NCBI GenBank assembly: GCA_964486045.1
Contig: CAZALK010000001.1
Location: forward strand, 192,001-256,000
Source of the DNA: an uncultured archaeon
GTDB taxonomy: Archaea; Asgardarchaeota; Lokiarchaeia; Sigyniarchaeales; SOKP01
DNA: 64,000 nucleotides
Reading direction: 5' to 3'
The notes under the pieces were generated by a model. That model had not been told where the DNA came from, did no database searches, and worked only from the letters and a program-made list of their open reading frames with translations. The position numbers and the translations under genes were made by a program. Below, piece after piece: positions 1-64,000 of the stretch (position 1 is the first letter of the stretch; each line of letters opens with the position of its first letter).

Positions 1-137
1 GTGCCTTCGTCTTCAATAATCAGAACTTTGTCTCCATCTTTTAAACCATAGATCTTTCTATATGCTGCCGGAATTGTAACCATTCCATGATTTGTAATTG
101 TGACTTTTTTTTCTTCAATAGTTTTTTTAACTTCCAT
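1..137 (-). CDS. AbrB/MazE/SpoVT-family DNA-binding protein (runs off window edge)
   Basis: Manual translation from ATG 137: MEVKKTIEEKKVTITNHGMVTIPAAYRKIYGLKDGDKVLIIEDEG. Matches the swapped-hairpin pattern GxxTIP..R...l..GD. Confidence 0.85.
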   Translation of the reverse strand, partial: MEVKKTIEEKKVTITNHGMVTIPAAYRKIYGLKDGDKVLIIEDEG

Positions 138-140
138 TTT

Positions 141-190
141 TTTCACTAAGTAATTTATTAGAATACTAAGTATATATAATTTTCACTAAG
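141..190 (-). promoter_or_regulatory. Three phased direct repeats (ACTAAG core, 20-bp period) around the TATA box of the abrB-like gene
   Basis: tttcactaag 141-150, gaatactaag 161-170, tttcactaag 181-190; TATA-like tatatata at 171-178. Confidence 0.6.
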
Positions 191-333
191 GGAATTACTC
201 TTTCAAATTTTATTAATTATTATTGCAAGCCTTAAATAAATCTGTTAAAAAGATTTATGGAAAATTTTCTTCAGCTATAAGTAGTATAAAAATAAAAAAT
301 GTCAAGATCTTACAGAACCTTCTTTTAAAGAAT

Positions 334-1143
334 TTAAAATGACTTGTTTTCTGAATTTGGTTTAACTTTGTATCTGAGCCAAATGCTCCCATTATCATTG
401 ACTTTTGAGGAAATTAAAGTTAATTCAGTGGGTAGTACCTTAGGGGGATTTAATTCAGTAGAAGCGAATAATACTGGCGTCTTAAATCCACCAATTATGA
501 AAGGATTAAACAATATATTAATTTCATCTATAAGATCATCTCTTAAGAGTGCGCCTGATAATTTACCTGCTGAGGAAATCATAATATTTTGTATATTTAA
601 CTTGTAATACATTTTTGACAATATTTTCTTTAGATCAACACGCTTTTTACCTGAAATCAAATAGGGAATTTTGTTATTTTGGAGAAACGAAAGATATTCC
701 GGGGCCACATTAGATGATACAAGATGTAACATATGAGATTGTTCATTATCTTCATTTCCTTTATACCCAGACCGGAGTCGACCTTTTCCATCTATAATTG
801 CTGACCAAAATTTACGTTTAGGATTTTTAGTAATTTCTGTAGGAAGATAATCTTGATAGAGATCTTCACTATCTTCATTGTATTTGGGAAGTCTCTTTAC
901 TTCTTGACCTTCAAACATAATCATATTACTTCCCTCCATAAATGTATCAGGTTTATAAATTTCTTTAAGCTCATCGACGATTGCTCCGAATAAATTTTCA
1001 CCAAATATATCATGAAATCTTGGATATCTGTCTAGATTAATATTATCTGGGTTATAGAGCGTTGCATTTGGTTCCAGCGAAAGTCTTCCATCAAGAGAAG
1101 TGGTAACATAAACATACACGTTTGGTCTATCCATTATCATCAT
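334..1143 (-). CDS. RibD C-terminal / dihydrofolate reductase-family protein
   Basis: TSLDGR N-terminal motif, IIDGKGRL, LIDEINILFNPFIIGG, C-terminal GSIWLRY. Confidence 0.85.
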   Translation of the reverse strand: MMIMDRPNVYVYVTTSLDGRLSLEPNATLYNPDNINLDRYPRFHDIFGENLFGAIVDELKEIYKPDTFMEGSNMIMFEGQEVKRLPKYNEDSEDLYQDYLPTEITKNPKRKFWSAIIDGKGRLRSGYKGNEDNEQSHMLHLVSSNVAPEYLSFLQNNKIPYLISGKKRVDLKKILSKMYYKLNIQNIMISSAGKLSGALLRDDLIDEINILFNPFIIGGFKTPVLFASTELNPPKVLPTELTLISSKVNDNGSIWLRYKVKPNSENKSF

Positions 1144-1398
1144 GCTTTATTTCAATTGATATGTAAATAAGTATTACATTTTATAAAAAAGATTTTAATC
1201 CTAACTCCAAACCTTCCAGTGCTAGTTTGAATTTAACCAGATGTTAATTAGATAAATCAACTATAATCCTACTTAATTAAAAAACACTAGAAAAAAATGA
1301 GATAAAAGTAATCTTTACTTAATAAAATAAGTCCTTAATTGATTAGATCAGCTTGTACAAATTAAAGAAATTAGAATAAAAATAAAAAAAAGTTAGAA

Positions 1399-2622
1399 TT
1401 AAGTTTTCATTAAAGCCTTTGCGTTAGTCTGCCACTCGCTAACTTTCTTGGGGGAAACACCACTAATTCTAGAAGATAAATTCTCTGGATCTGCTTCGAG
1501 TAAAGCACTAACCGTAGTGATACCTTCTGTTTCTAGGTTTTCTGCCGTACCTTTTCCAATACCTTTTACAATTGTTAAAGGAATTTCTGAAGACTCTCCC
1601 TCAGATTCTTCATACAATGTTTCAACCTCAAAATCCAAACCTTTTTCGTCTGGGATTTCTACTTTCTCCGTGTCTGCGACTCCTGCCGAAGTTATGAAAA
1701 ATTCGCATTCGTTTGGAGGAAGGTCAGGGGCATCAACGATAACTGCTCTACGCTTTAATGAACTGTTAGAGGAAAATCCTTTGGTTTTAAACATTACCCG
1801 AAAATGACACCCGTGTGCCACAATATTACCCCCTATAGCATCATTACCGGAGAATATGCCCATCATCTTGGTCGCAACTTGATTAGTGAGTAATACAGCA
1901 CAATTATAAGTCTCAGCGATTCGTGAAAGGCCATGAATCATGCTATTTAAGACTCCTTGCCTTACCGCAAGTTTTCCTATGCCAACATATTCAGATCTTA
2001 AAAGAGCCATTAAGGAATCGACGATAATTAAACGTACTCCACGAGTTTTACACAACATCTCTGCTTTTTGGATCATTTGAGATTGATGGTCCGAAGAATA
2101 TATCCGGGCATGGTAAATCTGAGAAAGTACCGATTTAGGATCTAACCCGAATCGTTTCGCAATCCGCTTAATTTTTTCTTTAGAGAAGGTATTTTCAGTG
2201 TCGATATAGGCAATAGAACCATCCAAGCCCCCCTCTTTTTTCAGGAGTTGACATGTCACTGAAATTGTTGAAGCGAGTGCTGTTTTCCCTGACTTAAAAG
2301 GGCCATAAACTTCTGTAAGTTTGCCTGTTTGAAATCCTCCACCTAATATTTTATTAAGCTCTGCGGAACCCGTTGTAATATACTCAACATTTTCATCTAT
2401 CTTTTCCGCTGTAGTAAACTCCGTCATCCCTAATGCGTTTCGAGCGTTCCAAATTAACTTTTTCGCAGTTTTATCACCGAGTCCATCAATATTCGCAACT
2501 ATCATACCTGGAGACATCGCCAAAGCCTCAGCGTTACTAATACCATTTTCTTGTAAAAGTTTTATCTGACGGGCATTGATACCTTTTACTTTACTTAAAT
2601 CTGCCACTTTTTGTAACATCAC
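1399..2622 (-). CDS. radA: RadA/Rad51-family recombinase paralogue with additional C-terminal HhH domain
   Basis: N-terminal HhH, FTTA polymerisation motif, ITTGS..L..ILGGG, Walker A GPFKSGKT, YIDTENTF, LIIVDS, TNQV, IGGNIVAH, then a C-terminal VKGIGKGTAENL HhH. True start may be ATG 2619 or GTG 2607 (after AGGTGA). Confidence 0.9.
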   Translation of the reverse strand: MMLQKVADLSKVKGINARQIKLLQENGISNAEALAMSPGMIVANIDGLGDKTAKKLIWNARNALGMTEFTTAEKIDENVEYITTGSAELNKILGGGFQTGKLTEVYGPFKSGKTALASTISVTCQLLKKEGGLDGSIAYIDTENTFSKEKIKRIAKRFGLDPKSVLSQIYHARIYSSDHQSQMIQKAEMLCKTRGVRLIIVDSLMALLRSEYVGIGKLAVRQGVLNSMIHGLSRIAETYNCAVLLTNQVATKMMGIFSGNDAIGGNIVAHGCHFRVMFKTKGFSSNSSLKRRAVIVDAPDLPPNECEFFITSAGVADTEKVEIPDEKGLDFEVETLYEESEGESSEIPLTIVKGIGKGTAENLETEGITTVSALLEADPENLSSRISGVSPKKVSEWQTNAKALMKT

Positions 2623-2664
2623 CTACTTTATCTAATTAGGATTAACCTTAGATTATGACCGATC

Positions 2665-2679
2665 TATATAAAGAAAAAA
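2665..2679 (-). promoter_or_regulatory. T-tract/TATA promoter motif upstream of radA paralogue
   Basis: Sense strand TTTTTTCTTTATATA. Confidence 0.7.
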
Positions 2680-2884
2680 CAGAGATTAGAAAAAAGTAAT
2701 AATGCCAAACATCAGAAAAATAAGTTCCGGGGAATGGGAAAGAAAAAGTGTATCAATAAAAATTAGTCTTATTACTCTTTTCTAACATAAATAGATAAGG
2801 ATGGTACAAGTATAAAAATAAAAAATAAATTTTTGAATTATTTAATGTATCAAGATAATGGAAATAGCAATAAATTGAATTAAC

Positions 2885-3253
2885 CTACTTCTCGGACCAA
2901 AACTCCAATTCAAATCCATTTAAATCCAGTATTTTTAGGTTTTTACCCCAAGGTTGAATTTGTATTGTCTGTGTAATTTCTACGTTATTCTCTCTGAAAT
3001 GAGTGAAAAGTGATTCGAGATTGTCGACTTTCAGTAGAGGGTGAAAACCTAAAGGTTTTAAAGGTTGGTTTGCTTTTAGCAAGTTAAATCCTATCAAAGG
3101 ATTATGAGAATAATAAACATCTCCAAATAGACATTCCCCTTGATCATTTTTCAAATCACAACCTGATTTCCATCCTAAAATCTTTTTATACCATTCCATA
3201 GTTCTTTCAAGAGATACCACATGTAAAGTAATATCAATACTTTCAACTTTCAT
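2885..3253 (-). CDS. VOC/glyoxalase/bleomycin-resistance family protein
   Basis: LHVVSLERTMEWYKKILGW and QPWGKNLKILDLNGFELEF. Confidence 0.85.
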   Translation of the reverse strand: MKVESIDITLHVVSLERTMEWYKKILGWKSGCDLKNDQGECLFGDVYYSHNPLIGFNLLKANQPLKPLGFHPLLKVDNLESLFTHFRENNVEITQTIQIQPWGKNLKILDLNGFELEFWSEK

Positions 3254-3436
3254 ATTTGATGAAAAAAATTCTCATTTAAATAAATGATCTCAGTTCATGA
3301 TTTTTGAAATAAAATCTTCTAAAGTTAATTAAGTTATTAATAAGAGAAATTTTTATTAACAGTTAGTTGAAGAATGATTGTAAACTAGATTCTTTACAGT
3401 AGAACTTAATTTAATAGAAAAAACTAGCAAAAGAGC

Positions 3437-3817
3437 TTAATCCTCAACAAGAAAAGCAAGATTTTGTATATATTGTTCAGGAGAGATCCCATGTAGAAGA
3501 GCTTTATGCATTAATTTGATATTTATCTGCTCTGTATTGACTAATTTATTCTCTTTAAGCCCGTTTTTCAGAATATTTTCCAATATCTTTAAAACAGAGA
3601 AACTTGAATCTTTCATCATTCCAAAAAATCCCCCATACGCAATAAACATATTAGCCATCATTTCTAAGTCCTCTGTAGAAAAATGTTTATAACAGCTGCT
3701 ACAGACTACGCCAAGATTTATCCCAGCTTGATAGATTTGGGCACGATCGATGATTTCCCCATGACAAATTCCACACTTAACGGAGTGATCCGTTCTCCTA
3801 TCAGACTTTCCTATCAT
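3437..3817 (-). CDS. Hypothetical protein with N-terminal C4 zinc finger
   Basis: CGIC...CSSC; preceded by motif variant TTTTTTTATTTAAATA (3839-3854). Confidence 0.7.
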   Translation of the reverse strand: MIGKSDRRTDHSVKCGICHGEIIDRAQIYQAGINLGVVCSSCYKHFSTEDLEMMANMFIAYGGFFGMMKDSSFSVLKILENILKNGLKENKLVNTEQINIKLMHKALLHGISPEQYIQNLAFLVED

Positions 3818-3860
3818 GATCTCTTATTAAAATCAGAGTATTTAAATAAAAAATAAGGTA

Positions 3861-4583
3861 CTAGTTTGAAAAAATAAATCCACTATCGATAAGTTCGAAA
3901 TTAAGAGAGAAACTCGTATCGTTATATGCAAACTTTATTATTCTTTGGTCGGAAATGAGAGATTTTGATAGAATAATCCGTACTCCTCTTATCCTTTCAT
4001 ATAACTTAAAGAAAAAAGGTCGGGTTTGCTGTGATTTGACGTGAAAGGAAACTTCATGAATTAAGACTAAATTTATTTTTTCTCTATGACACCGAAAAAT
4101 AAGAGGATTTAACACTCTGTCATAAAAATCGTTAATTAAGTAAAATCTCTGAGTTATATCAAGAATTTGAGAATATCTAAAGCGTAGGTGATGAGAAATA
4201 TTATCTATTATAAGAAATTTTGTGTCTGGTGGAAATGAGAAGTTATTTTTAGCTAGTTTTTCTAATTGTTCAGATTGGGCTTCATAGGAAGTAGAAGGTC
4301 TACTACTAGGAGTAATGAAAAAATTCTTTGTGAGATATTTTGATTTTTCTTTATCTTTTTTAAACAATGATTCAAGTCTTTTTGTTGAGAATGACTCACT
4401 TGCTTGAACCCATACACAACTACCGTCATAAGGGATATTTGATGTAAGAAAGGTTCCAATCAAAAATAGAGAAAGAGATGACTTACCTGTTCCAGCTTTT
4501 CCCGAAATAGAAATCAATGTATTTTCTTGAAATATTTCTTTAATACCAATTAGAATCGATTCTTGGAGCGTCATCTTACTCAT
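3861..4583 (-). CDS. RadB-like/RecA-fold ATPase (recombinase paralogue lacking N-terminal domain)
   Basis: Walker A GKAGTGKS, CVWVQASESFSTKRL (cf. yIdtE.tF...Rl), Walker B LIIDNISHHLR. Confidence 0.75.
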   Translation of the reverse strand: MSKMTLQESILIGIKEIFQENTLISISGKAGTGKSSLSLFLIGTFLTSNIPYDGSCVWVQASESFSTKRLESLFKKDKEKSKYLTKNFFITPSSRPSTSYEAQSEQLEKLAKNNFSFPPDTKFLIIDNISHHLRFRYSQILDITQRFYLINDFYDRVLNPLIFRCHREKINLVLIHEVSFHVKSQQTRPFFFKLYERIRGVRIILSKSLISDQRIIKFAYNDTSFSLNFELIDSGFIFSN

Positions 4584-4908
4584 CTAACAATGCAAGAGTT
4601 TCTTGTTTCACTTTTTCAATATGTTTCTCATGATCATTTTCAGTTTGATCTTTAAATGGCTCTTGTCTAAATGTAGAATTATTGGTTAACTGTTGAAGCA
4701 TCATCAAGGTAATAAGATCATCCATATGATTATTCGGTTGAGCCGACTTCCCTTTTAAGAACCCACCAATACCTGAACCAGATTTTCGTGATTTAACAAA
4801 AATATATCCTGCGATAAAAATGCCAATGATTATTATCGCATACATCGGACTCTGCTGATAAAACATGAAAAAACCAATTGCCAATACTACCAAAATTAAT
4901 CCTTTTAT
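4576..4908 (-). CDS. Small membrane protein (2 TM helices plus C-terminal helical tail)
   Basis: Two hydrophobic segments; overlaps radB-like start. ORF track starts at TTG 4893, but an in-frame ATA at 4908 follows a perfect AGGTGA SD. Confidence 0.7.
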   Translation of the reverse strand: MKGLILVVLAIGFFMFYQQSPMYAIIIIGIFIAGYIFVKSRKSGSGIGGFLKGKSAQPNNHMDDLITLMMLQQLTNNSTFRQEPFKDQTENDHEKHIEKVKQETLALLDE

Positions 4909-4928
4909 TTTCGTTCACCTACTTTTTA

Positions 4929-5678
4929 TTATTTGAATTTTGAAGATTTGTATCTCCTCTTGGAGAATCGTCTAAACCGTGATCTATTTTCTTCTTTTCC
5001 GAACCGGATTCGAATCTTGTTAAGTCCCCATCTAAGCAGGAGTAATGAGTATTTGAGAGTGACGTACCAGCCAATAATTATAAAGTAATAAAGGAATTCT
5101 ATCGGAAAGACAATGTTAAATAAAATTACGACTCCCCATGAGAGCAGAATGGAAACCGTTAATATAAAGAGTTGATAAATCGCATGGCGAGGATCATGAC
5201 TGAATCCTTGTTTAATTAGGTGGAAATCTTGAGGAGAGGGTGTCGATGCAATAAGAACTGAGAGTGCCATTAACCCCGCAATTATACGATACAGTGGATC
5301 GGAACGTGAATTGAATGCCACTTGTAAAGCAAAATAAAATATCCATGCACCTAGCAATACTGGTCCAAAACTGACTAATACCGCTTGCAACAAAGTTTTC
5401 TGATGACCTCTTGGTTGACCCACGGCACCGTGGGGAGCAACTCTTCCAGTCTCCTCATCTCTTAACCTAACTCTTATAGGTCCTGCAGGCACTCCCGTTA
5501 AAACAGATAAGGTATAATGGGAAATTTCATGGAAGAACACACCAATAAAAGCTAGAATGTTAATAATGGTAGTAAATGGACTTGCTTCTCTTCCCCATAA
5601 GAGAATCTGAACTAAATACCCCACGACTAGAACAAAAGGGAAAATCATCAACGATGTAATAAATAAATCTCCACTCAT
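4929..5678 (-). CDS. M50/M50B-like intramembrane zinc metalloprotease
   Basis: HEISH within a TM segment, SFGP, STPSPQD downstream Asp motif, about 6 TM helices. Confidence 0.75.
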   Translation of the reverse strand: MSGDLFITSLMIFPFVLVVGYLVQILLWGREASPFTTIINILAFIGVFFHEISHYTLSVLTGVPAGPIRVRLRDEETGRVAPHGAVGQPRGHQKTLLQAVLVSFGPVLLGAWIFYFALQVAFNSRSDPLYRIIAGLMALSVLIASTPSPQDFHLIKQGFSHDPRHAIYQLFILTVSILLSWGVVILFNIVFPIEFLYYFIIIGWYVTLKYSLLLLRWGLNKIRIRFGKEENRSRFRRFSKRRYKSSKFK

Positions 5679-5699
5679 TACCCTCTATTTCTTCAGCTA

Positions 5700-5716
5700 A
5701 ATATAAAGAAAAAAAA
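5700..5716 (-). promoter_or_regulatory. T-tract/TATA promoter motif, 21 nt upstream of M50 gene start
   Basis: Sense TTTTTTTTCTTTATATT. Confidence 0.7.
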
Positions 5717-5781
5717 TAAAAAGTGACTATCAGGAAAATGAGGAATGTTTCACTCTACACAAAACATTTAGTTTATAAACC

Positions 5782-5796
5782 TATATAAAGAAAAAA
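5782..5796 (-). promoter_or_regulatory. Second (tandem) T-tract/TATA motif upstream of M50 operon
   Basis: Sense TTTTTTCTTTATATA, identical to the radA copy. Confidence 0.65.
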
Positions 5797-6174
5797 TTCA
5801 TTAAACGGTTACCAAGAAAAAATTAGAATTTTTTTTGCTTGCTCTGAAGTAAGCTTATACGTTGGGCAGATATCTAAACTTAGATTACAAAATGTGAATG
5901 AAAAAATACTTCAATAAGTGCTTTAGCTGTAAATCTTAATGGGATCTTTTTGTTGATTAAGGTTTTTGTATCTACTTTCATCTCAATAGAAACCCAAATG
6001 AAAAAAGTGGTATAAAATATAAAAACCACAAATTTTACTTTATGATTAGAGCGCTTCTACTCTTCAAACTCGATCGTAAGGCAAAGGTTTAAAAGGCAAA
6101 CTCCTACCCTTTATTTTTTTAGTGAACTAAATTTTTTAGTTAAATAAAATAAAAAAAATAGTGATCAGAAAAAA

Positions 6175-7413
6175 ATGACAGTGAATAATAAAAGATCAAT
6201 ACCAATTGATCATTCCGCCTTAAAGTGTGATCTTTGTGGTTCTGATGATATTGTTGATGAAGTTCAAGGGTATGTATGTAGGGATTGCGGTGTAGTGCTT
6301 ACAGTTCAAAAATTACAGTATGATCGTCCCTATAATAATGATATCATACAAAATTCAATCCAGTTTGGAACTACTCAAATTGGTACCGTACGAGAAAGAA
6401 GAGCACATCCTCAATCATATCAGCTAGGAAGGATGAACAAACATAATTCGCAGCTTTCGAGCAAAGAATTTGTTGAAAATCGTGCTGCTAAGGAGATTTC
6501 AAGAATTTTTGATTGCTTATCCTTACCGAAGGGATGTGAGAAAAGGGTAAAGGAGATATTTATCGAACTATTCCCTCAGTTACATCCCGGGTCAAAGTAT
6601 AAAAATCCTGAGAAATTATCAGCAATCCTTATCTACATGGTCCTTAAGCTTGAAAATATCGCAATTAAGCGGAAAGATATTGTAAGTACTTCAATGCTTT
6701 CAAAGGAAGAGTTTAATAACTTTATTCTCCAGATAATGCGATTTATGCCTGAGTATACAAAGAGAAACAGGCAAGACTACGTAGCTCAAAAAATATTGGA
6801 AATTACGGAACATTTTGGTCTTGATATGTCATTTTACTTTCTTTCACGAAAAATTTTATCAAAACTATGGGAAAGTATCAAAAACACCACTGACGATGTT
6901 GTTGCTGGTTTGTGCGCGTCGATAACAACTCTCTGCAGCTATAAAGATGTTATTAATGTGAGTTCAATCTGCGACTTATTGAATATTAAGATGAGTACCA
7001 TACAATTCCAAGTGAAGAAAAGAATTTTTGAAAGGTTTAAGCTTCCTGGATTTGTAAGTTTAGTCCGATCCTCTGATTTATTAAAAGGATTTATGGAAAA
7101 AGTAGGAATCTTGGAAGGTGAAAAGATTGAAGTGGAAGTAATCCAAGAGGAGCCTGAAGATTCCGGAGAAAAAGTAGTATCCATTCAACTTGGAGAAGGG
7201 TATCAGATATTTAATCCTCACAATGAACATCATCTTATTGGATGTGTAGGCAATAATAAAACGATTACGCTATGCTATTTAGAGGTACATAACAATCACA
7301 AATGGAGGAAGCGGTCTACTAAAAAACCGAAGAAAAATAAGGGTATATGGTTTGACCTCACTTCTAGTGAGTATTATCCAAAAAAAGGACCTCCTCAGAT
7401 GAGTAAGATTTGA
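6175..7413 (+). CDS. Divergent TFB/TFIIB-like transcription initiation factor
   Basis: Zn ribbon CDLCGSDDIVDEVQGYVCRDCG; cyclin repeat 1 (RAAKEISRIFDCLSLP...KLSAILIYMVLK); cyclin repeat 2 with HTH (VSSICDLLNIKMSTIQFQVKK); extra C-terminal domain. Confidence 0.8.
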   Translation: MTVNNKRSIPIDHSALKCDLCGSDDIVDEVQGYVCRDCGVVLTVQKLQYDRPYNNDIIQNSIQFGTTQIGTVRERRAHPQSYQLGRMNKHNSQLSSKEFVENRAAKEISRIFDCLSLPKGCEKRVKEIFIELFPQLHPGSKYKNPEKLSAILIYMVLKLENIAIKRKDIVSTSMLSKEEFNNFILQIMRFMPEYTKRNRQDYVAQKILEITEHFGLDMSFYFLSRKILSKLWESIKNTTDDVVAGLCASITTLCSYKDVINVSSICDLLNIKMSTIQFQVKKRIFERFKLPGFVSLVRSSDLLKGFMEKVGILEGEKIEVEVIQEEPEDSGEKVVSIQLGEGYQIFNPHNEHHLIGCVGNNKTITLCYLEVHNNHKWRKRSTKKPKKNKGIWFDLTSSEYYPKKGPPQMSKI

Positions 7414-7445
7414 TTATCTGAGTAGTTAGGATTATTACTCTTCAC

Positions 7446-7492
7446 TTTTTTTGCCCTTTTTTCTTTTTTTTTCATTCTCCTTTTTTCTTTTT
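7446..7492 (+). terminator. Oligo-T tract terminator after TFB-like gene
   Basis: Multiple T5-T9 runs directly downstream of the stop codon. Confidence 0.5.
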
Positions 7493-7532
7493 GCTACTAA
7501 TTTATAGAAGTAAACTTTATATTACTCTCAAT

Positions 7533-7800
7533 TTAACTTTTACTAATAAAAATTTCCGTAATCAATGATTTAAGCTGAGGACTTTCCTTCAATTCAAGAA
7601 TTTGGCTTGTTTTATAATGTTGTTCAAGACTTTGCCATAACGACATGTTATTTTGTACTTCCTCTGTAAATTTAGTTAGTTTTTGCTTTGCTGCATAGGT
7701 TTGCCCTTTGAACAAGTAGCAAAAAGAAAAAGAATCAATTGATTCCATAAGCATCATCTCATCACCAAATTTCACTCTGTCAAGGCCTTTGGAAAAAAAT
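7533..7800 (-). pseudogene. C-terminal remnant of a large TPR-type protein (longin-like tail)
   Basis: FSKGLDRVKFGDEMMLMESIDSFSFCYLFKGQTYAAKQKL resembles, from memory, the conserved C-terminus of large Lokiarchaeal TPR proteins. No N-terminal part is present. Confidence 0.5.
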
Positions 7801-7977
7801 ACCTTTCCATGAAACTCGAAAAGGAAAATATTCTACCAACTCTTTAATCCTTAATCACTTGAGTGAGTAAAAATTTAAAACAACTTCATATTTCCCCTTA
7901 AATATAAAAATAATTGTTCATTAATCTTAAATTGAATCCTGATGGGATCTACTATGATCTTTAAAGGGGTGAAAAAT

Positions 7978-8409
7978 ATGGATGAAACAGCTAAAAATGT
8001 GTTAAAAAATGTAGTAGGTGTAACTGATGAAGACCTGGCCAAGGTTCCACGGAATGTAGAGAAGATATTTGCAAATGCATCACGAGCGATGGGATATAAG
8101 CTCATAGCTGAGGTTACATCTTCCAAATACTGCTTCGCGCAAATCAAGGTAGGAGACAAGATTGTTTTTAACCCGTTCTTAAACGCGAAGGAATCAACTT
8201 GTCCTCTTTGCCCTAGGGCACTCATTCCTGTGCTTATTTCTGTGCAACAGGCTTGGGAACGCGGTATAGAACTTTATAGCAAAAACGTTGACGACATAGA
8301 TGAACTTAATGACTCTATCTTTGCTGGAATCGCTGGATGTTTGGATCCAGGGCTGGAAGGTGGAGGAATAGGCCATGTAAACTTCAAGATTTATAATGAA
8401 AAGGTTTGA
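7978..8409 (+). CDS. Cys-rich hypothetical protein (TIGR04076-like)
   Basis: AEVTSSKYC..KVGDKIVF..CPLCPRAL..CLDPG..G.V.F pattern; SD GGGGTGA before ATG 7978. Confidence 0.6.
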   Translation: MDETAKNVLKNVVGVTDEDLAKVPRNVEKIFANASRAMGYKLIAEVTSSKYCFAQIKVGDKIVFNPFLNAKESTCPLCPRALIPVLISVQQAWERGIELYSKNVDDIDELNDSIFAGIAGCLDPGLEGGGIGHVNFKIYNEKV

Positions 8410-8650
8410 TCTGAGTAAGATTTCTTAAGTAACTCAAAACTGCAAAAACAAATAAAATTAAATCCCTTTTTTTTATTTTTCCTCTGGAAAATGGTTTTAG
8501 ATTTCATAGTGAAGACGTAATTTTTTTCTTTTTCAAAGGAATTTTCATTGAAATCGGACTCTGAATTTACCTTTCCATCGACTTGTTAAAAACAATAAAA
8601 TCTCTCTAAATCGGGAAAAATCTTATCTATATAGAAATTGGCCTCACTAA

Positions 8651-8665
8651 TTTTTCTTTTAAATA
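8651..8665 (+). promoter_or_regulatory. T-tract/TATA motif upstream of surface-protein gene
   Basis: TTTTTCTTTTAAATA; lies inside the ORF-track extension, supporting ATG 8713 as the true start. Confidence 0.6.
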
Positions 8666-8712
8666 CTTTGATCTGGTTTCTATCCAAAAAATTGTGCAAT
8701 TATTTAAGTACC

Positions 8713-11307
8713 ATGAGAAAATATAGAATAATTTCAATCGTAATTAGCTTCATCCTCTTCTCTGGAGTGGTTTTAGGTTTAGTTACTTCAAATAAAAATT
8801 TTCAACCGCGTGTTACTTACACTCAGCAAATAGAGTACCTACAAACTTCAGCGGGAACCAATTTTCAGATCATTAATGATATATTTGACAATAAAGCGGG
8901 AAGTTACGACAATGACGGATTTTTCCCTCAACTGTATGAAACCTCCTTACAAGGGACCTACTATGGCCTTTCCATCTTAGATTCCATCTCAAAGCTTGAA
9001 GTTGCGAATAAATCTAAGATTATTGACTATATCATGAGCCATTACAATTCAACCTCAGGTGTGTTTACCGATGAATATTCCTCTCGATATTTGGGAACAG
9101 ATTTTTCCTATACCTATTACCCTCTATCCACACTTCTTGAAGTTAATGCTTATGCACTGCTCTCTTTATCGCTGCTAGGGAGTCTGAATTTAATTGATGG
9201 TAGTAAATCAATAAACTTTCTTTGGAGCTGCTATAATCCAGTATCAAGTGGATTTATAGGTCAACCATACGATCCTAATTTAAGAGACGAATTTAAAATC
9301 TCAACTATGGATAACACCTACTTCGCAATTATAACCTTAGATCTGTTGATGGCAAGCTGGTCAGGAAATATGAATCAGAAAAATGAGTTAATTGCCTATA
9401 TAAATTCTCTTCAAAATACCAATCCTATAGGATGGCAATATGGGGGATTTTATAATGATGATAATAGTAGTTTTAACTCGCTTGGCCTTCTCTTTGAGCC
9501 TAATATGTTATCGTCTTATTATTGCATAAAGAGTTTAGAAGTGTTTGGGATGGAAAGTAGCATTAATGTTGTCTCGTTTAACCAATTCTTAGATTCGCTG
9601 TATGATTCAGGTGTCCATTATTTCCGGATCTCGAAAGCTGACTTTTCAAATTTTACTAATGTAGTCGCTACTGCATTAGGGTTAGAACTATCACAAATAA
9701 CTAATTATCTGAATATAAATGAAACAGAGGTAAGCTCGTTTCTTTATATCAATAGAAACTCAGTCGGATTGTGGGATGGCTCAACGTCTATTCAAAAATA
9801 TGAATTAATCGACACTTTTCAAATACTCCGGTCAATGTTTAATGCGGGAAAAGTAGGAATGTTCAATAATGGTGATACCCAGCAAATGGTAAATAGTCTT
9901 TTCAGTCTATTTTCTGACAGTGAAGCCTTTTTTCTCATTCCAAAAGAGTATAATAGTTTGGATCTCACCCATACAATGGTACAATCATTTAATTTGTTTG
10001 ATAAGGTGTCGGATCTTGATCTTTTGTCATTATATTCAAGTATAACTGACTCCTACTATTATGACGATTATTTCCTATACGACGGGTTTATCTCCTATAT
10101 CAGTGAACAAGGTGATAATTTTCATATCGGATTCCGATCGTACCCTATAGAGTTTTATAGCGCGGGAAATGAAGATTATTTTAGCAGTATAGGAACTATT
10201 ATGTCGCATAAAGCAACCTATAAGGCTTTAGACTCGCTAAGAATGTTATTTAAATTAGATGATTTTGGATTGACCCATGATTTATCACGTCTACTCACGA
10301 ATATTGTTGATACTCAGTTTCTTAATCCCTCGTATCCCGATCAAGATGGAGCGTTTCTTTCTTTAATGGAATATAATCCATCCAGGGCAGAATTTCTAAG
10401 TAAAAGTATTCATCTGGAATATTCTTTTTATGCAATAAAGATTATGGAACTGCTTACAGAATACCTAGGTATTGGGGATATTACCTTCATAAACTTCGAT
10501 ATTGGTCAATTTTACGAGTATCTTTTGGGTCATACAGTAGAGACGCCAGAGATCCTTTACTTTCAGCCTAGTTATACAGGTAACGTCGATACTATTATAC
10601 GAAACACCTATTACATGGTTTACATCTTAAAAAGTCTTGATTTATACACTCTCAATAGTGAGAAGGTTGAGAAGTTTATTGAGCAAAATGTTGACTATAC
10701 CAGCATAGAAAACGTTTATTATTGCTACAAAATTATCGAATTACTAGATTCGGAGCTGGAATTAAGTGGTAATGACCTTCAAGGGCTAATCGAGGATCTT
10801 TATATCCCTTCTCTCTATGATTTCTATTCATCTCCTACTCATACGAAAATTAATCAGGAAATATTCTTTTGGATCTGTGATATGACAAAAAGTGACTTAC
10901 AAATCGTGGCTCAGTATGATGAAAACATAATATTAGGAAATTTTTTTTCCCTCTCAGCTTCCCTTTTTAACTTAGTTCTCTCAGATTTTGAATATAATCT
11001 TTCTTTTCGGTTTGAATGCCCTCAACTTGGAGCTCCCAACATAATGGATAAAGAAGAGGAGAACCAATTTACATTGAAAGTGCGTATTCCCCAACGCTCT
11101 ACTAATTATCCTAGTATTGAAGGAAAATTAGTGGCCTATGATGATACCCAGAAGTTAGTAGAAAAAACTATTTCAATTACGACCTTATACACTCAGAAAT
11201 ATTATCAAGATGATCTCAATGCCGCAGTAGTACTATCCGCACTTTTCTTAATAGTACCAGGGGGATTTGTTATAATTTCAACTAAGAAGACCAAAAAGTT
11301 ACGGTAA
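8713..11307 (+). CDS. Secreted, C-terminally anchored prenyltransferase/squalene-cyclase (alpha-alpha toroid) repeat protein
   Basis: Signal peptide MRKYRIISIVISFILF; repeats such as YNSTSGVF, YNPVSSGF, YGGF, STMDNTYFAI, TYYMVYIL; C-terminal TM plus basic tail KKTKKLR. Confidence 0.7.
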   Translation: MRKYRIISIVISFILFSGVVLGLVTSNKNFQPRVTYTQQIEYLQTSAGTNFQIINDIFDNKAGSYDNDGFFPQLYETSLQGTYYGLSILDSISKLEVANKSKIIDYIMSHYNSTSGVFTDEYSSRYLGTDFSYTYYPLSTLLEVNAYALLSLSLLGSLNLIDGSKSINFLWSCYNPVSSGFIGQPYDPNLRDEFKISTMDNTYFAIITLDLLMASWSGNMNQKNELIAYINSLQNTNPIGWQYGGFYNDDNSSFNSLGLLFEPNMLSSYYCIKSLEVFGMESSINVVSFNQFLDSLYDSGVHYFRISKADFSNFTNVVATALGLELSQITNYLNINETEVSSFLYINRNSVGLWDGSTSIQKYELIDTFQILRSMFNAGKVGMFNNGDTQQMVNSLFSLFSDSEAFFLIPKEYNSLDLTHTMVQSFNLFDKVSDLDLLSLYSSITDSYYYDDYFLYDGFISYISEQGDNFHIGFRSYPIEFYSAGNEDYFSSIGTIMSHKATYKALDSLRMLFKLDDFGLTHDLSRLLTNIVDTQFLNPSYPDQDGAFLSLMEYNPSRAEFLSKSIHLEYSFYAIKIMELLTEYLGIGDITFINFDIGQFYEYLLGHTVETPEILYFQPSYTGNVDTIIRNTYYMVYILKSLDLYTLNSEKVEKFIEQNVDYTSIENVYYCYKIIELLDSELELSGNDLQGLIEDLYIPSLYDFYSSPTHTKINQEIFFWICDMTKSDLQIVAQYDENIILGNFFSLSASLFNLVLSDFEYNLSFRFECPQLGAPNIMDKEEENQFTLKVRIPQRSTNYPSIEGKLVAYDDTQKLVEKTISITTLYTQKYYQDDLNAAVVLSALFLIVPGGFVIISTKKTKKLR

Positions 11308-11326
11308 CCCAACCTTAACCTCACAA

Positions 11327-11341
11327 TTTTTTCTTTATATT
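11327..11341 (+). promoter_or_regulatory. T-tract/TATA motif upstream of wHTH-hef operon
   Basis: TTTTTTCTTTATATT, 23 nt before ATG 11365 (may double as terminator of the upstream gene). Confidence 0.6.
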
Positions 11342-11364
11342 TATTTAGTTTTACTAAATCAGAA

Positions 11365-11976
11365 ATGGTTAATAGTGCTATTCAGGATAGTATAAAAATA
11401 AGTGATTTCAAAAATGGTAAGGTTGTGAGAATTCTTACTAGAGTAGTAAAGATGCTCGAAAAATTTGCTAATAATTATGAAAAACGCTTCAATTTTACTA
11501 AGTTGGCTCAATATTTAAAACTTGGTCCATTAGAAGTAGATAAGATAATTGGCTTAATTCTCTCCTTTCAAGAGCTGTTTACAAAAACCTTTAATACATA
11601 CCTTATTAGAAGAAAAATCATAGATAACCAATTATTTCTCATAACAGAGCGTAAAATCATTAATAATACTATTCCCAACAAAATTAATCTTTCGCTAAAT
11701 GATTTCAATCTTTTAAGCGATATTACTTATATGTTTAAATTTGTTAAGAGAGGGAAAGGATTTAATGTAAAAGCAAACGGTACTGAACTCCTAAGTAATA
11801 TAAAAGAGCTTTGGAATTATTATCCGTATTTTTTTGAGGAACATGAGACTGGTATTATGTATCCTTCGGAGTTTGGATTAAAACTTGGTGAATTAATCCT
11901 TTCATATAATAAAAGCGGTAAAAATATAGAGTCGATGCACTTAGATAAACACATAATAATGGTGGAAAAAAATTAG
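11365..11976 (+). CDS. Hypothetical protein, probable winged-helix domains
   Basis: FNFTKLAQYLKLGPLEV HTH-like segment and YPSEFGLKL wing-like segment. Confidence 0.6.
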   Translation: MVNSAIQDSIKISDFKNGKVVRILTRVVKMLEKFANNYEKRFNFTKLAQYLKLGPLEVDKIIGLILSFQELFTKTFNTYLIRRKIIDNQLFLITERKIINNTIPNKINLSLNDFNLLSDITYMFKFVKRGKGFNVKANGTELLSNIKELWNYYPYFFEEHETGIMYPSEFGLKLGELILSYNKSGKNIESMHLDKHIIMVEKN

Positions 11977-14137
11977 CGAGAGTGAGAATCACATTTTAAA
12001 ACCAAAATCAATTGAATTTCGACAATATCAAGAGCAAATTGCCGAGAATTGTGTCAATAAGAATTCACTTGTGGTTCTTCCTACGGGTTTGGGAAAAACT
12101 ATTATTGCAGTACTAACAGCTCGAAAAATATTAGATTTGTATCCGAAAAATAGTAAGATAATAGTTTTAGCTCCTACTAGACCACTTATTTTTCAGCATC
12201 ACGAAACATTCACTAAATTCCTTCCAATATCAAAAGAAGATTATGTGGTATTAACCGGAAAGGTTGTCCCAGAAGAAAGGATTAAAATGTTTAAAAAACA
12301 TCAAATATTATTTTATACACCTCAAACATTGCGTAATGACTTAGTAAATCGAAGATATACCTTGGAAAAAGCAGCTCTTATCATTTTTGATGAAGCTCAT
12401 CACGCCTCTGGAGATTATCCTTACACTATGATTGCCGATGAGTATATTGAGCAAAATCTTGATGGAACAATTTTAGCATTAACGGCCTCACCAGGATCTT
12501 CAAAAGATAAAATTACCCTTTTGTGTCAGAATTTACACATTCCTTTAGAAAACATCCATATTCGAACCAGAAAGGATGTAGATGTCAAAAGCTATCTTAA
12601 ACCGATGGATGTGTATAAGATTGGGGTTAATTTAACAGCTTTAATGAGCGAGATTTATTCAATAGTGCTTGTAGTTCTCGAAGAGCGATTAAAATATCTT
12701 GCCCAGCTTAACTTTTTGGATGTGAAGTCAGAACCCTTATATAACAAAGTTATCCGCAAAGATTTACTCAAGCTTAATAAAGAATTAGTAGGAATAGTAC
12801 AAAGTAGTGGCGATAAAACAGGAGTATATAGTGCGCTGTCTATAAATGCCCAAGCTTTAATCCTTTACCACATGTTAGAACTAATAGAGCAGCAAGGATT
12901 AGATATTTTACTCATATATTTAGAAAAGGTAAATACAGATGCCCGAAAGAAAAATAGCTCTAAGGCTGTCAAAATTCTCGCAAGTGATACTCGGATACGG
13001 AGGGTGTTAATTGAGCTGAAAAAAAATCAAGAATATTCTCCTGAGAAATTGATCCATCCAAAGTATCAAGTTTTAGTTCATGTGTTGCTAGAAGAATTAG
13101 CAAATAATCCTCATACACGGATCCTGGTATTTGTTAAATTACGCGATTCAGTTAAGAATATAGTTAAAAATCTTAAAGGAGTAGGTACTATTAAAGCGGT
13201 AAGATTTGTAGGACAGGCAACCAAAGCTGTTGATGATAAAGGACTTTCGCAGAAGAAACAAATAGAAATATTAGGTCAATTCAAAGAAGGAGTCCACAAT
13301 GTCTTAATCAGTACAAATGTCGGAGAAGAAGGCTTGGATATTGCGGAATGTGATTTAGTAGTATTTTATGATGTGGTCGCCTCCGAAATTCGATTGATTC
13401 AAAGAAAGGGTCGAACAGCCCGTCATCGAAAAGGTCGAGTGGTAATTCTTTATTGTAAAGGAACCCACGACGAGGTCTATCTAAGAATTGCACTCAGTAA
13501 ATTAAAAAAGATGAATATCAACCTTAAAAACCCACAACAACTAAAAGAGTCATATAATGAAGACTATTCTTTGGATAATTTTGAAAATTCTGTAGTTTCT
13601 GATAATAACGTTACCTATTCAGAAAAACCTAAAAAAATTAAGCCAAAAAAAAAACCACACCTACAAGCTAACCTAAAATCATTTCTTAATACCGAAGATT
13701 CTCATGTCGTAGAGAAAGACCAAAAAATCAAAGATGAGGGTTCTCAAGTTAAAATCAGTAAAGGTCTTCCCATGAAATTTGGTATCCGGAAAAAATTACA
13801 ACAAGATAAAGCTGATTTTACTATTATAGATTCCGAACTTCACATTGTAATCTTCAACAAAGTGTTAATCCAAGTATACAATCCGAAAATACTTGTAGAA
13901 AATGAGTCATTTATCTCAGAAGTACAAGATCTCGGTGAAATTTGTGAACTATTCATAGTCGTATTTGATTTTATTGACTTATTTGAAGAATATGCTGGAG
14001 AAAAATCATTTTTAAAGAAGAAAGTAAAGGAATTTAAAAATAGGGTTAGTTTTCAGATAATTCCCATCGAAAATGAAGAAGAATTATATTTTGTCATTAG
14101 GAGTATATTTGAAAGTATATCTAAAGAGGGCTCATAA
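11972..14137 (+). CDS. hef: Hef/FANCM-like SF2 helicase with degenerate ERCC4 domain
   Basis: Q-motif EFRQYQ (upstream of ORF-track start), LPTGLGKT, DEAHH, LTASPG, FVGQ, EEGLDI, QRKGRTAR. In-frame stop at 11957-59 and no ATG/GTG/TTG before the Q-motif, so the start is probably ATT 11972. Confidence 0.88.
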   Translation: MSESENHILKPKSIEFRQYQEQIAENCVNKNSLVVLPTGLGKTIIAVLTARKILDLYPKNSKIIVLAPTRPLIFQHHETFTKFLPISKEDYVVLTGKVVPEERIKMFKKHQILFYTPQTLRNDLVNRRYTLEKAALIIFDEAHHASGDYPYTMIADEYIEQNLDGTILALTASPGSSKDKITLLCQNLHIPLENIHIRTRKDVDVKSYLKPMDVYKIGVNLTALMSEIYSIVLVVLEERLKYLAQLNFLDVKSEPLYNKVIRKDLLKLNKELVGIVQSSGDKTGVYSALSINAQALILYHMLELIEQQGLDILLIYLEKVNTDARKKNSSKAVKILASDTRIRRVLIELKKNQEYSPEKLIHPKYQVLVHVLLEELANNPHTRILVFVKLRDSVKNIVKNLKGVGTIKAVRFVGQATKAVDDKGLSQKKQIEILGQFKEGVHNVLISTNVGEEGLDIAECDLVVFYDVVASEIRLIQRKGRTARHRKGRVVILYCKGTHDEVYLRIALSKLKKMNINLKNPQQLKESYNEDYSLDNFENSVVSDNNVTYSEKPKKIKPKKKPHLQANLKSFLNTEDSHVVEKDQKIKDEGSQVKISKGLPMKFGIRKKLQQDKADFTIIDSELHIVIFNKVLIQVYNPKILVENESFISEVQDLGEICELFIVVFDFIDLFEEYAGEKSFLKKKVKEFKNRVSFQIIPIENEEELYFVIRSIFESISKEGS

Positions 14138-14140
14138 GTA

Positions 14141-14659
14141 ATGGAACATGAAGGATGGGAAAAAGACCAGAATCCATATTTAATAGTTACTTGTTCGAAA
14201 TGTAAGCAGTATATGTATGTGAAGACTACACAAAAAACAAAAAAATGCTTAAGATGTGGACGTCAGCATAAGGTATCAGCAATAATAAGTTCAGGGGAAA
14301 TTGTGAAAGGAATGACAAAAGCCGTTGAAATAGTAAAAACTCGCCAAAATGAGCTAGCAATAAAAGAAATCGGAAATCCTCCTGAATTAAGGGCTACTGA
14401 TGATTTTATCGTAAGAAGTAGAATAAATAGTTCTTCTGAGGAATTTACCCCTTATGATGATAGTGATTTAGAGAGCAAGTTTAAGGAAATGATACATGAA
14501 ATTTCAATTTCATTTGGTGAATTTCCTTACTATATCCTCGAAATTATGGCAGAAAACTATACCATACCCCTCTCAGAACTAAGGATTTTAGTAAAGAATT
14601 CTCAAAAAGAAGGCTTCTTAATTCGTTTGAAGGATAATTTGTATAGAATAAAGCCCTAA
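14141..14659 (+). CDS. DUF1922-like zinc-ribbon protein with C-terminal winged helix
   Basis: YLIVTCSKCKQYMYVK..KKCLRCG; coupled to hef (3-nt gap). Confidence 0.65.
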   Translation: MEHEGWEKDQNPYLIVTCSKCKQYMYVKTTQKTKKCLRCGRQHKVSAIISSGEIVKGMTKAVEIVKTRQNELAIKEIGNPPELRATDDFIVRSRINSSSEEFTPYDDSDLESKFKEMIHEISISFGEFPYYILEIMAENYTIPLSELRILVKNSQKEGFLIRLKDNLYRIKP

Positions 14660-14672
14660 GGCTAATTTATAA

Positions 14673-14903
14673 CTAAGTCTTGTTTTTGGTATTTTTAATA
14701 CTATCGCTAAATTCATGCAAGAGGATGGTCTTATATAAAGGATCTCTTCTATTGAATGGAATTTTCTCGCTCCCGTCATAGATGTATTGCTTATCTTTAA
14801 GAAAGAATAATGAAAAAGGAATTACAGCGCGTTTTAGATCGAAATAGTCTTCTTCTTTATACTCAATCTTTACAAATTTTTTCTCGATTGACTTTGAGCT
14901 CAT
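14673..14903 (-). CDS. Small hypothetical protein
   Basis: MSSKSIEKK...RRDPLYKTILLHEFS; promoter motif TTTTTCTTTTAAATA at 14928-14942, 24 nt upstream. Confidence 0.6.
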   Translation of the reverse strand: MSSKSIEKKFVKIEYKEEDYFDLKRAVIPFSLFFLKDKQYIYDGSEKIPFNRRDPLYKTILLHEFSDSIKNTKNKT

Positions 14904-15038
14904 CTCAAATACTAAAAGAATCAAGAATATTTAAAAGAAAAAGAGACCAATTATAATCCTTACAAAAATGATGATGTGATTTTACAGCAAAATGGATTTG
15001 GAATTGAGTAAAAGAGTTAGTTTTATTAATCCTATAAT

Positions 15039-15103
15039 TTAGCTGTTGCTAAATTCATGTAAAAAGACGGACTTGTATAAAGGATCTCTTTCTTTGAACT
15101 CAT
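15039..15103 (-). pseudogene. Internally deleted tandem copy of the 14673-14903 gene
   Basis: ATG AGT TCA AAG (MSSK) joined out of frame to RDPLYKSVFLHEFSNS*; keeps its own promoter motif at 15125-15141. Confidence 0.7.
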
Positions 15104-15191
15104 AAAGTCATACCACATCAGAAATATTTAAAAGAAAAAAACAAGTATAATAAGTGAAATATTTAATCAATAGAACACTTCTCTGAAACAA

Positions 15192-15467
15192 TCATCTTTT
15201 TAATTTGTTAATCAGTTTTTTTAAATAAGATTTCATAAAATAGCGTTCACTTTCGGCATATTCTAATTTCTGTTTCTTGGTTAAGTTTATACAGTTCAGT
15301 AATATTGCATGTACTTTCTCTAGTGTAAGGAGATTTTCATCAGTCTCTTTCCTCTCATGATCCTTTATTTGAATGTCACTAACAGGACTTTCCCGTCCAC
15401 TACTTTTTGGATCCTTCACACTTGAATATTCGCTGGGTTGACTCTCCCCATCAGTATTACCTGTCAT
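15192..15467 (-). CDS. Small hypothetical protein
   Basis: 91-aa ORF 14 nt downstream of the Hel308-like gene; disordered N-terminus, helical C-terminus. Confidence 0.6.
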   Translation of the reverse strand: MTGNTDGESQPSEYSSVKDPKSSGRESPVSDIQIKDHERKETDENLLTLEKVHAILLNCINLTKKQKLEYAESERYFMKSYLKKLINKLKR

Positions 15468-15481
15468 GTCTCAATTAGCTA

Positions 15482-18022
15482 TTATTTGTTTTTCTTTTTA
15501 TCAGGTCCTTTAATAATTTTCTTACACAAATTTATCCCCAAGCCTGTTTTTTGGTTTAACATATAGGGATTTTCTTTCCTTACTTGAGAGGCAGTATGGT
15601 ATCCTGCTTTATACAATATTCTTGCTCGTACTCTAGCGACATCATTAAGCCGTAAGACCAAATCAAACAATTCCTCGCGAATGCCGTAATGAATCCGAAT
15701 TTTGAGAGTTTCTGCCATCTCTGCTACCTTAGTAAGCTTATCGTATAAATCTATTCCATGTGTACTTAAACTGCTGGCAATAATACCAATAAAATTAATT
15801 ATTCGCTCCAAATTGTCTCGTACTCCAAATAAATCACCAGCCATAATTTTATAATGATCTAATATTTGGTCAATAGGTTCCTCATCTGTCCACTCGAGGA
15901 TTGGTTCCACCATTTTATAGTCTCTTACTCTAAATTCAGATTTCAAGACTTCATAAGCTTCTTTAATGAGATCCTGGAACGTGGATATTTTGGCATTTTC
16001 TAGTTTATAACGGATCATAACCCCCGAAGACGGATAAAGGTAGAGCCTTATAATTAGCTTACCAAACTGGGAGCATTTAATCTTTCCATCACCAGTACTC
16101 ATAATAAGCCCCTTCTCGAACAGATAGTTAATGACATACTGGTTCTTAATACTTTGAGGGATAACATCTTCCATGCATTTTTGCACGTTAGAATCGGGAA
16201 AAGCGATAAGATACAGTAAAAATGCGGTAATATGGTCACAAAATTCAAATGCAAAATCAGTATCACCTGAAAAATTATCAGACACACCATTTTTAAACCC
16301 GCACGAGCATTGGATTCCCATATCAATATCGAACTGACAAGAATGTACTCCAAAACTAGTCTTAATATATCCCCCCAAAGTAGAGTTGGTACATTTAGTA
16401 AGTTTTATTTGATGGCGTTGAGATTTTAACTCATTTACTTTTTTCGGATTGGAATGCAATTTTAAAATGTTAACTGGAGTAATTTCTTTAATCATCAGTA
16501 ATTGTTCAATAGGAATCTTTTGCTCTTTCATATTATGGGAAATTGTGTACCAGAAATAGGTCTTCTCGAAAAATTCTTTAAGTTGTTCAATAGTTATCCT
16601 TTTACTCTCGAAAATTCTTAGTAACACCTGCTCTTTTAAGATATTAATTTTGTTTAACCGTGATTGTAAATTACTATATTTTGGGATCATCGCACTTCTC
16701 ATATGAGGGGATTTGAAATAATTATCCTCAACCCACATTTTCTCATCGATGTTTTTGACTAAAATTATCCCATATCCAACTGAATCTAAGCCTGGTCTTC
16801 CCGCCCTTCCTAAAATTTGGAAGACTTCATTAGGGGAAAAAGCTTTAAAATATGAAAACCCATCCCCATTTTCATGATATCCCTTAAAATTTTTAATATT
16901 GTAGCCTGACGTAGTAAACTTTTTGAAATCTCGTAATATTACCACTCTTGCAGGGGTGTTAATTCCCGCGGATAATGTCGTGGTGCAGCATATTATCTTG
17001 ATGATCCGCTTCTGAAAGTTTTCTTCAATTGTCTTTCTTTCTCGAGCCACCAGTCCTGCATGATGAAAGGCGATTCCCGAACTTAATATTTTAATTAGGT
17101 CTCGATTTCCGCCTTTGATAGAAGTTAATCGTTTCGATAAGGCCTTACAAACTTTCAGCTCTGCCTCTTCCATAAATTTAATAACAACATCTTTAAGATT
17201 TTGAGCGGTTTGTTGTGCTGTTTTTCGCTTATTTAGGAAGATTAGAATTTGTCCTTTATCTTTTAATATGGTTTTGACAATACGTTTGAGAGTAGAGTCT
17301 TTATTCTGGGAAACTTCAATTTTATAGTGTAGAGGTACCGGTCGTTGCTCAGATTTAATTAAAGTAGTCTGATTTCCAAGTGAAGAGAGCCACGAATTGA
17401 AAAACTCAGGGTTCGCGATGGTTGCACTTAAACCAATAATTTGAGGATTATGGAGGAATTCATTTAACCGAACAATAAGAGACTCAAGTCGCGGACCTCG
17501 ATCCGATTCTCCAATGATATGAATTTCATCAATAATTATGGTTGAGATCTCATAAACCCATTCTTTATCATAAAAATTGCGAATGATTGAGTCCATTTTT
17601 TCATAAGTAGTCACAATTATATCTGCTTTTTCCAGCTTCTTATCATCTACATCGTGATCACCTATGGAAAGCTCAACTTTAAGGTCATATCGGGCATAGC
17701 TTTTCTTAAAGTGGAAATATTTCTCGGTCGCTAATGCTTTGAAGGGTACTAGATAGATTGATTTACCGAACTTTTGGAAAATATTATGGATGGCACATAC
17801 TTCTCCTATGAGAGTCTTGCCACTACCAGAGGGAGCACATACTAAAAATGATTTGCGAAAGAATAGGCCTTTTTTAATTGCTTCTTTTTGAATTTCTCGA
17901 AGTTCAAAAATCCTATTTTCGAACAACACCCGTAAAATTCGTTTATCAGGAATAAACTTAGTAATTTCAGCATCCTCTAATGAATCTTCTGTGATTTTCC
18001 CAGTGAAATTTGTAAGACTCAT
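15482..18022 (-). CDS. Hel308/Hjm (Ski2-like) DNA helicase paralogue with inserted SWIM zinc finger
   Basis: LREIQ, APSGSGKT, TTYEK, DEIH, LSAT, FHHAGL, LGRAGRPG, C-terminal RVRAR HhH; CSC...CDH insert. Start reassigned to ATG 18022 because the promoter motif at 18049-18068 lies in the ORF-track extension. Confidence 0.88.
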   Translation of the reverse strand: MSLTNFTGKITEDSLEDAEITKFIPDKRILRVLFENRIFELREIQKEAIKKGLFFRKSFLVCAPSGSGKTLIGEVCAIHNIFQKFGKSIYLVPFKALATEKYFHFKKSYARYDLKVELSIGDHDVDDKKLEKADIIVTTYEKMDSIIRNFYDKEWVYEISTIIIDEIHIIGESDRGPRLESLIVRLNEFLHNPQIIGLSATIANPEFFNSWLSSLGNQTTLIKSEQRPVPLHYKIEVSQNKDSTLKRIVKTILKDKGQILIFLNKRKTAQQTAQNLKDVVIKFMEEAELKVCKALSKRLTSIKGGNRDLIKILSSGIAFHHAGLVARERKTIEENFQKRIIKIICCTTTLSAGINTPARVVILRDFKKFTTSGYNIKNFKGYHENGDGFSYFKAFSPNEVFQILGRAGRPGLDSVGYGIILVKNIDEKMWVEDNYFKSPHMRSAMIPKYSNLQSRLNKINILKEQVLLRIFESKRITIEQLKEFFEKTYFWYTISHNMKEQKIPIEQLLMIKEITPVNILKLHSNPKKVNELKSQRHQIKLTKCTNSTLGGYIKTSFGVHSCQFDIDMGIQCSCGFKNGVSDNFSGDTDFAFEFCDHITAFLLYLIAFPDSNVQKCMEDVIPQSIKNQYVINYLFEKGLIMSTGDGKIKCSQFGKLIIRLYLYPSSGVMIRYKLENAKISTFQDLIKEAYEVLKSEFRVRDYKMVEPILEWTDEEPIDQILDHYKIMAGDLFGVRDNLERIINFIGIIASSLSTHGIDLYDKLTKVAEMAETLKIRIHYGIREELFDLVLRLNDVARVRARILYKAGYHTASQVRKENPYMLNQKTGLGINLCKKIIKGPDKKKNK

Positions 18023-18048
18023 AGTACCAATACTATTTGGACTGGAAT

Positions 18049-18068
18049 AATTTAAAGGAAAAAAAAAA
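18049..18068 (-). promoter_or_regulatory. T-tract/TATA motif upstream of Hel308-like gene
   Basis: Sense T10-CC-TTTAAATT, 26 nt before ATG 18022. Confidence 0.6.
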
Positions 18069-18404
18069 GTTAAAACAAACTGATTATTGTTGGAAAGGTA
18101 TTTCACTAATTTATTTAGAAATATTCTCAAAAATAAGTAAAAATTTATGTCAAAGAATAATAAACATAATATAACACATAGGAAAAAAGCCCTATCTCCC
18201 TAAAAATTTAAACTCTTTCACTTTTTACTCGGGTAATACCTTAATTTAACCCAATTACACTAAAAATAACCAATATATTTTCTACCAGAATTTTAAAGCG
18301 TGTTTTTCATAATACCAAGGTTTATTAAATTTAATACCATCTCTTATATGCTTGAATAGAGATAATTCAAAGTTCCAAGTATAAAATTATAATTTGGTGA
18401 AAGT

Positions 18405-18551
18405 ATGTCTAATAGAAATTATGGTAATAGAGAGATGCATAAAGCCACTTGTGCCGACTGCGGAAACGAGTGCGAAGTTCCATTTAAGCCTACGGAAGGC
18501 AGACCTGTTTATTGTCGAGACTGTTTTAGAAAGCAGAGAGATAAAAGATAA
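18405..18551 (+). CDS. CxxC-x17-CxxC small zinc-finger protein (48 aa, not in ORF track)
   Basis: MSNRNYGNREMHKATCADCGNECEVPFKPTEGRPVYCRDCFRKQRDKR; SD GGTGA upstream. Confidence 0.9.
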   Translation: MSNRNYGNREMHKATCADCGNECEVPFKPTEGRPVYCRDCFRKQRDKR

Positions 18552-18684
18552 TTAATTCTCTTTTTTCTAAGTTTTGGTTACAACCAGAACCTTATTTTCT
18601 ACTTTATCGAGTAATGATTCTTTTTTTTTATTTTTTTTTTAACCTCAGGTCTAATATAGTAAGTTGATGAAATTTTAATTTATA

Positions 18685-18864
18685 CTAATCGTGGTGATGA
18701 TATTTATCATCGTCTTCGATATAGTCTTTCTCTTCATCATTCCAATTTCCATCATTATATTCTTCTTTATCGTAATCATCTCCATCGTCTTGGATACCGT
18801 CGTGGTCGTGGTTTAATCCATATTTCTTTTTAGATTTATTTAAATCCTTTTTTTCCATAGTCAT
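18685..18864 (-). CDS. Small Asp/His-rich acidic protein (57-59 aa, not in ORF track)
   Basis: MTMEKKDLNKSKKKYGLNHDHDGIQDDGDDYDKEEYNDGNWNDEEKDYIEDDDKYHHHD; coherent biased composition. Confidence 0.5.
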   Translation of the reverse strand: MTMEKKDLNKSKKKYGLNHDHDGIQDDGDDYDKEEYNDGNWNDEEKDYIEDDDKYHHHD

Positions 18865-19349
18865 TCCTTTGTTTTTTAATTTCTATTTAACCAGTCTACA
18901 AATAAATTTTGATATTATTAAAATTTTCTATTTTAATTTAAAGAGATTTCATTAAAATTATGATAGACTTGTAGATGCCTCATATGAAATGTCGTGGATT
19001 TGTTGATAACTTCAAAGTAGATAATATCTAGATGTTGGAATTTTCTTTTTACTTTATATTAGGTTTAAAAATAAAAATTTCTTCAACTAAATCTTTCATT
19101 ATCATATTGTTCCTTATCATTATTAATTTCTAATTTAGAACTAGACCATCTATGGATCAATTCATAACATAATTCAAATTTTAATAATGAACACATTGTT
19201 CATATTGTAATAGATAAAGTAAACGATTTCGAGAGGGATATTTAAAATTAAATAAATATTAATTCGCTCAGCAAGGCGTAAACTATATGAACTAAGAAAA
19301 TTGAGAACTAGAATTTAATTCTGTATAATTAGTGGACATAATAATCCTA

Positions 19350-19580
19350 TCAGGAATTCTTTTTGGCTTCAGGAATTAACACGATAAAATTACTACCTTT
19401 AGAATGGTCCCCTTTAATTCGGTCTTCAACCCATATCTTTCCCTTGTACAACTTAATGATTTCAGTAATAAACGACAATCCGATCCCCATACCCTTCTCT
19501 CCTTTCAGTTCTTTATACCCCTCTAGGAAGATTTTCTCTTTTTTGAAGCCTTGAACTCCTATCCCATTATCACTGAATTT
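19350..19580 (-). pseudogene. Remnant of a sensor histidine kinase (HATPase_c C-terminus)
   Basis: FSDNGIGV...IF...GMGIGLS...IIKLYKGKIWVEDRIKGDHSKGSNFIVLIP shows G1/F/G2 boxes; no intact upstream frame. Confidence 0.8.
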
Positions 19581-20002
19581 TTGATCGTATAAAAGTCAAG
19601 GAAAATACCATCCTGATAAACCCCGTTGAAAATTTTTTAGTATGCTATGTCATTAAGGGTCAGTCGTATCCCGCCTTGCAGAAATTAGCACGCTTTACAG
19701 AAGCTTTAAGAGAAAATTCGGAAATCTGGCAGGCCCTCAATAAATCGGTAAAAACTAGTGAAATATTAGAACTCGATAAGCCCCCCGCGCTCAAAACAGT
19801 GATTGATGAGATTTTTACTCAATGAATTTTCAGGCTTAGAGAAATACTTAAAAACATCTTTTTATCTTTTCCTTCTTTTTTGGTGAGAGATAATTCTTGT
19901 TTTAAAATTAATTAATCACAATCACTACAAAAGGCTTTTAATGAAAGCATGGGATCAAAGTTGAAACGATTAACTTAAAAGAAAATTAATCTTCAATTCT
20001 AA

Positions 20003-20018
20003 TTTTTTCTTTATAAAT
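20003..20018 (+). promoter_or_regulatory. T-tract/TATA motif upstream of five-gene membrane operon
   Basis: TTTTTTCTTTATAAAT, 26 nt before ATG 20045. Confidence 0.7.
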
Positions 20019-20044
20019 ACTCATTTTTTATGTCATAGATAAAG

Positions 20045-22183
20045 ATGACACTTGAAAGTGAGTTAAAGCGTAAAAAAGAAAGTTTGAAGTTCTTCTACCA
20101 AATGGCCCAAGAAGCGTTAGATGCTGATGACTTAGAACAAGCAATCGAAATATCAGCAAAAGGTCTCGAAGAAGCAGAATTGAAAGAACAAGATGAATGG
20201 GCGGAAAAATTTGAAGAATTAAATTCTCAAGTAGAGTCAGCTAAAGAAGCCACCTCTTTAAATACTACCATAGTACGAGAAGATATTACAGTGATTAAAG
20301 GTGTTGGAAAATCTGTTGCAGAAAAACTAAAGGGTGGTGGATTTCATTCTGTTAGAGTAATTGCTGAGGCAACTATCACCCAACTTACTAATATACCGGG
20401 AATTGGTCAGAAAACAGCCGAGAAAATTAATGAGGGGGCGAATGAGCTAATCTCAAGAAAAAATCTTAATGATTTTCCCGAGGATAGTGATATTGAAAGA
20501 TCACAACCAGTGGATGAAATCCCCAGAGCCGAGGAGAATGATTTAGAGGAGAATAATAGAGAAGAACCGGAGCCTGTAAAAAACTCCACTATAGTAGAAA
20601 GCGTTGTAGATAATATTGAACAGGAAAACACACAAAAGGCTTCATTTCCGTGGTTTGAGGAGAAACTCAAAATTAAGAGATCAGCAGTCTCTCAGAAAAC
20701 AAAGGTGAAATCTAATAAAAAAGTTGTATATGAAGAAGTTGTTGATGATTTAACTTCAGACTCTGAATACGATATAGATAATGGTAATATAGAGGATGAA
20801 AACACAATAGGGGTTGAAGATAATACTATTGAAAGTACATTCCACAAAAATCCAGTAGCACAAGATACTATTAACCTTAATGATAGAACTCAAGGTGTTT
20901 TTCGAGAAACAAGCGTTCAGGAACATTCTTCTCCGCAATTAACTCAGAAGATTACACCCCAATCAGAAGAACAGTTACTGTCTTCCGAGAAAAAAGAGAA
21001 TATTGAAAATATCATTCATTCATTACGGGAATCGGGATTTCATATTATAGAGAAAGTAAGGTTATTGAAGGATTTATCAATGAATAGTGATCTCATTGCT
21101 TTGAAGATTATTCACGCGAATGAATTTTTAGATTTGGTGCTAATTCTTCCCATCAAGGTGAGTAACTTGAAAGGAGAAATTAAAATTTCAAATAAACAAG
21201 TAAAATACATCCCGCTTAACGATACATTCAATAAAAATGGCTCTTCCTTCCGGTTGGAATTAAACTCAACTATTAATGACCTCGGAGAAGTGTATAGTGC
21301 GATGCGAGATGACATAATAAGTGAAGGAAAATTGCTTTCTTACCTTAGAAAACAGCTTAAAGTAGACATCTCTATTGAAAAATCCATGACCAAAAAAAAT
21401 CTATTCTTTCGTGCTGGTCCACTTCAATATAAAATATTCATTGAACCACTCTTAGTGTGCAATAATAACGTTGGGTTTCTAGAGAAGATGCTTCCTTTCC
21501 CCTATCTTAAAGATATAAACCTTCATATCATCAATTCCCCCCAATTACCAAACTTTCTTACTTATCTGGAGGAGAAGTTTACACTTCTTGAGGAACATTC
21601 CAATCATAAAAATTCATTAATTTCTTATGAAGATTCCTTTAATCAGTTCTTACAAACTGGGAAGAAATTATCAGTTCCTTTTATAGCATTCGGAATAACA
21701 TTACTAATGTTGGTTTTGTTTCAATTAGTTAACTTGCTGGAATTGGTGGTTAACATTGGATATGCCTTACTTGGAGTCTATTCGACCTCACTAATTTACT
21801 TCTACATCAAATTTTTTAAGACGAAACTTGAAATTCAGACCGAATTTGGAATTCCGCATCATCAAAAAAAGGTAGAAATAGATGATCCAGGGTTAATTAT
21901 AATTAGTGAGGCCTTCTCTGCTGACCTAATGGAGCAATTTGTGTTTGAATGTTTAGGAAAAAACCCAGACTCGTCCTTTATCCAGAAAATTGAGGAGGCA
22001 CACATCAAAGAGAGGTTAAATAACAAAGCAAAAGCAATAGAAATCAAGAATGAGAATTTATTTGAGAAACAAGACGAACTAACCGGTGAAGAAGGACTAG
22101 AATACAACAAAGAGGAAACCGAGTTCCAATTAGAAGAAGACGAGGAGATTTTCCAAAAATATGGATCGTTTTTAGAGGATTGA
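20045..22183 (+). CDS. Membrane-anchored helix-hairpin-helix DNA-binding protein
   Basis: N-terminal helical bundle, tandem HhH (IKGVGKSVAEKL / IPGIGQKTAEKI), acidic linker, alpha/beta domain, two TM helices near the C-terminus. Confidence 0.75.
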   Translation: MTLESELKRKKESLKFFYQMAQEALDADDLEQAIEISAKGLEEAELKEQDEWAEKFEELNSQVESAKEATSLNTTIVREDITVIKGVGKSVAEKLKGGGFHSVRVIAEATITQLTNIPGIGQKTAEKINEGANELISRKNLNDFPEDSDIERSQPVDEIPRAEENDLEENNREEPEPVKNSTIVESVVDNIEQENTQKASFPWFEEKLKIKRSAVSQKTKVKSNKKVVYEEVVDDLTSDSEYDIDNGNIEDENTIGVEDNTIESTFHKNPVAQDTINLNDRTQGVFRETSVQEHSSPQLTQKITPQSEEQLLSSEKKENIENIIHSLRESGFHIIEKVRLLKDLSMNSDLIALKIIHANEFLDLVLILPIKVSNLKGEIKISNKQVKYIPLNDTFNKNGSSFRLELNSTINDLGEVYSAMRDDIISEGKLLSYLRKQLKVDISIEKSMTKKNLFFRAGPLQYKIFIEPLLVCNNNVGFLEKMLPFPYLKDINLHIINSPQLPNFLTYLEEKFTLLEEHSNHKNSLISYEDSFNQFLQTGKKLSVPFIAFGITLLMLVLFQLVNLLELVVNIGYALLGVYSTSLIYFYIKFFKTKLEIQTEFGIPHHQKKVEIDDPGLIIISEAFSADLMEQFVFECLGKNPDSSFIQKIEEAHIKERLNNKAKAIEIKNENLFEKQDELTGEEGLEYNKEETEFQLEEDEEIFQKYGSFLED

Positions 22184-22184
22184 A

Positions 22185-22844
22185 ATGAAAGTATCACTGC
22201 CTATCTGTTTTAAAATTGTATTTCTTGCAGGGATAACTCTCCTCTTTGTTACTTTATTTGTAGATTGGTATACCTTTCAAGTGTTTGATGATGATATATT
22301 AGTAGCCTCTTGGGACTATAATCTTTTTTTCGAGTGGACAACTGAATTCCCTTCAGGTATTATAGTAAACGAAAGTTATCGTCCTGGAAATTTAAACCTC
22401 CCGCTTGCTCTTCATTTTTTATTTGTTGGAGTCACAATTTTCACTGTTTATACTGTTTTATTGAAAGACCTTGAACATTCTGAGAATTTGATTGCACTTA
22501 AAAGTTATTCACTCGGATTTCTATTTTTACTTGCGTTAGTTCTATTCTATATTGTTATTTTTCCTGTAGCGTATTTATTTCCCAACAATTTATATTTTCC
22601 CTCATTGGTAGATAACAACATTGACTTGGCTATGAAACTTTCTTACGCAATTAGTTATGGGTACGTGTTACAGCTTGTCGGTTTTCTATTAATCTTTCCT
22701 TATTCATTACACTATTATCTTACGATATCTAATTTTGAGAAACAGGAGAATACTGATGAGAAAAGAATTGCGTCTTATATCGAGAACGTGCAAGAAACAA
22801 TCGACCTTGATAAATATATCGCAGAAGAGGAATCGTTATCATGA
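22185..22844 (+). CDS. Four-TM membrane protein (tetraspan/claudin-like topology)
   Basis: TM1 ending in DW, beta-rich first loop, TM2-TM3, TM4 preceded by SYGY; acidic C-terminal tail. Confidence 0.65.
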   Translation: MKVSLPICFKIVFLAGITLLFVTLFVDWYTFQVFDDDILVASWDYNLFFEWTTEFPSGIIVNESYRPGNLNLPLALHFLFVGVTIFTVYTVLLKDLEHSENLIALKSYSLGFLFLLALVLFYIVIFPVAYLFPNNLYFPSLVDNNIDLAMKLSYAISYGYVLQLVGFLLIFPYSLHYYLTISNFEKQENTDEKRIASYIENVQETIDLDKYIAEEESLS

Positions 22845-23704
22845 ATAATAACATATTGGATTTAAAATTACAATCGTTAATACACGCTTGTAAAGCTTCT
22901 GGTAATTTCAAAAAATTATCGGTTGTAGGGTTTATTCTTACCAGCAATATCGTTGACGAAATTTCGATAAAGTTAGGCATGCGCCCTCGTCGTAAAAAAG
23001 AGCAAGAAAAACTGTTTGAGTATCTTTCTTTAGTAAATGACGTGTTTGAGAGAAATCTGCAAATTTGCATATTTCATTCGGATCTGGTTAATACGTTAAA
23101 AGAGGTTGAGCTCCTTTTTCTGAAAACGCGGGGTGACCTTCCCTATGAGTATATAAGCCAATTAATAACCTTGTATTATGAACTAAGGAAAATCGAAATT
23201 CCGAATATTCATAAAGGAATGGCAGGCGAGGATTTTTTTGGTAATCCAGGTATGGGTACCCTAAATTTCTTCACTCGACGGGCGAAAGCAAGACAAAAAA
23301 AAGAAAACAAGTTTAAGCCTATCCTCCGCCATACAATAACTGAAAAAGAAAAACAGATCCAAGTCAAGCTAAACAAAAAATTAACCCAATCTGATTTAGA
23401 GATGGCAATCCATCTAAGAAAGATTAAAAGTAGCTTGGATAAAAAAGGGAAGCAAAAGATAATTCTCCAAGGCTCCCTTAAAGACAGTATTATGTATGAA
23501 AGGTCTCAAAGCAAATTAATTGGGTACGTACTTTTAGGTGTGGCGTTACTTACACTGTTATTTGGAAGTGTAGTTCTTGTTGAGACGTTTCTCCTTCCTG
23601 CCACCATGGAGCCACTAAACCATGTAGTATTAATATCATTTGCAGTTGCGTTTTTATTTGTCCTTATTTATCGCAAATATTCTAAAAGAGGAAATATAGC
23701 ATGA
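22841..23704 (+). CDS. Hypothetical membrane protein (helical N-terminus, 2 C-terminal TM)
   Basis: ATGA overlaps with both neighbours; two hydrophobic helices at the C-terminus. Confidence 0.7.
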   Translation: MNNNILDLKLQSLIHACKASGNFKKLSVVGFILTSNIVDEISIKLGMRPRRKKEQEKLFEYLSLVNDVFERNLQICIFHSDLVNTLKEVELLFLKTRGDLPYEYISQLITLYYELRKIEIPNIHKGMAGEDFFGNPGMGTLNFFTRRAKARQKKENKFKPILRHTITEKEKQIQVKLNKKLTQSDLEMAIHLRKIKSSLDKKGKQKIILQGSLKDSIMYERSQSKLIGYVLLGVALLTLLFGSVVLVETFLLPATMEPLNHVVLISFAVAFLFVLIYRKYSKRGNIA

Positions 23705-26700
23705 GAGCTCAATATCATAAAAAAGTGGAAACAACACCTCGTAAGAATACTCGGGAGGTAATAATCGAGGAAAAGGATGGTACTCCTTCACCCAAAGAAA
23801 TACCCACAATATGGCGTGTAAATCCTTCCTATACTCATGCCAATAATACAATATCTATCGTGAGAATTATATTAATAGTCGCAATGGGCACCGTATTTAT
23901 TATTGCTACTTATTTATTGGATTTAAATTTGCAGATCTCATTAATTATGGGAGCATGCATTATTGCAGGGTTTGTTTTTGTGTTTTATGATTATATCGAC
24001 GTAGTAAACAATCTTTTTCGCAAGAGAATAATAATCGATCCAATGGAAAATATTATCTCCTTTTGGGAAAAAAACGACCACACAACTATCTTTTTTACCA
24101 ATAAGAAAGATTTAATTCATAACGGAGTTCAGATCTTTCGAGTCGAAGAGATTCCAGAAAATATTCATGCATCGATAAATTTGTTTTTAAAATCTCTAAG
24201 TGAATATAAAAACATGATAAGCTTTACCTATCAAATAGTCCAAACTCCTCAGGTCTATCTGAAAAGGACCGATAGAAACGTAATAGTTAGGGCTACTGAA
24301 GCTCGACGTACAAGTATCTATTTCTGTGTAAGCTATGCTGTCAAAGGAATATTAACTCAACATAAACTAACCCACTTAAAACAAAGGATGCGTTATGTGG
24401 GGGATGTTTTGCGAAATAATTTCACCGGTAATTTTCATCATTTTAAAATAACCCTTCTTTCGGGGGGTAATTTACTCAATGCGTTACGGACCTATTTTTT
24501 TAAGATTCCCCCCCAAGAAGATAATGCTGAACATGAGACTAAAGATAGACGATCCTTTTCCGTTAAATCTCTATTAAAAGCAGTATTTATGTGTTTCTTA
24601 ATTATATACTTGGATTACACCTTGATTCCTTTTGCAATTCCTCTTCTTTATATCGTTCTTATTAATTTCTTAATGATTGTCCTCATTATTTATCTTTGGT
24701 GGCGACAGCTCCTTTTCATTGTAAGAAAAAGACCATTTCCCAAAAATAAATTTGTTTATATTTATCCATTTCGCGGAACCGTTCTTTTTCGTTTTAGAGG
24801 TTACTCTGATACAGTTTTTATGCATGTCGAAAATAAACTTCTGATAGGTCTGAAGATGTTTAACCTTGCATTTAGTTTTCCTCCGGCATATAGCAGATCA
24901 GACAAATTCATTCAAGCTATTATGAATAAGAAAGTATCGTTTGCCTATACCTGTATGAACACTCCCCTTTCTTTTGCCGCATTCTATAAAGATGGAGCAA
25001 AATACCTCAACCAGAAGACAGAAGATAATCTATTTAACACCCGTTTCAGAATTCAAACTAAAATTGAAGCTCTTAATTGGTTGTCAATGAGATCAGGGAT
25101 GTGGCAAACAATTTTAACTATGTCTGTGCATGAATATGAGCTAACCGATTCAATAAGTAAATCAGAAATCGCTAAACTAGCAGAAAAGCTTGAAGAAAAA
25201 GCAGAAGTTCTACGTAGTGCATTTAATATGAATTTTTTTAATTTTGAGCTAATTCGCTTGAGAAGAAGTAAGTTAATTTCTGGAGTGTTATGTGAAATAT
25301 TAAAGACCAAAGATTATTCTTTTTATGGTTCCGGTCTTAATTACCTTCTATTCCAAGGAAAAGCGCTTTTAAACCTTGTCGAAATTGTGGGTGAACTTAA
25401 GAAAGGGATCGAAACAAAAATCGCGGCGGAGTTTAACACCCCTCTTCATTTAGAGAATCATATAACTTTAGGACATACCATTAATACTGAAGTACTGGAA
25501 GAAGAACTTCCTTTTGGATTTACCGAAGACCAAGCACGAAGGTTGATTATTGTAAACGGACTACTTTCCAGTAGAGAACTATTTGCCATCAAAACAGTTT
25601 CTGAATTAGTTAAAAAGAAAATTTCTTCACTTATTTTTGACTTTCGGGGAAATTGGTCGGTCTTAATTGAACGATTTAAAGGAACACCCCTTGAAAAAGA
25701 CTTTCTCCACTTTAAGCTGGGAAGTGCCTTTACCCTTGATCCTCTAAAATCAGATATACCTTATGACACCGATAACATAGGTTTCTTAAACTATATGTTT
25801 GATGCCTATTCTCTGGCGTTTCGGAAAGATCAAAAAACGGTTGAGATGATACGAAACACCATCATACGTAATCCTAATATGGATACTTCTTCATTAAACT
25901 TGGGTTTAATCAATCAGAATACATGGGAGAAAAGCCCTGGAAGTGATGCCCTTCTTGTGTTGTTCAGCGATTTTACTGAGCAAGACTTACCTTATTTACA
26001 CCTCTCAACATCAGCCCAAACAGGAGGGGTAACCTTTAAAGATTTTATTAACAGTGAAAAAACAGTCATTATTGATCTTTCCATAACTAATGATTATCGA
26101 AAACAAATATTCTTCGTATTTTTAATCCTGTCAAAGATCATCCACTATCTTAACTCCTCAGGAGAATATCAAGAAAAAGTAGTTGTTATTCCTCATACTG
26201 ATATTTTCTTCGATAGTATTTTTATCGATAAATTTACTAATTATGGGAAAATAAATAAGTTCTTAGATCCACTTATCGAAAAAGGATTTGGGTTAATATT
26301 CTCGGCAAACCAAACCCATTATTTGCACAACAACCTTGTTTCCTTTTTCAATAATATAATAGCGTTTAATACCAAAGACTCTCGTGATATAGCTGCAATC
26401 AGCAATGTTATGGGACTTCAAGAATTACAAGGAATTGGGTATTACTCAAAATCCAGGAATCAAACCTATCAGTTTAAATATCTAATGGCAATGAAAAATA
26501 ATGAGGCCGTCGTTAAACGAGAAGATAATTACCAACCCTTTCCAGTGCAATTGGAATGGAAAGATATTAAAAACAGTCCTATCATGGAAGAAAATGAGTT
26601 ATTCGATTATATGAAATCTCAAGGCTATGACCTTAGAGACACGGAAAAGAAAATACGGGAGCAATCTCGTAAAACCATCTTTCAAAAAGATTTAGGAATC

Positions 26701-27492
26701 TACTCTGGATTTATTGCGGAGGCAAAACAGTTTTTAGATGCGTTAAGAACTGTCGAACAGGTTGGGAATTTATATGAAAAACGAGTAAAAAAAGAATTAA
26801 AAACTTATATTTTCCCTAAAGCTTCAAAAATTTATAAAGATAAAGCAGAAATCAAGAAATGCCGTGATGAGATTTTTAGTATATTGATTAAGTTTGGTTA
26901 TCTAGTAGAAGATCATCCAACTAGAGCTAGTGGCTCAGAATCAGTAAGAACTTCTTACTCTGTCGGGGATCATTATGATAAAGCTTTAGACGACGAATTT
27001 GAAACTAAACAGCCCTATAGAATTGAGTCTTTAGATCTTGAAGCAGTCACCCCCCAATCTCCTGACTTTGTTGAAGCTCAAAAAAGAACCTATATTATTA
27101 GGCAGAAAAGTCTTAAAAAAGCGCTTGCTCGGGAGTTTAGTAATTTTCTCTTCGAGCTATTTAACGTCTATGAATTTATTACTCATAAGCAATATAAAAA
27201 TGCGTTAAAAGTCGAACATAACCTTGTACGCAGGTTCCTTATAGAAGTGTATACACATTACTTTAATGCCAATTATTTAATAACCACTAAAGATCTTACT
27301 GAATTTATATCCCATCTCGTAGCTGAGACAGAGATACCTTTTTCAGAGGAAGAGCTCATAAGTTACTTAGAACGATACCAAGTTATCGATTTTGACCATT
27401 CTGATATACAATCACTTGCAAACGAGATTTATGAGTTTATTTCAGTATTTTTTGATAAAATTCAGTTATTCATGTATAAAGATGAGGAGTGA
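23701..27492 (+). CDS. Large membrane-bound VirB4/HerA/FtsK-fold protein with degenerate ATPase motifs
   Basis: Two 2TM+alpha/beta modules, then LGH...PFG..RRLIIVNGLLSSRE (Walker A position), LIFDFRGNW, FTLDPL, TVIIDLS, VVVIPHTD (Walker B position), KGFGLIFSANQ. Confidence 0.7.
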   Translation: MRAQYHKKVETTPRKNTREVIIEEKDGTPSPKEIPTIWRVNPSYTHANNTISIVRIILIVAMGTVFIIATYLLDLNLQISLIMGACIIAGFVFVFYDYIDVVNNLFRKRIIIDPMENIISFWEKNDHTTIFFTNKKDLIHNGVQIFRVEEIPENIHASINLFLKSLSEYKNMISFTYQIVQTPQVYLKRTDRNVIVRATEARRTSIYFCVSYAVKGILTQHKLTHLKQRMRYVGDVLRNNFTGNFHHFKITLLSGGNLLNALRTYFFKIPPQEDNAEHETKDRRSFSVKSLLKAVFMCFLIIYLDYTLIPFAIPLLYIVLINFLMIVLIIYLWWRQLLFIVRKRPFPKNKFVYIYPFRGTVLFRFRGYSDTVFMHVENKLLIGLKMFNLAFSFPPAYSRSDKFIQAIMNKKVSFAYTCMNTPLSFAAFYKDGAKYLNQKTEDNLFNTRFRIQTKIEALNWLSMRSGMWQTILTMSVHEYELTDSISKSEIAKLAEKLEEKAEVLRSAFNMNFFNFELIRLRRSKLISGVLCEILKTKDYSFYGSGLNYLLFQGKALLNLVEIVGELKKGIETKIAAEFNTPLHLENHITLGHTINTEVLEEELPFGFTEDQARRLIIVNGLLSSRELFAIKTVSELVKKKISSLIFDFRGNWSVLIERFKGTPLEKDFLHFKLGSAFTLDPLKSDIPYDTDNIGFLNYMFDAYSLAFRKDQKTVEMIRNTIIRNPNMDTSSLNLGLINQNTWEKSPGSDALLVLFSDFTEQDLPYLHLSTSAQTGGVTFKDFINSEKTVIIDLSITNDYRKQIFFVFLILSKIIHYLNSSGEYQEKVVVIPHTDIFFDSIFIDKFTNYGKINKFLDPLIEKGFGLIFSANQTHYLHNNLVSFFNNIIAFNTKDSRDIAAISNVMGLQELQGIGYYSKSRNQTYQFKYLMAMKNNEAVVKREDNYQPFPVQLEWKDIKNSPIMEENELFDYMKSQGYDLRDTEKKIREQSRKTIFQKDLGIYSGFIAEAKQFLDALRTVEQVGNLYEKRVKKELKTYIFPKASKIYKDKAEIKKCRDEIFSILIKFGYLVEDHPTRASGSESVRTSYSVGDHYDKALDDEFETKQPYRIESLDLEAVTPQSPDFVEAQKRTYIIRQKSLKKALAREFSNFLFELFNVYEFITHKQYKNALKVEHNLVRRFLIEVYTHYFNANYLITTKDLTEFISHLVAETEIPFSEEELISYLERYQVIDFDHSDIQSLANEIYEFISVFFDKIQLFMYKDEE

Positions 27493-27848
27493 TAATGAGC
27501 GTTAGCAAAAACCAAAAAACTCTGTTGATAGAAATGGTTGAGGAGATCCTGCTTAACGAAGGTGAGCTTGAAACTTTGAAACTTCTTATTAATGATCTAA
27601 GCACGGGAAAAATTGATTCAAAACAACTAAAAATCGCAATCATTAAGAGTAGAGCAAATGCTTTAGAACGAATTATTGATATATTCCCTTTTTATCATAA
27701 AAGAATACTAAACCAAAAAGAAATCGATAATTTTGCTACAGATAATAATACTCCTCCTGAAGCACTCCTAGAATTAGAAGAAAAAAACAAGTTTCTCGAA
27801 GAGATCGGAATCAGGATAAATAAAATTGTAAGTAATTTGAGCACTTAA
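27489..27848 (+). CDS. Small helical hypothetical protein, last gene of membrane operon
   Basis: GTGA overlap with upstream gene; SD GAGGAG. Confidence 0.65.
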   Translation: MIMSVSKNQKTLLIEMVEEILLNEGELETLKLLINDLSTGKIDSKQLKIAIIKSRANALERIIDIFPFYHKRILNQKEIDNFATDNNTPPEALLELEEKNKFLEEIGIRINKIVSNLST

Positions 27849-27878
27849 AATCCTATTTTTTCTGCGTTTTATGGTTTC

Positions 27879-27916
27879 TATATAAAGGAAAAATTTCGAG
27901 CTTTTTTGTTTATATA
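27879..27916. promoter_or_regulatory. Back-to-back pair of T-tract/TATA motifs
   Basis: Minus-strand TTTTTCCTTTATATA (27879-27893) and plus-strand TTTTTTGTTTATATA (27902-27916, 21 nt before ATG 27938). Confidence 0.6.
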
Positions 27917-27937
27917 TCTCTACCCAATGTAATTTTA

Positions 27938-37760: not shown

Positions 37761-38714
37761 TTATTTAACGTATTGTGGGAATTCTCCTAGCAAAGGATCG
37801 AAAAGTCTTTCATATTCCACTGCCATGCAATGAATTCCAGCAGCTTTAGTACTATTTTTAATTTCTTCGATAAACGGCTTAAAGAATTCAAGATTGATTT
37901 TATCAATCGCAGCGTATTTTCCCGGCTTATTACCTTTATTTTCCTTTTCTGCAGTTTTTAAGGATTTAAGGAGATCTTTAGGGACAGATACTCCGGGAAT
38001 ATAATTATCAAAATACCATGCGATCCCATGAGATTTTAAAGGAAAGATTCCCAGTAAGACTGGTACGTTAAACTGTTCTAGGTCTTTAAGAAATTCTTTT
38101 GCTTGATCGATTTCAAAAGCAGTTTGTGTTTGGATGAAATCTATTCCTTGCTCAACTTTTCGGCCAACTTTAAGAATTTCAGGTTCACGAGGATCACTAT
38201 TAGGATTTGCTACGCATCCAAAATTCATTTCTATTTTTCCCCCTTGGATTTCATTACCTTCATAGTCAGTGCCCTCATCAATCATCATAGACAGCATTTC
38301 AACAAATTGAGTACTATCTATATCATATACTGGACGTGCTTTTTTATGATCTCCTAAGGCTGTATGATCTCCTGTAAGTGTAAGGATATTCTTTAACCCG
38401 AGAACAGAACCTGCTATTACATCTCCAAAAAGGGCTATTCTATTTCTATCTCTAACAGTTACTTGCCATACAGCTTCAACATTTGCTTTTTCTTGAACCA
38501 GATAGCTGGGTACCATCGATGACATATAGGCATCACCCTGTGGACCATCTGTTACGTTAGCAGCTACAATCTTCCCCGTTTTTTTCATCTCCTTTGCAGA
38601 ATGGATTATCTCCTCAAGATTTAAGATTTTTTTTGGTTCAAGTTCCCCAGTAAATACAAAATGACCTTCTTGAACTGCTTTCATTAAATTACTATACGCT
38701 GATCTTTTTGCCAT
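37761..38714 (-). CDS. metF: Methylenetetrahydrofolate reductase
   Basis: NVTD, RDRNRIAL, NILTLTGD, FIQTQ. Confidence 0.9.
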   Translation of the reverse strand: MAKRSAYSNLMKAVQEGHFVFTGELEPKKILNLEEIIHSAKEMKKTGKIVAANVTDGPQGDAYMSSMVPSYLVQEKANVEAVWQVTVRDRNRIALFGDVIAGSVLGLKNILTLTGDHTALGDHKKARPVYDIDSTQFVEMLSMMIDEGTDYEGNEIQGGKIEMNFGCVANPNSDPREPEILKVGRKVEQGIDFIQTQTAFEIDQAKEFLKDLEQFNVPVLLGIFPLKSHGIAWYFDNYIPGVSVPKDLLKSLKTAEKENKGNKPGKYAAIDKINLEFFKPFIEEIKNSTKAAGIHCMAVEYERLFDPLLGEFPQYVK

Positions 38715-39410
38715 CTATTTACTCTCCTCCTTTTCTTCCTCAATATTTGAATAATCCTTATATATATGTTGATACCCCGGGCTTGTAGAGGTTCTAAAGT
38801 CTCTAGGACCTCTATATTTCGTGAAAAGATCGAGTCTATCAAACTCTTTTAATCGCTGCCAGATGCGTACCCACGCACAAGGGATTGTATATCCTCCTAC
38901 TTCGCACATACTTTGAACCATCCCACCACAAGGACCATTACTTAAATGCTTGGCACATCCCGCACGAGGACAAATACCTCCAGTTTCACCAATTATACAA
39001 TCCCCACAAGTTTCACAATATTCGATGTATCTATTTTGACTATTGTCTTGAACCCCGCCATACATGCTATTTTGAGCAGGATAAGTTAATATCTTAGGAA
39101 GGACATTGTTCATCATTACAACACCAAGACCACATGCCATTGTAATAATTGCTTCAAAGTCTTCTACGTAAGGACGACAAGTTGTGGCAACGATTCTATC
39201 ATCGCATTGTCGTAAAATGGTTATTGCTTTCCATTTTAAGTCTTTCCCTTCATTTCTTGCTTTTAACTCTAAAAGTTGCCCAAGAACTTTTGCTTCATTA
39301 ATTGAACGAGGAGGCTGGCAACAACCATCACAACCAGTAATTAATATTTTATTATATGGCTTTATTAGTTCATATATTTCGTTAATATCTTTTTGTTCTG
39401 TAATTATCAT
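38715..39410 (-). CDS. metV: MTHFR small Fe-S/Zn subunit (MTHFR_C)
   Basis: GCDGC, RQCD, ACGLG, CETCGDC...GGICP..CAK...NGPCGG...C.W. Confidence 0.88.
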   Translation of the reverse strand: MIITEQKDINEIYELIKPYNKILITGCDGCCQPPRSINEAKVLGQLLELKARNEGKDLKWKAITILRQCDDRIVATTCRPYVEDFEAIITMACGLGVVMMNNVLPKILTYPAQNSMYGGVQDNSQNRYIEYCETCGDCIIGETGGICPRAGCAKHLSNGPCGGMVQSMCEVGGYTIPCAWVRIWQRLKEFDRLDLFTKYRGPRDFRTSTSPGYQHIYKDYSNIEEEKEESK

Positions 39411-39496
39411 ATTTTATTACTCTAACATTGTTTGTTGATTATTAATTGTAAATTTTTATCATTTTGGTATATATCGTTAAAAAAACGTTTTTTCTT

Positions 39497-42400
39497 TTAG
39501 GTACTTACAATCTCTTTAACCTTTTCCACAAAATCGGTTATAACCTCTGCAAATCGTTTTCCTTCACTAGCAGAAATCCACTCAAGGCGAAAACGTTCTG
39601 GATTAATTCCTACTTTCTCAAGAATCTCATTGAGCTCTTCATACCGATAAAGGGCATCATAATTGCCTTTCAAATAGTGACAATCTCCGATATGACATCC
39701 TCCAATAAATACACCGTCAGCACCTTCTATAAATGCTTGTAAAATAAATCTTTTTGGAATTCTTCCAGTACACATTACTCGGATTGGTCTAATATTTGTA
39801 GGATATTGAAAGCGACTCACTCCACAAGTATCCGCTCCAGCATAACTACACCAGTTACACAAGAAAGCAACAATTCGAGGTCGTTCATCAATGAAATCTC
39901 CTTTTAATGCCTCTGATATCATTGGTGTCAATTGATCATCTGCAAAATGGCTCATTGTAATTGCTTCCGCTGGACATGCTGCAGCACAATCCCCACATCC
40001 TTTACACAATAAAGGATTGGATTCTGAAACTAAAATATCATTATCAAAGTTTACCCCAATTGCCCCAAAATTACAAACTTCATAGCATTTTTGACATGCA
40101 ATACAAAGAGCGGGATCTACAATTGAAATTAAGGGTTCATTTTCCACGATTCCAGCAATCAATGGTATAAGTGCATGTGCCGCTGCCCCTCTTGCTTGTG
40201 ATATTGATTGTGCAATACTTTTAGGACCGTGAGCAGTTCCAGCAAGGTATATTCCATCGGTTGCAAAATCTACTGGTCGTAACTTAATATGTGCTTCTAA
40301 AAAAAACCCATTTTGGTCACGTGGAACTTTTAACAATTCAGCTAGTTGTCTATTTTCATAAGGATGTAAGGGTGTTGACAGCACAACTTTATCCGCTATA
40401 ATTTTTAGATTTTCTTGAGAAAGCATATCCTTCACCTTCACATCTACTTTACCATTGGTAATATCTACTTCTGGATATTTATTAAACCTAATATAATTTG
40501 CCATTTCTCTAGCCTTCCAATAATATTGTTCTTCTTCAGTACCAACTCTAATATCTCTGTAAAGGGTATAAAGTTTTGAGTTAGGATATTTTTCCTTGGT
40601 ATATATTGTATTCTTGATGGACTCTGAACAACAAATAAGAGAACAATATGAAACTCCTTTATTTGAATCCGTCTGTCTTTGTCCGATGCATTGGATAAAA
40701 ACTATCGTTTCCCCGTCTATTAACTCATTGGTGTGCAATTTTTTAGAAAACTCTTGGTGTGTCATTATTCTGGAGTCTTGTCCATAATAATACCAATTTT
40801 TTGGTTTAAATTCATTCGCACCAGTAGCTAAGACTATTACACCTACATTTATTTTTGTTTCTTTTCCTTGAGTATTATTTTTTATTTTTACATCAAAATT
40901 TCCTATTGATCCTTTAACATCTACGACTTCTGAGCTAATATGGGTTGATATATTGTCAAATTCATTATAACGGGCTATTTGATTTTCTAAAAACTCTTTT
41001 GAGTCTATTTTATCGAAATTTATTTTATTAATCAAGTTGAGTTGACCACCGAGTTTGTCTTCTTTCTCTACTAAGTGAACTTTAAAGCCTTTATTGGCAA
41101 TTTCCATAGCAGCAGACATTCCAGCAATTCCACCGCCAATGATCATACCTTCTCTAACTACTTCTCCTTTGATTTTAGCTTCTTGTTTTAGAAATTTTGC
41201 ACGAGCAACACCCATGCGGATTAAATCTTTTGCTTTATCCGTAGCTTTATCATGTTCGTTCATATGAACCCATGTATCTAATTCCCTGATACTCACAAAA
41301 TTAAAAAGATATTCATTCAAACCAGCTTCTCTAATGGTTTTTTGGAATAAAGTTTCGTGTGTTCTTGGAGTACAAGCAGCAACCACTACACGATTTAAGT
41401 TTAGTTCTTCAATTTTTTCTTTGATGATGTCTTGAGTTAAGCTTGAACAGCTGTATTTATTATCCATTGCAAAGGCTACATCGGGGAGTGTTCTAGCATA
41501 TTCCACTAGTGCTGGAACATCAACATATCTACCAATATTTAAGCCACAGTGGCACACAAATACCCCAATGCGTGGTTTTTCTCTTTCACTTACAATTTTT
41601 AATTTGGGTAATTCGACTTTTTGTTCCTCTTCGCTTAACGGTTCTGCATGAGAACCAGCCAATACTGCAGCTCCACTTGCTTTAGCTACTGAGTTTGCTA
41701 TATCATCAGGACTCTGACAAGAGCCTGTGACGTAGATTCCTTCTCTTGTTGATCTTAAATCTTCTATAGAACTCGGAGTCTTGAAAAATCCAAATTCATT
41801 TATTTCTATTCCAAGTATGTTAGCTAATTCACCACAATCTTTTCGAGCTACTACTGCATTCGCTAACACAACTAAATCAAATTTATCAGTTAAAACTTTA
41901 CCTGTATCTAAATCTTCATGGCTTATAATTAAATTATTAGATTCATGTTCTTCACTAACAACACCAGGGAGACCTCGATAATATTTTACCCCATAATCCT
42001 CTTTAGCTCTGACAACAAATTCTTCTTGATTTTTTCCAATAACTCTGGTATCATTAAAAAAAATTGTAACATCAGTATCAGGAGAATGTTCCCGCGTCAC
42101 AACCCCCTCTTTAATCATATACATACAGCAAAATTTTGAACAATAAGGTCGGTATGATTTATTTCTTGAACCAACACATGCTATAAGCGCAATATTTTGA
42201 GCATGTTTATTGTCAGATGGTCTTAAAATCTCACCCATGGTTGGACCGGATGCGCTAAGCAATCTTTCAAATTGCATCGCTGTAATGACATTTGAATAAT
42301 CTCCATAATGATATCTTGTAATGACACCTGGATCTAGTAAATCTATTCCGGTTGCCACGATTATTGAAGCAACATTATATTCTACTATTTCGTCTTCCAT

Positions 42401-42937
42401 ATCAAAATGAATCGCGTTTGCGTCGCATTCTTTTTCGCACAATCGACATGCATTTTTTGTGAGAAACAAGCATGTTTCTTTGTCAATTACTGCCTTACGG
42501 GGAACAGCTTGAGGAAAAGGAATGTAAACTGCAGTCCGATTCCCTATTTCTTCGTTAAACTCGCTTTTTATTTTTTTCATAGGACATTTCTTTACGCATG
42601 CCTCACATCCAGTACATACCTCAATATCTACGTATCGTGATTTTTTTAGGATTTTAACCCTAAAGTCTCCAGCTTTCCCGGATATATCTTGGACTTCCGA
42701 ATATGTAAGGAGTTCTACATTGGGATGTCGTGAAACTTCAACCATTTTTGGTGCTAAAATACAAATTGAGCAATCCATAGTTGGAAATGTTTTATCTAGT
42801 TGGGTCATTCGTCCACCTATAGAAGGTAATTTTTCAACAAGTATTACCTTATATCCTTGTTCTCCAAGAGTCAAAGCGGCTTCAATTCCACTAATACCAG
42901 CCCCAATAACTAAGATAGAACTCAATTTAACTGTCAT
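39497..42937 (-). CDS. hdrA: HdrA-HdrA-MvhD fusion (heterodisulfide reductase A-like flavoprotein)
   Basis: Two GxGxxG FAD modules, LDKTFPTMDCSICI, ferredoxin CxxCxxC motifs, IGVFVCHCG, C-terminal MvhD (FLCNWCSYAGAD, VMCTGR, GCHIGDCHY, WISASEG). Confidence 0.92.
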   Translation of the reverse strand: MTVKLSSILVIGAGISGIEAALTLGEQGYKVILVEKLPSIGGRMTQLDKTFPTMDCSICILAPKMVEVSRHPNVELLTYSEVQDISGKAGDFRVKILKKSRYVDIEVCTGCEACVKKCPMKKIKSEFNEEIGNRTAVYIPFPQAVPRKAVIDKETCLFLTKNACRLCEKECDANAIHFDMEDEIVEYNVASIIVATGIDLLDPGVITRYHYGDYSNVITAMQFERLLSASGPTMGEILRPSDNKHAQNIALIACVGSRNKSYRPYCSKFCCMYMIKEGVVTREHSPDTDVTIFFNDTRVIGKNQEEFVVRAKEDYGVKYYRGLPGVVSEEHESNNLIISHEDLDTGKVLTDKFDLVVLANAVVARKDCGELANILGIEINEFGFFKTPSSIEDLRSTREGIYVTGSCQSPDDIANSVAKASGAAVLAGSHAEPLSEEEQKVELPKLKIVSEREKPRIGVFVCHCGLNIGRYVDVPALVEYARTLPDVAFAMDNKYSCSSLTQDIIKEKIEELNLNRVVVAACTPRTHETLFQKTIREAGLNEYLFNFVSIRELDTWVHMNEHDKATDKAKDLIRMGVARAKFLKQEAKIKGEVVREGMIIGGGIAGMSAAMEIANKGFKVHLVEKEDKLGGQLNLINKINFDKIDSKEFLENQIARYNEFDNISTHISSEVVDVKGSIGNFDVKIKNNTQGKETKINVGVIVLATGANEFKPKNWYYYGQDSRIMTHQEFSKKLHTNELIDGETIVFIQCIGQRQTDSNKGVSYCSLICCSESIKNTIYTKEKYPNSKLYTLYRDIRVGTEEEQYYWKAREMANYIRFNKYPEVDITNGKVDVKVKDMLSQENLKIIADKVVLSTPLHPYENRQLAELLKVPRDQNGFFLEAHIKLRPVDFATDGIYLAGTAHGPKSIAQSISQARGAAAHALIPLIAGIVENEPLISIVDPALCIACQKCYEVCNFGAIGVNFDNDILVSESNPLLCKGCGDCAAACPAEAITMSHFADDQLTPMISEALKGDFIDERPRIVAFLCNWCSYAGADTCGVSRFQYPTNIRPIRVMCTGRIPKRFILQAFIEGADGVFIGGCHIGDCHYLKGNYDALYRYEELNEILEKVGINPERFRLEWISASEGKRFAEVITDFVEKVKEIVST

Positions 42938-43286
42938 TTTTATTCTGTTGGGTAATGTTGAGATTCAAATTTTTACTAAAAATATATTAATAATTAAAAT
43001 TAATTGCTGTTTTTGAGCCTTATTGTTAATTTAATAAATCACACCAAATAAATAGCATAAATTTGTCAAATTATTGTTTAGAAATAACTAAAAAATAAAT
43101 TTAAATTGAGATGGCTATTTATTTAGATTGGAAAAATTGAAAAGAAATTGATGTTTATAATATATTAAGCATAAATTTGTTATTACCTACGGAATAAAAA
43201 ATTATAATTATTATAATATCTGAATAATAAACCAAATTATAAAATAAAATATAAAAAATTAATTGAGAAAATTGCTTTATTAAATA

Positions 43287-43982
43287 ATTGGTGACACTAA
43301 CATTAAAATTGTCGTTTCGGGTCCTTTACAGTCAGGAAAGTCGAGCTATATAAAATATCTAGATGGAAATGCTCTGAATGTAGAAGCAAAAGGTAAAGAC
43401 GAGAGATATTATACTGTAGGGATGGATTTGGGATCAGTAAAATTGAATGGGTTTGATTGCTATTTATTTGGAACACCCGGACTTCTTAGATTTTCAATAA
43501 TGCGAAATATAGTAACGAGTGGGAGTGATGGCATTATTTTCCTTTTTGATTCTGTTCATCCAGAAAAAGACGATAGCGCAATTGTTATTTTAAATTCTGT
43601 AAGAAAGTTACTTCCTTCAAACATCCCTGTAGTTTTTTTAGCTAATAAGCAAGATGTTGAAGGTGCTCGATCCCCTGAACTAATTCGTCAACAAAATTAT
43701 TTACCTGAAACCAGTAAAATTTTTCCTACAAGCACGACAACCGGTTTAAATGTTAAAGAATCAATTACTCATTTAGTAAATATTATTTATGAAGAATATT
43801 CATCACTTATCCAAGTACTTAGAACTTATGAAACCGATATTCCAGGATTGGCAGATGAATTAAAAAAAGATAGTACTGAGATAAAAGATTTATTAAATAA
43901 TCTTGAGATAAAGAGATTTATTGAGGTTGACAGAGTAAAGAAAACTTTTAAGGTTCGATCAGGGTTAAAATTTGTAATCTAA
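43287..43982 (+). CDS. Small Ras-like GTPase (MglA/Arf-like) with C-terminal winged helix
   Basis: P-loop KIVVSGPLQSGKSS lies in frame upstream of the ORF-track start; T..MD, GTPG, NKQD. In-frame TAA at 43281 implies an ATA/ATT start (43284/43287). Confidence 0.85.
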   Translation: MGDTNIKIVVSGPLQSGKSSYIKYLDGNALNVEAKGKDERYYTVGMDLGSVKLNGFDCYLFGTPGLLRFSIMRNIVTSGSDGIIFLFDSVHPEKDDSAIVILNSVRKLLPSNIPVVFLANKQDVEGARSPELIRQQNYLPETSKIFPTSTTTGLNVKESITHLVNIIYEEYSSLIQVLRTYETDIPGLADELKKDSTEIKDLLNNLEIKRFIEVDRVKKTFKVRSGLKFVI

Positions 43983-45859
43983 TCTTTTTCAGCGATTTCG
44001 AAAGGAGAAATCTCATCCATTTTATATTTTTCTTTTAACTCAATCAATTCAGATTTTTGTTGCTTGAGAATTCTCCAAAAAAATTGAGGTATCTCAAATT
44101 CTTTTTCGTAATTTATTTTAATTCTATTAACTTTCTGTAGAAGTCGCTCAATTTTTATTGTAAATTGTTCAATATATTCATGCTTTTTATACTCTTTATT
44201 TAAATATTGTGTAAAGAGGCTTTTTAAGTCCTGATAATTAGGAATATAGCCAATAGGTGTCTTAATAGCTTCAAATTCTCCATGAGTTCGCCCTTCTGCC
44301 CATAATACCCAAGAAAGCTTATCCAATACTTCATTAAGATATTTTCCATCTTTATCTTTTAGGAAATAATTCATTGCAAACACTTTAGGAGGGTTTACTA
44401 AGCTATTTCCAAATTTCTGGTGGTTTTCAAAATACTTACCTAATGGGATAACAATAAAATCTAAATTAGCCATAGGTTGTGCTTTTCTGATTCCTTCTGC
44501 ACCTAATGTTTGGGCCGTAGTCTCAGATTCTATCGTAGCGCCTAAAAAAACTCCATGTTCCCAATCAAGACTTTCCACTACAGGTGGCATTGTATGACTA
44601 TCTCGTCCTCCGTAAAAAATTCCGTTGATAGGCACCCCTTCGGGATTGTGGAGATTCGGATCAGCATTAGGTAATTCTTCAATACGAATTGTATACCGTG
44701 CATTAGGGTGGGCATGGGGGATATCTATTCCATTAACATCCTTTTTTCCTTGACACCACTTACCAGAAAAATTGATCCCTTCTTCTGGAACGACTCTTCC
44801 ATCTCCAATCCAGTAAGGACCTTTATCCTTAATCAGCACATTTGAAAAAATGGTTTCTCTGGGGGTTGTAATAGCCTCATATATAACAGGATCATTGTTA
44901 GCGTTAACATCTTTGATGATTCCAAAAACTCCTTGCTCAATATTAACCACATGGGCATAGCCATCTTCCCATTTCCGTAAGTAAGCTATATCATCTCCTA
45001 TAATAGTTTGACCAGGGAGCATTGCTGTAGAGGTTTTCCCACATCCTGAGGGATAAGCTCCACATACGAATGTTGAACGATTTTTCCCTAAAGGGTGAAT
45101 ACCTAAAATGAAATAATGCTCTGCTAACCAATTTTCATTGTTTGATTTATGAATTGCTAATCTTAAGGCAAGCTTCTTCAATCCAAGAGAATTTCCGGCA
45201 TACTGATTAAAACAGGATAAAACTCTTTTCTTATGCAAATCTATATATATCCTACGTTTACTAAGATCCTTAGTAACTGGGGGATCTCCTGCCAATTTTC
45301 CACCAGAATGAATAAAATAAAAGAATTCATCGGAACCGTTTAATTTTTTGAATTCTTCATAACCTGATCTATAAAGAATATCTTCTGAATGGGCTACGTA
45401 AAATGAATCAGTCAGTTGTACAGCAAGAATAGAAAATTTCGAATTTTTTGGTCCTAGACAGAAAAACCGTACCAAACACTCCCGATTCTTCATGCAACCA
45501 TCCATGATTTCCAAAATCTCTTTAAGTCCTTTTTCTCTTTCAATAGTGTTTATCCATGGGCTTGCGTAATCACCGACAGGGATTAGAACTCTCGTGTTTT
45601 CTTTATCTCGCGCTTGATCATGATTCGACATTGAATAGAATCCGTCATAATGTATAGAGTGTCCTTTAGTTTCCAATTTTGCTTCTTCGCCAATTTTAAC
45701 AGCCTTTTGTCTACAGTATTCAATGTCTTCCTTTGAATCGGTAATAACTGTGACTTTCGAGGGTTTACATAAATTAACAAAGTCATTAACTATTTTTAAA
45801 ATGTACTCATTGTTTAGAGCATCCAATTTTTCAAGATTAAGGGAATTTATTCTCTCCAT
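43979..45859 (-). CDS. pckG: Phosphoenolpyruvate carboxykinase (GTP)
   Basis: YAGNSLGLKKLALR, WLAEH, AYPSGCGKT, GDDIA, HPNARY, YGGRD. Confidence 0.93.
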   Translation of the reverse strand: MERINSLNLEKLDALNNEYILKIVNDFVNLCKPSKVTVITDSKEDIEYCRQKAVKIGEEAKLETKGHSIHYDGFYSMSNHDQARDKENTRVLIPVGDYASPWINTIEREKGLKEILEIMDGCMKNRECLVRFFCLGPKNSKFSILAVQLTDSFYVAHSEDILYRSGYEEFKKLNGSDEFFYFIHSGGKLAGDPPVTKDLSKRRIYIDLHKKRVLSCFNQYAGNSLGLKKLALRLAIHKSNNENWLAEHYFILGIHPLGKNRSTFVCGAYPSGCGKTSTAMLPGQTIIGDDIAYLRKWEDGYAHVVNIEQGVFGIIKDVNANNDPVIYEAITTPRETIFSNVLIKDKGPYWIGDGRVVPEEGINFSGKWCQGKKDVNGIDIPHAHPNARYTIRIEELPNADPNLHNPEGVPINGIFYGGRDSHTMPPVVESLDWEHGVFLGATIESETTAQTLGAEGIRKAQPMANLDFIVIPLGKYFENHQKFGNSLVNPPKVFAMNYFLKDKDGKYLNEVLDKLSWVLWAEGRTHGEFEAIKTPIGYIPNYQDLKSLFTQYLNKEYKKHEYIEQFTIKIERLLQKVNRIKINYEKEFEIPQFFWRILKQQKSELIELKEKYKMDEISPFEIAEKD

Positions 45860-46023
45860 TAAGTCAATTCACTTATTTTTCTGTTGTAATAATTTCAAAT
45901 CGTTCTTAATGTGCTTAAGAAAACTGTATAGCTTTATTAATTTTATCTTACTTCAAAAGAACAAATCTTAAACACAAAACTTTAGTTAATAGAGAAAAAA
46001 ATTAAAAAAAAAATATATTATTA

Positions 46024-47613
46024 TTACATTCCTGGTGGTTTCGAGCCTTTTGCACTAATTATTCGATCTATCCGTAATATAAGATTAGCTAATTCGCTTC
46101 CAGACTTAATAATGTGGTTTACTAATTCAGCAGGTTCAACGATTCCCTTTTTAAAGTTATTACCTATTGTGTTTGTTATTGTATCGATTCCAAACCATTT
46201 ATCATCATCTGTTTTATGAGCAGCTCTTAACTCTGTGATTTTTTCGATTTCTTCTAAACCAGCATTTTGAATTAAAGCTCTAGGAATTTCTTCAAGGGCT
46301 AATGCAAAAGCTGAGACTGCAAGTTGTTCTTTTCCGCCAATTTTATTTGCAAATAATCTTAATTGTTTCGAAAGTTCTATGTAGATTGCTCCACCACCCG
46401 CTACAACAGTTTTTGTATCCATAATTTTAGCAATTACTGATAACACATCATGTAATGAGACTTCTGCAGTGCTGAGAATCTTATCGAGACCACCTTTGAG
46501 TAATATTGAGACTGATTTTGGGTTTTTACATCCGGAGAATAAGGTATAATCGTCATCACCGATTTTTTCAAATTCTACTTTATTGGCAAATCCTAGATCA
46601 TTTTGCTCCAAAGATGTTAGATCATCAACCAATTTCGCATCCACAGCTTTCATTATTGATTTATAGTCGCTTTCACCAACATTTTTAATAGCAACAATCC
46701 CTTCTCTAGCTAAATAAGCACCAAATTTATCAGAAATATCACTACTATTTACTATTGCATTAACTCCTAGATCCTTAAAGATTTTCAAATAATCTAGTAA
46801 TATTTTCTCTTCTTGATCTAGAAACCTCTGAATTTCAGTTGGACTAGTAATTCGAACTTGAGCATCAAACTCTGTTTTCTTCACATCTAATTTTCTTCTA
46901 ATTACAGCGATCTTTGCATCTTTTATTACATCAGGCATCATAGTGTTAACTTTTTCCTTTTGGATATATACTCCATGAATCAGTTTTGAATCTCTTAGAG
47001 ACTTTCCAGGTGCTTTTACTATTTTTACATTTGATACCTTATTATAAGTGTTACCTTCATCATCGGATATTTGTTTCACTGCTTCTAAAGCTAAACTTGC
47101 GAAAAAATCCTTGAGTGGAGAGATACCTTTAGAATTCATTGCTGTTTTAGCTGCGTTTATCAGAACTTCATCATCATCTTTGGAAATTGTTTCAGCCATT
47201 TCTCTGATGATTTCTAGGGATTTATCAGCTGCTAATTTATAACCATGCGTAATTGGTTTGGGATGAATATCTTGGTCAATTAAATCCAAAGCATTATTCA
47301 ACAATGAAGCAGAAAAAATTACAGCAGATGTAGTTCCATCTCCTATTTCTTCATCGATTGATTTTGCTACATTAACCATCATATTCGCTGCTATGTTTTC
47401 GATGTCAAGACTCTTTAAAATCTCGGCTCCATCATTGGTTATAGTCACATCTCCTAATGAGTCAACCAGCATCTTCGACATACCCTTAGGACCTAGAGTA
47501 GACCTCACTGTTTCAGAAATTGCAACCATTGCTGAAATATTTTGTTTTCGAGCTTCTCTTTCTTGAACTTCTTCTGTTCCCTCTTTTAGAATAATAATTG
47601 GAACGCCAGACAT
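46024..47613 (-). CDS. ths: Thermosome (group II chaperonin) subunit
   Basis: TLGPKGM, TNDG, GDGTT, VAGGGA, ILRID. Confidence 0.95.
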   Translation of the reverse strand: MSGVPIIILKEGTEEVQEREARKQNISAMVAISETVRSTLGPKGMSKMLVDSLGDVTITNDGAEILKSLDIENIAANMMVNVAKSIDEEIGDGTTSAVIFSASLLNNALDLIDQDIHPKPITHGYKLAADKSLEIIREMAETISKDDDEVLINAAKTAMNSKGISPLKDFFASLALEAVKQISDDEGNTYNKVSNVKIVKAPGKSLRDSKLIHGVYIQKEKVNTMMPDVIKDAKIAVIRRKLDVKKTEFDAQVRITSPTEIQRFLDQEEKILLDYLKIFKDLGVNAIVNSSDISDKFGAYLAREGIVAIKNVGESDYKSIMKAVDAKLVDDLTSLEQNDLGFANKVEFEKIGDDDYTLFSGCKNPKSVSILLKGGLDKILSTAEVSLHDVLSVIAKIMDTKTVVAGGGAIYIELSKQLRLFANKIGGKEQLAVSAFALALEEIPRALIQNAGLEEIEKITELRAAHKTDDDKWFGIDTITNTIGNNFKKGIVEPAELVNHIIKSGSELANLILRIDRIISAKGSKPPGM

Positions 47614-47799
47614 ATTTTTTCACGATATTATGATTTTTTAGAATTTTAAATTTAAATTCTTTATATGGATCCTCAAGTCATAAAAATAAAAAAAGTTTTC
47701 TAAAATTCCCTTTTACTTTTTTACTGATCTATTTTCTTTCCTGATTTTATGAATTATTTTTTATCAGTCTTAATATCTCTTCATTACACATAATGAAGG

Positions 47800-48282
47800 C
47801 TATGTTAATCTTCCGGAAGGATTTACCATTTCAACGAAGGAGCTATTTTTATACTCCTTGAGAATCATATTAGAATTAGTACGGGTTACTTTCTCCCTTT
47901 CATTTAATTCTCTAATGAATGCATGTACGTCTTCAGAGCTTTTAAACCTACAAATTAAAGCGGCTGATTGTTCTCCCGTTGTATGGAATACTGAGCAAAC
48001 CTCTGGTTTAAGGGAAATATCGTTTAAGATTTCTTCTGTAAATTTTCCATCGCAGTTGATTCTGATTAAAAAAGATAATTTATACCCAAGTTTGACATTA
48101 TTAAGTCTGAGAGTATAGCCTTCGATAATGCCATTGTCTCTTAGCTTAGAAATTCTGTTATGAATTGTCCCTATCGAAATTCCTAATCTGTCCTGAATCT
48201 CTCTGTAGGAGGTTCTTGCGTCATCTTGCAATATTCTTAAAATATTTCGATCAATATCATCGAGAGCCTTCTCTTTTTTCAC
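47800..48282 (-). CDS. Lrp/AsnC-family transcription regulator
   Basis: LDDIDRNILRILQDDARTSYREI..LGIS.GT...RI..L...GII. Confidence 0.93.
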   Translation of the reverse strand: MKKEKALDDIDRNILRILQDDARTSYREIQDRLGISIGTIHNRISKLRDNGIIEGYTLRLNNVKLGYKLSFLIRINCDGKFTEEILNDISLKPEVCSVFHTTGEQSAALICRFKSSEDVHAFIRELNEREKVTRTNSNMILKEYKNSSFVEMVNPSGRLT

Positions 48283-48407
48283 AGAAGATCAACCCCAGTA
48301 CGTATTAATTATTATGCAAACAATATAATTTATTTTAAAAAATATATAAAACTTTAGAAATTCTAAATAAAAATCTCACATTTGATGAAAATTGTTTAAA
48401 TTTATTT

Positions 48408-48815
48408 CTAATAAACCTCATTAGGATCAAAAATTCTTTTGCTCTTCACTTTGAATTTTCCCTCGTCTAAGATTTTATGAAAGCAAGAATAATACCCTTT
48501 GTGGCAAGCTGCCATAATTTGTCTAACTTTAATTAAAACTGAATCATTATCACAATCTGTGAAAAAAGCTTTAATCTCTTGAACATGTCCACTAATTTCT
48601 CCTTTTTTCCATTCTTTTTGTCTAGATCTGGAATAATAATGAGCATGTCCCGTTTCTAAAGATTTTTGAATCGCTGACTGATCAGCAAAAGCAAGCATTA
48701 AAATTTCATTAGTTAGGTAATCCTGTGCAATAATAGGTATTAACCTACCTTCTATTTTTGAGAAATCTAATTGATTTATAATTTCTTCAACTTCAGTATG
48801 AGAAAATTTTATCAT
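48408..48815 (-). CDS. hisI: Phosphoribosyl-AMP cyclohydrolase
   Basis: YYSRSR..W.KGE.SG, DCDND, ACHKGYYSCF. Confidence 0.93.
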   Translation of the reverse strand: MIKFSHTEVEEIINQLDFSKIEGRLIPIIAQDYLTNEILMLAFADQSAIQKSLETGHAHYYSRSRQKEWKKGEISGHVQEIKAFFTDCDNDSVLIKVRQIMAACHKGYYSCFHKILDEGKFKVKSKRIFDPNEVY

Positions 48816-48958
48816 AGTATCAAAATTTATTATTTTGTTTATATTTTTTTTAGTATCTAAATATTAAAAACAAAGATAAAAATGGTTAACAATTTTAAAC
48901 TTGATCCATGGTGTCAACAGCAAATTGCTGAGGAAGTTTAATATTTAAATAAGTTTCC

Positions 48959-50110
48959 TTAATTTTTTTTATTTATTAAATATTTTAAATCTACTTTTTC
49001 TTTTAGTAGATAATCTTCTAAGATGTCTTTTGCTTTTTCTCTCTGTTTTTGGTGCTCACTAAGGAATATATTGATTTTCTGTATCAGATCTTTTTTGCAA
49101 TCTCCACAAAGTAGCTCTCCTCCAAGACATTTTGATTGAATACTTCTAAGTTCATTATCATCTAATGTGAAAAGCATAAAATGGTATTTATAAACCGAAC
49201 ACACTGATGGATTTCCTCCTAATTCTCTTTGTAGTTTTGCGCTTGCTTGTCCACCCGTGAACGCATTACCTACTTTTTTTTTTACAGTTTCTGGTTTATC
49301 TATTGTAAAGATTGCAGTTTCTCCTTCTGATGCAGACATTTTTCCACCTTGTTGAAGACTCGGAAGAAATACACATTCAAGAATGGCTGGTTTATAAAAA
49401 CCGAGTTTTGGCAGAACATCCCTAGATAATCTAAAATGAGGGTCTTGATCAACTGCTAGAGGGATCAAACATGGAACATTTTTTTCCTCTATTAGACTTT
49501 TAATGATAGCTGGAACAGTTTGAATACTTGTATAGAATATTTGACCTATATTTGAACTATTGTTAAAACCAAATGTAGCTTTAACTGTGGAGAAGGTTAT
49601 TTTTTTAGCTATTTGTAGAGCGTTTCTATAAAGTGTACCTGCAAGATCAATATCAGAAAAAATAAATGTTTTCTTTGGATTGAATCCTAAAGCAATAATA
49701 TCTAAAGCATTATCATATGCATATTTATGAGTTTCTTCTAATGAAATAGATTGATTGAATAAAAACTTTTCATCATCAGTTAACTGGAACCATAATTCCG
49801 TACCAAATTTGTCCTGTAACCATTTTGTAAAGATCCAAGGCAACAAATGGCCTAAATGGACATTTCCAGAGGGCCCCCTTCCAGTATAAAGGTAAAATGG
49901 ATTTCCTTTTTCATATTCTTCAAGAATCCATTTAAAATCTCTGTGAGCAAAAAAAATTTTTCTTGTTAAAAATGGATGAATCTCTTGTGTAATCTCTTTA
50001 AGATGGAATAACAATTTTTGATCAATAGGTTCGATTCCAAACTCCTTAATTAGTAAATCATAATCTACATCACCACTAACTTCCCACGGAGTAACTATGA
50101 AATCAGGCAT
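48959..50110 (-). CDS. trpS: Tryptophan--tRNA ligase (archaeal/eukaryotic type)
   Basis: VTPW, YTGRGPSG..HLGH, DQDPHFR, KMSAS; start ATG 50110. Confidence 0.95.
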   Translation of the reverse strand: MPDFIVTPWEVSGDVDYDLLIKEFGIEPIDQKLLFHLKEITQEIHPFLTRKIFFAHRDFKWILEEYEKGNPFYLYTGRGPSGNVHLGHLLPWIFTKWLQDKFGTELWFQLTDDEKFLFNQSISLEETHKYAYDNALDIIALGFNPKKTFIFSDIDLAGTLYRNALQIAKKITFSTVKATFGFNNSSNIGQIFYTSIQTVPAIIKSLIEEKNVPCLIPLAVDQDPHFRLSRDVLPKLGFYKPAILECVFLPSLQQGGKMSASEGETAIFTIDKPETVKKKVGNAFTGGQASAKLQRELGGNPSVCSVYKYHFMLFTLDDNELRSIQSKCLGGELLCGDCKKDLIQKINIFLSEHQKQREKAKDILEDYLLKEKVDLKYLINKKN

Positions 50111-50276
50111 TTTTAAGCAAAGCAATTTTTTAAAGTACTTTTTTAGGTAAAAATTTCATTTTTATTAGATTTTGGGATTTTTACAGTTAATATCTTTAGA
50201 AAATGATTGTCATAAAGCTAATTATGAGCAATTTTTAGATATGATCTTGAAAATATAATCCTACCACAGGTTCTGA

Positions 50277-50528
50277 ATGTGTATTACTGAACAGCAAAAA
50301 TTAGGTGGGGATCCCAAGATATGCATGATTTACAAACTGCTTATATATCATTTTGAAGAAGAGGATGAAAAATTAGCCTCAGACTATCAATTATGTATTA
50401 CCGGAAAGTTAATGTGTGGAACTCACAAAAAAGAATGTATTCAAAAAGTTTTAAAATTCATAGAAGTACACAGAAAGAAGAAGGAAAAATTCATAGATAA
50501 AGTTCGGGGATTACTCAAAATCGATTGA
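50277..50528 (+). pseudogene. Stand-alone TrpRS C-terminal (anticodon-binding) fragment
   Basis: QQKLGGDPKICMIY...CITGKLMCGTHKKE aligns with neighbouring TrpS QRELGGNPSVCSVY...CLGGELLCGDCKKD. Confidence 0.7.
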
Positions 50529-50554
50529 TTTCTTTCTACTTTTGATATAGGCAT

Positions 50555-51478
50555 CTAGATTAGTTCTTTCAGAATCTTGCTCAACTCTCCTAAGAAATCT
50601 GGGAATTTTCCCAGGAATTCCTCTCGTTGATTTTCTTTAGTCGCAACCGAAATGAAAAAGAACTCACTACCCACTTTCAATCTATGTAGGTATGAAAATA
50701 GTTTATGCTCAATTGAAGATATGTCGTGGTCAGATTCATATGTTTCTTCCTCCATTCTTTTTAGTAAAAAGAGATGTTCTTTAATGGAATCTAATAATTG
50801 GACATAAACCTCCGGTTCTATATTACTGTAATATTCAGAAATGATAATACCATTTCGATCAAAAACTATTAAGGCTTGGCTTTTGAATTCTTCTAAATAT
50901 CTCTCTAGTAACTCTGACATTTCGAAGAATTTATCATCAAAAACAGAAAGTCCATATGAGACTAATTGAACAATAGAAATAATATCATAAATAGATGTCT
51001 GTTGAAACAGAATTTTGAAATTTGAATATTTATCTAAAAGTTTCCCTCTCAATTTATCAATATTTTTTAAAATTTCAGTATCTCCCCTTAAATCAGGATC
51101 ATATTTATGGAAGGTGATTATTAAAGGAACATCCATTTTACTTTCGGTAAAAAAAGTTAAGATCGCATCTAAATACTCAAGAGAGTTCTCAAATCTTTCA
51201 CTGTCTTGGATATCAATCACATAAATGAGTAAGTCAGTAGCGTCGAAATAAACATCTTGATAATTTATATAAATCTCCCGGTACTGATCTTGGCCACCCA
51301 TATCCCAAAATATGGTATTATTTCTCAGGAAATTCATTTTATGATACTCTACTCTAATTGTAGGCTTTAGTTGAACTATATCCTTTTGAAAATCATATTT
51401 TTTATCTAAAGCTGTTAATATTGAAGTTTTACCAGCGTTATCCAAGCCTGAGATCACAACTTTTAATAAAGACTCCAT
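50555..51478 (-). CDS. Arf/Rag-like small GTPase with C-terminal roadblock/longin-like domain
   Basis: GLDNAGKTS, PT, WDMGGQ, HKYD, TSI; C-terminal ALIVFDRNGIIISEY. Confidence 0.85.
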   Translation of the reverse strand: MESLLKVVISGLDNAGKTSILTALDKKYDFQKDIVQLKPTIRVEYHKMNFLRNNTIFWDMGGQDQYREIYINYQDVYFDATDLLIYVIDIQDSERFENSLEYLDAILTFFTESKMDVPLIITFHKYDPDLRGDTEILKNIDKLRGKLLDKYSNFKILFQQTSIYDIISIVQLVSYGLSVFDDKFFEMSELLERYLEEFKSQALIVFDRNGIIISEYYSNIEPEVYVQLLDSIKEHLFLLKRMEEETYESDHDISSIEHKLFSYLHRLKVGSEFFFISVATKENQREEFLGKFPDFLGELSKILKELI

Positions 51479-51770
51479 TGAAATTCATTCATAAACGTTT
51501 TTTAAATTTAATAAAATAATAAATCAAAACAATTTAAACTTCTTCGATTACAAAATCGAGTTTAAAACATAATTCTCCGACTCAATTTAAAATATTGTTT
51601 GCTATAATATCGACATACTATCTAAATATTATTTGTGTATGAATAATTTTTTCTTTTATTGAGAGGCTATTAAAAGGTGCATGATTTGGAACCAAATTTG
51701 ATGACATATAAATGATATTTATATTTTTTAAAGAAAATACCGTGATTTCAATCAATAGTCTAATTTATAA

Positions 51771-52013
51771 ATGGGAGTGATAATTTTGATTGAAATAAAC
51801 AATAAATTTTTAGAGAATTTAGAATATCAAATAAGTATAACTGAGAAATCTGAGATAACATATAAGAAAATTCCAGTATTCACCGAACAGTTGAAACATT
51901 TTGATAAATCCGTTATGAATCTTAGAGAAAAGTTTGAAAAAATACATCTTCGAGATAAATATCAAATAATAATATCAGAATTGGAAGACCTAATAAGCCA
52001 TTCAAAAAAATAA
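51771..52013 (+). CDS. Small hypothetical protein
   Basis: 80-aa helical ORF. Confidence 0.4.
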   Translation: MGVIILIEINNKFLENLEYQISITEKSEITYKKIPVFTEQLKHFDKSVMNLREKFEKIHLRDKYQIIISELEDLISHSKK

Positions 52014-52038
52014 TAAATTACTACCTATTTTTTTAACC

Positions 52039-52461
52039 TTAGTCACCAATAATAGTACAGTATATTGTTCTTGATCTCGGCTTTTCGTCACATTCAATAA
52101 AGGAAATCTGTTGCCAAGTCCCTAATATTAATTTCCTATTCTTAAAGGGAAATGATTGGGAAGTTTTGATAAAAAAACTCCTTAAGTGGCCTGCACCGTT
52201 ATGATCTCCCCATGTTTTTGTGTGAGCATATTGGTTCTCATAGGGTATTAGTTTCTCTAAGAGTTCTTTGATGTCATGCTGTACTAGCCCAGGTTCATAT
52301 TCAATAGTTGAAATTGCTCCTGTAGAACCCGCTACATGCACATTTATAATTCCATTATTAATATTACTATTTCGGAGCAAATTTTGAACCTGAGTTGTGA
52401 TATTAATCACGTCACAATAAGCATTCGATTTTAACTCAAATGTTTGAATATTTACTGTCAT
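52039..52461 (-). CDS. yjbQ: YjbQ/UPF0047 family protein
   Basis: GSTGAISTIEYEPGL, HNGAGHLRS, LGTWQQI. Confidence 0.9.
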   Translation of the reverse strand: MTVNIQTFELKSNAYCDVINITTQVQNLLRNSNINNGIINVHVAGSTGAISTIEYEPGLVQHDIKELLEKLIPYENQYAHTKTWGDHNGAGHLRSFFIKTSQSFPFKNRKLILGTWQQISFIECDEKPRSRTIYCTIIGD

Positions 52462-53510
52462 TTTTGTTTCTTTCTTCTATCACATTGATTAATATTTTTA
52501 ATTTGTTTTAGTACTGAATGAGGTAAATTCTTTTCGTTTCCTTCCTTTAATGCGATGATTTTTGCCAGAATGAGAAGTTCATCTTGGTTTAATCCCTCAA
52601 TATTAGTCCAGCCACTTGATTCTCCTGCTTCAATACAAATAAAGTAAGGTGCTTTGTTAAATTTTGAACATTTCTTGTCTTTACATTTTTCGCATATCTC
52701 AGGAAAGTAGTAGACTTTCCCATTCTTGATAAATAATGAAAATGTTCCGAAATTTTTATTATTTATTTTAATCCAATTAAGAGACTCATATTCAATATCT
52801 AAATCTAAATTCTGAATATAATTATTGAGAAGGTCAAGATTAACTATTTTTTGGTTAGATTGTAAGATATGGGTTTCTGGCTCATAATAATCATGACATT
52901 CATCTCGTATAACTGAATGTCCAAATAAAGCATCGAGGTGGATAAAATTTATAACAATTTTGCTTTCCAATTCTTTTTCTTTTATTCTTTTAAAAATCAT
53001 GGACGATAGTTGTTTAAATATTTCAGATTGATTAGAAATCTCAAATGTCTCAATTTTATTCTCAAGCGCAATTGAAATAAATTCTTCGCTATTGAAATAT
53101 GAGTTTACAATAAAATTTTGAGAGAGATTTTCAAGAATAACACAAAATACAAGCAATATATCAGGTGATGAATTTTGAATTTCATCGAAATATTGCTTTA
53201 TTTGGTCAACTTTCTCCTCCGAGATAAAAAAAATTATAGCGTCAGCACCAGAATAGAATGTTGAACGCAAAAAAGCTCTATCCTGAGTACAAGCTATATT
53301 CCATAAAAGAAATTCAAATTTTTGATCAAATTTGTAAAAAAAATCAAGTTTGCTAATATTAACACCAATATTATGCTTGTTTTCTATTGGTAAGCAATCA
53401 GAACTTATTCTTTTTTGAAACTCATCCTTATAATTTTCATAACCCCCGAGAATACATACCTTCTTTTTAATATATGTATGAATTGGATCAATAGTTTCAA
53501 AAGAGTGCAA
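52458..53510 (-). CDS. Degenerate Rab-like GTPase domain fused to Cys-rich C-terminal domain
   Basis: KKKVCILG, IGVN, LWNIAC, FYSGADAIIFF retained, P-loop GK[ST] and NKxD lost; CEKC..KKC..C at the C-terminus. Confidence 0.65.
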   Translation of the reverse strand: MHSFETIDPIHTYIKKKVCILGGYENYKDEFQKRISSDCLPIENKHNIGVNISKLDFFYKFDQKFEFLLWNIACTQDRAFLRSTFYSGADAIIFFISEEKVDQIKQYFDEIQNSSPDILLVFCVILENLSQNFIVNSYFNSEEFISIALENKIETFEISNQSEIFKQLSSMIFKRIKEKELESKIVINFIHLDALFGHSVIRDECHDYYEPETHILQSNQKIVNLDLLNNYIQNLDLDIEYESLNWIKINNKNFGTFSLFIKNGKVYYFPEICEKCKDKKCSKFNKAPYFICIEAGESSGWTNIEGLNQDELLILAKIIALKEGNEKNLPHSVLKQIKNINQCDRRKKQK

Positions 53511-53613
53511 TTTGACTTCCTCATAAAGATTTTAAGCTAAATCCAATAAATAATAAATTTTTTTATGAATTTTAATTTATTCTTTTTAGAAACTATCAAC
53601 ATAGGAATTATCA

Positions 53614-54030
53614 ATGAAAAAATTAGATGAATTCTTAAAAAAAATACACGACTCCAAATCCCAAATCCCAGAATATGCAAGTATTATAGTTAAACCTGGA
53701 AAGAAAGTATCAGACATTAAAATTAAGAAAGAAACTGCGAATATCTTAAAAGTAATTGCTCATGAAGAAAAGACCACAGGCTGGTTCTTACATTCTGTTC
53801 ATATTCCTTTAAATAATTTAGGTTTGACTTATAATTCCAAAGATAAGGAAATAATAGAATATTTATCTGAACCTAATAAGATTAAGAACAAACTAACTAA
53901 AGATTATGTCGAAAAAATTTTAAGAAAATATGTAGCTATTCTACCAGAAAAGAAGAAACATTTTTTTAAAACTGAAAGATTTAAGAAGAAGAAAGAATTT
54001 AAAACAGGAGCTCAATTAAAAGGATTTTAG
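53614..54030 (+). CDS. Basic hypothetical protein
   Basis: 138-aa Lys-rich ORF. Confidence 0.6.
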   Translation: MKKLDEFLKKIHDSKSQIPEYASIIVKPGKKVSDIKIKKETANILKVIAHEEKTTGWFLHSVHIPLNNLGLTYNSKDKEIIEYLSEPNKIKNKLTKDYVEKILRKYVAILPEKKKHFFKTERFKKKKEFKTGAQLKGF

Positions 54031-54069
54031 CTTAGAACTAGTTAGCTCCAATATCCGATTATTTATTTT

Positions 54070-54936
54070 CTAATTTCTTAATGGCATACCGTTAAGGCTA
54101 ACTATTTCTTTTTTTGCTGGTTTTCTTTTGCGGTAAGGATTTTTCAGATCATGTATTTTTCTACCAAACGTGAGATAACCTGTATGGCCTATCATTCTTA
54201 CCTCGGGACGCGTTGCGTTTTTTTTAACCTGGATTTTTCTTTTAATCAATTCATAGGTATTAATTTCAACGAACTTATGCTCTTTCAATGCAAACGTTGT
54301 TTTCTTTACTTGTTCGATAGTAGGGGAAAATGAAACTATAGTCCCACTTTGCTTTAAATACGATTTTACTTTCTCAATTGCGTTCCATGGCTCAGCAATA
54401 TCTAAAACTACAGAATCTACATTAGAATAATTTAAATTATCCTTTATGATGTTTCCAAATTTAATTGATACCGTTTCATCTAGTTTTGCTCTTTCGATAT
54501 TCTTTTTTGCTCGTGTTATAGATTTTTCCCGAATATCATATGAATAAATATGCCCATGTGGGCGAACATAGTTCCCTAAAATACAAGTTAATGCCCCAGA
54601 GCCACATCCAGCTTCAATCACTATACTTCCTGGTCCGATCCCTGAGTACAGTATAATCATTCCAGCATCCTCGGGATAAATTATTTGAGTCTTCCGAATC
54701 ATATGTATTACATAATCAGAAGGTAATGGTTTTAGTACGTAAAATTTGTATCCCTGAGTTTCATAGGGTTTTGAAAACACAACTGTACCAAATTTTTGAC
54801 CAATTATATCATCAAATTCAATAATTCCTTTATGGGTATGAAAAGTGTCTCCAGCTTTCACTGGAAGTATCCATCTTCTCCTATCGTCAAGAATTAAAAA
54901 GATTAGATCATTTTCTTCTATTATTTCAGAGGACAT
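54070..54936 (-). CDS. trmI: tRNA (adenine57/58-N1)-methyltransferase
   Basis: TQIIYPED, EAGCGSG, LDIAEPW, HTGYL. Confidence 0.93.
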   Translation of the reverse strand: MSSEIIEENDLIFLILDDRRRWILPVKAGDTFHTHKGIIEFDDIIGQKFGTVVFSKPYETQGYKFYVLKPLPSDYVIHMIRKTQIIYPEDAGMIILYSGIGPGSIVIEAGCGSGALTCILGNYVRPHGHIYSYDIREKSITRAKKNIERAKLDETVSIKFGNIIKDNLNYSNVDSVVLDIAEPWNAIEKVKSYLKQSGTIVSFSPTIEQVKKTTFALKEHKFVEINTYELIKRKIQVKKNATRPEVRMIGHTGYLTFGRKIHDLKNPYRKRKPAKKEIVSLNGMPLRN

Positions 54937-55108
54937 TTTTAGATAAGGGTTTTTGTTTTTTTAAAGGATAAAACCCTTTAATGGTTTGTCATCTGACCTA
55001 CTTTTATTACTGATTTAATTACAAAAAATATATAAAACATACATAATTGCATTAGTTAAACTGTTTAAATAAATTCCTTTTTATAAATACTTCCTAAAGT
55101 ATGAATTT

Positions 55109-56017
55109 ATGAGTAGAAATAATACTAGAAACTCCCAAAATTCTCGTACTTCCTTTAGAGGAATTCAAATCTTAATTGAAGATCTACGGCAAAAAAGAGA
55201 TGATCTCAACCTTAAGACAAAAAATTTTATTAACGAACTCCAAGAAATCGAAACAGAAATTAATCTAAATCTAAAAACCGCTAAGGAAAAATATAAAAAG
55301 AAAAGAGATTATTGGAATAACAAAGTAAAAGAACTTAAGGACAAAAAATTAGAGTATAAAACACTTTTAGATAAACTTTATGAAGAAAAAAGAACGATTC
55401 AAAAGAAGGGTAACAATTCAGAGAGACCAATTAATATAAAACAAGTCGATCGAAAAATTAGCAATTTAGAAAGAACAATTGAGACAGAAAATCTTGATAT
55501 AGCAGAAGAAAATGCTATGGTAGATCAAATTAAATTATTAGCAGAATCGAAGCATAAATTTTTAGCCGACCAACAAAATAGTGATTTCTTCATAATAGAA
55601 CGAAAAATTGAGATTGTAAAAATCAATTTAAATAAGATCTATGAGCAACTAAGCAAGTGGTCAAATAAGTCTCAAGAAAACCATGCGAAAATGTTGGATA
55701 TTTTCAATAAGGTCGATGAATTAAGAGAAAATAAAAGAAAAAGAGAAGAAGAATTAATCGAAAACAAAAAAGCTGCTGATCGCTACCACGAACAATATCT
55801 ACAGGTAATGAATCAAAGGAAAAAAAATTCAAAAGATAAAAGATCCTTTAAACCGAGTAAAAAGCCACCTTTTAGATCTAGGTATAATAACAAAAAAAAT
55901 GAAATGATTGAAAAAATCAAGGAGAACAAACTAGCTGAAGCTATAGAAAAGCAAAAAGCTGGTAAAAAATTAAACCTATTTGAGGCTCGATTGATTTTAG
56001 AAAAATCTGGACGATAG
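55109..56017 (+). CDS. Archaeal coiled-coil protein (COG1340-like)
   Basis: Long heptad pattern, LE..IET..L....E, C-terminal GKKLNLFE. Confidence 0.75.
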   Translation: MSRNNTRNSQNSRTSFRGIQILIEDLRQKRDDLNLKTKNFINELQEIETEINLNLKTAKEKYKKKRDYWNNKVKELKDKKLEYKTLLDKLYEEKRTIQKKGNNSERPINIKQVDRKISNLERTIETENLDIAEENAMVDQIKLLAESKHKFLADQQNSDFFIIERKIEIVKINLNKIYEQLSKWSNKSQENHAKMLDIFNKVDELRENKRKREEELIENKKAADRYHEQYLQVMNQRKKNSKDKRSFKPSKKPPFRSRYNNKKNEMIEKIKENKLAEAIEKQKAGKKLNLFEARLILEKSGR

Positions 56018-56222
56018 TTTTTGATGAATATTAAAATATTATGAAAATTTAATGAATTTAGCTTTTAAATGTTTTAATTCTCATCTAGTGATTTTCATGA
56101 GATTTATAATTTCTATTAATAATTGTTGTTCAAATCTTAAATAGATCTGTCATAATATTTAAAAAAATTGAAGATTTATTCTTTTATTAACGTTTAAAAT
56201 TAAAGAAAGGATTTGTTATAAA

Positions 56223-57551
56223 TTGCATAAAAAAGTAACTGAAATCAGAGAGATAATGATCAAGCATCATGATTGGTTTAAAAAGTCTATTCCTTTAATC
56301 GCATCGGAAAATATAACTAGTCCAGCTGTGGATGAGGCTTGTGGATGTGATTTTTCGCATCGTTATGCAGAGGGGTGGTCTGGTCAGAGAGTTTATGCCG
56401 GTTGTTCATTCATGGACGAGATCGAAGATATTTGTATGGATCTAGCTAAAGAATATTACAAATGTATTCATGCAGATGTTCGTCCTATATCTGGAGTAGT
56501 CGCAAATTTAGTAATGTATAATGCATTTACTTCAGATAATAATGGTAAAATGTGTTGTATGTCTATAGTTAGAGGTGGACATATTTCACATGGACCTAGA
56601 TTTGCAAAAAGTGGAAGAGAGATTTTCGGAACTGCTGGAACAACAAGGGGAATTAATGTAGAATATCTAATTTTTGACAACGATGAGATGAATTTAGATA
56701 TTGATGCATCCGCAAAGGTCATTAGAGATTTTGAACCTGAATTAGTTTTATTTGGTGGATCATTATTTCTATTCCCTCATCCTGTAAAAGAACTCGGAGA
56801 TGTTGGGAAAGAAGTTGGTGCTTTTGTAGGATATGATGCTGCTCATGTAGCTGGGTTGATTGGCTCCGGATATTTCCAAGATCCATTAAGAGAGGGGGCA
56901 GACGTAATGACAATGAGTACGCATAAAACACTTCCTGGACCTCAACATGGTACTCTATTATCGAATAGAGAAGATCTAATTGATAGATTAAGGTCCTGTG
57001 CCTTTCCAGCACTACTTTCTAACCATCATCTTCATAATGTTGCCGGATTAGCCATAACTCTGGCAGAAATGTTAGAATACGGAAAAGACTATCATAAAAA
57101 TATCATAGAAAATGCACAAGCACTAGGACAGGCATTATACGAGCAAGGATTAAACGTTTTAATGGAGCATAAAGGTTTTACTGAGTCTCATCAAATTGTA
57201 GTTGACATCACTGATTTTCAAGACACCATTGGGTTGGGTGGTGATATTGAAAAATTATTAGAAAAAGCAAATATAATTCTTAATCGCAATCTATTACCCT
57301 ATGATCTAGCGGAGGGAAGACATTATCAAAATCCGGGAGGATTACGAATCGGAACTTCTGAAATCACTCGACTTGGTATGAGAAAAAAAGATATGGTTGA
57401 TATTGCTGAATTTTTTAGGAAACTTTTAATTGATAAGAAAGATCCAAATGTCATTAAAAATGAAGTTGCTGAATTTAAGAAGGAATTTCAAGAGATTAAG
57501 TATTGTTTTCAATCTTCAAATAAAGCTTACGAATTTATGAAATTCTTTTAG
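56223..57551 (+). CDS. glyA: Serine hydroxymethyltransferase
   Basis: LIASEN, RYAEG, GGHISH, DAAH, STHKTLPGP, GLRIGT. Confidence 0.95.
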   Translation: MHKKVTEIREIMIKHHDWFKKSIPLIASENITSPAVDEACGCDFSHRYAEGWSGQRVYAGCSFMDEIEDICMDLAKEYYKCIHADVRPISGVVANLVMYNAFTSDNNGKMCCMSIVRGGHISHGPRFAKSGREIFGTAGTTRGINVEYLIFDNDEMNLDIDASAKVIRDFEPELVLFGGSLFLFPHPVKELGDVGKEVGAFVGYDAAHVAGLIGSGYFQDPLREGADVMTMSTHKTLPGPQHGTLLSNREDLIDRLRSCAFPALLSNHHLHNVAGLAITLAEMLEYGKDYHKNIIENAQALGQALYEQGLNVLMEHKGFTESHQIVVDITDFQDTIGLGGDIEKLLEKANIILNRNLLPYDLAEGRHYQNPGGLRIGTSEITRLGMRKKDMVDIAEFFRKLLIDKKDPNVIKNEVAEFKKEFQEIKYCFQSSNKAYEFMKFF

Positions 57552-57714
57552 TTTTTAAAAATTTTTAGTCAAATTCTTCATTACGAGTTAGAAGTAAAAA
57601 ATGCATTCATTTTACTTTAGAATACCTTCGATAAACAATAATAAAACTTATCTTATATGGTGATTTTAGGTTAATATTCCTATTTCGTTATCGATACCTT
57701 TGTTCTGAAATATC

Positions 57715-58548
57715 ATGGATATCAATGTTCTTGAAAAAACTGAGCACAAGTTAGTGTTTGTTGTTGAAGATATCTCAATCGATATGGCAAATGCTATAAG
57801 AAGAATTATTTTATCCGAAATCCCGGTAATGGCAGTAGATGAGGTTATCGTCTTAAAAAATGATAGTCCTTTATATGATGAGATTATAGCTCATAGATTG
57901 GGTATGATCCCCCTAACTACCGATTTGGAATCGTATAAATTACCACAAGATTGCGAGTGTGGTGGATTTGGATGTCCTCTTTGCCAAGTTTCTCTTACAT
58001 GCGAAGTAATAAACACTACAAATGCACCATTATTGGTTTACTCAGGTAATTTAAAATCAAATGATCCTCTAATATCACCCGTTGATTCCAGAATCCCTAT
58101 AGTGAAGATAGACAAAAATGATCAACTGATTCTTGAAGCTTATGCATTTTTGGGTATCGGTAAAGAGCATGTTAAATGGCAAGCTGTTTCTAATATTTTT
58201 TATAGATTTTACCCTTCTATAAAATTTGATAGCACCAAATGTTCCAAGTGTTCAGATAAATGTTTAGTAGAAAGAATGTGCCCTGAAAAATTATATGATT
58301 TTTCTGATGGAAAAACACCCAAACTATCAGAAGATTATTGGAAAACTTGTACTTTATGTAAATCATGTGAAAAGGATTGCATAGAAAAAGCAATAGAATT
58401 GAAATCTAAGGAAAACACCTATATTTTTTCCATTGAAAGTGATGGTGTTTTACCTTTTAACGTAATTCTTACAAAAGCTTTCGAAATATTTTTGGCAAAA
58501 ATTGATGAATTTGTTGAAAAACTTGAAGCTCTTGAGTTAGAATCGTGA
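57715..58548 (+). CDS. rpoD: DNA-directed RNA polymerase subunit D (Rpo3)
   Basis: ANAIRR, DEIIAHRLGMIPL, GKEHVKW, Fe-S domain CTLCKSC..C. Confidence 0.95.
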   Translation: MDINVLEKTEHKLVFVVEDISIDMANAIRRIILSEIPVMAVDEVIVLKNDSPLYDEIIAHRLGMIPLTTDLESYKLPQDCECGGFGCPLCQVSLTCEVINTTNAPLLVYSGNLKSNDPLISPVDSRIPIVKIDKNDQLILEAYAFLGIGKEHVKWQAVSNIFYRFYPSIKFDSTKCSKCSDKCLVERMCPEKLYDFSDGKTPKLSEDYWKTCTLCKSCEKDCIEKAIELKSKENTYIFSIESDGVLPFNVILTKAFEIFLAKIDEFVEKLEALELES

Positions 58549-58609
58549 AATATCACAAAATTATTAAAATACCTAAAACTTAAATTAATTATTACGGTAA
58601 AAGTTCCTA

Positions 58610-58966
58610 ATGTCTCATAAAATAACTGGACCAAGCAATTATTACGTTAGAAAATTAATTAGAGATTTGTGGAAAACCAAAATAAAGATTTGGCGAAAAA
58701 TCTCAAAAAAATTAAGTGGTCCTAGAAAAAACAAAGTTGCCCCAAATTTATACCGCATTAACAGTAAAACTAAGGAAAATGAAGTGATTGTTATACCCGG
58801 GAAAGTATTGGGAATGGGAGAATTAGATCATACTCTTACCATTGCTTGTTTAGAATATTCCAATTCAGCAAAAAAGAAGATTAAATCTTCAGGAAGTAAG
58901 TTGATTTCTATAGAAGAATTATTAGAACAATACCCAAAAGGTAGCGGAGTAAAAATTTTCTATTAG
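58610..58966 (+). CDS. rpl18e: 50S ribosomal protein L18e
   Basis: VIPGKVLGMG, SAKKKI, position after rpoD. Confidence 0.93.
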   Translation: MSHKITGPSNYYVRKLIRDLWKTKIKIWRKISKKLSGPRKNKVAPNLYRINSKTKENEVIVIPGKVLGMGELDHTLTIACLEYSNSAKKKIKSSGSKLISIEELLEQYPKGSGVKIFY

Positions 58967-58992
58967 ACTAAAAAATTAGAGTGTTATAATTT

Positions 58993-59466
58993 ATGGTAGT
59001 TGAATACCAATTAATCGATGCCACAGATAAAATTTTAGGACGGTTTTGCAGTCAAATAGCAAAAAAAGCGATGTTAGGTGAGTATATCGTTATAATTAAC
59101 GCTAAAGATGCAATAATAAGCGGAACTAAGAGAAATATTCATGAAAAATTCTTAGCCAAATTAAATATTTCAACTGCAACAAATCCTCTGAGAGGTCCGT
59201 TTCATGAAAGGAGACCTGATACATTTATGAGAAGAGTTATAAAACAAATGCTTCCAAGAAAGAAATTTCGAGGAAAGGAAGCCCTTAAAAGAGTCCATGT
59301 GTATATTTCAGAAATTCCAGAACGTTTTAAAATAAGATATCAAAAGATTGTTCCTATAGAAATTAAATATGCTGATAAGAAACGTCTTTTCTACTACAAT
59401 AAATATATAACTTTAGATAATCTTTGCCGGCGTATCGGATGGAACAAAATAGAAATTGAGGTATAA
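58993..59466 (+). CDS. rpl13: 50S ribosomal protein L13
   Basis: IDA...ILGR, GPFH.RRP, MLP.K..RGKEAL. Confidence 0.93.
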   Translation: MVVEYQLIDATDKILGRFCSQIAKKAMLGEYIVIINAKDAIISGTKRNIHEKFLAKLNISTATNPLRGPFHERRPDTFMRRVIKQMLPRKKFRGKEALKRVHVYISEIPERFKIRYQKIVPIEIKYADKKRLFYYNKYITLDNLCRRIGWNKIEIEV

Positions 59467-59473
59467 TAAAATT

Positions 59474-59884
59474 ATGTCAGTAAAAGTGGTTCAAGCTTCA
59501 GGTAAAAGAAAAACCGCAATAGCCAGAGCAGTGTTGAAACATCCTTCAAAAGGTCAGATTAAAATTAACAGTGTTCCATTACATCTCTATGAACCTGAAA
59601 TTGCACGCATGAGGATAGAAGAAGTTCTTGAGGTAGGAAATCATCCCAAACTTGAAAAATGTGATATTACTGTCCGTGTTAGGGGTGGTGGTGTAATGGG
59701 TCAAACAGATGCAGTAAGAATTGCAATTGCTAAATCAATTCAAAAATTTATTGGAACAAAAACGATTGAACGAAATTTTCGAGAATATGATGATTCTTTA
59801 TTAAGTGGGGATTCTAGAAGAACTGAACCAAAGAAATTTGGGGGAAAAAAAGCTCGAGCTCGCAGACAAAAAAGCTTTAGATAA
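59474..59884 (+). CDS. rps9: 30S ribosomal protein S9
   Basis: GKRKTAIARA, VRGGG..GQ, KKFGGKKARARRQKSFR. Confidence 0.95.
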   Translation: MSVKVVQASGKRKTAIARAVLKHPSKGQIKINSVPLHLYEPEIARMRIEEVLEVGNHPKLEKCDITVRVRGGGVMGQTDAVRIAIAKSIQKFIGTKTIERNFREYDDSLLSGDSRRTEPKKFGGKKARARRQKSFR

Positions 59885-59896
59885 CTTTCTTTATAA

Positions 59897-61213
59897 TTAT
59901 TGAGTCTTTACTTGTACACCTATCTTTATAAGATCATCTAGAAAAGAGGGATATGAATCTTTTACAATATGAATATTTCTAACTATAGAACTTGAAGAGG
60001 CGTGCAATGCAGCAATTGTACATGCCATTGCGACCCTATGATCATTTTCATGGCTAAAAATTGCACCTTCTAATTTATTACAATGATGTATCGTTAACTT
60101 ATCATCCTCTTCTAAAACTTTGATCCCCATTTTAGTTAACTCTCTTGCCATAGAAGAAATTCGATCACTTTCTTTAAGCCGAAGGTGTCTAGCATTGTAG
60201 AGAACGGTTTTTCCTTTCGCAAAAGCACCAACAACTGATAATATAGGAAAAAGATCTGGAATTTCACTACAATCAATTTCCAACCCGTTTAATGGATGTG
60301 TTAAAAGACTCCCTTTAACAATAACTTGGTTTTTATCTTCATCAAATTCGATGTTTGCACCCATTCCTTTTAAGATATTGATTATTCTTTTATCACCTTG
60401 ATGATTAAGCATGCTTAGATTATTGATGATGACATTTGATTGTTTGCTTGATAAAACTGCTGCAGCGATGATAAAAGCCATTGAAGAGAAATCTCCAGGA
60501 ATTTCATAAGATTGAGCTCTATAGTTTTGTTCGTTTGTTATATAGAATTTTCTTTTTTCTGGATCTTCTTGTATATAAATTCCAAATGTGTTTAATACGT
60601 CCAAAGTGATTTTTACAAAGGGAGCAGAAACTAAAGGTGTATTTAATTCAATTTCAATAATATTTTTGTTTTTACAGGGCAATAGAGGGCATACAACTAA
60701 CAAAGCAGTAATGAATTGAGAGCTAATATTTCCAGGTATTTTTATTTTATTACACAAAATCTTTCCGCGTTCAATCTTAACTCTATCATCCGACAAGTCA
60801 TAATTTGCTCCTAAGTTCTTTAAAGCGTTGAGAAGAGGAATAATTGGTCTTTTTAGCTTTAAAAATTCCCCTGTTAATTGAAGACCTCCTTTAACAAGCA
60901 GGCTTAGAGAACTAAATATTCGAAAAGTTGTTCCTGAATTTCTACAATCAAGAGCATCCTTAATTGGTTTGAACGACTCTTTGTCATTTTTAACGATATA
61001 AGAATTATCGCTAGATTTTATTATTTTTACTCCTAAAGCTCTTAAATTTTTAATTGTTATTTCTGCATCTCCAGTAGTTAATGGATTTTTAATTACAGAT
61101 ATCCCTTCAGCAAGGCTAGCAGCTATAAAAGCTCTATGAGAATAGCTTTTTGATCCAGGTGCTACTATTTCTCCCATTAAGTTATTAGTTAATGGGAATA
61201 TTTCCAAATCCAT
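59897..61213 (-). CDS. aroA: 3-phosphoshikimate 1-carboxyvinyltransferase
   Basis: PGSKSYSHRA, NSGTT, SSQF, LRLKESDR, DHRVAM, SYP.F. Confidence 0.95.
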   Translation of the reverse strand: MDLEIFPLTNNLMGEIVAPGSKSYSHRAFIAASLAEGISVIKNPLTTGDAEITIKNLRALGVKIIKSSDNSYIVKNDKESFKPIKDALDCRNSGTTFRIFSSLSLLVKGGLQLTGEFLKLKRPIIPLLNALKNLGANYDLSDDRVKIERGKILCNKIKIPGNISSQFITALLVVCPLLPCKNKNIIEIELNTPLVSAPFVKITLDVLNTFGIYIQEDPEKRKFYITNEQNYRAQSYEIPGDFSSMAFIIAAAVLSSKQSNVIINNLSMLNHQGDKRIINILKGMGANIEFDEDKNQVIVKGSLLTHPLNGLEIDCSEIPDLFPILSVVGAFAKGKTVLYNARHLRLKESDRISSMARELTKMGIKVLEEDDKLTIHHCNKLEGAIFSHENDHRVAMACTIAALHASSSSIVRNIHIVKDSYPSFLDDLIKIGVQVKTQ

Positions 61214-61292
61214 TATATGATAAATAGAAAATAATAGATATAATATTAATTAAATAATATTGTAAAATTAATTATTAGTAGATGTTGTTCTT

Positions 61293-62396
61293 ATGGTTGA
61301 TAATTCTTTAGGTACACTCTTTAAAATGACTTCTTTTGGAGAAAGCCATGGTTATTTGATAGGAATAATTATAGATGGCACCCCAGCAGGATTTGAGTTA
61401 GATATAGAACTTATCCAAAAAGAGTTAGATTTGAGAAAACCAGGACAATCCCATCTTACAACTTCTCGTATTGAGAAAGATAAAGTTAAAATATTATCAG
61501 GAATCTTTAATAAAAAGTCAACAGGGGCACCGATTTGCTTAATTATTGAAAATGAGGATAAAAATTCTTCTGAATATGAAAAATTTAAAAATTATTTACG
61601 TCCTTCTCATGTAGACTATTCCGCATTAAAGAAATATAAAGGATATTCGGATTATAGGGGATCAGGAAGATTTTCTGGGAGAGTAACAGCTGGATTTGTT
61701 ATGGGGGGTGCGATTGCTAAGCAAATATTAAAAAAGTTTGATATAAGAACTTTTGCATATGCTAAAGGCATTGGAAACTTTATTGATGAGGACGATTATG
61801 AGAAAATTGATTTTGAGAAACTTTTAGAGCTAAGAGAGAAATCTTTAGTTAGATCGGTAAATAAAGAAAAGTCTAAATTAATGAGGCATTTAATTGAAGA
61901 GGTAAAAGCAGAAAAAGATTCAGTAGGGGGGATAATTAAATGTATTATCCGTGGATTTCCTGAAGGACAAGGTGGACCTGTATTTAATAGTATTGAATCA
62001 AATATAAGCAAGGCAATTTTCTCAATTCCTGCGATAAAAGGAATAGAATTTGGAGCTGGATTTAAAGCCGCTAGTATGAAAGGTTCTGAGCATAATGATC
62101 CATGGATTTTAAGAGAAGATAAGATCAGTACAAGCAAAAATGATTCTGGGGGAATAATTGGTGGAATTTCAACAGGAATGCCTATAGAATTTTCGGTTGC
62201 TGTAAAACCAACAGCTTCTATTGGTATTCCTCAAAAAACGGTAGATATAGAGAACATGGAAAATATCGAAATTGAATTTGCTGGTCGTCACGATCCATGT
62301 ATAGTCCCGAGGATAATTCCAGTAGTAGAAGCAATGGTTGCCGTTGTTTTACTTGATTATTTATTAATAGATGGATTTATTCCAAGAGTTTTATAA
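61293..62396 (+). CDS. aroC: Chorismate synthase
   Basis: FGESHG, GRFSGR, GGI.GGIS.G, KPTASI, GRHDPC. Confidence 0.95.
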   Translation: MVDNSLGTLFKMTSFGESHGYLIGIIIDGTPAGFELDIELIQKELDLRKPGQSHLTTSRIEKDKVKILSGIFNKKSTGAPICLIIENEDKNSSEYEKFKNYLRPSHVDYSALKKYKGYSDYRGSGRFSGRVTAGFVMGGAIAKQILKKFDIRTFAYAKGIGNFIDEDDYEKIDFEKLLELREKSLVRSVNKEKSKLMRHLIEEVKAEKDSVGGIIKCIIRGFPEGQGGPVFNSIESNISKAIFSIPAIKGIEFGAGFKAASMKGSEHNDPWILREDKISTSKNDSGGIIGGISTGMPIEFSVAVKPTASIGIPQKTVDIENMENIEIEFAGRHDPCIVPRIIPVVEAMVAVVLLDYLLIDGFIPRVL

Positions 62397-62456
62397 TTTA
62401 AATTAAATTCAAAAGAAAATTATGAATAATAACTACTTGAAGAAATGTGATTTTTG

Positions 62457-62699
62457 ATGACAGAATCAGAACAAAAACAATTTATTAAAGAAGTTATAAA
62501 GGTAGTAGACAGATGGTCTTTTGAACAATGTGCCTCGTGTGATGATGGTACTATGGTTTCAATTGAAGGAATGCTTGATTTTCGATGCTCTAAATGTGGG
62601 AAACCCATGAATCCTATAAATTATCTAGGAGCCATTGCGGAAGCGGTTTATAATTATAGAGAACAACTAGAAAATCAAAATGAATCAAAAGATGACTGA
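62457..62699 (+). CDS. Small zinc-ribbon hypothetical protein
   Basis: CASC...CSKC. Confidence 0.65.
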   Translation: MTESEQKQFIKEVIKVVDRWSFEQCASCDDGTMVSIEGMLDFRCSKCGKPMNPINYLGAIAEAVYNYREQLENQNESKDD

Positions 62700-62926
62700 A
62701 TAGTATTTTAAATTCTAAATGTTTCGAAAGATTGGAAAAGTTTCCTCTTTAAAAATTAAATCAACACATTTTGTTGTCGATATGGAAAATTTCATTAAAA
62801 AAGCAGAAGAACTCTGAAAAGTATTAATAGAATTAAATGTAAAGATTTAAGTTAAGTTATTAAAATTATTATCATAACGCAATAAATAGTTTTAACCAAA
62901 TTTTATATAATTAAGATAACATAGAT

Positions 62927-63157
62927 ATGAAATTCGATACATCAAAACAATTCATAGAATTTTACAAGAAAAAAGGTGATTATTTAGTATCTCTCTCAGA
63001 AAGTCACTTCAAAACTGTAGAATATCGTAAATGCCTTGAGTTATTAAATGACGCCTATGGTATGTACAAAAAAGGAAAATATACTGAACTTGCTGAAAAA
63101 ACTAAACAAAGATTCATGGAAATAAAAGAAAAATATTTCAAAAAGAAAACGGAGTAA
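62927..63157 (+). CDS. Small helical (TPR-like) hypothetical protein
   Basis: 76-aa ORF with canonical BRE/TATA (ccaaattttatata) upstream. Confidence 0.6.
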   Translation: MKFDTSKQFIEFYKKKGDYLVSLSESHFKTVEYRKCLELLNDAYGMYKKGKYTELAEKTKQRFMEIKEKYFKKKTE

Positions 63158-63162
63158 TTTTA

Positions 63163-63657
63163 TTAAGGAAAGAGAGAAAAACCTTCTAATTTTTTCTCAA
63201 TATCTTCAATATGGGTTCCTTTCCAGAAAACTTTTTTACAAATTAAATTTGTGCATCTATAGAACTCACTATAGTTATTGAAAGAATCTGGTAGAACGAA
63301 ATCCTCGATTTCGGTTTTATCTTGAACTTTTAACAATATTGAGTTACAGATCGAACACCTTGCACATTCAAAACTGAATTCAAAATTTAAGTTTAGCTTT
63401 CTCTTAAGTTGATTCAAATAATGGTAAATCCCTTCTCCCTGCAGATACAAACTTCTTTCAATAAAACTCTTATGGAGCATTAAATCCTTTGTAATTATAA
63501 ACCTATCATTTTTCTTAGCAAAATATATTAATTTTTCATCTGGTACTGGATCAATCATTATTCTGTCTGTTAAATCATTAGAATATATGGTATCATATCC
63601 GAATATTCTAAGGAATCGAGCTAGCTTCCCTAACATTGAATCCACTAAGAATTTCAT
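63163..63657 (-). CDS. Mut7-C RNase (PIN + Zn ribbon, DUF82) protein
   Basis: MKFLVDSMLGKLARFLRIFGYDT, RCSICN, C..C.K.FWKGTH. Confidence 0.9.
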   Translation of the reverse strand: MKFLVDSMLGKLARFLRIFGYDTIYSNDLTDRIMIDPVPDEKLIYFAKKNDRFIITKDLMLHKSFIERSLYLQGEGIYHYLNQLKRKLNLNFEFSFECARCSICNSILLKVQDKTEIEDFVLPDSFNNYSEFYRCTNLICKKVFWKGTHIEDIEKKLEGFSLFP

Positions 63658-63751
63658 ATTATAGAGCCCACTTTTTTATTAAATCATTCTAGATTAAATA
63701 TATTTAAAATATCTATTAAATTATATAACTGAAATTTAATATATATTAGAA

Positions 63752-63990
63752 TGTGGTTTTAATTATTCTCCCAATGAGGAGGTTGTAGCTGTAGTTGAGA
63801 ATGATATTTGTAGCATTGACGTACTCCAGGCAATATTTATGAAATAGAATATAATCCTCCAGAATTAGCCCAAATAGAAGATTCTGTAACATGTGATATT
63901 TGTAGTAAAGAAACTGCTAGTAGTAGAATCATGACTTATAATAATTATGACATGTGTATCCCCTGTTATAAAGCTCAGAGAAAATTTTAA
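63752..63990 (+). pseudogene. Internally deleted FmdE-family remnant
   Basis: NEEVVAVVENDICSIDVLQA (FmdE core) joined out of frame to PPELAQIEDSVTCDICSKE...MCIPC (C-terminal Zn finger). Confidence 0.7.
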
Positions 63991-64000
63991 GAAAGATAAC

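Follow-up and report, generated by a model that had tools for sequence, protein, structure and literature searches.

Ced of the Sulfolobales and Ted of the Thermoproteales are DNA-exchange systems of Crenarchaeota that represent domesticated T4SSs (PMC9905601, PMC11868833). In Ced, CedB is regarded as the ATPase powering DNA import (PMC9905601), and the VirB4 N-terminal domain is divided between CedB and CedD (PMC9905601, PMC11868833). The relatedness of CedA and TedA is detectable only at the HHpred level (PMC9905601). Many T4SSs export proteins, and pilus assembly is VirB4-driven as well (PMC12624023, PMC12857230).

Here we describe five tightly coupled genes that lie on the + strand (20045-27848) of a 64,000-nucleotide stretch of archaeal DNA (the window), between a TATA-type promoter and an oligo-T tract. 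We tentatively read this operon, in a judgement that falls just short of probable, as a domesticated, chromosomal, T4SS-derived, Ced/Ted-like nucleic-acid conduit of Loki-type Asgard archaea in which a VirB4-like protein would be a non-catalytic platform. That a membrane complex around a motor-dead VirB4 relative handles nucleic acid at the membrane is, in more general terms, probably the case.

Like Ced and Ted, the locus is a chromosomal operon of an archaeon in which a VirB4-type protein anchored in the membrane is joined by small proteins with two TM helices and by a polytopic membrane protein, with recombination and helicase genes in the neighbourhood. Furthermore, gene 4 is translationally coupled to one 4-TM protein and two small proteins with a TM hairpin, which parallels CedA/CedA1/CedA2/CedB (PMC9905601). 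However, sequence similarity to Ced or Ted components was not found, the taxon differs (Asgard), gene 2 has 4 TM helices compared to 6-7 in CedA/TedA, and no pilin homologue was identified in the operon. Neither Ced nor Ted has a counterpart of the HhH protein, of the NYN fusions or of the small helical protein. A sequence-only reading of this DNA had already proposed the Ced/T4SS-like parallel, of which the VirB4-type core and the conserved operon stand, while a conventional motor is excluded by degenerate Walker A and B motifs. That reading had also recognised no named system; by sequence comparison the operon proteins indeed match none, and we found no published description of such a system.

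The operon and its surroundings

The ORFs and junctions are exactly as they had been claimed, with a 1-nt gap followed by overlaps of ATGA, ATGA and GTGA (Table 1). A GAGG-type ribosome-binding site is located 7-12 nt 5′ of every internal start. Hydropathy gives 2, 4, 2 and 4 membrane helices for genes 1 to 4, in agreement with the earlier counts, and none for gene 5; the HhH domain assigned to gene 1 is likewise found by Pfam. The proposed promoter with its T-rich element and TATA box is present but not special to the operon: the window contains 9 similar sites compared to 2.7 expected, and because several of them precede unrelated genes such as that of a nitronate monooxygenase, the motif looks like a local generic form. 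The T6 tract is likely an archaeal terminator, and the gene downstream has TATA boxes of its own.

Table 1. Positions of the operon features and of the two neighbouring genes in the window.
Feature	Position	Strand	Description
Promoter, T-rich element + TATA box, ATTTTTTCTTTATAAATA	20002..20019	+	26-43 nt before first ATG, read from sequence
Gene 1 (P0001, 712 aa)	20045..22183	+	HhH of the RadA/Rad51 type behind a coiled N-terminus; an acidic linker, then the conserved central domain, TM hairpin and conserved tail
(HhH)2 domain of gene 1, residues 81-132	20285..20440	+	Pfam HHH_5 E 1.8e-12
Conserved central domain of gene 1, about residues 315-535	20987..21649	+	Alignment block
TM hairpin of gene 1, about residues 543-590	21671..21814	+	Hydropathy and sequence; K/R-rich flanks on both sides
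Conserved C-terminal tail of gene 1, K-Y-S/G-S-F-L-E-D then stop	22157..22180	+	Aligned in 18/18 orthologues
Gene 2 (P0002, 219 aa)	22185..22844	+	Four TM helices, aromatic-rich outer loop, acidic amphipathic C-terminus
Gene 3 (P0003, 287 aa)	22841..23704	+	Helical cytoplasmic part of ~220 aa, then C-terminal TM hairpin
Gene 4 (P0004, 1263 aa)	23701..27492	+	Membrane-anchored VirB4-like protein, degenerate nucleotide-site motifs
Module 1 of gene 4	23845..24501	+	TM hairpin (residues 49-95) + alpha/beta domain (104-267); model md381ef687fbd
Module 2 of gene 4	24562..25302	+	TM hairpin (288-332) + alpha/beta domain (351-534); same model as module 1
FtsK/HerA/VirB4-fold ATPase-like domain of gene 4, about residues 574-984	25420..26652	+	Predicted model
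Walker A remnant N-G-L-L-S-S-R-E, residues 619-626	25555..25578	+	Strand-loop-helix position in predicted model
Walker B remnant V-V-V-I-P-H-T-D, residues 827-834	26179..26202	+	Family form hhhhPxxD
C-terminal extension of gene 4	26776..27477	+	Helix-helix-helix-hairpin unit (about 1026-1102), disordered linker, helical bundle (1138-1259); model md4cdff50f53f
Gene 5 (P0005, 119 aa)	27489..27848	+	Small helical soluble protein; partners VirB4-like gene in both paralogue types
Oligo-T tract (T6)	27856..27861	+	Directly past last stop; sequence
Hel308/Ski2-like helicase, 882 aa	15482..18130	-	Divergent neighbour; DEAD, Helicase_C, archaeal helicase domain 4
Downstream neighbour, 635 aa	27938..29845	+	Own promoter; GNAT-like N-terminal part + DUF998 membrane domain

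We found the gene order HhH protein, 4-TM protein, 2-TM protein, VirB4-like protein repeated in 21 loci of other genomes, each headed by an orthologue of gene 1. Gene 1 itself is single copy in the genome. Since the order is kept while the proteins are only 22-47% identical, the arrangement is far beyond chance, and the comparison of sequences shows that the five genes are co-inherited. Gene 5 adjoins the large gene in 14 of these 21 loci and also, according to BLAST, in L050, which represents the second paralogue type. Translocase similarity (the VirB4 fold) and a conserved operon (21 loci), on which the sequence-only reading had made itself depend, were thus both found; the system is nevertheless not pan-Asgard, strong matches being nearly confined to one GTDB family of Loki-type Asgard archaea.

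Presence within this family extends to 54 of 68 genomes, and absence from the other 14, several of which are 97-99% complete, counts against a conduit. Such patchy presence would fit a leftover of an ancient conjugative element that is retained as a barrier to entry or as a sensor for abortive infection, or is being slowly lost. The same can be said of a gene 4 paralogue in the same genome that is split by a TAG codon, and of a second paralogue clade adjoining a HerA-like ATPase (P0119), which is matched by the defence model mad8 (E 1e-13) and is present 8 times in this genome. We nonetheless find a defence, exclusion or decaying module improbable, as PADLOC and PHROG models match none of the five operon proteins, the flanks are chromosomal genes that stay the same across genera and the composition is that of the surroundings. 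Furthermore, all five ORFs are intact with many invariant residues at 30-45% identity, which argues for selection and not decay.

The stable flanks, conserved in 18 of the 21 loci, together with the lack of a tRNA gene in the window, of any match to integrase or relaxase families in those neighbouring ORFs that were scanned (none had been visible in the earlier reading either) and, by Pfam models, of a canonical VirB4 or VirB6 in the genome, point to a chromosomal, vertically kept locus near recombination and repair genes and not to a mobile element. A RadA paralogue and a RadB-like gene are located 17 kb upstream. In 18 of the 21 operon loci the divergent neighbour is the Hel308-like helicase, which, with 56-76% identity, is far better conserved than the operon proteins; this is an association only, and the helicase may be an unrelated housekeeping gene in conserved synteny, a point against a conduit. 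The GNAT-like/DUF998 gene follows the operon in 14 of the 21 loci.

The VirB4-like fold of gene 4 and its nucleotide site

No Pfam or NCBIfam model matches P0004, including CagE_TrbE_VirB, P-loop_TraG, VirB4_TrbE_N and DUF87. In a genome-wide profile search PF03135 had no match, PF19044 had one sub-threshold match elsewhere than gene 4 and PF04610 was absent, leaving no canonical VirB4 or VirB6 by Pfam models.

In the predicted model, residues 113-573 correspond to the N-terminal domain of TrwK/VirB4 (7o42_A; Z 25.5, rmsd 4.2, 331 residues), and an exhaustive structure search gave only Z 9.3 for the next-best fold, with no HerA chain among the 50 best matches. All 14 Foldseek matches below E 1e-3 are VirB4 chains, and the ten ESM Atlas clusters nearest to this half are all of the VirB4 family, some being VirB3-VirB4 fusions. 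Residues 580-959 match the C-terminal ATPase domain of VirB4 (4ag5_B; Z 24.7, rmsd 3.8, 329 aligned), followed by DndH-C (Z 24.4), HerA (23.8) and TrwB (22.0), and the top Foldseek matches are TrwK/VirB4 and HerA. TrwK/VirB4 is thus among the top matches of both halves in the Foldseek comparison that had been suggested for the large protein. Collectively, the models place both the N-terminal and the ATPase-like domain of gene 4 in the VirB4 family by fold, which sharpens the original VirB4/HerA-like assignment. HerA translocases (HerA-NurA and the Sir2-HerA and DUF4297-HerA defence complexes) have the same ATPase-fold core (Z 20-24), and P0119, the HerA-like ATPase found with the second paralogue clade, is a related, active one; gene 4, in contrast, is membrane-embedded, with an N-terminal part of VirB4 type and no active site. 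The missing DUF87 match and an N-terminal model that is strong only for VirB4 rule against membership of the HerA family.

The N-terminal half is a tandem duplication of a TM hairpin plus alpha/beta domain, the two modules being homologous (hhalign probability 98.8%, E 4.5e-17, 217 columns), and the TrwK/VirB4 N-terminal domain superposes on the two alpha/beta domains taken together. Gene 4 shares its two-part architecture with VirB4/TrwK (R388: PDB 7o42, 7o41, 8rtd; Thermoanaerobacter VirB4 4ag5), retains the motifs hhhFDxxG, hhIDLS and GhGhhhhxxQ in the same order and, like VirB3-VirB4 fusions, has a TM hairpin ahead of the N-terminal domain. Unlike VirB4, it has a second TM hairpin between the sequence-homologous halves of that domain, four membrane helices and an extension of ~280 aa behind the ATPase-like domain. 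Pfam VirB4 models miss it, and VirB6, VirB8 and VirB10 partners were not found. Whereas Ced distributes the N-terminal domain over CedB and CedD, the halves in gene 4 are separate repeats, each with its own TM hairpin. The helix-helix-helix-hairpin unit in the modelled extension may, with low confidence, be a winged helix; weak winged-helix Pfam matches occur in distant homologues (P0233 and a 520-aa protein of L034).

At the Walker A site (family consensus NGxxxxR[E/D]) the Lys position is R in 96 of 99 scored relatives and K in one, and the Ser/Thr position is E or D in 88 of 99. A canonical Walker A (GxxxxGK[ST]) occurs nowhere in the protein in any of 113 relatives, and the distant subfamilies are also without it. 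At the Walker B site Pro is invariant at the Asp position, with an acidic residue three further on, and the Asp-Glu (hhhhDE) is absent from gene 4 and all relatives. Because both motifs are degenerate in every relative, gene 4 cannot, judging from its sequence, be a conventional motor. With the catalytic motifs lost, no ATPase activity is expected of gene 4, which weighs against a conduit given that VirB4 and CedB act as the ATPases of their systems.

Partner proteins and the possible role of the complex

The family profile of gene 1 matches the N-terminal domain structures of RadA/Rad51 (1pzn, E 3.5e-9). Two of 18 aligned orthologues (L006 and L046) have a degenerate HhH, an observation that does not favour a conduit. 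The central domain, in which D349 is near-invariant and P369 invariant among the aligned orthologues, has no PDB or Pfam sequence match, and the C-terminal tail is probably a docking peptide. Since the HhH domain precedes a TM hairpin that is flanked on either side by K/R-rich sequence, the positive-inside rule predicts that both termini of gene 1, including the HhH domain, are cytoplasmic, so that gene 1 would not be an external DNA receptor of the ComEA type. Membership of ComEA, with which the sequence-only reading had suggested a comparison, is also rejected by the comEA models, which score 14.7-17.3 bits against cut-offs of 53-152 (NCBIfam comEA 14.7 vs 152).

Gene 2 has no family, PDB or other sequence match. 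Its two predicted outer loops (about 37 and 22 residues) are conserved, with W51 and P67 invariant, suggesting a function at the outer face. Gene 3 has only sub-threshold DUF2207_C matches, in 10 of 19 members, and for gene 5 the ATG at 27495 is an alternative start. Two gene 1 orthologues within the same operon, P0314 and P0310, carry an inserted Zc3h12a-like NYN nuclease domain, and a related NYN-like domain is fused to the gene 5 orthologue in L042. Sequence searches recognised no VirB6/CedA-like protein (5-7 TM helices) among the operon proteins and no VirB2/CedA1/TedC-like pilin, TM hairpins occurring only within the longer genes 1 and 3; there is no small hairpin ORF in the operon or in the 1.9-kb upstream gap. 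That neither protein type was recognised speaks against a conduit, as does a complex that would expose almost nothing outside the membrane beyond the two gene 2 loops.

With scarcely any extracellular mass, no recognisable channel or pilus protein, all large domains including the HhH predicted to be cytoplasmic and the catalytic motifs of gene 4 lost, the complex might instead be a membrane-anchored nucleic-acid tether or repair hub. A dead VirB4 ring and its TM partners would then hold chromosomal or incoming DNA via the HhH arm and recruit a helicase, recombinase or nuclease, and nothing would cross the membrane; the long acidic tether and conserved C-terminal docking tail of gene 1 suit a scaffold. 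We consider this unlikely, as twelve TM helices per protomer are many if anchoring were the only task, gene 2 has conserved outer loops and VirB4-fold proteins are, to our knowledge, confined to transport machines.

Protein secretion is common among T4SSs and VirB4 drives pilus assembly too, and a VirB4-scaffolded machine could serve a cargo other than nucleic acid, for instance by secreting proteins or by building a surface filament or a membrane protrusion, with HhH and NYN being accessory or regulatory. The loss of the HhH in some gene 1 orthologues would agree with this, and a pilin-like nature is in principle conceivable for the TM hairpins of genes 1 and 3. A non-nucleic-acid cargo appears quite unlikely to us: nucleic-acid domains (HhH, NYN) have been gained or kept on two different subunits, helicase and recombinase genes are neighbours, and neither the operon nor the 1.9-kb upstream gap shows a candidate cargo, a protein with a signal or a pilin gene.

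For a nucleic-acid conduit speak the RadA/Rad51-type HhH, the NYN domains, the Hel308-like neighbour, the RadA/RadB-like genes and a distant split homologue that lies, in another family, three genes downstream of radA. Under this hypothesis, the logic would be comparable to that of Ced and Ted: gene 4 would form a ring-shaped, non-catalytic assembly platform beneath the membrane, which may still bind nucleotide, and genes 1-3 would contribute 8 further TM helices per protomer to form the part within the membrane. Nearly all soluble mass would face the cytoplasm, where the HhH on its long acidic tether could catch or hand over nucleic acid, most likely DNA.

As a platform unable to burn ATP in the usual way needs another driver, movement would be driven by a different factor, the best candidate being the Hel308-like helicase, by analogy with ComFA in bacterial competence, and RadA loading an alternative. 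The locus presents the same functional triad as ComEA (HhH DNA receptor), ComEC (channel) and ComFA (DEAD-box helicase motor), namely an HhH membrane protein, a multi-TM assembly and a superfamily-2 helicase alongside, and this triad offers a model in which DNA is pulled by the helicase and not by the ring. However, homology to ComEA is limited to the generic HhH motif, whose predicted side is cytoplasmic here and external there, and the operon has no ComEC-like domain. In some lineages the NYN nuclease domain would process the nucleic acid; NYN domains are mostly RNases, so the substrate could also be RNA.

Operon organization and conservation

Re-analysis of the open reading frames, their lengths and their junctions reproduced exactly what the sequence-only reading had given for all five genes, and hydropathy returned 2, 4, 2, 4 and 0 membrane helices for genes 1 to 5. 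Genes 1 and 2 are spaced by 1 base, the three remaining junctions are ATGA, ATGA and GTGA overlaps, and a GAGG-type ribosome-binding site stands ahead of every internal start. A TATA-type promoter element, ATTTTTTCTTTATAAATA, lies 26-43 nt 5′ of the gene 1 ATG. A T6 tract follows the final stop, and the gene beyond it is equipped with TATA boxes of its own.

Judged from sequence, this form of promoter is not exclusive to the operon. We found 9 sites of the promoter-like motif TTTTTTCTTTATAT in the window against 2.7 expected, and the motif precedes the RadA paralogue as well as an M50B-like membrane protein, a 203-aa ORF and a nitronate monooxygenase. Because it also stands ahead of unrelated genes, it looks like a general promoter form and not a private recombination regulon. 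A sigma-70 promoter scan stayed at chance level, and the sigma-70 model is irrelevant to the archaeal host.

The sequence-only reading had pointed to gene order in relatives, and this order (HhH protein, 4-TM protein, 2-TM protein, VirB4-like protein) proved intact in 21 loci of other genomes, at 22-47% identity. Gene 5 is BLAST-detectable in 14 of the 21; 18 have a divergently oriented Hel308-like helicase next to the operon on its upstream side (56-76% identity), and 14 have a GNAT/DUF998 membrane protein downstream. We rejected location on a mobile element, given these conserved flanks, the absence of tRNA genes from the window and of integrase or relaxase families from the neighbouring ORFs scanned, and the uniform composition. 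Conserved flanks without mobile-element genes argue for a chromosomal, domesticated system.

When 301 genomes of the phylum were searched under GTDB taxonomy, strong matches came from 54 of the 68 in the window's own family and from 1 of the 21 in another family. Four more families hold weak or split relatives only, and the two largest other families sampled gave no match (0/76 and 0/28). This search does not support the pan-Asgard spread that might be read from the submitters' MAG labels (Thor-, Hermod-, Hod- and Helarchaeota). In the window's own family the gene is missing from several genomes that are nearly complete, and it is therefore not essential.

The window also contains the RadA paralogue and a RadB-like gene, 17 kb upstream of the operon, and two helicases. 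The Hel308-like helicase carries an insert at about residues 600-660 with a CxC...CxH pattern (IQCSCG ... FCDHITAF), and contig C10 of the source genome carries another Hel308-like gene, 38% identical over residues 65-313. The 1.9-kb gap between helicase and operon holds no pilin-like ORF; of the two short ORFs found there, the 46-aa histidine-kinase fragment is probably a gene remnant.

Features of the window and of related loci (window positions unless a contig or locus is named)
Feature	Position	Strand	Remark
RadA paralogue	1399-2622	-	HHH_5 in two stretches, best at C-terminus (residues 349-398)
RadB-like short P-loop protein	3861-4583	-	
Hel308-like helicase	15482-18130	-	
Zinc-ribbon ORF, 48 aa	18405-18551	+	CxxC...CxxC; in 1.9-kb upstream gap
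Histidine-kinase ATPase-domain C-terminal-like fragment, 46 aa	19350-19490	-	in 1.9-kb upstream gap
Operon promoter element	20002-20019	+	TATA-type
Gene 1	20045-22183	+	
KYSSFLED tail of gene 1	22157-22180	+	
Gene 2	22185-22844	+	
DLDKYIAEEE stretch of gene 2	22770-22841	+	
TTTTTTCTTTATAT sites, minus strand	2663-2680, 5698-5715, 5780-5797, 27877-27894, 32344-32361	-	
TTTTTTCTTTATAT sites, plus strand	11326-11343, 20002-20019, 29875-29892	+	
Second gene 4 copy	C14:47254-51060		source-genome contig
Same copy, locus L009	8219-12115	-	
Split form, locus L034	4223-10947		
303-aa fifth protein, locus L036	605-1513	-	
303-aa fifth protein, locus L052	7438-8346	-	
P0119-family paralogue	C1:261769-263685		~6 kb past window end

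The VirB4-type fold of gene 4 and its nucleotide site

The gene 4 product has no sequence match in Pfam, NCBIfam or the PDB. Its relatives include more than 110 full-length proteins of ~1260 aa, all unnamed and every one from Asgard MAGs. The family is narrow: among 1.84 billion cluster representatives, searched exhaustively by profile, just 278 proteins matched.

Two AlphaFold models, each built from a 43-sequence alignment, are confident (mean pLDDT 80.4 and 81.7; pTM of the second 0.81). The ATPase-like domain (~residues 574-984) aligns structurally with the C-terminal domain of VirB4 (4ag5) at Z 24.7, with DndH-C, HerA and TrwB as close runners-up. Residues 113-573 match the N-terminal domain of TrwK/VirB4 with Z 25.5 (rmsd 4.2 Å, 331 residues), and the second-best fold among the 48,161 chains compared has Z 9.3. 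Furthermore, all 14 significant Foldseek matches of this half are VirB4 chains, and its ten nearest ESM Atlas clusters all belong to the VirB4 family, VirB3-VirB4 fusions among them. On the predicted models it is the N-terminal half that discriminates, and because VirB4 is its only strong match, gene 4 is VirB4-like beyond merely HerA-like. The initial description as VirB4/HerA-like is thereby narrowed to its first term.

Unlike VirB4, gene 4 has a TM hairpin ahead of each half of the N-terminal domain, and hhalign finds the two [hairpin + alpha/beta] modules mutually homologous (probability 98.8%, E 4.5e-17, 217 columns). The module pair is reminiscent of CedB and CedD, whose N-terminal domains are reported to correspond to separate parts of the VirB4 N-terminal domain (PMC11868833). 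The tandem repeat bears on the origin of the VirB4 N-terminal domain and on the relation of CedB/CedD to VirB3-VirB4.

The nucleotide site, too, is rebuilt relative to VirB4. Walker A reads NGLLSSRE; among 99 scored family sequences its Lys position is Arg in 96 and its Ser/Thr position Glu or Asp in 88. A canonical P-loop was found in none of 113 relatives, and the Walker A lysine is absent even from remote subfamilies. Walker B is hhhhPxxD with an invariant Pro, and the structural motifs FDFxG, IIDLS and GFGLIFSANQ are retained. As the replacement residues are themselves conserved, selection acts on the site for some purpose other than hydrolysis. A VirB4 whose catalytic site is replaced across more than 100 relatives, and yet selected, is unusual for the T4SS world and raises the question of what role a motor-less VirB4 ring has.

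Gene 4 further differs from VirB4 by an extension of ~280 residues after the ATPase-like domain. With low confidence, a helix-helix-helix-hairpin unit within it may be a winged helix, as weak Pfam matches in distant homologues hint.

In another family, a closed 3.6-Mb genome carries the system in a distant, split version. The order there is radA, an 888-aa M28-like membrane protein, a 150-aa 4-TM protein, a 282-aa [TM + VirB4 N-terminal-like] protein and a 520-aa ATPase-like protein with a weak winged-helix match, so that the split homologue, with the 4-TM protein ahead, lies three genes downstream of radA. All six sampled genomes of that genus contain homologues.

Accessory proteins and the tie to nucleic acid

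Sequence and family-profile searches (Pfam, NCBIfam, PDB) returned the HhH domain of gene 1 as the only match for the five proteins, with no known match for genes 2, 3 and 5, and PADLOC and PHROGs gave nothing for any of the five. At the sequence level, the original statement that no named system is recognised holds.

The closest relatives of the gene 1 (HhH)2 domain are the N-terminal DNA-binding domains of RadA/Rad51. The domain is followed by an acidic linker of ~180 residues, a conserved domain without PDB or Pfam sequence match, a TM hairpin with K/R-rich flanks and a C-terminal tail, KYSSFLED, that looks invariant. A hidden P-loop was considered and rejected: 'GVGKS' (residues 87-91) belongs to the HhH hairpin and is not a Walker A. 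The C-terminal part, used as query in the ESM Atlas feature search, yielded nothing usable.

Two gene 1 orthologues (P0314 and P0310), both within the same type of operon, carry a Zc3h12a-like NYN nuclease domain between the HhH and central domains (Pfam on record; PDB ZC3H12C, E 7e-5), and a gene 5 orthologue in locus L042 has a related NYN-like extension (pairwise E 3e-6). These two domain fusions point toward nucleic acid. In two other loci the fifth protein reaches 303 aa, with an extra C-terminal domain that differs from the NYN-like one.

The positive-inside rule predicts a cytoplasmic location for the soluble parts of genes 1, 3 and 4 alike, and two gene 2 loops would form the whole outward-facing portion. 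At the C-terminal end of gene 2 stands a conserved stretch, acidic and amphipathic (DLDKYIAEEE), which, like KYSSFLED, resembles a docking peptide. When genes 2 and 3 were predicted in complex with the membrane part of gene 4, a control with chain 1 replaced scored higher, and the prediction argues neither for nor against binding.

Candidate function and a second paralogue clade

The fold of gene 4 ties the operon to the T4SS/Ced/Ted world, and a tie to nucleic acid comes from the HhH domain, the NYN fusions and the neighbouring helicase and recombinase genes. With the chromosomal setting, these ties lead us to favour, at somewhat less than even confidence, a candidate Ced/Ted-like conduit in which the VirB4-like ring would act as a non-catalytic platform and the force would come from a different enzyme, perhaps the Hel308-like helicase next to the operon. 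Pfam models detected no canonical VirB4 or VirB6 in the source genome. A DNA tether or repair hub at the cytoplasmic face would share the nucleic-acid ties and the predicted topology; set beside the VirB4-type fold, we consider it unlikely. A machine for a different cargo or a surface structure would keep that fold, and, given the ties to nucleic acid, we think it more unlikely still.

Extending the conduit reading, Loki-type Asgard archaea would possess their own domesticated conjugation-like apparatus for chromosomal DNA exchange. The VirB4 motor would have turned into a passive, nucleotide-insensitive docking ring, a Hel308-type helicase would thread the DNA, and a membrane-tethered, RadA-derived HhH arm would pass it directly to RadA. 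Taken jointly, these steps make a doubtful whole. If true, the duplicated [TM hairpin + half N-terminal domain] would be a missing link from the split CedB/CedD to bacterial VirB3-VirB4.

Dedicated archaeal DNA-exchange machines are known mainly from Crenarchaeota (Ced, Ted), and Asgard archaea are the closest prokaryotic relatives of eukaryotes. Our literature search turned up no description of any system resembling VirB4 or Ced from Asgard archaea, which the Ced/Ted paper does not mention. Routes of gene flow in Asgard archaea bear on models of eukaryogenesis, and the operon is a concrete, testable candidate. The present analysis contributes synteny for the whole operon, a test for module duplication, NYN fusions, a distribution under GTDB taxonomy and a separate clade of paralogues.

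The source genome has a second gene 4 copy, 41% identical, which is broken by one TAG into 645-aa and 648-aa ORFs and falls within a well-supported separate clade. In 5 of 6 members of this clade (five genomes) an active HerA-like ATPase of the P0119 type, with Walker A (GLSGVGKS) and B intact, stands beside or near the gene; the operon under study is without such a partner. The P0119 family matches the PADLOC defence model mad8 (E 1e-13) and may thus mark defence islands. That the operon itself is a defence or remnant module seems to us improbable, given its conserved flanks and the lack of any PADLOC or PHROG match for its five proteins. The P0119 family has 8 paralogues in the source genome, and in the second clade an unannotated protein of 1300-1600 aa often comes after the ATPase.

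Follow-up and report, generated by a model that had tools for sequence, protein, structure and literature searches.

A VirB4-like membrane protein of Asgard archaea with a conserved but catalytically replaced ATP site, encoded in a recombination gene cluster

We have analyzed a 64,000-nucleotide window of DNA from an Asgard (Loki-type) archaeon and found in it a gene (P0001; 23701–27492, plus strand) that codes for a VirB4-like membrane pseudo-ATPase of 1263 aa, the reading frame being open over its whole length as an earlier note on this DNA had claimed. The explanation that fits best as a whole, and to which we give an even chance of being right, is that of a chromosomal, domesticated, ATP-dead protein of the VirB4 type serving as a membrane platform for DNA uptake or exchange or for membrane-coupled recombination. 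The protein consists, in this order, of a transmembrane (TM) hairpin, an alpha/beta module, a second TM hairpin, a second alpha/beta module, a HerA/VirB4-fold domain, a winged helix and a helical tail. Its 113 full-length homologues all come from Asgard metagenome-assembled genomes (MAGs). A literature search found no paper on this protein, and what is novel here is the duplicated long form, its additional loss of Walker B and the connection among three architectures.

The ATPase-fold domain and its ATP site

A RecA-like domain of the HerA/VirB4 type had been proposed from the sequence, and the AF2 model together with the fold searches confirms it (aa 573–966; 25417–26598, plus strand). Foldseek matched the C-terminal model to HerA 4d2i (E 5.7e-11) and to VirB4 4ag5 (E 9e-8), while VIA gave a Z of 23.7 for HerA 4d2i, DndH-C 7es4 and VirB4 4ag5 alike, the last (4ag5_B) with 329 residues aligned.

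Within this fold the catalytic motifs are replaced. The Walker A position reads NGLLSSRE (aa 619–626; 25555–25578, plus strand), without GK[S/T], as had been claimed. It follows a family pattern, N-G-x4-R-[E/D], for which the counts among 102 orthologues were 99 for N619, 101 for G620, 99 for R625 and 89 for E/D626. In the AF2 model it lies between a strand (aa 614–618) and a helix that starts at about aa 622, i.e., at the position of the P-loop. When profiles were aligned with the genome's intact DUF87 ATPases, IVNGLLSSR-E fell over ITGKSGSGKS, so that R625 stands for the Walker lysine. Besides this change of Lys to Arg, the P-loop glycines have become bulky or polar residues and the Ser/Thr has become Glu/Asp. 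The Walker B position reads VVVIPHTD (aa 827–834; 26179–26202, plus strand), and here the claimed absence of DE also holds. It begins with the Walker B strand of the AF2 model (aa 827–830) and the family pattern is K-hhhh-P-x-h-D, with K826 and P831 present in all 102 sequences and D834 in 99; in the long form an invariant proline, P831, thus replaces the Asp. The LIEKG string that the earlier note placed at the arginine finger is present at aa 858–862 (from nt 26272), roughly opposite EGRKFG of the HerA-like (DUF87) paralogue L002 of the same genome in a profile alignment of uncertain register. GK[S/T] is absent from the Walker A site in all 124 superfamily representatives, and no orthologue or distant relative has an intact Walker A. 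We infer that P0001 does not hydrolyze ATP, though nucleotide binding may be compatible with Arg for the Walker Lys.

There is no sign of relaxed selection on this copy. The dN/dS values were 0.09–0.22 for the whole protein and 0.06–0.18 over the dead ATPase domain, indicating strong purifying selection on the latter and not decay. With Walker A intact nowhere and selection of this strength, a retained non-catalytic role, as in the scaffold that the earlier note had suggested, is a reasonable reading.

A duplicated N-terminal half of the VirB4 type

The N-terminal half had been described as a tandem repeat, and all eight strings quoted for it are present (at aa 129, 138, 173 and 237, and at aa 371, 380, 412 and 504), with a predicted helical hairpin ahead of each copy in the AF2 model. 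TM hairpin 1 (aa 49–95; 23845–23985; AF2 helices 49–74 and 77–95, pLDDT >90) has basic residues at both flanks of its sequence. It is followed by alpha/beta module 1 (aa 105–275; 24013–24525), TM hairpin 2 (aa 288–332; 24562–24696; AF2 helices 288–311 and 315–332) and alpha/beta module 2 (aa 345–545; 24733–25335), all on the plus strand. Comparison of aa 105–275 with aa 345–545 (hhalign, profile-profile) gave a probability of 98.3% and E 1.2e-14 over 161 columns; judged by sequence, the two hairpin-plus-module units are true repeats, far beyond chance. The module ORFs of the split forms matched module 2 in hmmsearch with E 1e-12 to 1e-19 and module 1 with 1e-9 to 1e-13, the single module of other Asgard lineages thus scoring better with module 2. 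The two modules are sisters in the module tree (SH-aLRT 91), indicating a duplication specific to the long-form lineage, in which module 1 is the added copy.

Both modules match the TrwK N-terminal domain. The AF2 N-terminal model (113–560) aligned with TrwK 15–395 over 312 residues (VIA Z 24.5, rmsd 3.9), the second-best VIA match reaching only Z 9.2, and the best 14 Foldseek matches were all TrwK/VirB4. Since the N-terminal half matches the VirB4/TrwK N-terminal domain only, the fold assignment of P0001 can be narrowed to VirB4.

C-terminal additions and other Asgard architectures

Behind the ATPase-fold domain we found a winged-helix-like region (about aa 1026–1104; 26776–27012, plus strand), modeled as helices plus a beta hairpin; it is conserved in the alignment, where it makes up the C terminus of the short forms. 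Its sequence matches are all under curated thresholds: weak MAGE matches in 6 of 31 long forms, and PadR, HTH_34 and HTH_24 in the short forms. A disordered acidic linker (pLDDT <50) then precedes a C-terminal helical bundle (aa 1138–1259; 27112–27477, plus strand; helices 599–720 of the model).

Relatives elsewhere in Asgard have one hairpin-plus-module unit where P0001 has two, the module being either fused (Thorarchaeota) or joined via a conserved -1 frameshift site. They share with P0001 the C-terminal domain, the C-terminal winged helix and the recombination neighborhood, but the extra bundle is absent from the aligned short and fused forms, the short ones stopping after the winged helix. 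The Walker A loop of the distant forms is G-G-x3-E-R, and at Walker B the short and fused relatives still read hhhhD[D/E/S], whereas P0001 has Pro at the Asp position.

Operon and recombination cluster

The gene belongs to a plus-strand operon of conserved order. It starts with a HhH membrane protein (gene 1; 20045–22183; 712 aa), which has a RadA-N-like HhH pair (Pfam HHH_5 1.8e-12; NCBIfam RadA N-terminus) and a C-terminal TM hairpin, followed by a four-TM protein without known family (gene 2; 22185–22844; 219 aa), a protein with a C-terminal TM hairpin (gene 3; 22841–23704; 287 aa), P0001 and a helical protein of 119 aa (gene 5; 27489–27848). The stop of gene 3 overlaps the start of P0001, and the start of gene 5 overlaps its stop. 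The operon was syntenic in 29 of 29 related long-form loci, within the flanks fetched, and in 6 of 8 wider loci; gene 1 was syntenic in 6 of those 8, and gene 2 in all 27 long-form loci with upstream flank fetched. The four-TM protein and the two hairpin proteins match no family, and sequence searches detected no similarity to VirB2, VirB3, VirB6 or CedA in any operon partner. Predictions place the HhH domain and the winged helix in the cytoplasm, which suits intracellular DNA tethering as well as import. A large M28-peptidase-like membrane protein is encoded ahead of the P0001 relative in other lineages.

Around the operon, a cluster of about 50 kb contains a RadA paralogue, Hef-like, Hel308-like and FEN1-like genes and a TFB paralogue, which share the promoter motif T6CTTTATA; 10 of its 28 genome-wide copies are found within 50 kb. 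The promoter-like motif TTTTTTCTTTATAAATA (20003–20019, plus strand), common to the surrounding cluster, is located 26 nt ahead of the start codon (ATG) of operon gene 1. The most conserved neighbor is the Hel308-like SF2 helicase (15482–18130, minus strand; Pfam DEAD/Helicase_C/Helicase_dom4_arc), divergent from the operon, which is adjacent and 60–74% identical in 6 of the 8 wider loci and also adjoins the short forms in L039 and L040. In other Asgard families the relatives of P0001 are likewise linked to RadA, Hel308-like, FEN1-like and metallo-beta-lactamase genes. The linkage with recombination genes is correlative.

Possible function

An ATP site that is rewritten yet conserved, in a setting among spare recombination genes, suggests that P0001 probably serves DNA handling at the membrane as a passive docking platform and not as a pump. 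VirB4-type proteins oligomerize, and P0001 would form a fixed platform on the cytoplasmic face of the membrane, with its four TM helices as anchor and without ATP hydrolysis, where DNA may be held by its winged helix together with the operon's HhH protein. The four-TM and hairpin proteins would be the membrane part of the complex and the work would be left to the active motors of the regulon, i.e., the Hel308-like and Hef-like helicases, the RadA paralogue and the FEN1-like nuclease. The likeliest job would be DNA uptake or exchange, or membrane-coupled recombination, analogous to Ced/Ted.

It is rather unlikely that the platform serves a role other than DNA handling, such as pilus nucleation, a secretion or membrane-remodeling complex, or a winged-helix regulator that is tethered to the membrane and that the complex releases or controls. 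Bacterial VirB4 is needed for pilus biogenesis and for DNA transfer, the R388 structures 7o41 and 8rtd are among the fold matches, the operon codes mostly for small membrane proteins, the upstream M28-peptidase-like protein of other lineages would fit, and the hairpin-plus-module unit is weakly like an ESX-3 type VII secretion chain (6lar_G, Z 9.2). However, DNA enzymes (RadA, Hel308-like, FEN1-like, Hef-like) are the constant companions in at least five Asgard families, operon gene 1 carries the DNA-binding HhH pair, and pilin-like or secretin-like partners were not detected.

We see only a small chance that P0001 has remained an NTPase, or senses nucleotides, through an unorthodox site, in which the N-G-x4-R-[E/D] loop and the K826/P831/D834 triad would bind a nucleotide or a phosphorylated ligand and the protein would change conformation or hydrolyze slowly. 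The replaced positions are among its most conserved ones, which argues for a specific role of the pocket and not for neutral loss, and an acidic pair persists at Walker B in distant relatives. On the other hand, Walker A Lys-to-Arg changes abolish hydrolysis in P-loop NTPases. The P-loop glycines are here Leu, Ser or Glu, an acidic residue before or after the Arg in every lineage should repel phosphate, and the long form also has Pro for the Walker B Asp.

Just as improbable is the hetero-oligomer envisaged in the earlier note, where the dead subunit would alternate with or cap an active HerA/VirB4 ATPase encoded elsewhere. Other ATPase families do have rings in which active and dead subunits mix, and at least eight DUF87 (HerA-type) genes of this genome retain an intact GxxGxGK[S/T], but none is found in the conserved neighborhood, where the partners are SF2 helicases and RadA and not HerA-type ATPases. 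A genome check found no DUF87 gene or paralogue with the exact 13-mer promoter motif of the cluster, and the sole P0001 paralogue in the genome is also catalytically dead, with an in-frame stop, leaving the proposal without support.

Finally, that P0001 is a functionless, decaying remnant of an integrated conjugative element is hardly credible: VirB4 genes usually belong to mobile elements and several MAG copies have single in-frame stops, but this is contradicted by the selection and synteny data, with dN/dS of 0.06–0.22, 55 invariant columns in the alignment of 31 sequences and 29 in that of 102, the presence of the gene, in fixed synteny, in 102 of the family's 134 genomes, a composition equal to that of the surrounding chromosome, and no integrase or relaxase among the neighborhood ORFs examined.

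Comparison with known systems

P0001 can be compared first with VirB4/TrwK/TrbE/CagE (7o42, 7o43, 8rtd, 8rtb; T. pseudethanolicus VirB4, 4ag5/4ag6), the inner-membrane ATPase of type IV secretion and the motor that drives DNA transfer in bacterial machines of this kind. The two-part architecture is the same: the models of P0001 point to both the VirB4-specific alpha/beta N-terminal domain (TrwK match) and the RecA-like C-terminal domain of the HerA/FtsK clade. TM hairpin 1, the two-helix hairpin before the N-terminal domain, would occupy the position of VirB3 in VirB3-VirB4 fusions. In contrast, the Walker A GxxGxGK[S/T] of VirB4 is missing, as is Walker B hhhhDE in the long form. No Pfam or NCBIfam family match for VirB4 was found in P0001 and 31 relatives, PF03135 (CagE_TrbE_VirB), expected of VirB4/TrbE/CagE, having zero matches genome-wide. 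A second TM hairpin, the lineage-specific tandem module, the winged helix and the helical tail have been added, and the gene lies on the chromosome within a recombination cluster, without recognizable VirB2, VirB6 or VirB8 partners.

The C-terminal fold is equally close (Z 23.7) to the hexameric DNA translocase HerA (DUF87; 4d2i, SIR2-HerA and DUF4297-HerA defence complexes) and to the DndH C-domain (7es4). However, the N-terminal half matches VirB4 and not HerA: the 540 residues in front of the ATPase-fold domain correspond to the N-terminal domain of VirB4. The alignment with HerA begins at residue 43 of the chain, so that P0001 may share a short remnant of HerA's N-terminal HAS barrel. The HerA catalytic motifs are absent. 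In sequence the resemblance is weak: P0001 gave 71% in hhalign against the genome's own DUF87 genes and no DUF87 match; the best among 31 relatives was E 9.4e-4, in 2 members, below the curated cut-off. No NurA, Mre11 or Rad50 domains appeared among the neighboring ORFs scanned by domain search.

According to Beltran et al. 2023 (PMC9905601), Ced (Sulfolobales) and Ted (Thermoproteales) are DNA-import systems domesticated from type IV secretion, and their CedB and TedB are AAA+ ATPases presumed to drive DNA translocation. Instead of an active VirB4-like ATPase of this kind, P0001 has the fold without the catalytic motifs and cannot use a canonical P-loop. Sequence searches detected no similarity of the operon partners to CedA, CedA1 or TedC, and no pilin is evident. 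The phylum also differs, Asgard not being mentioned in the Ced/Ted literature searched. Ced belongs to a TFB3-dependent damage regulon (PMC6101591), and the P0001 cluster is marked by its common promoter motif and by a TFB paralogue. Like the P0001 locus, Ced and Ted are archaeal and chromosomal, combine a VirB4-like protein with small two-TM or multi-TM proteins, and are linked to DNA repair.

Fold and identity of P0001

The open reading frame at 23701-27492 (+) lies in AT-rich DNA (about 32% G+C over the window) and runs intact through 1263 residues, as the earlier note had claimed. The motif strings quoted there are all in place: NGLLSSRE at 25555-25578 (residues 619-626), VVVIPHTD at 26179-26202 (residues 827-834), LIEKG at residues 858-862 and both series of repeat strings, within residues 129-253 and 371-520. 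The tandem repeat proposed for the N-terminal half was also borne out. When sub-alignments of both units, taken from 31 homologues, were aligned to each other with hhalign, module 1 (residues 105-275) and module 2 (345-545) matched over 161 columns with a probability of 98.3% (E 1.2e-14). Each copy does follow a transmembrane (TM) hairpin, seen in the AF2 model as paired long hydrophobic helices (49-74/77-95 and 288-311/315-332), and in the sequence both hairpins are bordered by basic residues. We infer four TM helices, with the N-terminus, both modules and the remaining protein in the cytoplasm.

P0001, the product of this gene, had no match in Pfam or NCBIfam, and the profile of its family had none among all PDB sequences at E 10. 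We found 113 homologues of 1220-1310 residues, every one annotated as 'hypothetical' and all from Asgard MAGs, labelled in their sources as Promethearchaeota or Lokiarchaeota with a few Thor-, Hermod-, Hod- and Helarchaeota. P0001 was folded as two halves with AF2 from a 102-sequence alignment, and all structural statements made here are based on these models. The C-terminal half (residues 540-1263, pLDDT 81) matched HerA (4d2i, E 5.7e-11), SIR2-HerA, DndH-C, VirB4 (4ag5) and TrwB in Foldseek, and VIA scored HerA, DndH-C and VirB4 equally (Z 23.7, about 320 residues), which agrees with the RecA/HerA-like fold first suspected and places the modelled domain in the HerA clade. The N-terminal half (residues 1-560, window 23701-25380; pLDDT 87, pTM 0.86) gave 14 significant Foldseek matches, all of them to TrwK/VirB4 from plasmid R388. 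An unbiased VIA search over 48,161 chains again found TrwK at Z 24.5, with residues 113-560 of the model aligned to TrwK 15-395 (312 residues, rmsd 3.9), the runner-up chain being at Z 9.2. The TrwK match of one half and the HerA-clade domain of the other make it very probable, on these models, that the plan of the whole protein is that of VirB4. Beyond this plan P0001 has two membrane hairpins, a winged-helix-like region (approximately residues 1026-1104) and a helical tail.

We rejected an FtsK-like assignment, in which a TM anchor would be followed by a motor and a winged-helix gamma domain, because the modelled N-terminal half is VirB4-like and FtsK scored lower (Z 14.5). Second to TrwK, the hairpin-plus-module unit faintly resembles, in the models, chains of the mycobacterial type VII secretion systems ESX-3 and ESX-5 (6lar_G, Z 9.2; 7b9f_E, Z 7.8). 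These systems also contain an FtsK-like ATPase.

Replacement of the ATP site

At the P-loop position the model has a strand (residues 614-618), then NGLLSSRE and a helix, and at the Walker B position a strand (827-830) followed by PHTD. Profile alignment to the intact DUF87 ATPases of the same genome set IVNGLLSSR-E on ITGKSGSGKS (probability 71%, E 3.6e-5), which would put R625 in place of the lysine and S624 in place of a glycine. At the arginine-finger position proposed in the earlier note, IEKGFG falls roughly opposite the 'EGRKFG' of a DUF87 paralogue from this genome, in a profile alignment of uncertain register. For the Walker motifs, the claim that catalytic residues had been lost stands, and it extends further than P0001. 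GxxxxGK[S/T] was found at the Walker A site in 0 of the 124 superfamily representatives with the region aligned. The distant relatives from other Asgard families read G-G-x3-E-R there and in most cases retain hhhhD[D/E/S] at the Walker B position, a motif that is gone in the long form, the P0001 type. Judged from these alignments, the superfamily as a whole descends from an ancestor that had already lost the P-loop, and the loss of Walker B is a further step in the long form.

The replaced residues rank among the best conserved of the protein. Counted over 102 orthologues, K826 and P831 are invariant, G620 is kept in 101, N619, R625 and D834 in 99 each (R625 being Lys once) and E/D626 in 89. 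Such conservation points to a remodelled pocket rather than to drift. An unorthodox nucleotide-binding site is an unlikely rival explanation, with the conserved pocket on its side and the disappearance of the canonical motifs against it. We prefer to read P0001 as non-catalytic.

Distribution and three architectures

The long form is present in 102 of the 134 genomes of the window's family, plus a few others. With a short relative as query, the superfamily was found in 131/400 Asgard genomes and 38/85 genera. A search of 1.84 billion representatives returned family members alone among its best 150 matches, with no active relative among them. Three forms can be distinguished. The long one has two hairpin-module units. 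A fused form of about 760-790 residues, labelled Thorarchaeota, consists of a single unit, the C-terminal domain and the winged helix in one chain. In the split form the single unit is its own ORF, whose stop overlaps an ORF for the C-terminal domain that lies in the -1 frame.

In 12 genomes of five families, 11 of which we examined in detail, this junction carries a conserved slippery heptamer, T_TTT_TT(C/A/T), with the 0-frame stop directly after it. Among the loci with this site, all in other Asgard genomes, are L051:1447-1460 (+), L055, L056, L058, L059, L061 and L062-L064. In ten of the genomes, conserved residues of the downstream ORF precede any start codon, and across the junction the hypothetical -1 products are colinear both with P0001 and with the forms made from a single ORF. 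In most lineages, strong hairpins begin 5-6 nt past the heptamer (sequences folded singly, z down to -3.0). They are lineage-specific, and no consensus RNA structure common to all lineages was found behind the site. Gene callers render these frameshift-joined forms as two truncated genes.

In a tree of the units, modules 1 and 2 of the long form were sister clades, apart from all single units (SH-aLRT support of 99 and 96 for the two clades and of 91 for their pairing; a quick search with short, divergent sequences). With moderate confidence, this branching suggests a tandem duplication specific to the long-form lineage. Single units score higher against module 2.

The window's genome has a second copy, 41% identical, on another contig (G000:C14:47254-51060 (-), the same as L048:6222-10136 (-)), where the small operon partners are absent. 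It carries one in-frame TAG exactly inside the Walker-A-like loop (NGAPY*RE). Reading it as pyrrolysine was rejected because the genome has no PylS above the cut-off, which leaves either a pseudogene or an error of assembly. Single TAA, TGA or TAG stops occur in several MAG orthologues too.

Operon, neighbourhood and promoter motif

The P0001 gene is the fourth of five closely packed genes, preceded by those for a helix-hairpin-helix (HhH) and TM-hairpin protein (20045-22183; HHH_5 1.8e-12, RadA-N-like), a 4-TM protein (22185-22844) and a protein with a C-terminal hairpin (22841-23704), and followed by that for a 119-aa protein (27489-27848). In the ESM Atlas the 4-TM and hairpin partners had neither a model nor an informative cluster. 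Directly downstream, 27938-29845 (+) codes for a GNAT acetyltransferase-like N-terminal half fused to a multi-TM DUF998 domain, a gene conserved directly 3' of the operon in 25/29 related loci. The order 4-TM, hairpin, P0001, 119-aa, GNAT was seen in 29/29 related long-form loci, within the flanks fetched. In wider loci, taken from five genera, the gene for the HhH protein is present as well, and so is a divergently placed Hel308-like helicase (60-74% identical), which usually has a Hef-like helicase next to it. Nearby in the window's genome are a RadA/Rad51 paralogue (1399-2622, minus strand; Rad51 1.4e-69), with its HhH pair C-terminal rather than N-terminal (HHH_5 at residues 349-398), and a FEN1-like gene (contig C1, 182437-183531).

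In other families the short forms have RadA, an M28-like membrane protein and the 4-TM protein upstream and a metallo-beta-lactamase downstream, or else adjoin a Hel308-like helicase and a FEN1-like nuclease. The frameshift-type operons carry an M28-peptidase/nicastrin-like membrane protein of 884-1029 aa between RadA and the 4-TM gene (L042:1401-4052 (+), L044:7915-11001 (-)). The metallo-beta-lactamase-fold gene downstream in these operons (L042, L044) has a possible resemblance to the ComEC nuclease domain of bacteria. In another genus, locus L084 (G170:C9:546000-565000) keeps the same gene set together in a different order: a TFB paralogue, an 889-aa prenyltransferase-toroid protein, Hef-like, M50B-like and the operon. 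This argues for functional linkage of the cluster genes, not for an order merely inherited. A platform for a non-DNA process, or a regulator, is a less likely rival reading: the membrane proteins of the operon speak for it, the recombination enzymes around it against it.

Before the operon start, at 20003-20019, we found the promoter-like motif TTTTTTCTTTATAAATA. Allowing up to three mismatches, we counted 19 copies of the 17-mer in the window vs. 6.4 expected. The exact 13-mer has 28 copies in the 5.18-Mb genome, 10 of them within about 50 kb of contig C1 (G000:C1:171578-221888), where the motif TTTTTTCTTTATA is strongly clustered. Copies at 2663-2679 (-), 5698-5714 (-), 5780-5796 (-), 11327-11343 (+), 20003-20019 (+) and 29876-29892 (+) stand before the RadA paralogue (directly upstream), an M50B-like membrane protein, a 203-aa gene, the operon and the next gene after it. 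The earlier note had looked to an active HerA or VirB4 gene sharing this motif, and the exact 13-mer search of the genome revealed none. Canonical VirB4 (PF03135) was not found in it either. A mixed ring of P0001 with an active ATPase is an unlikely rival explanation.

Selection and proposed role

Over eight orthologue pairs (77-95% amino-acid identity, Nei-Gojobori) the whole-gene dN/dS was 0.09-0.22, and over the dead ATPase-fold domain 0.06-0.18, the lowest value in 6/8 pairs. Such low values rule out the relaxed selection that would have spoken against a retained role, and a decaying mobile-element remnant, the weakest of the rival explanations, can be dismissed with it.

We propose that P0001 would be a non-catalytic oligomeric platform at the inner face of the membrane. 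DNA would be tethered to it by its winged helix together with the HhH protein, and it would recruit the active motors of the regulon, for DNA uptake or exchange or for membrane-coupled recombination. Supporting this proposal are the VirB4 architecture, the dead P-loop, the purifying selection, the membrane-protein operon and the linkage to recombination enzymes; we give such a DNA-handling function about an even chance. This role would be functionally parallel to that of Ced and Ted, type IV secretion systems that have been domesticated (PMC9905601), the Ced of Sulfolobus belonging to a TFB3-dependent damage regulon (PMC6101591).

In type IV secretion and conjugation, VirB4 has been described as the conserved motor ATPase. 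Full-text literature searches returned no paper connecting VirB4 or Ced-type systems to Asgard archaea, nothing on a VirB4 pseudo-ATPase or a VirB4 without ATPase motifs, and nothing on a frameshift in the P0001 family. New here are the duplicated long form, the model-based assignment of the N-terminal half, both modules included, to the N-terminal domain of VirB4, the apparent stepwise erosion of the motifs, the module phylogeny, and, in a Loki-type genome, a putative regulon that is dispersed and marked by the motif. A VirB4-like protein without a motor site is found under strong selection in at least 38 Asgard genera, always beside extra copies of recombination enzymes. The family is unnamed across the databases searched, and this description could serve for its annotation. 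If it truly is a DNA-exchange or membrane-bound recombination machine, it would offer a testable handle on DNA exchange and recombination in the closest archaeal relatives of eukaryotes and a clean natural case of a translocase turned scaffold.

A bolder and rather unlikely possibility is a chromosomal Asgard apparatus for DNA exchange or membrane-coupled recombination, derived from type IV secretion, with the ATP-dead VirB4 as platform and its own TFB paralogue as control. The number of N-terminal modules per subunit would matter in it: two would be hard-wired by tandem duplication in Loki-type lineages, and elsewhere one locus might yield a module-only protein and a module-platform fusion through programmed -1 frameshifting.
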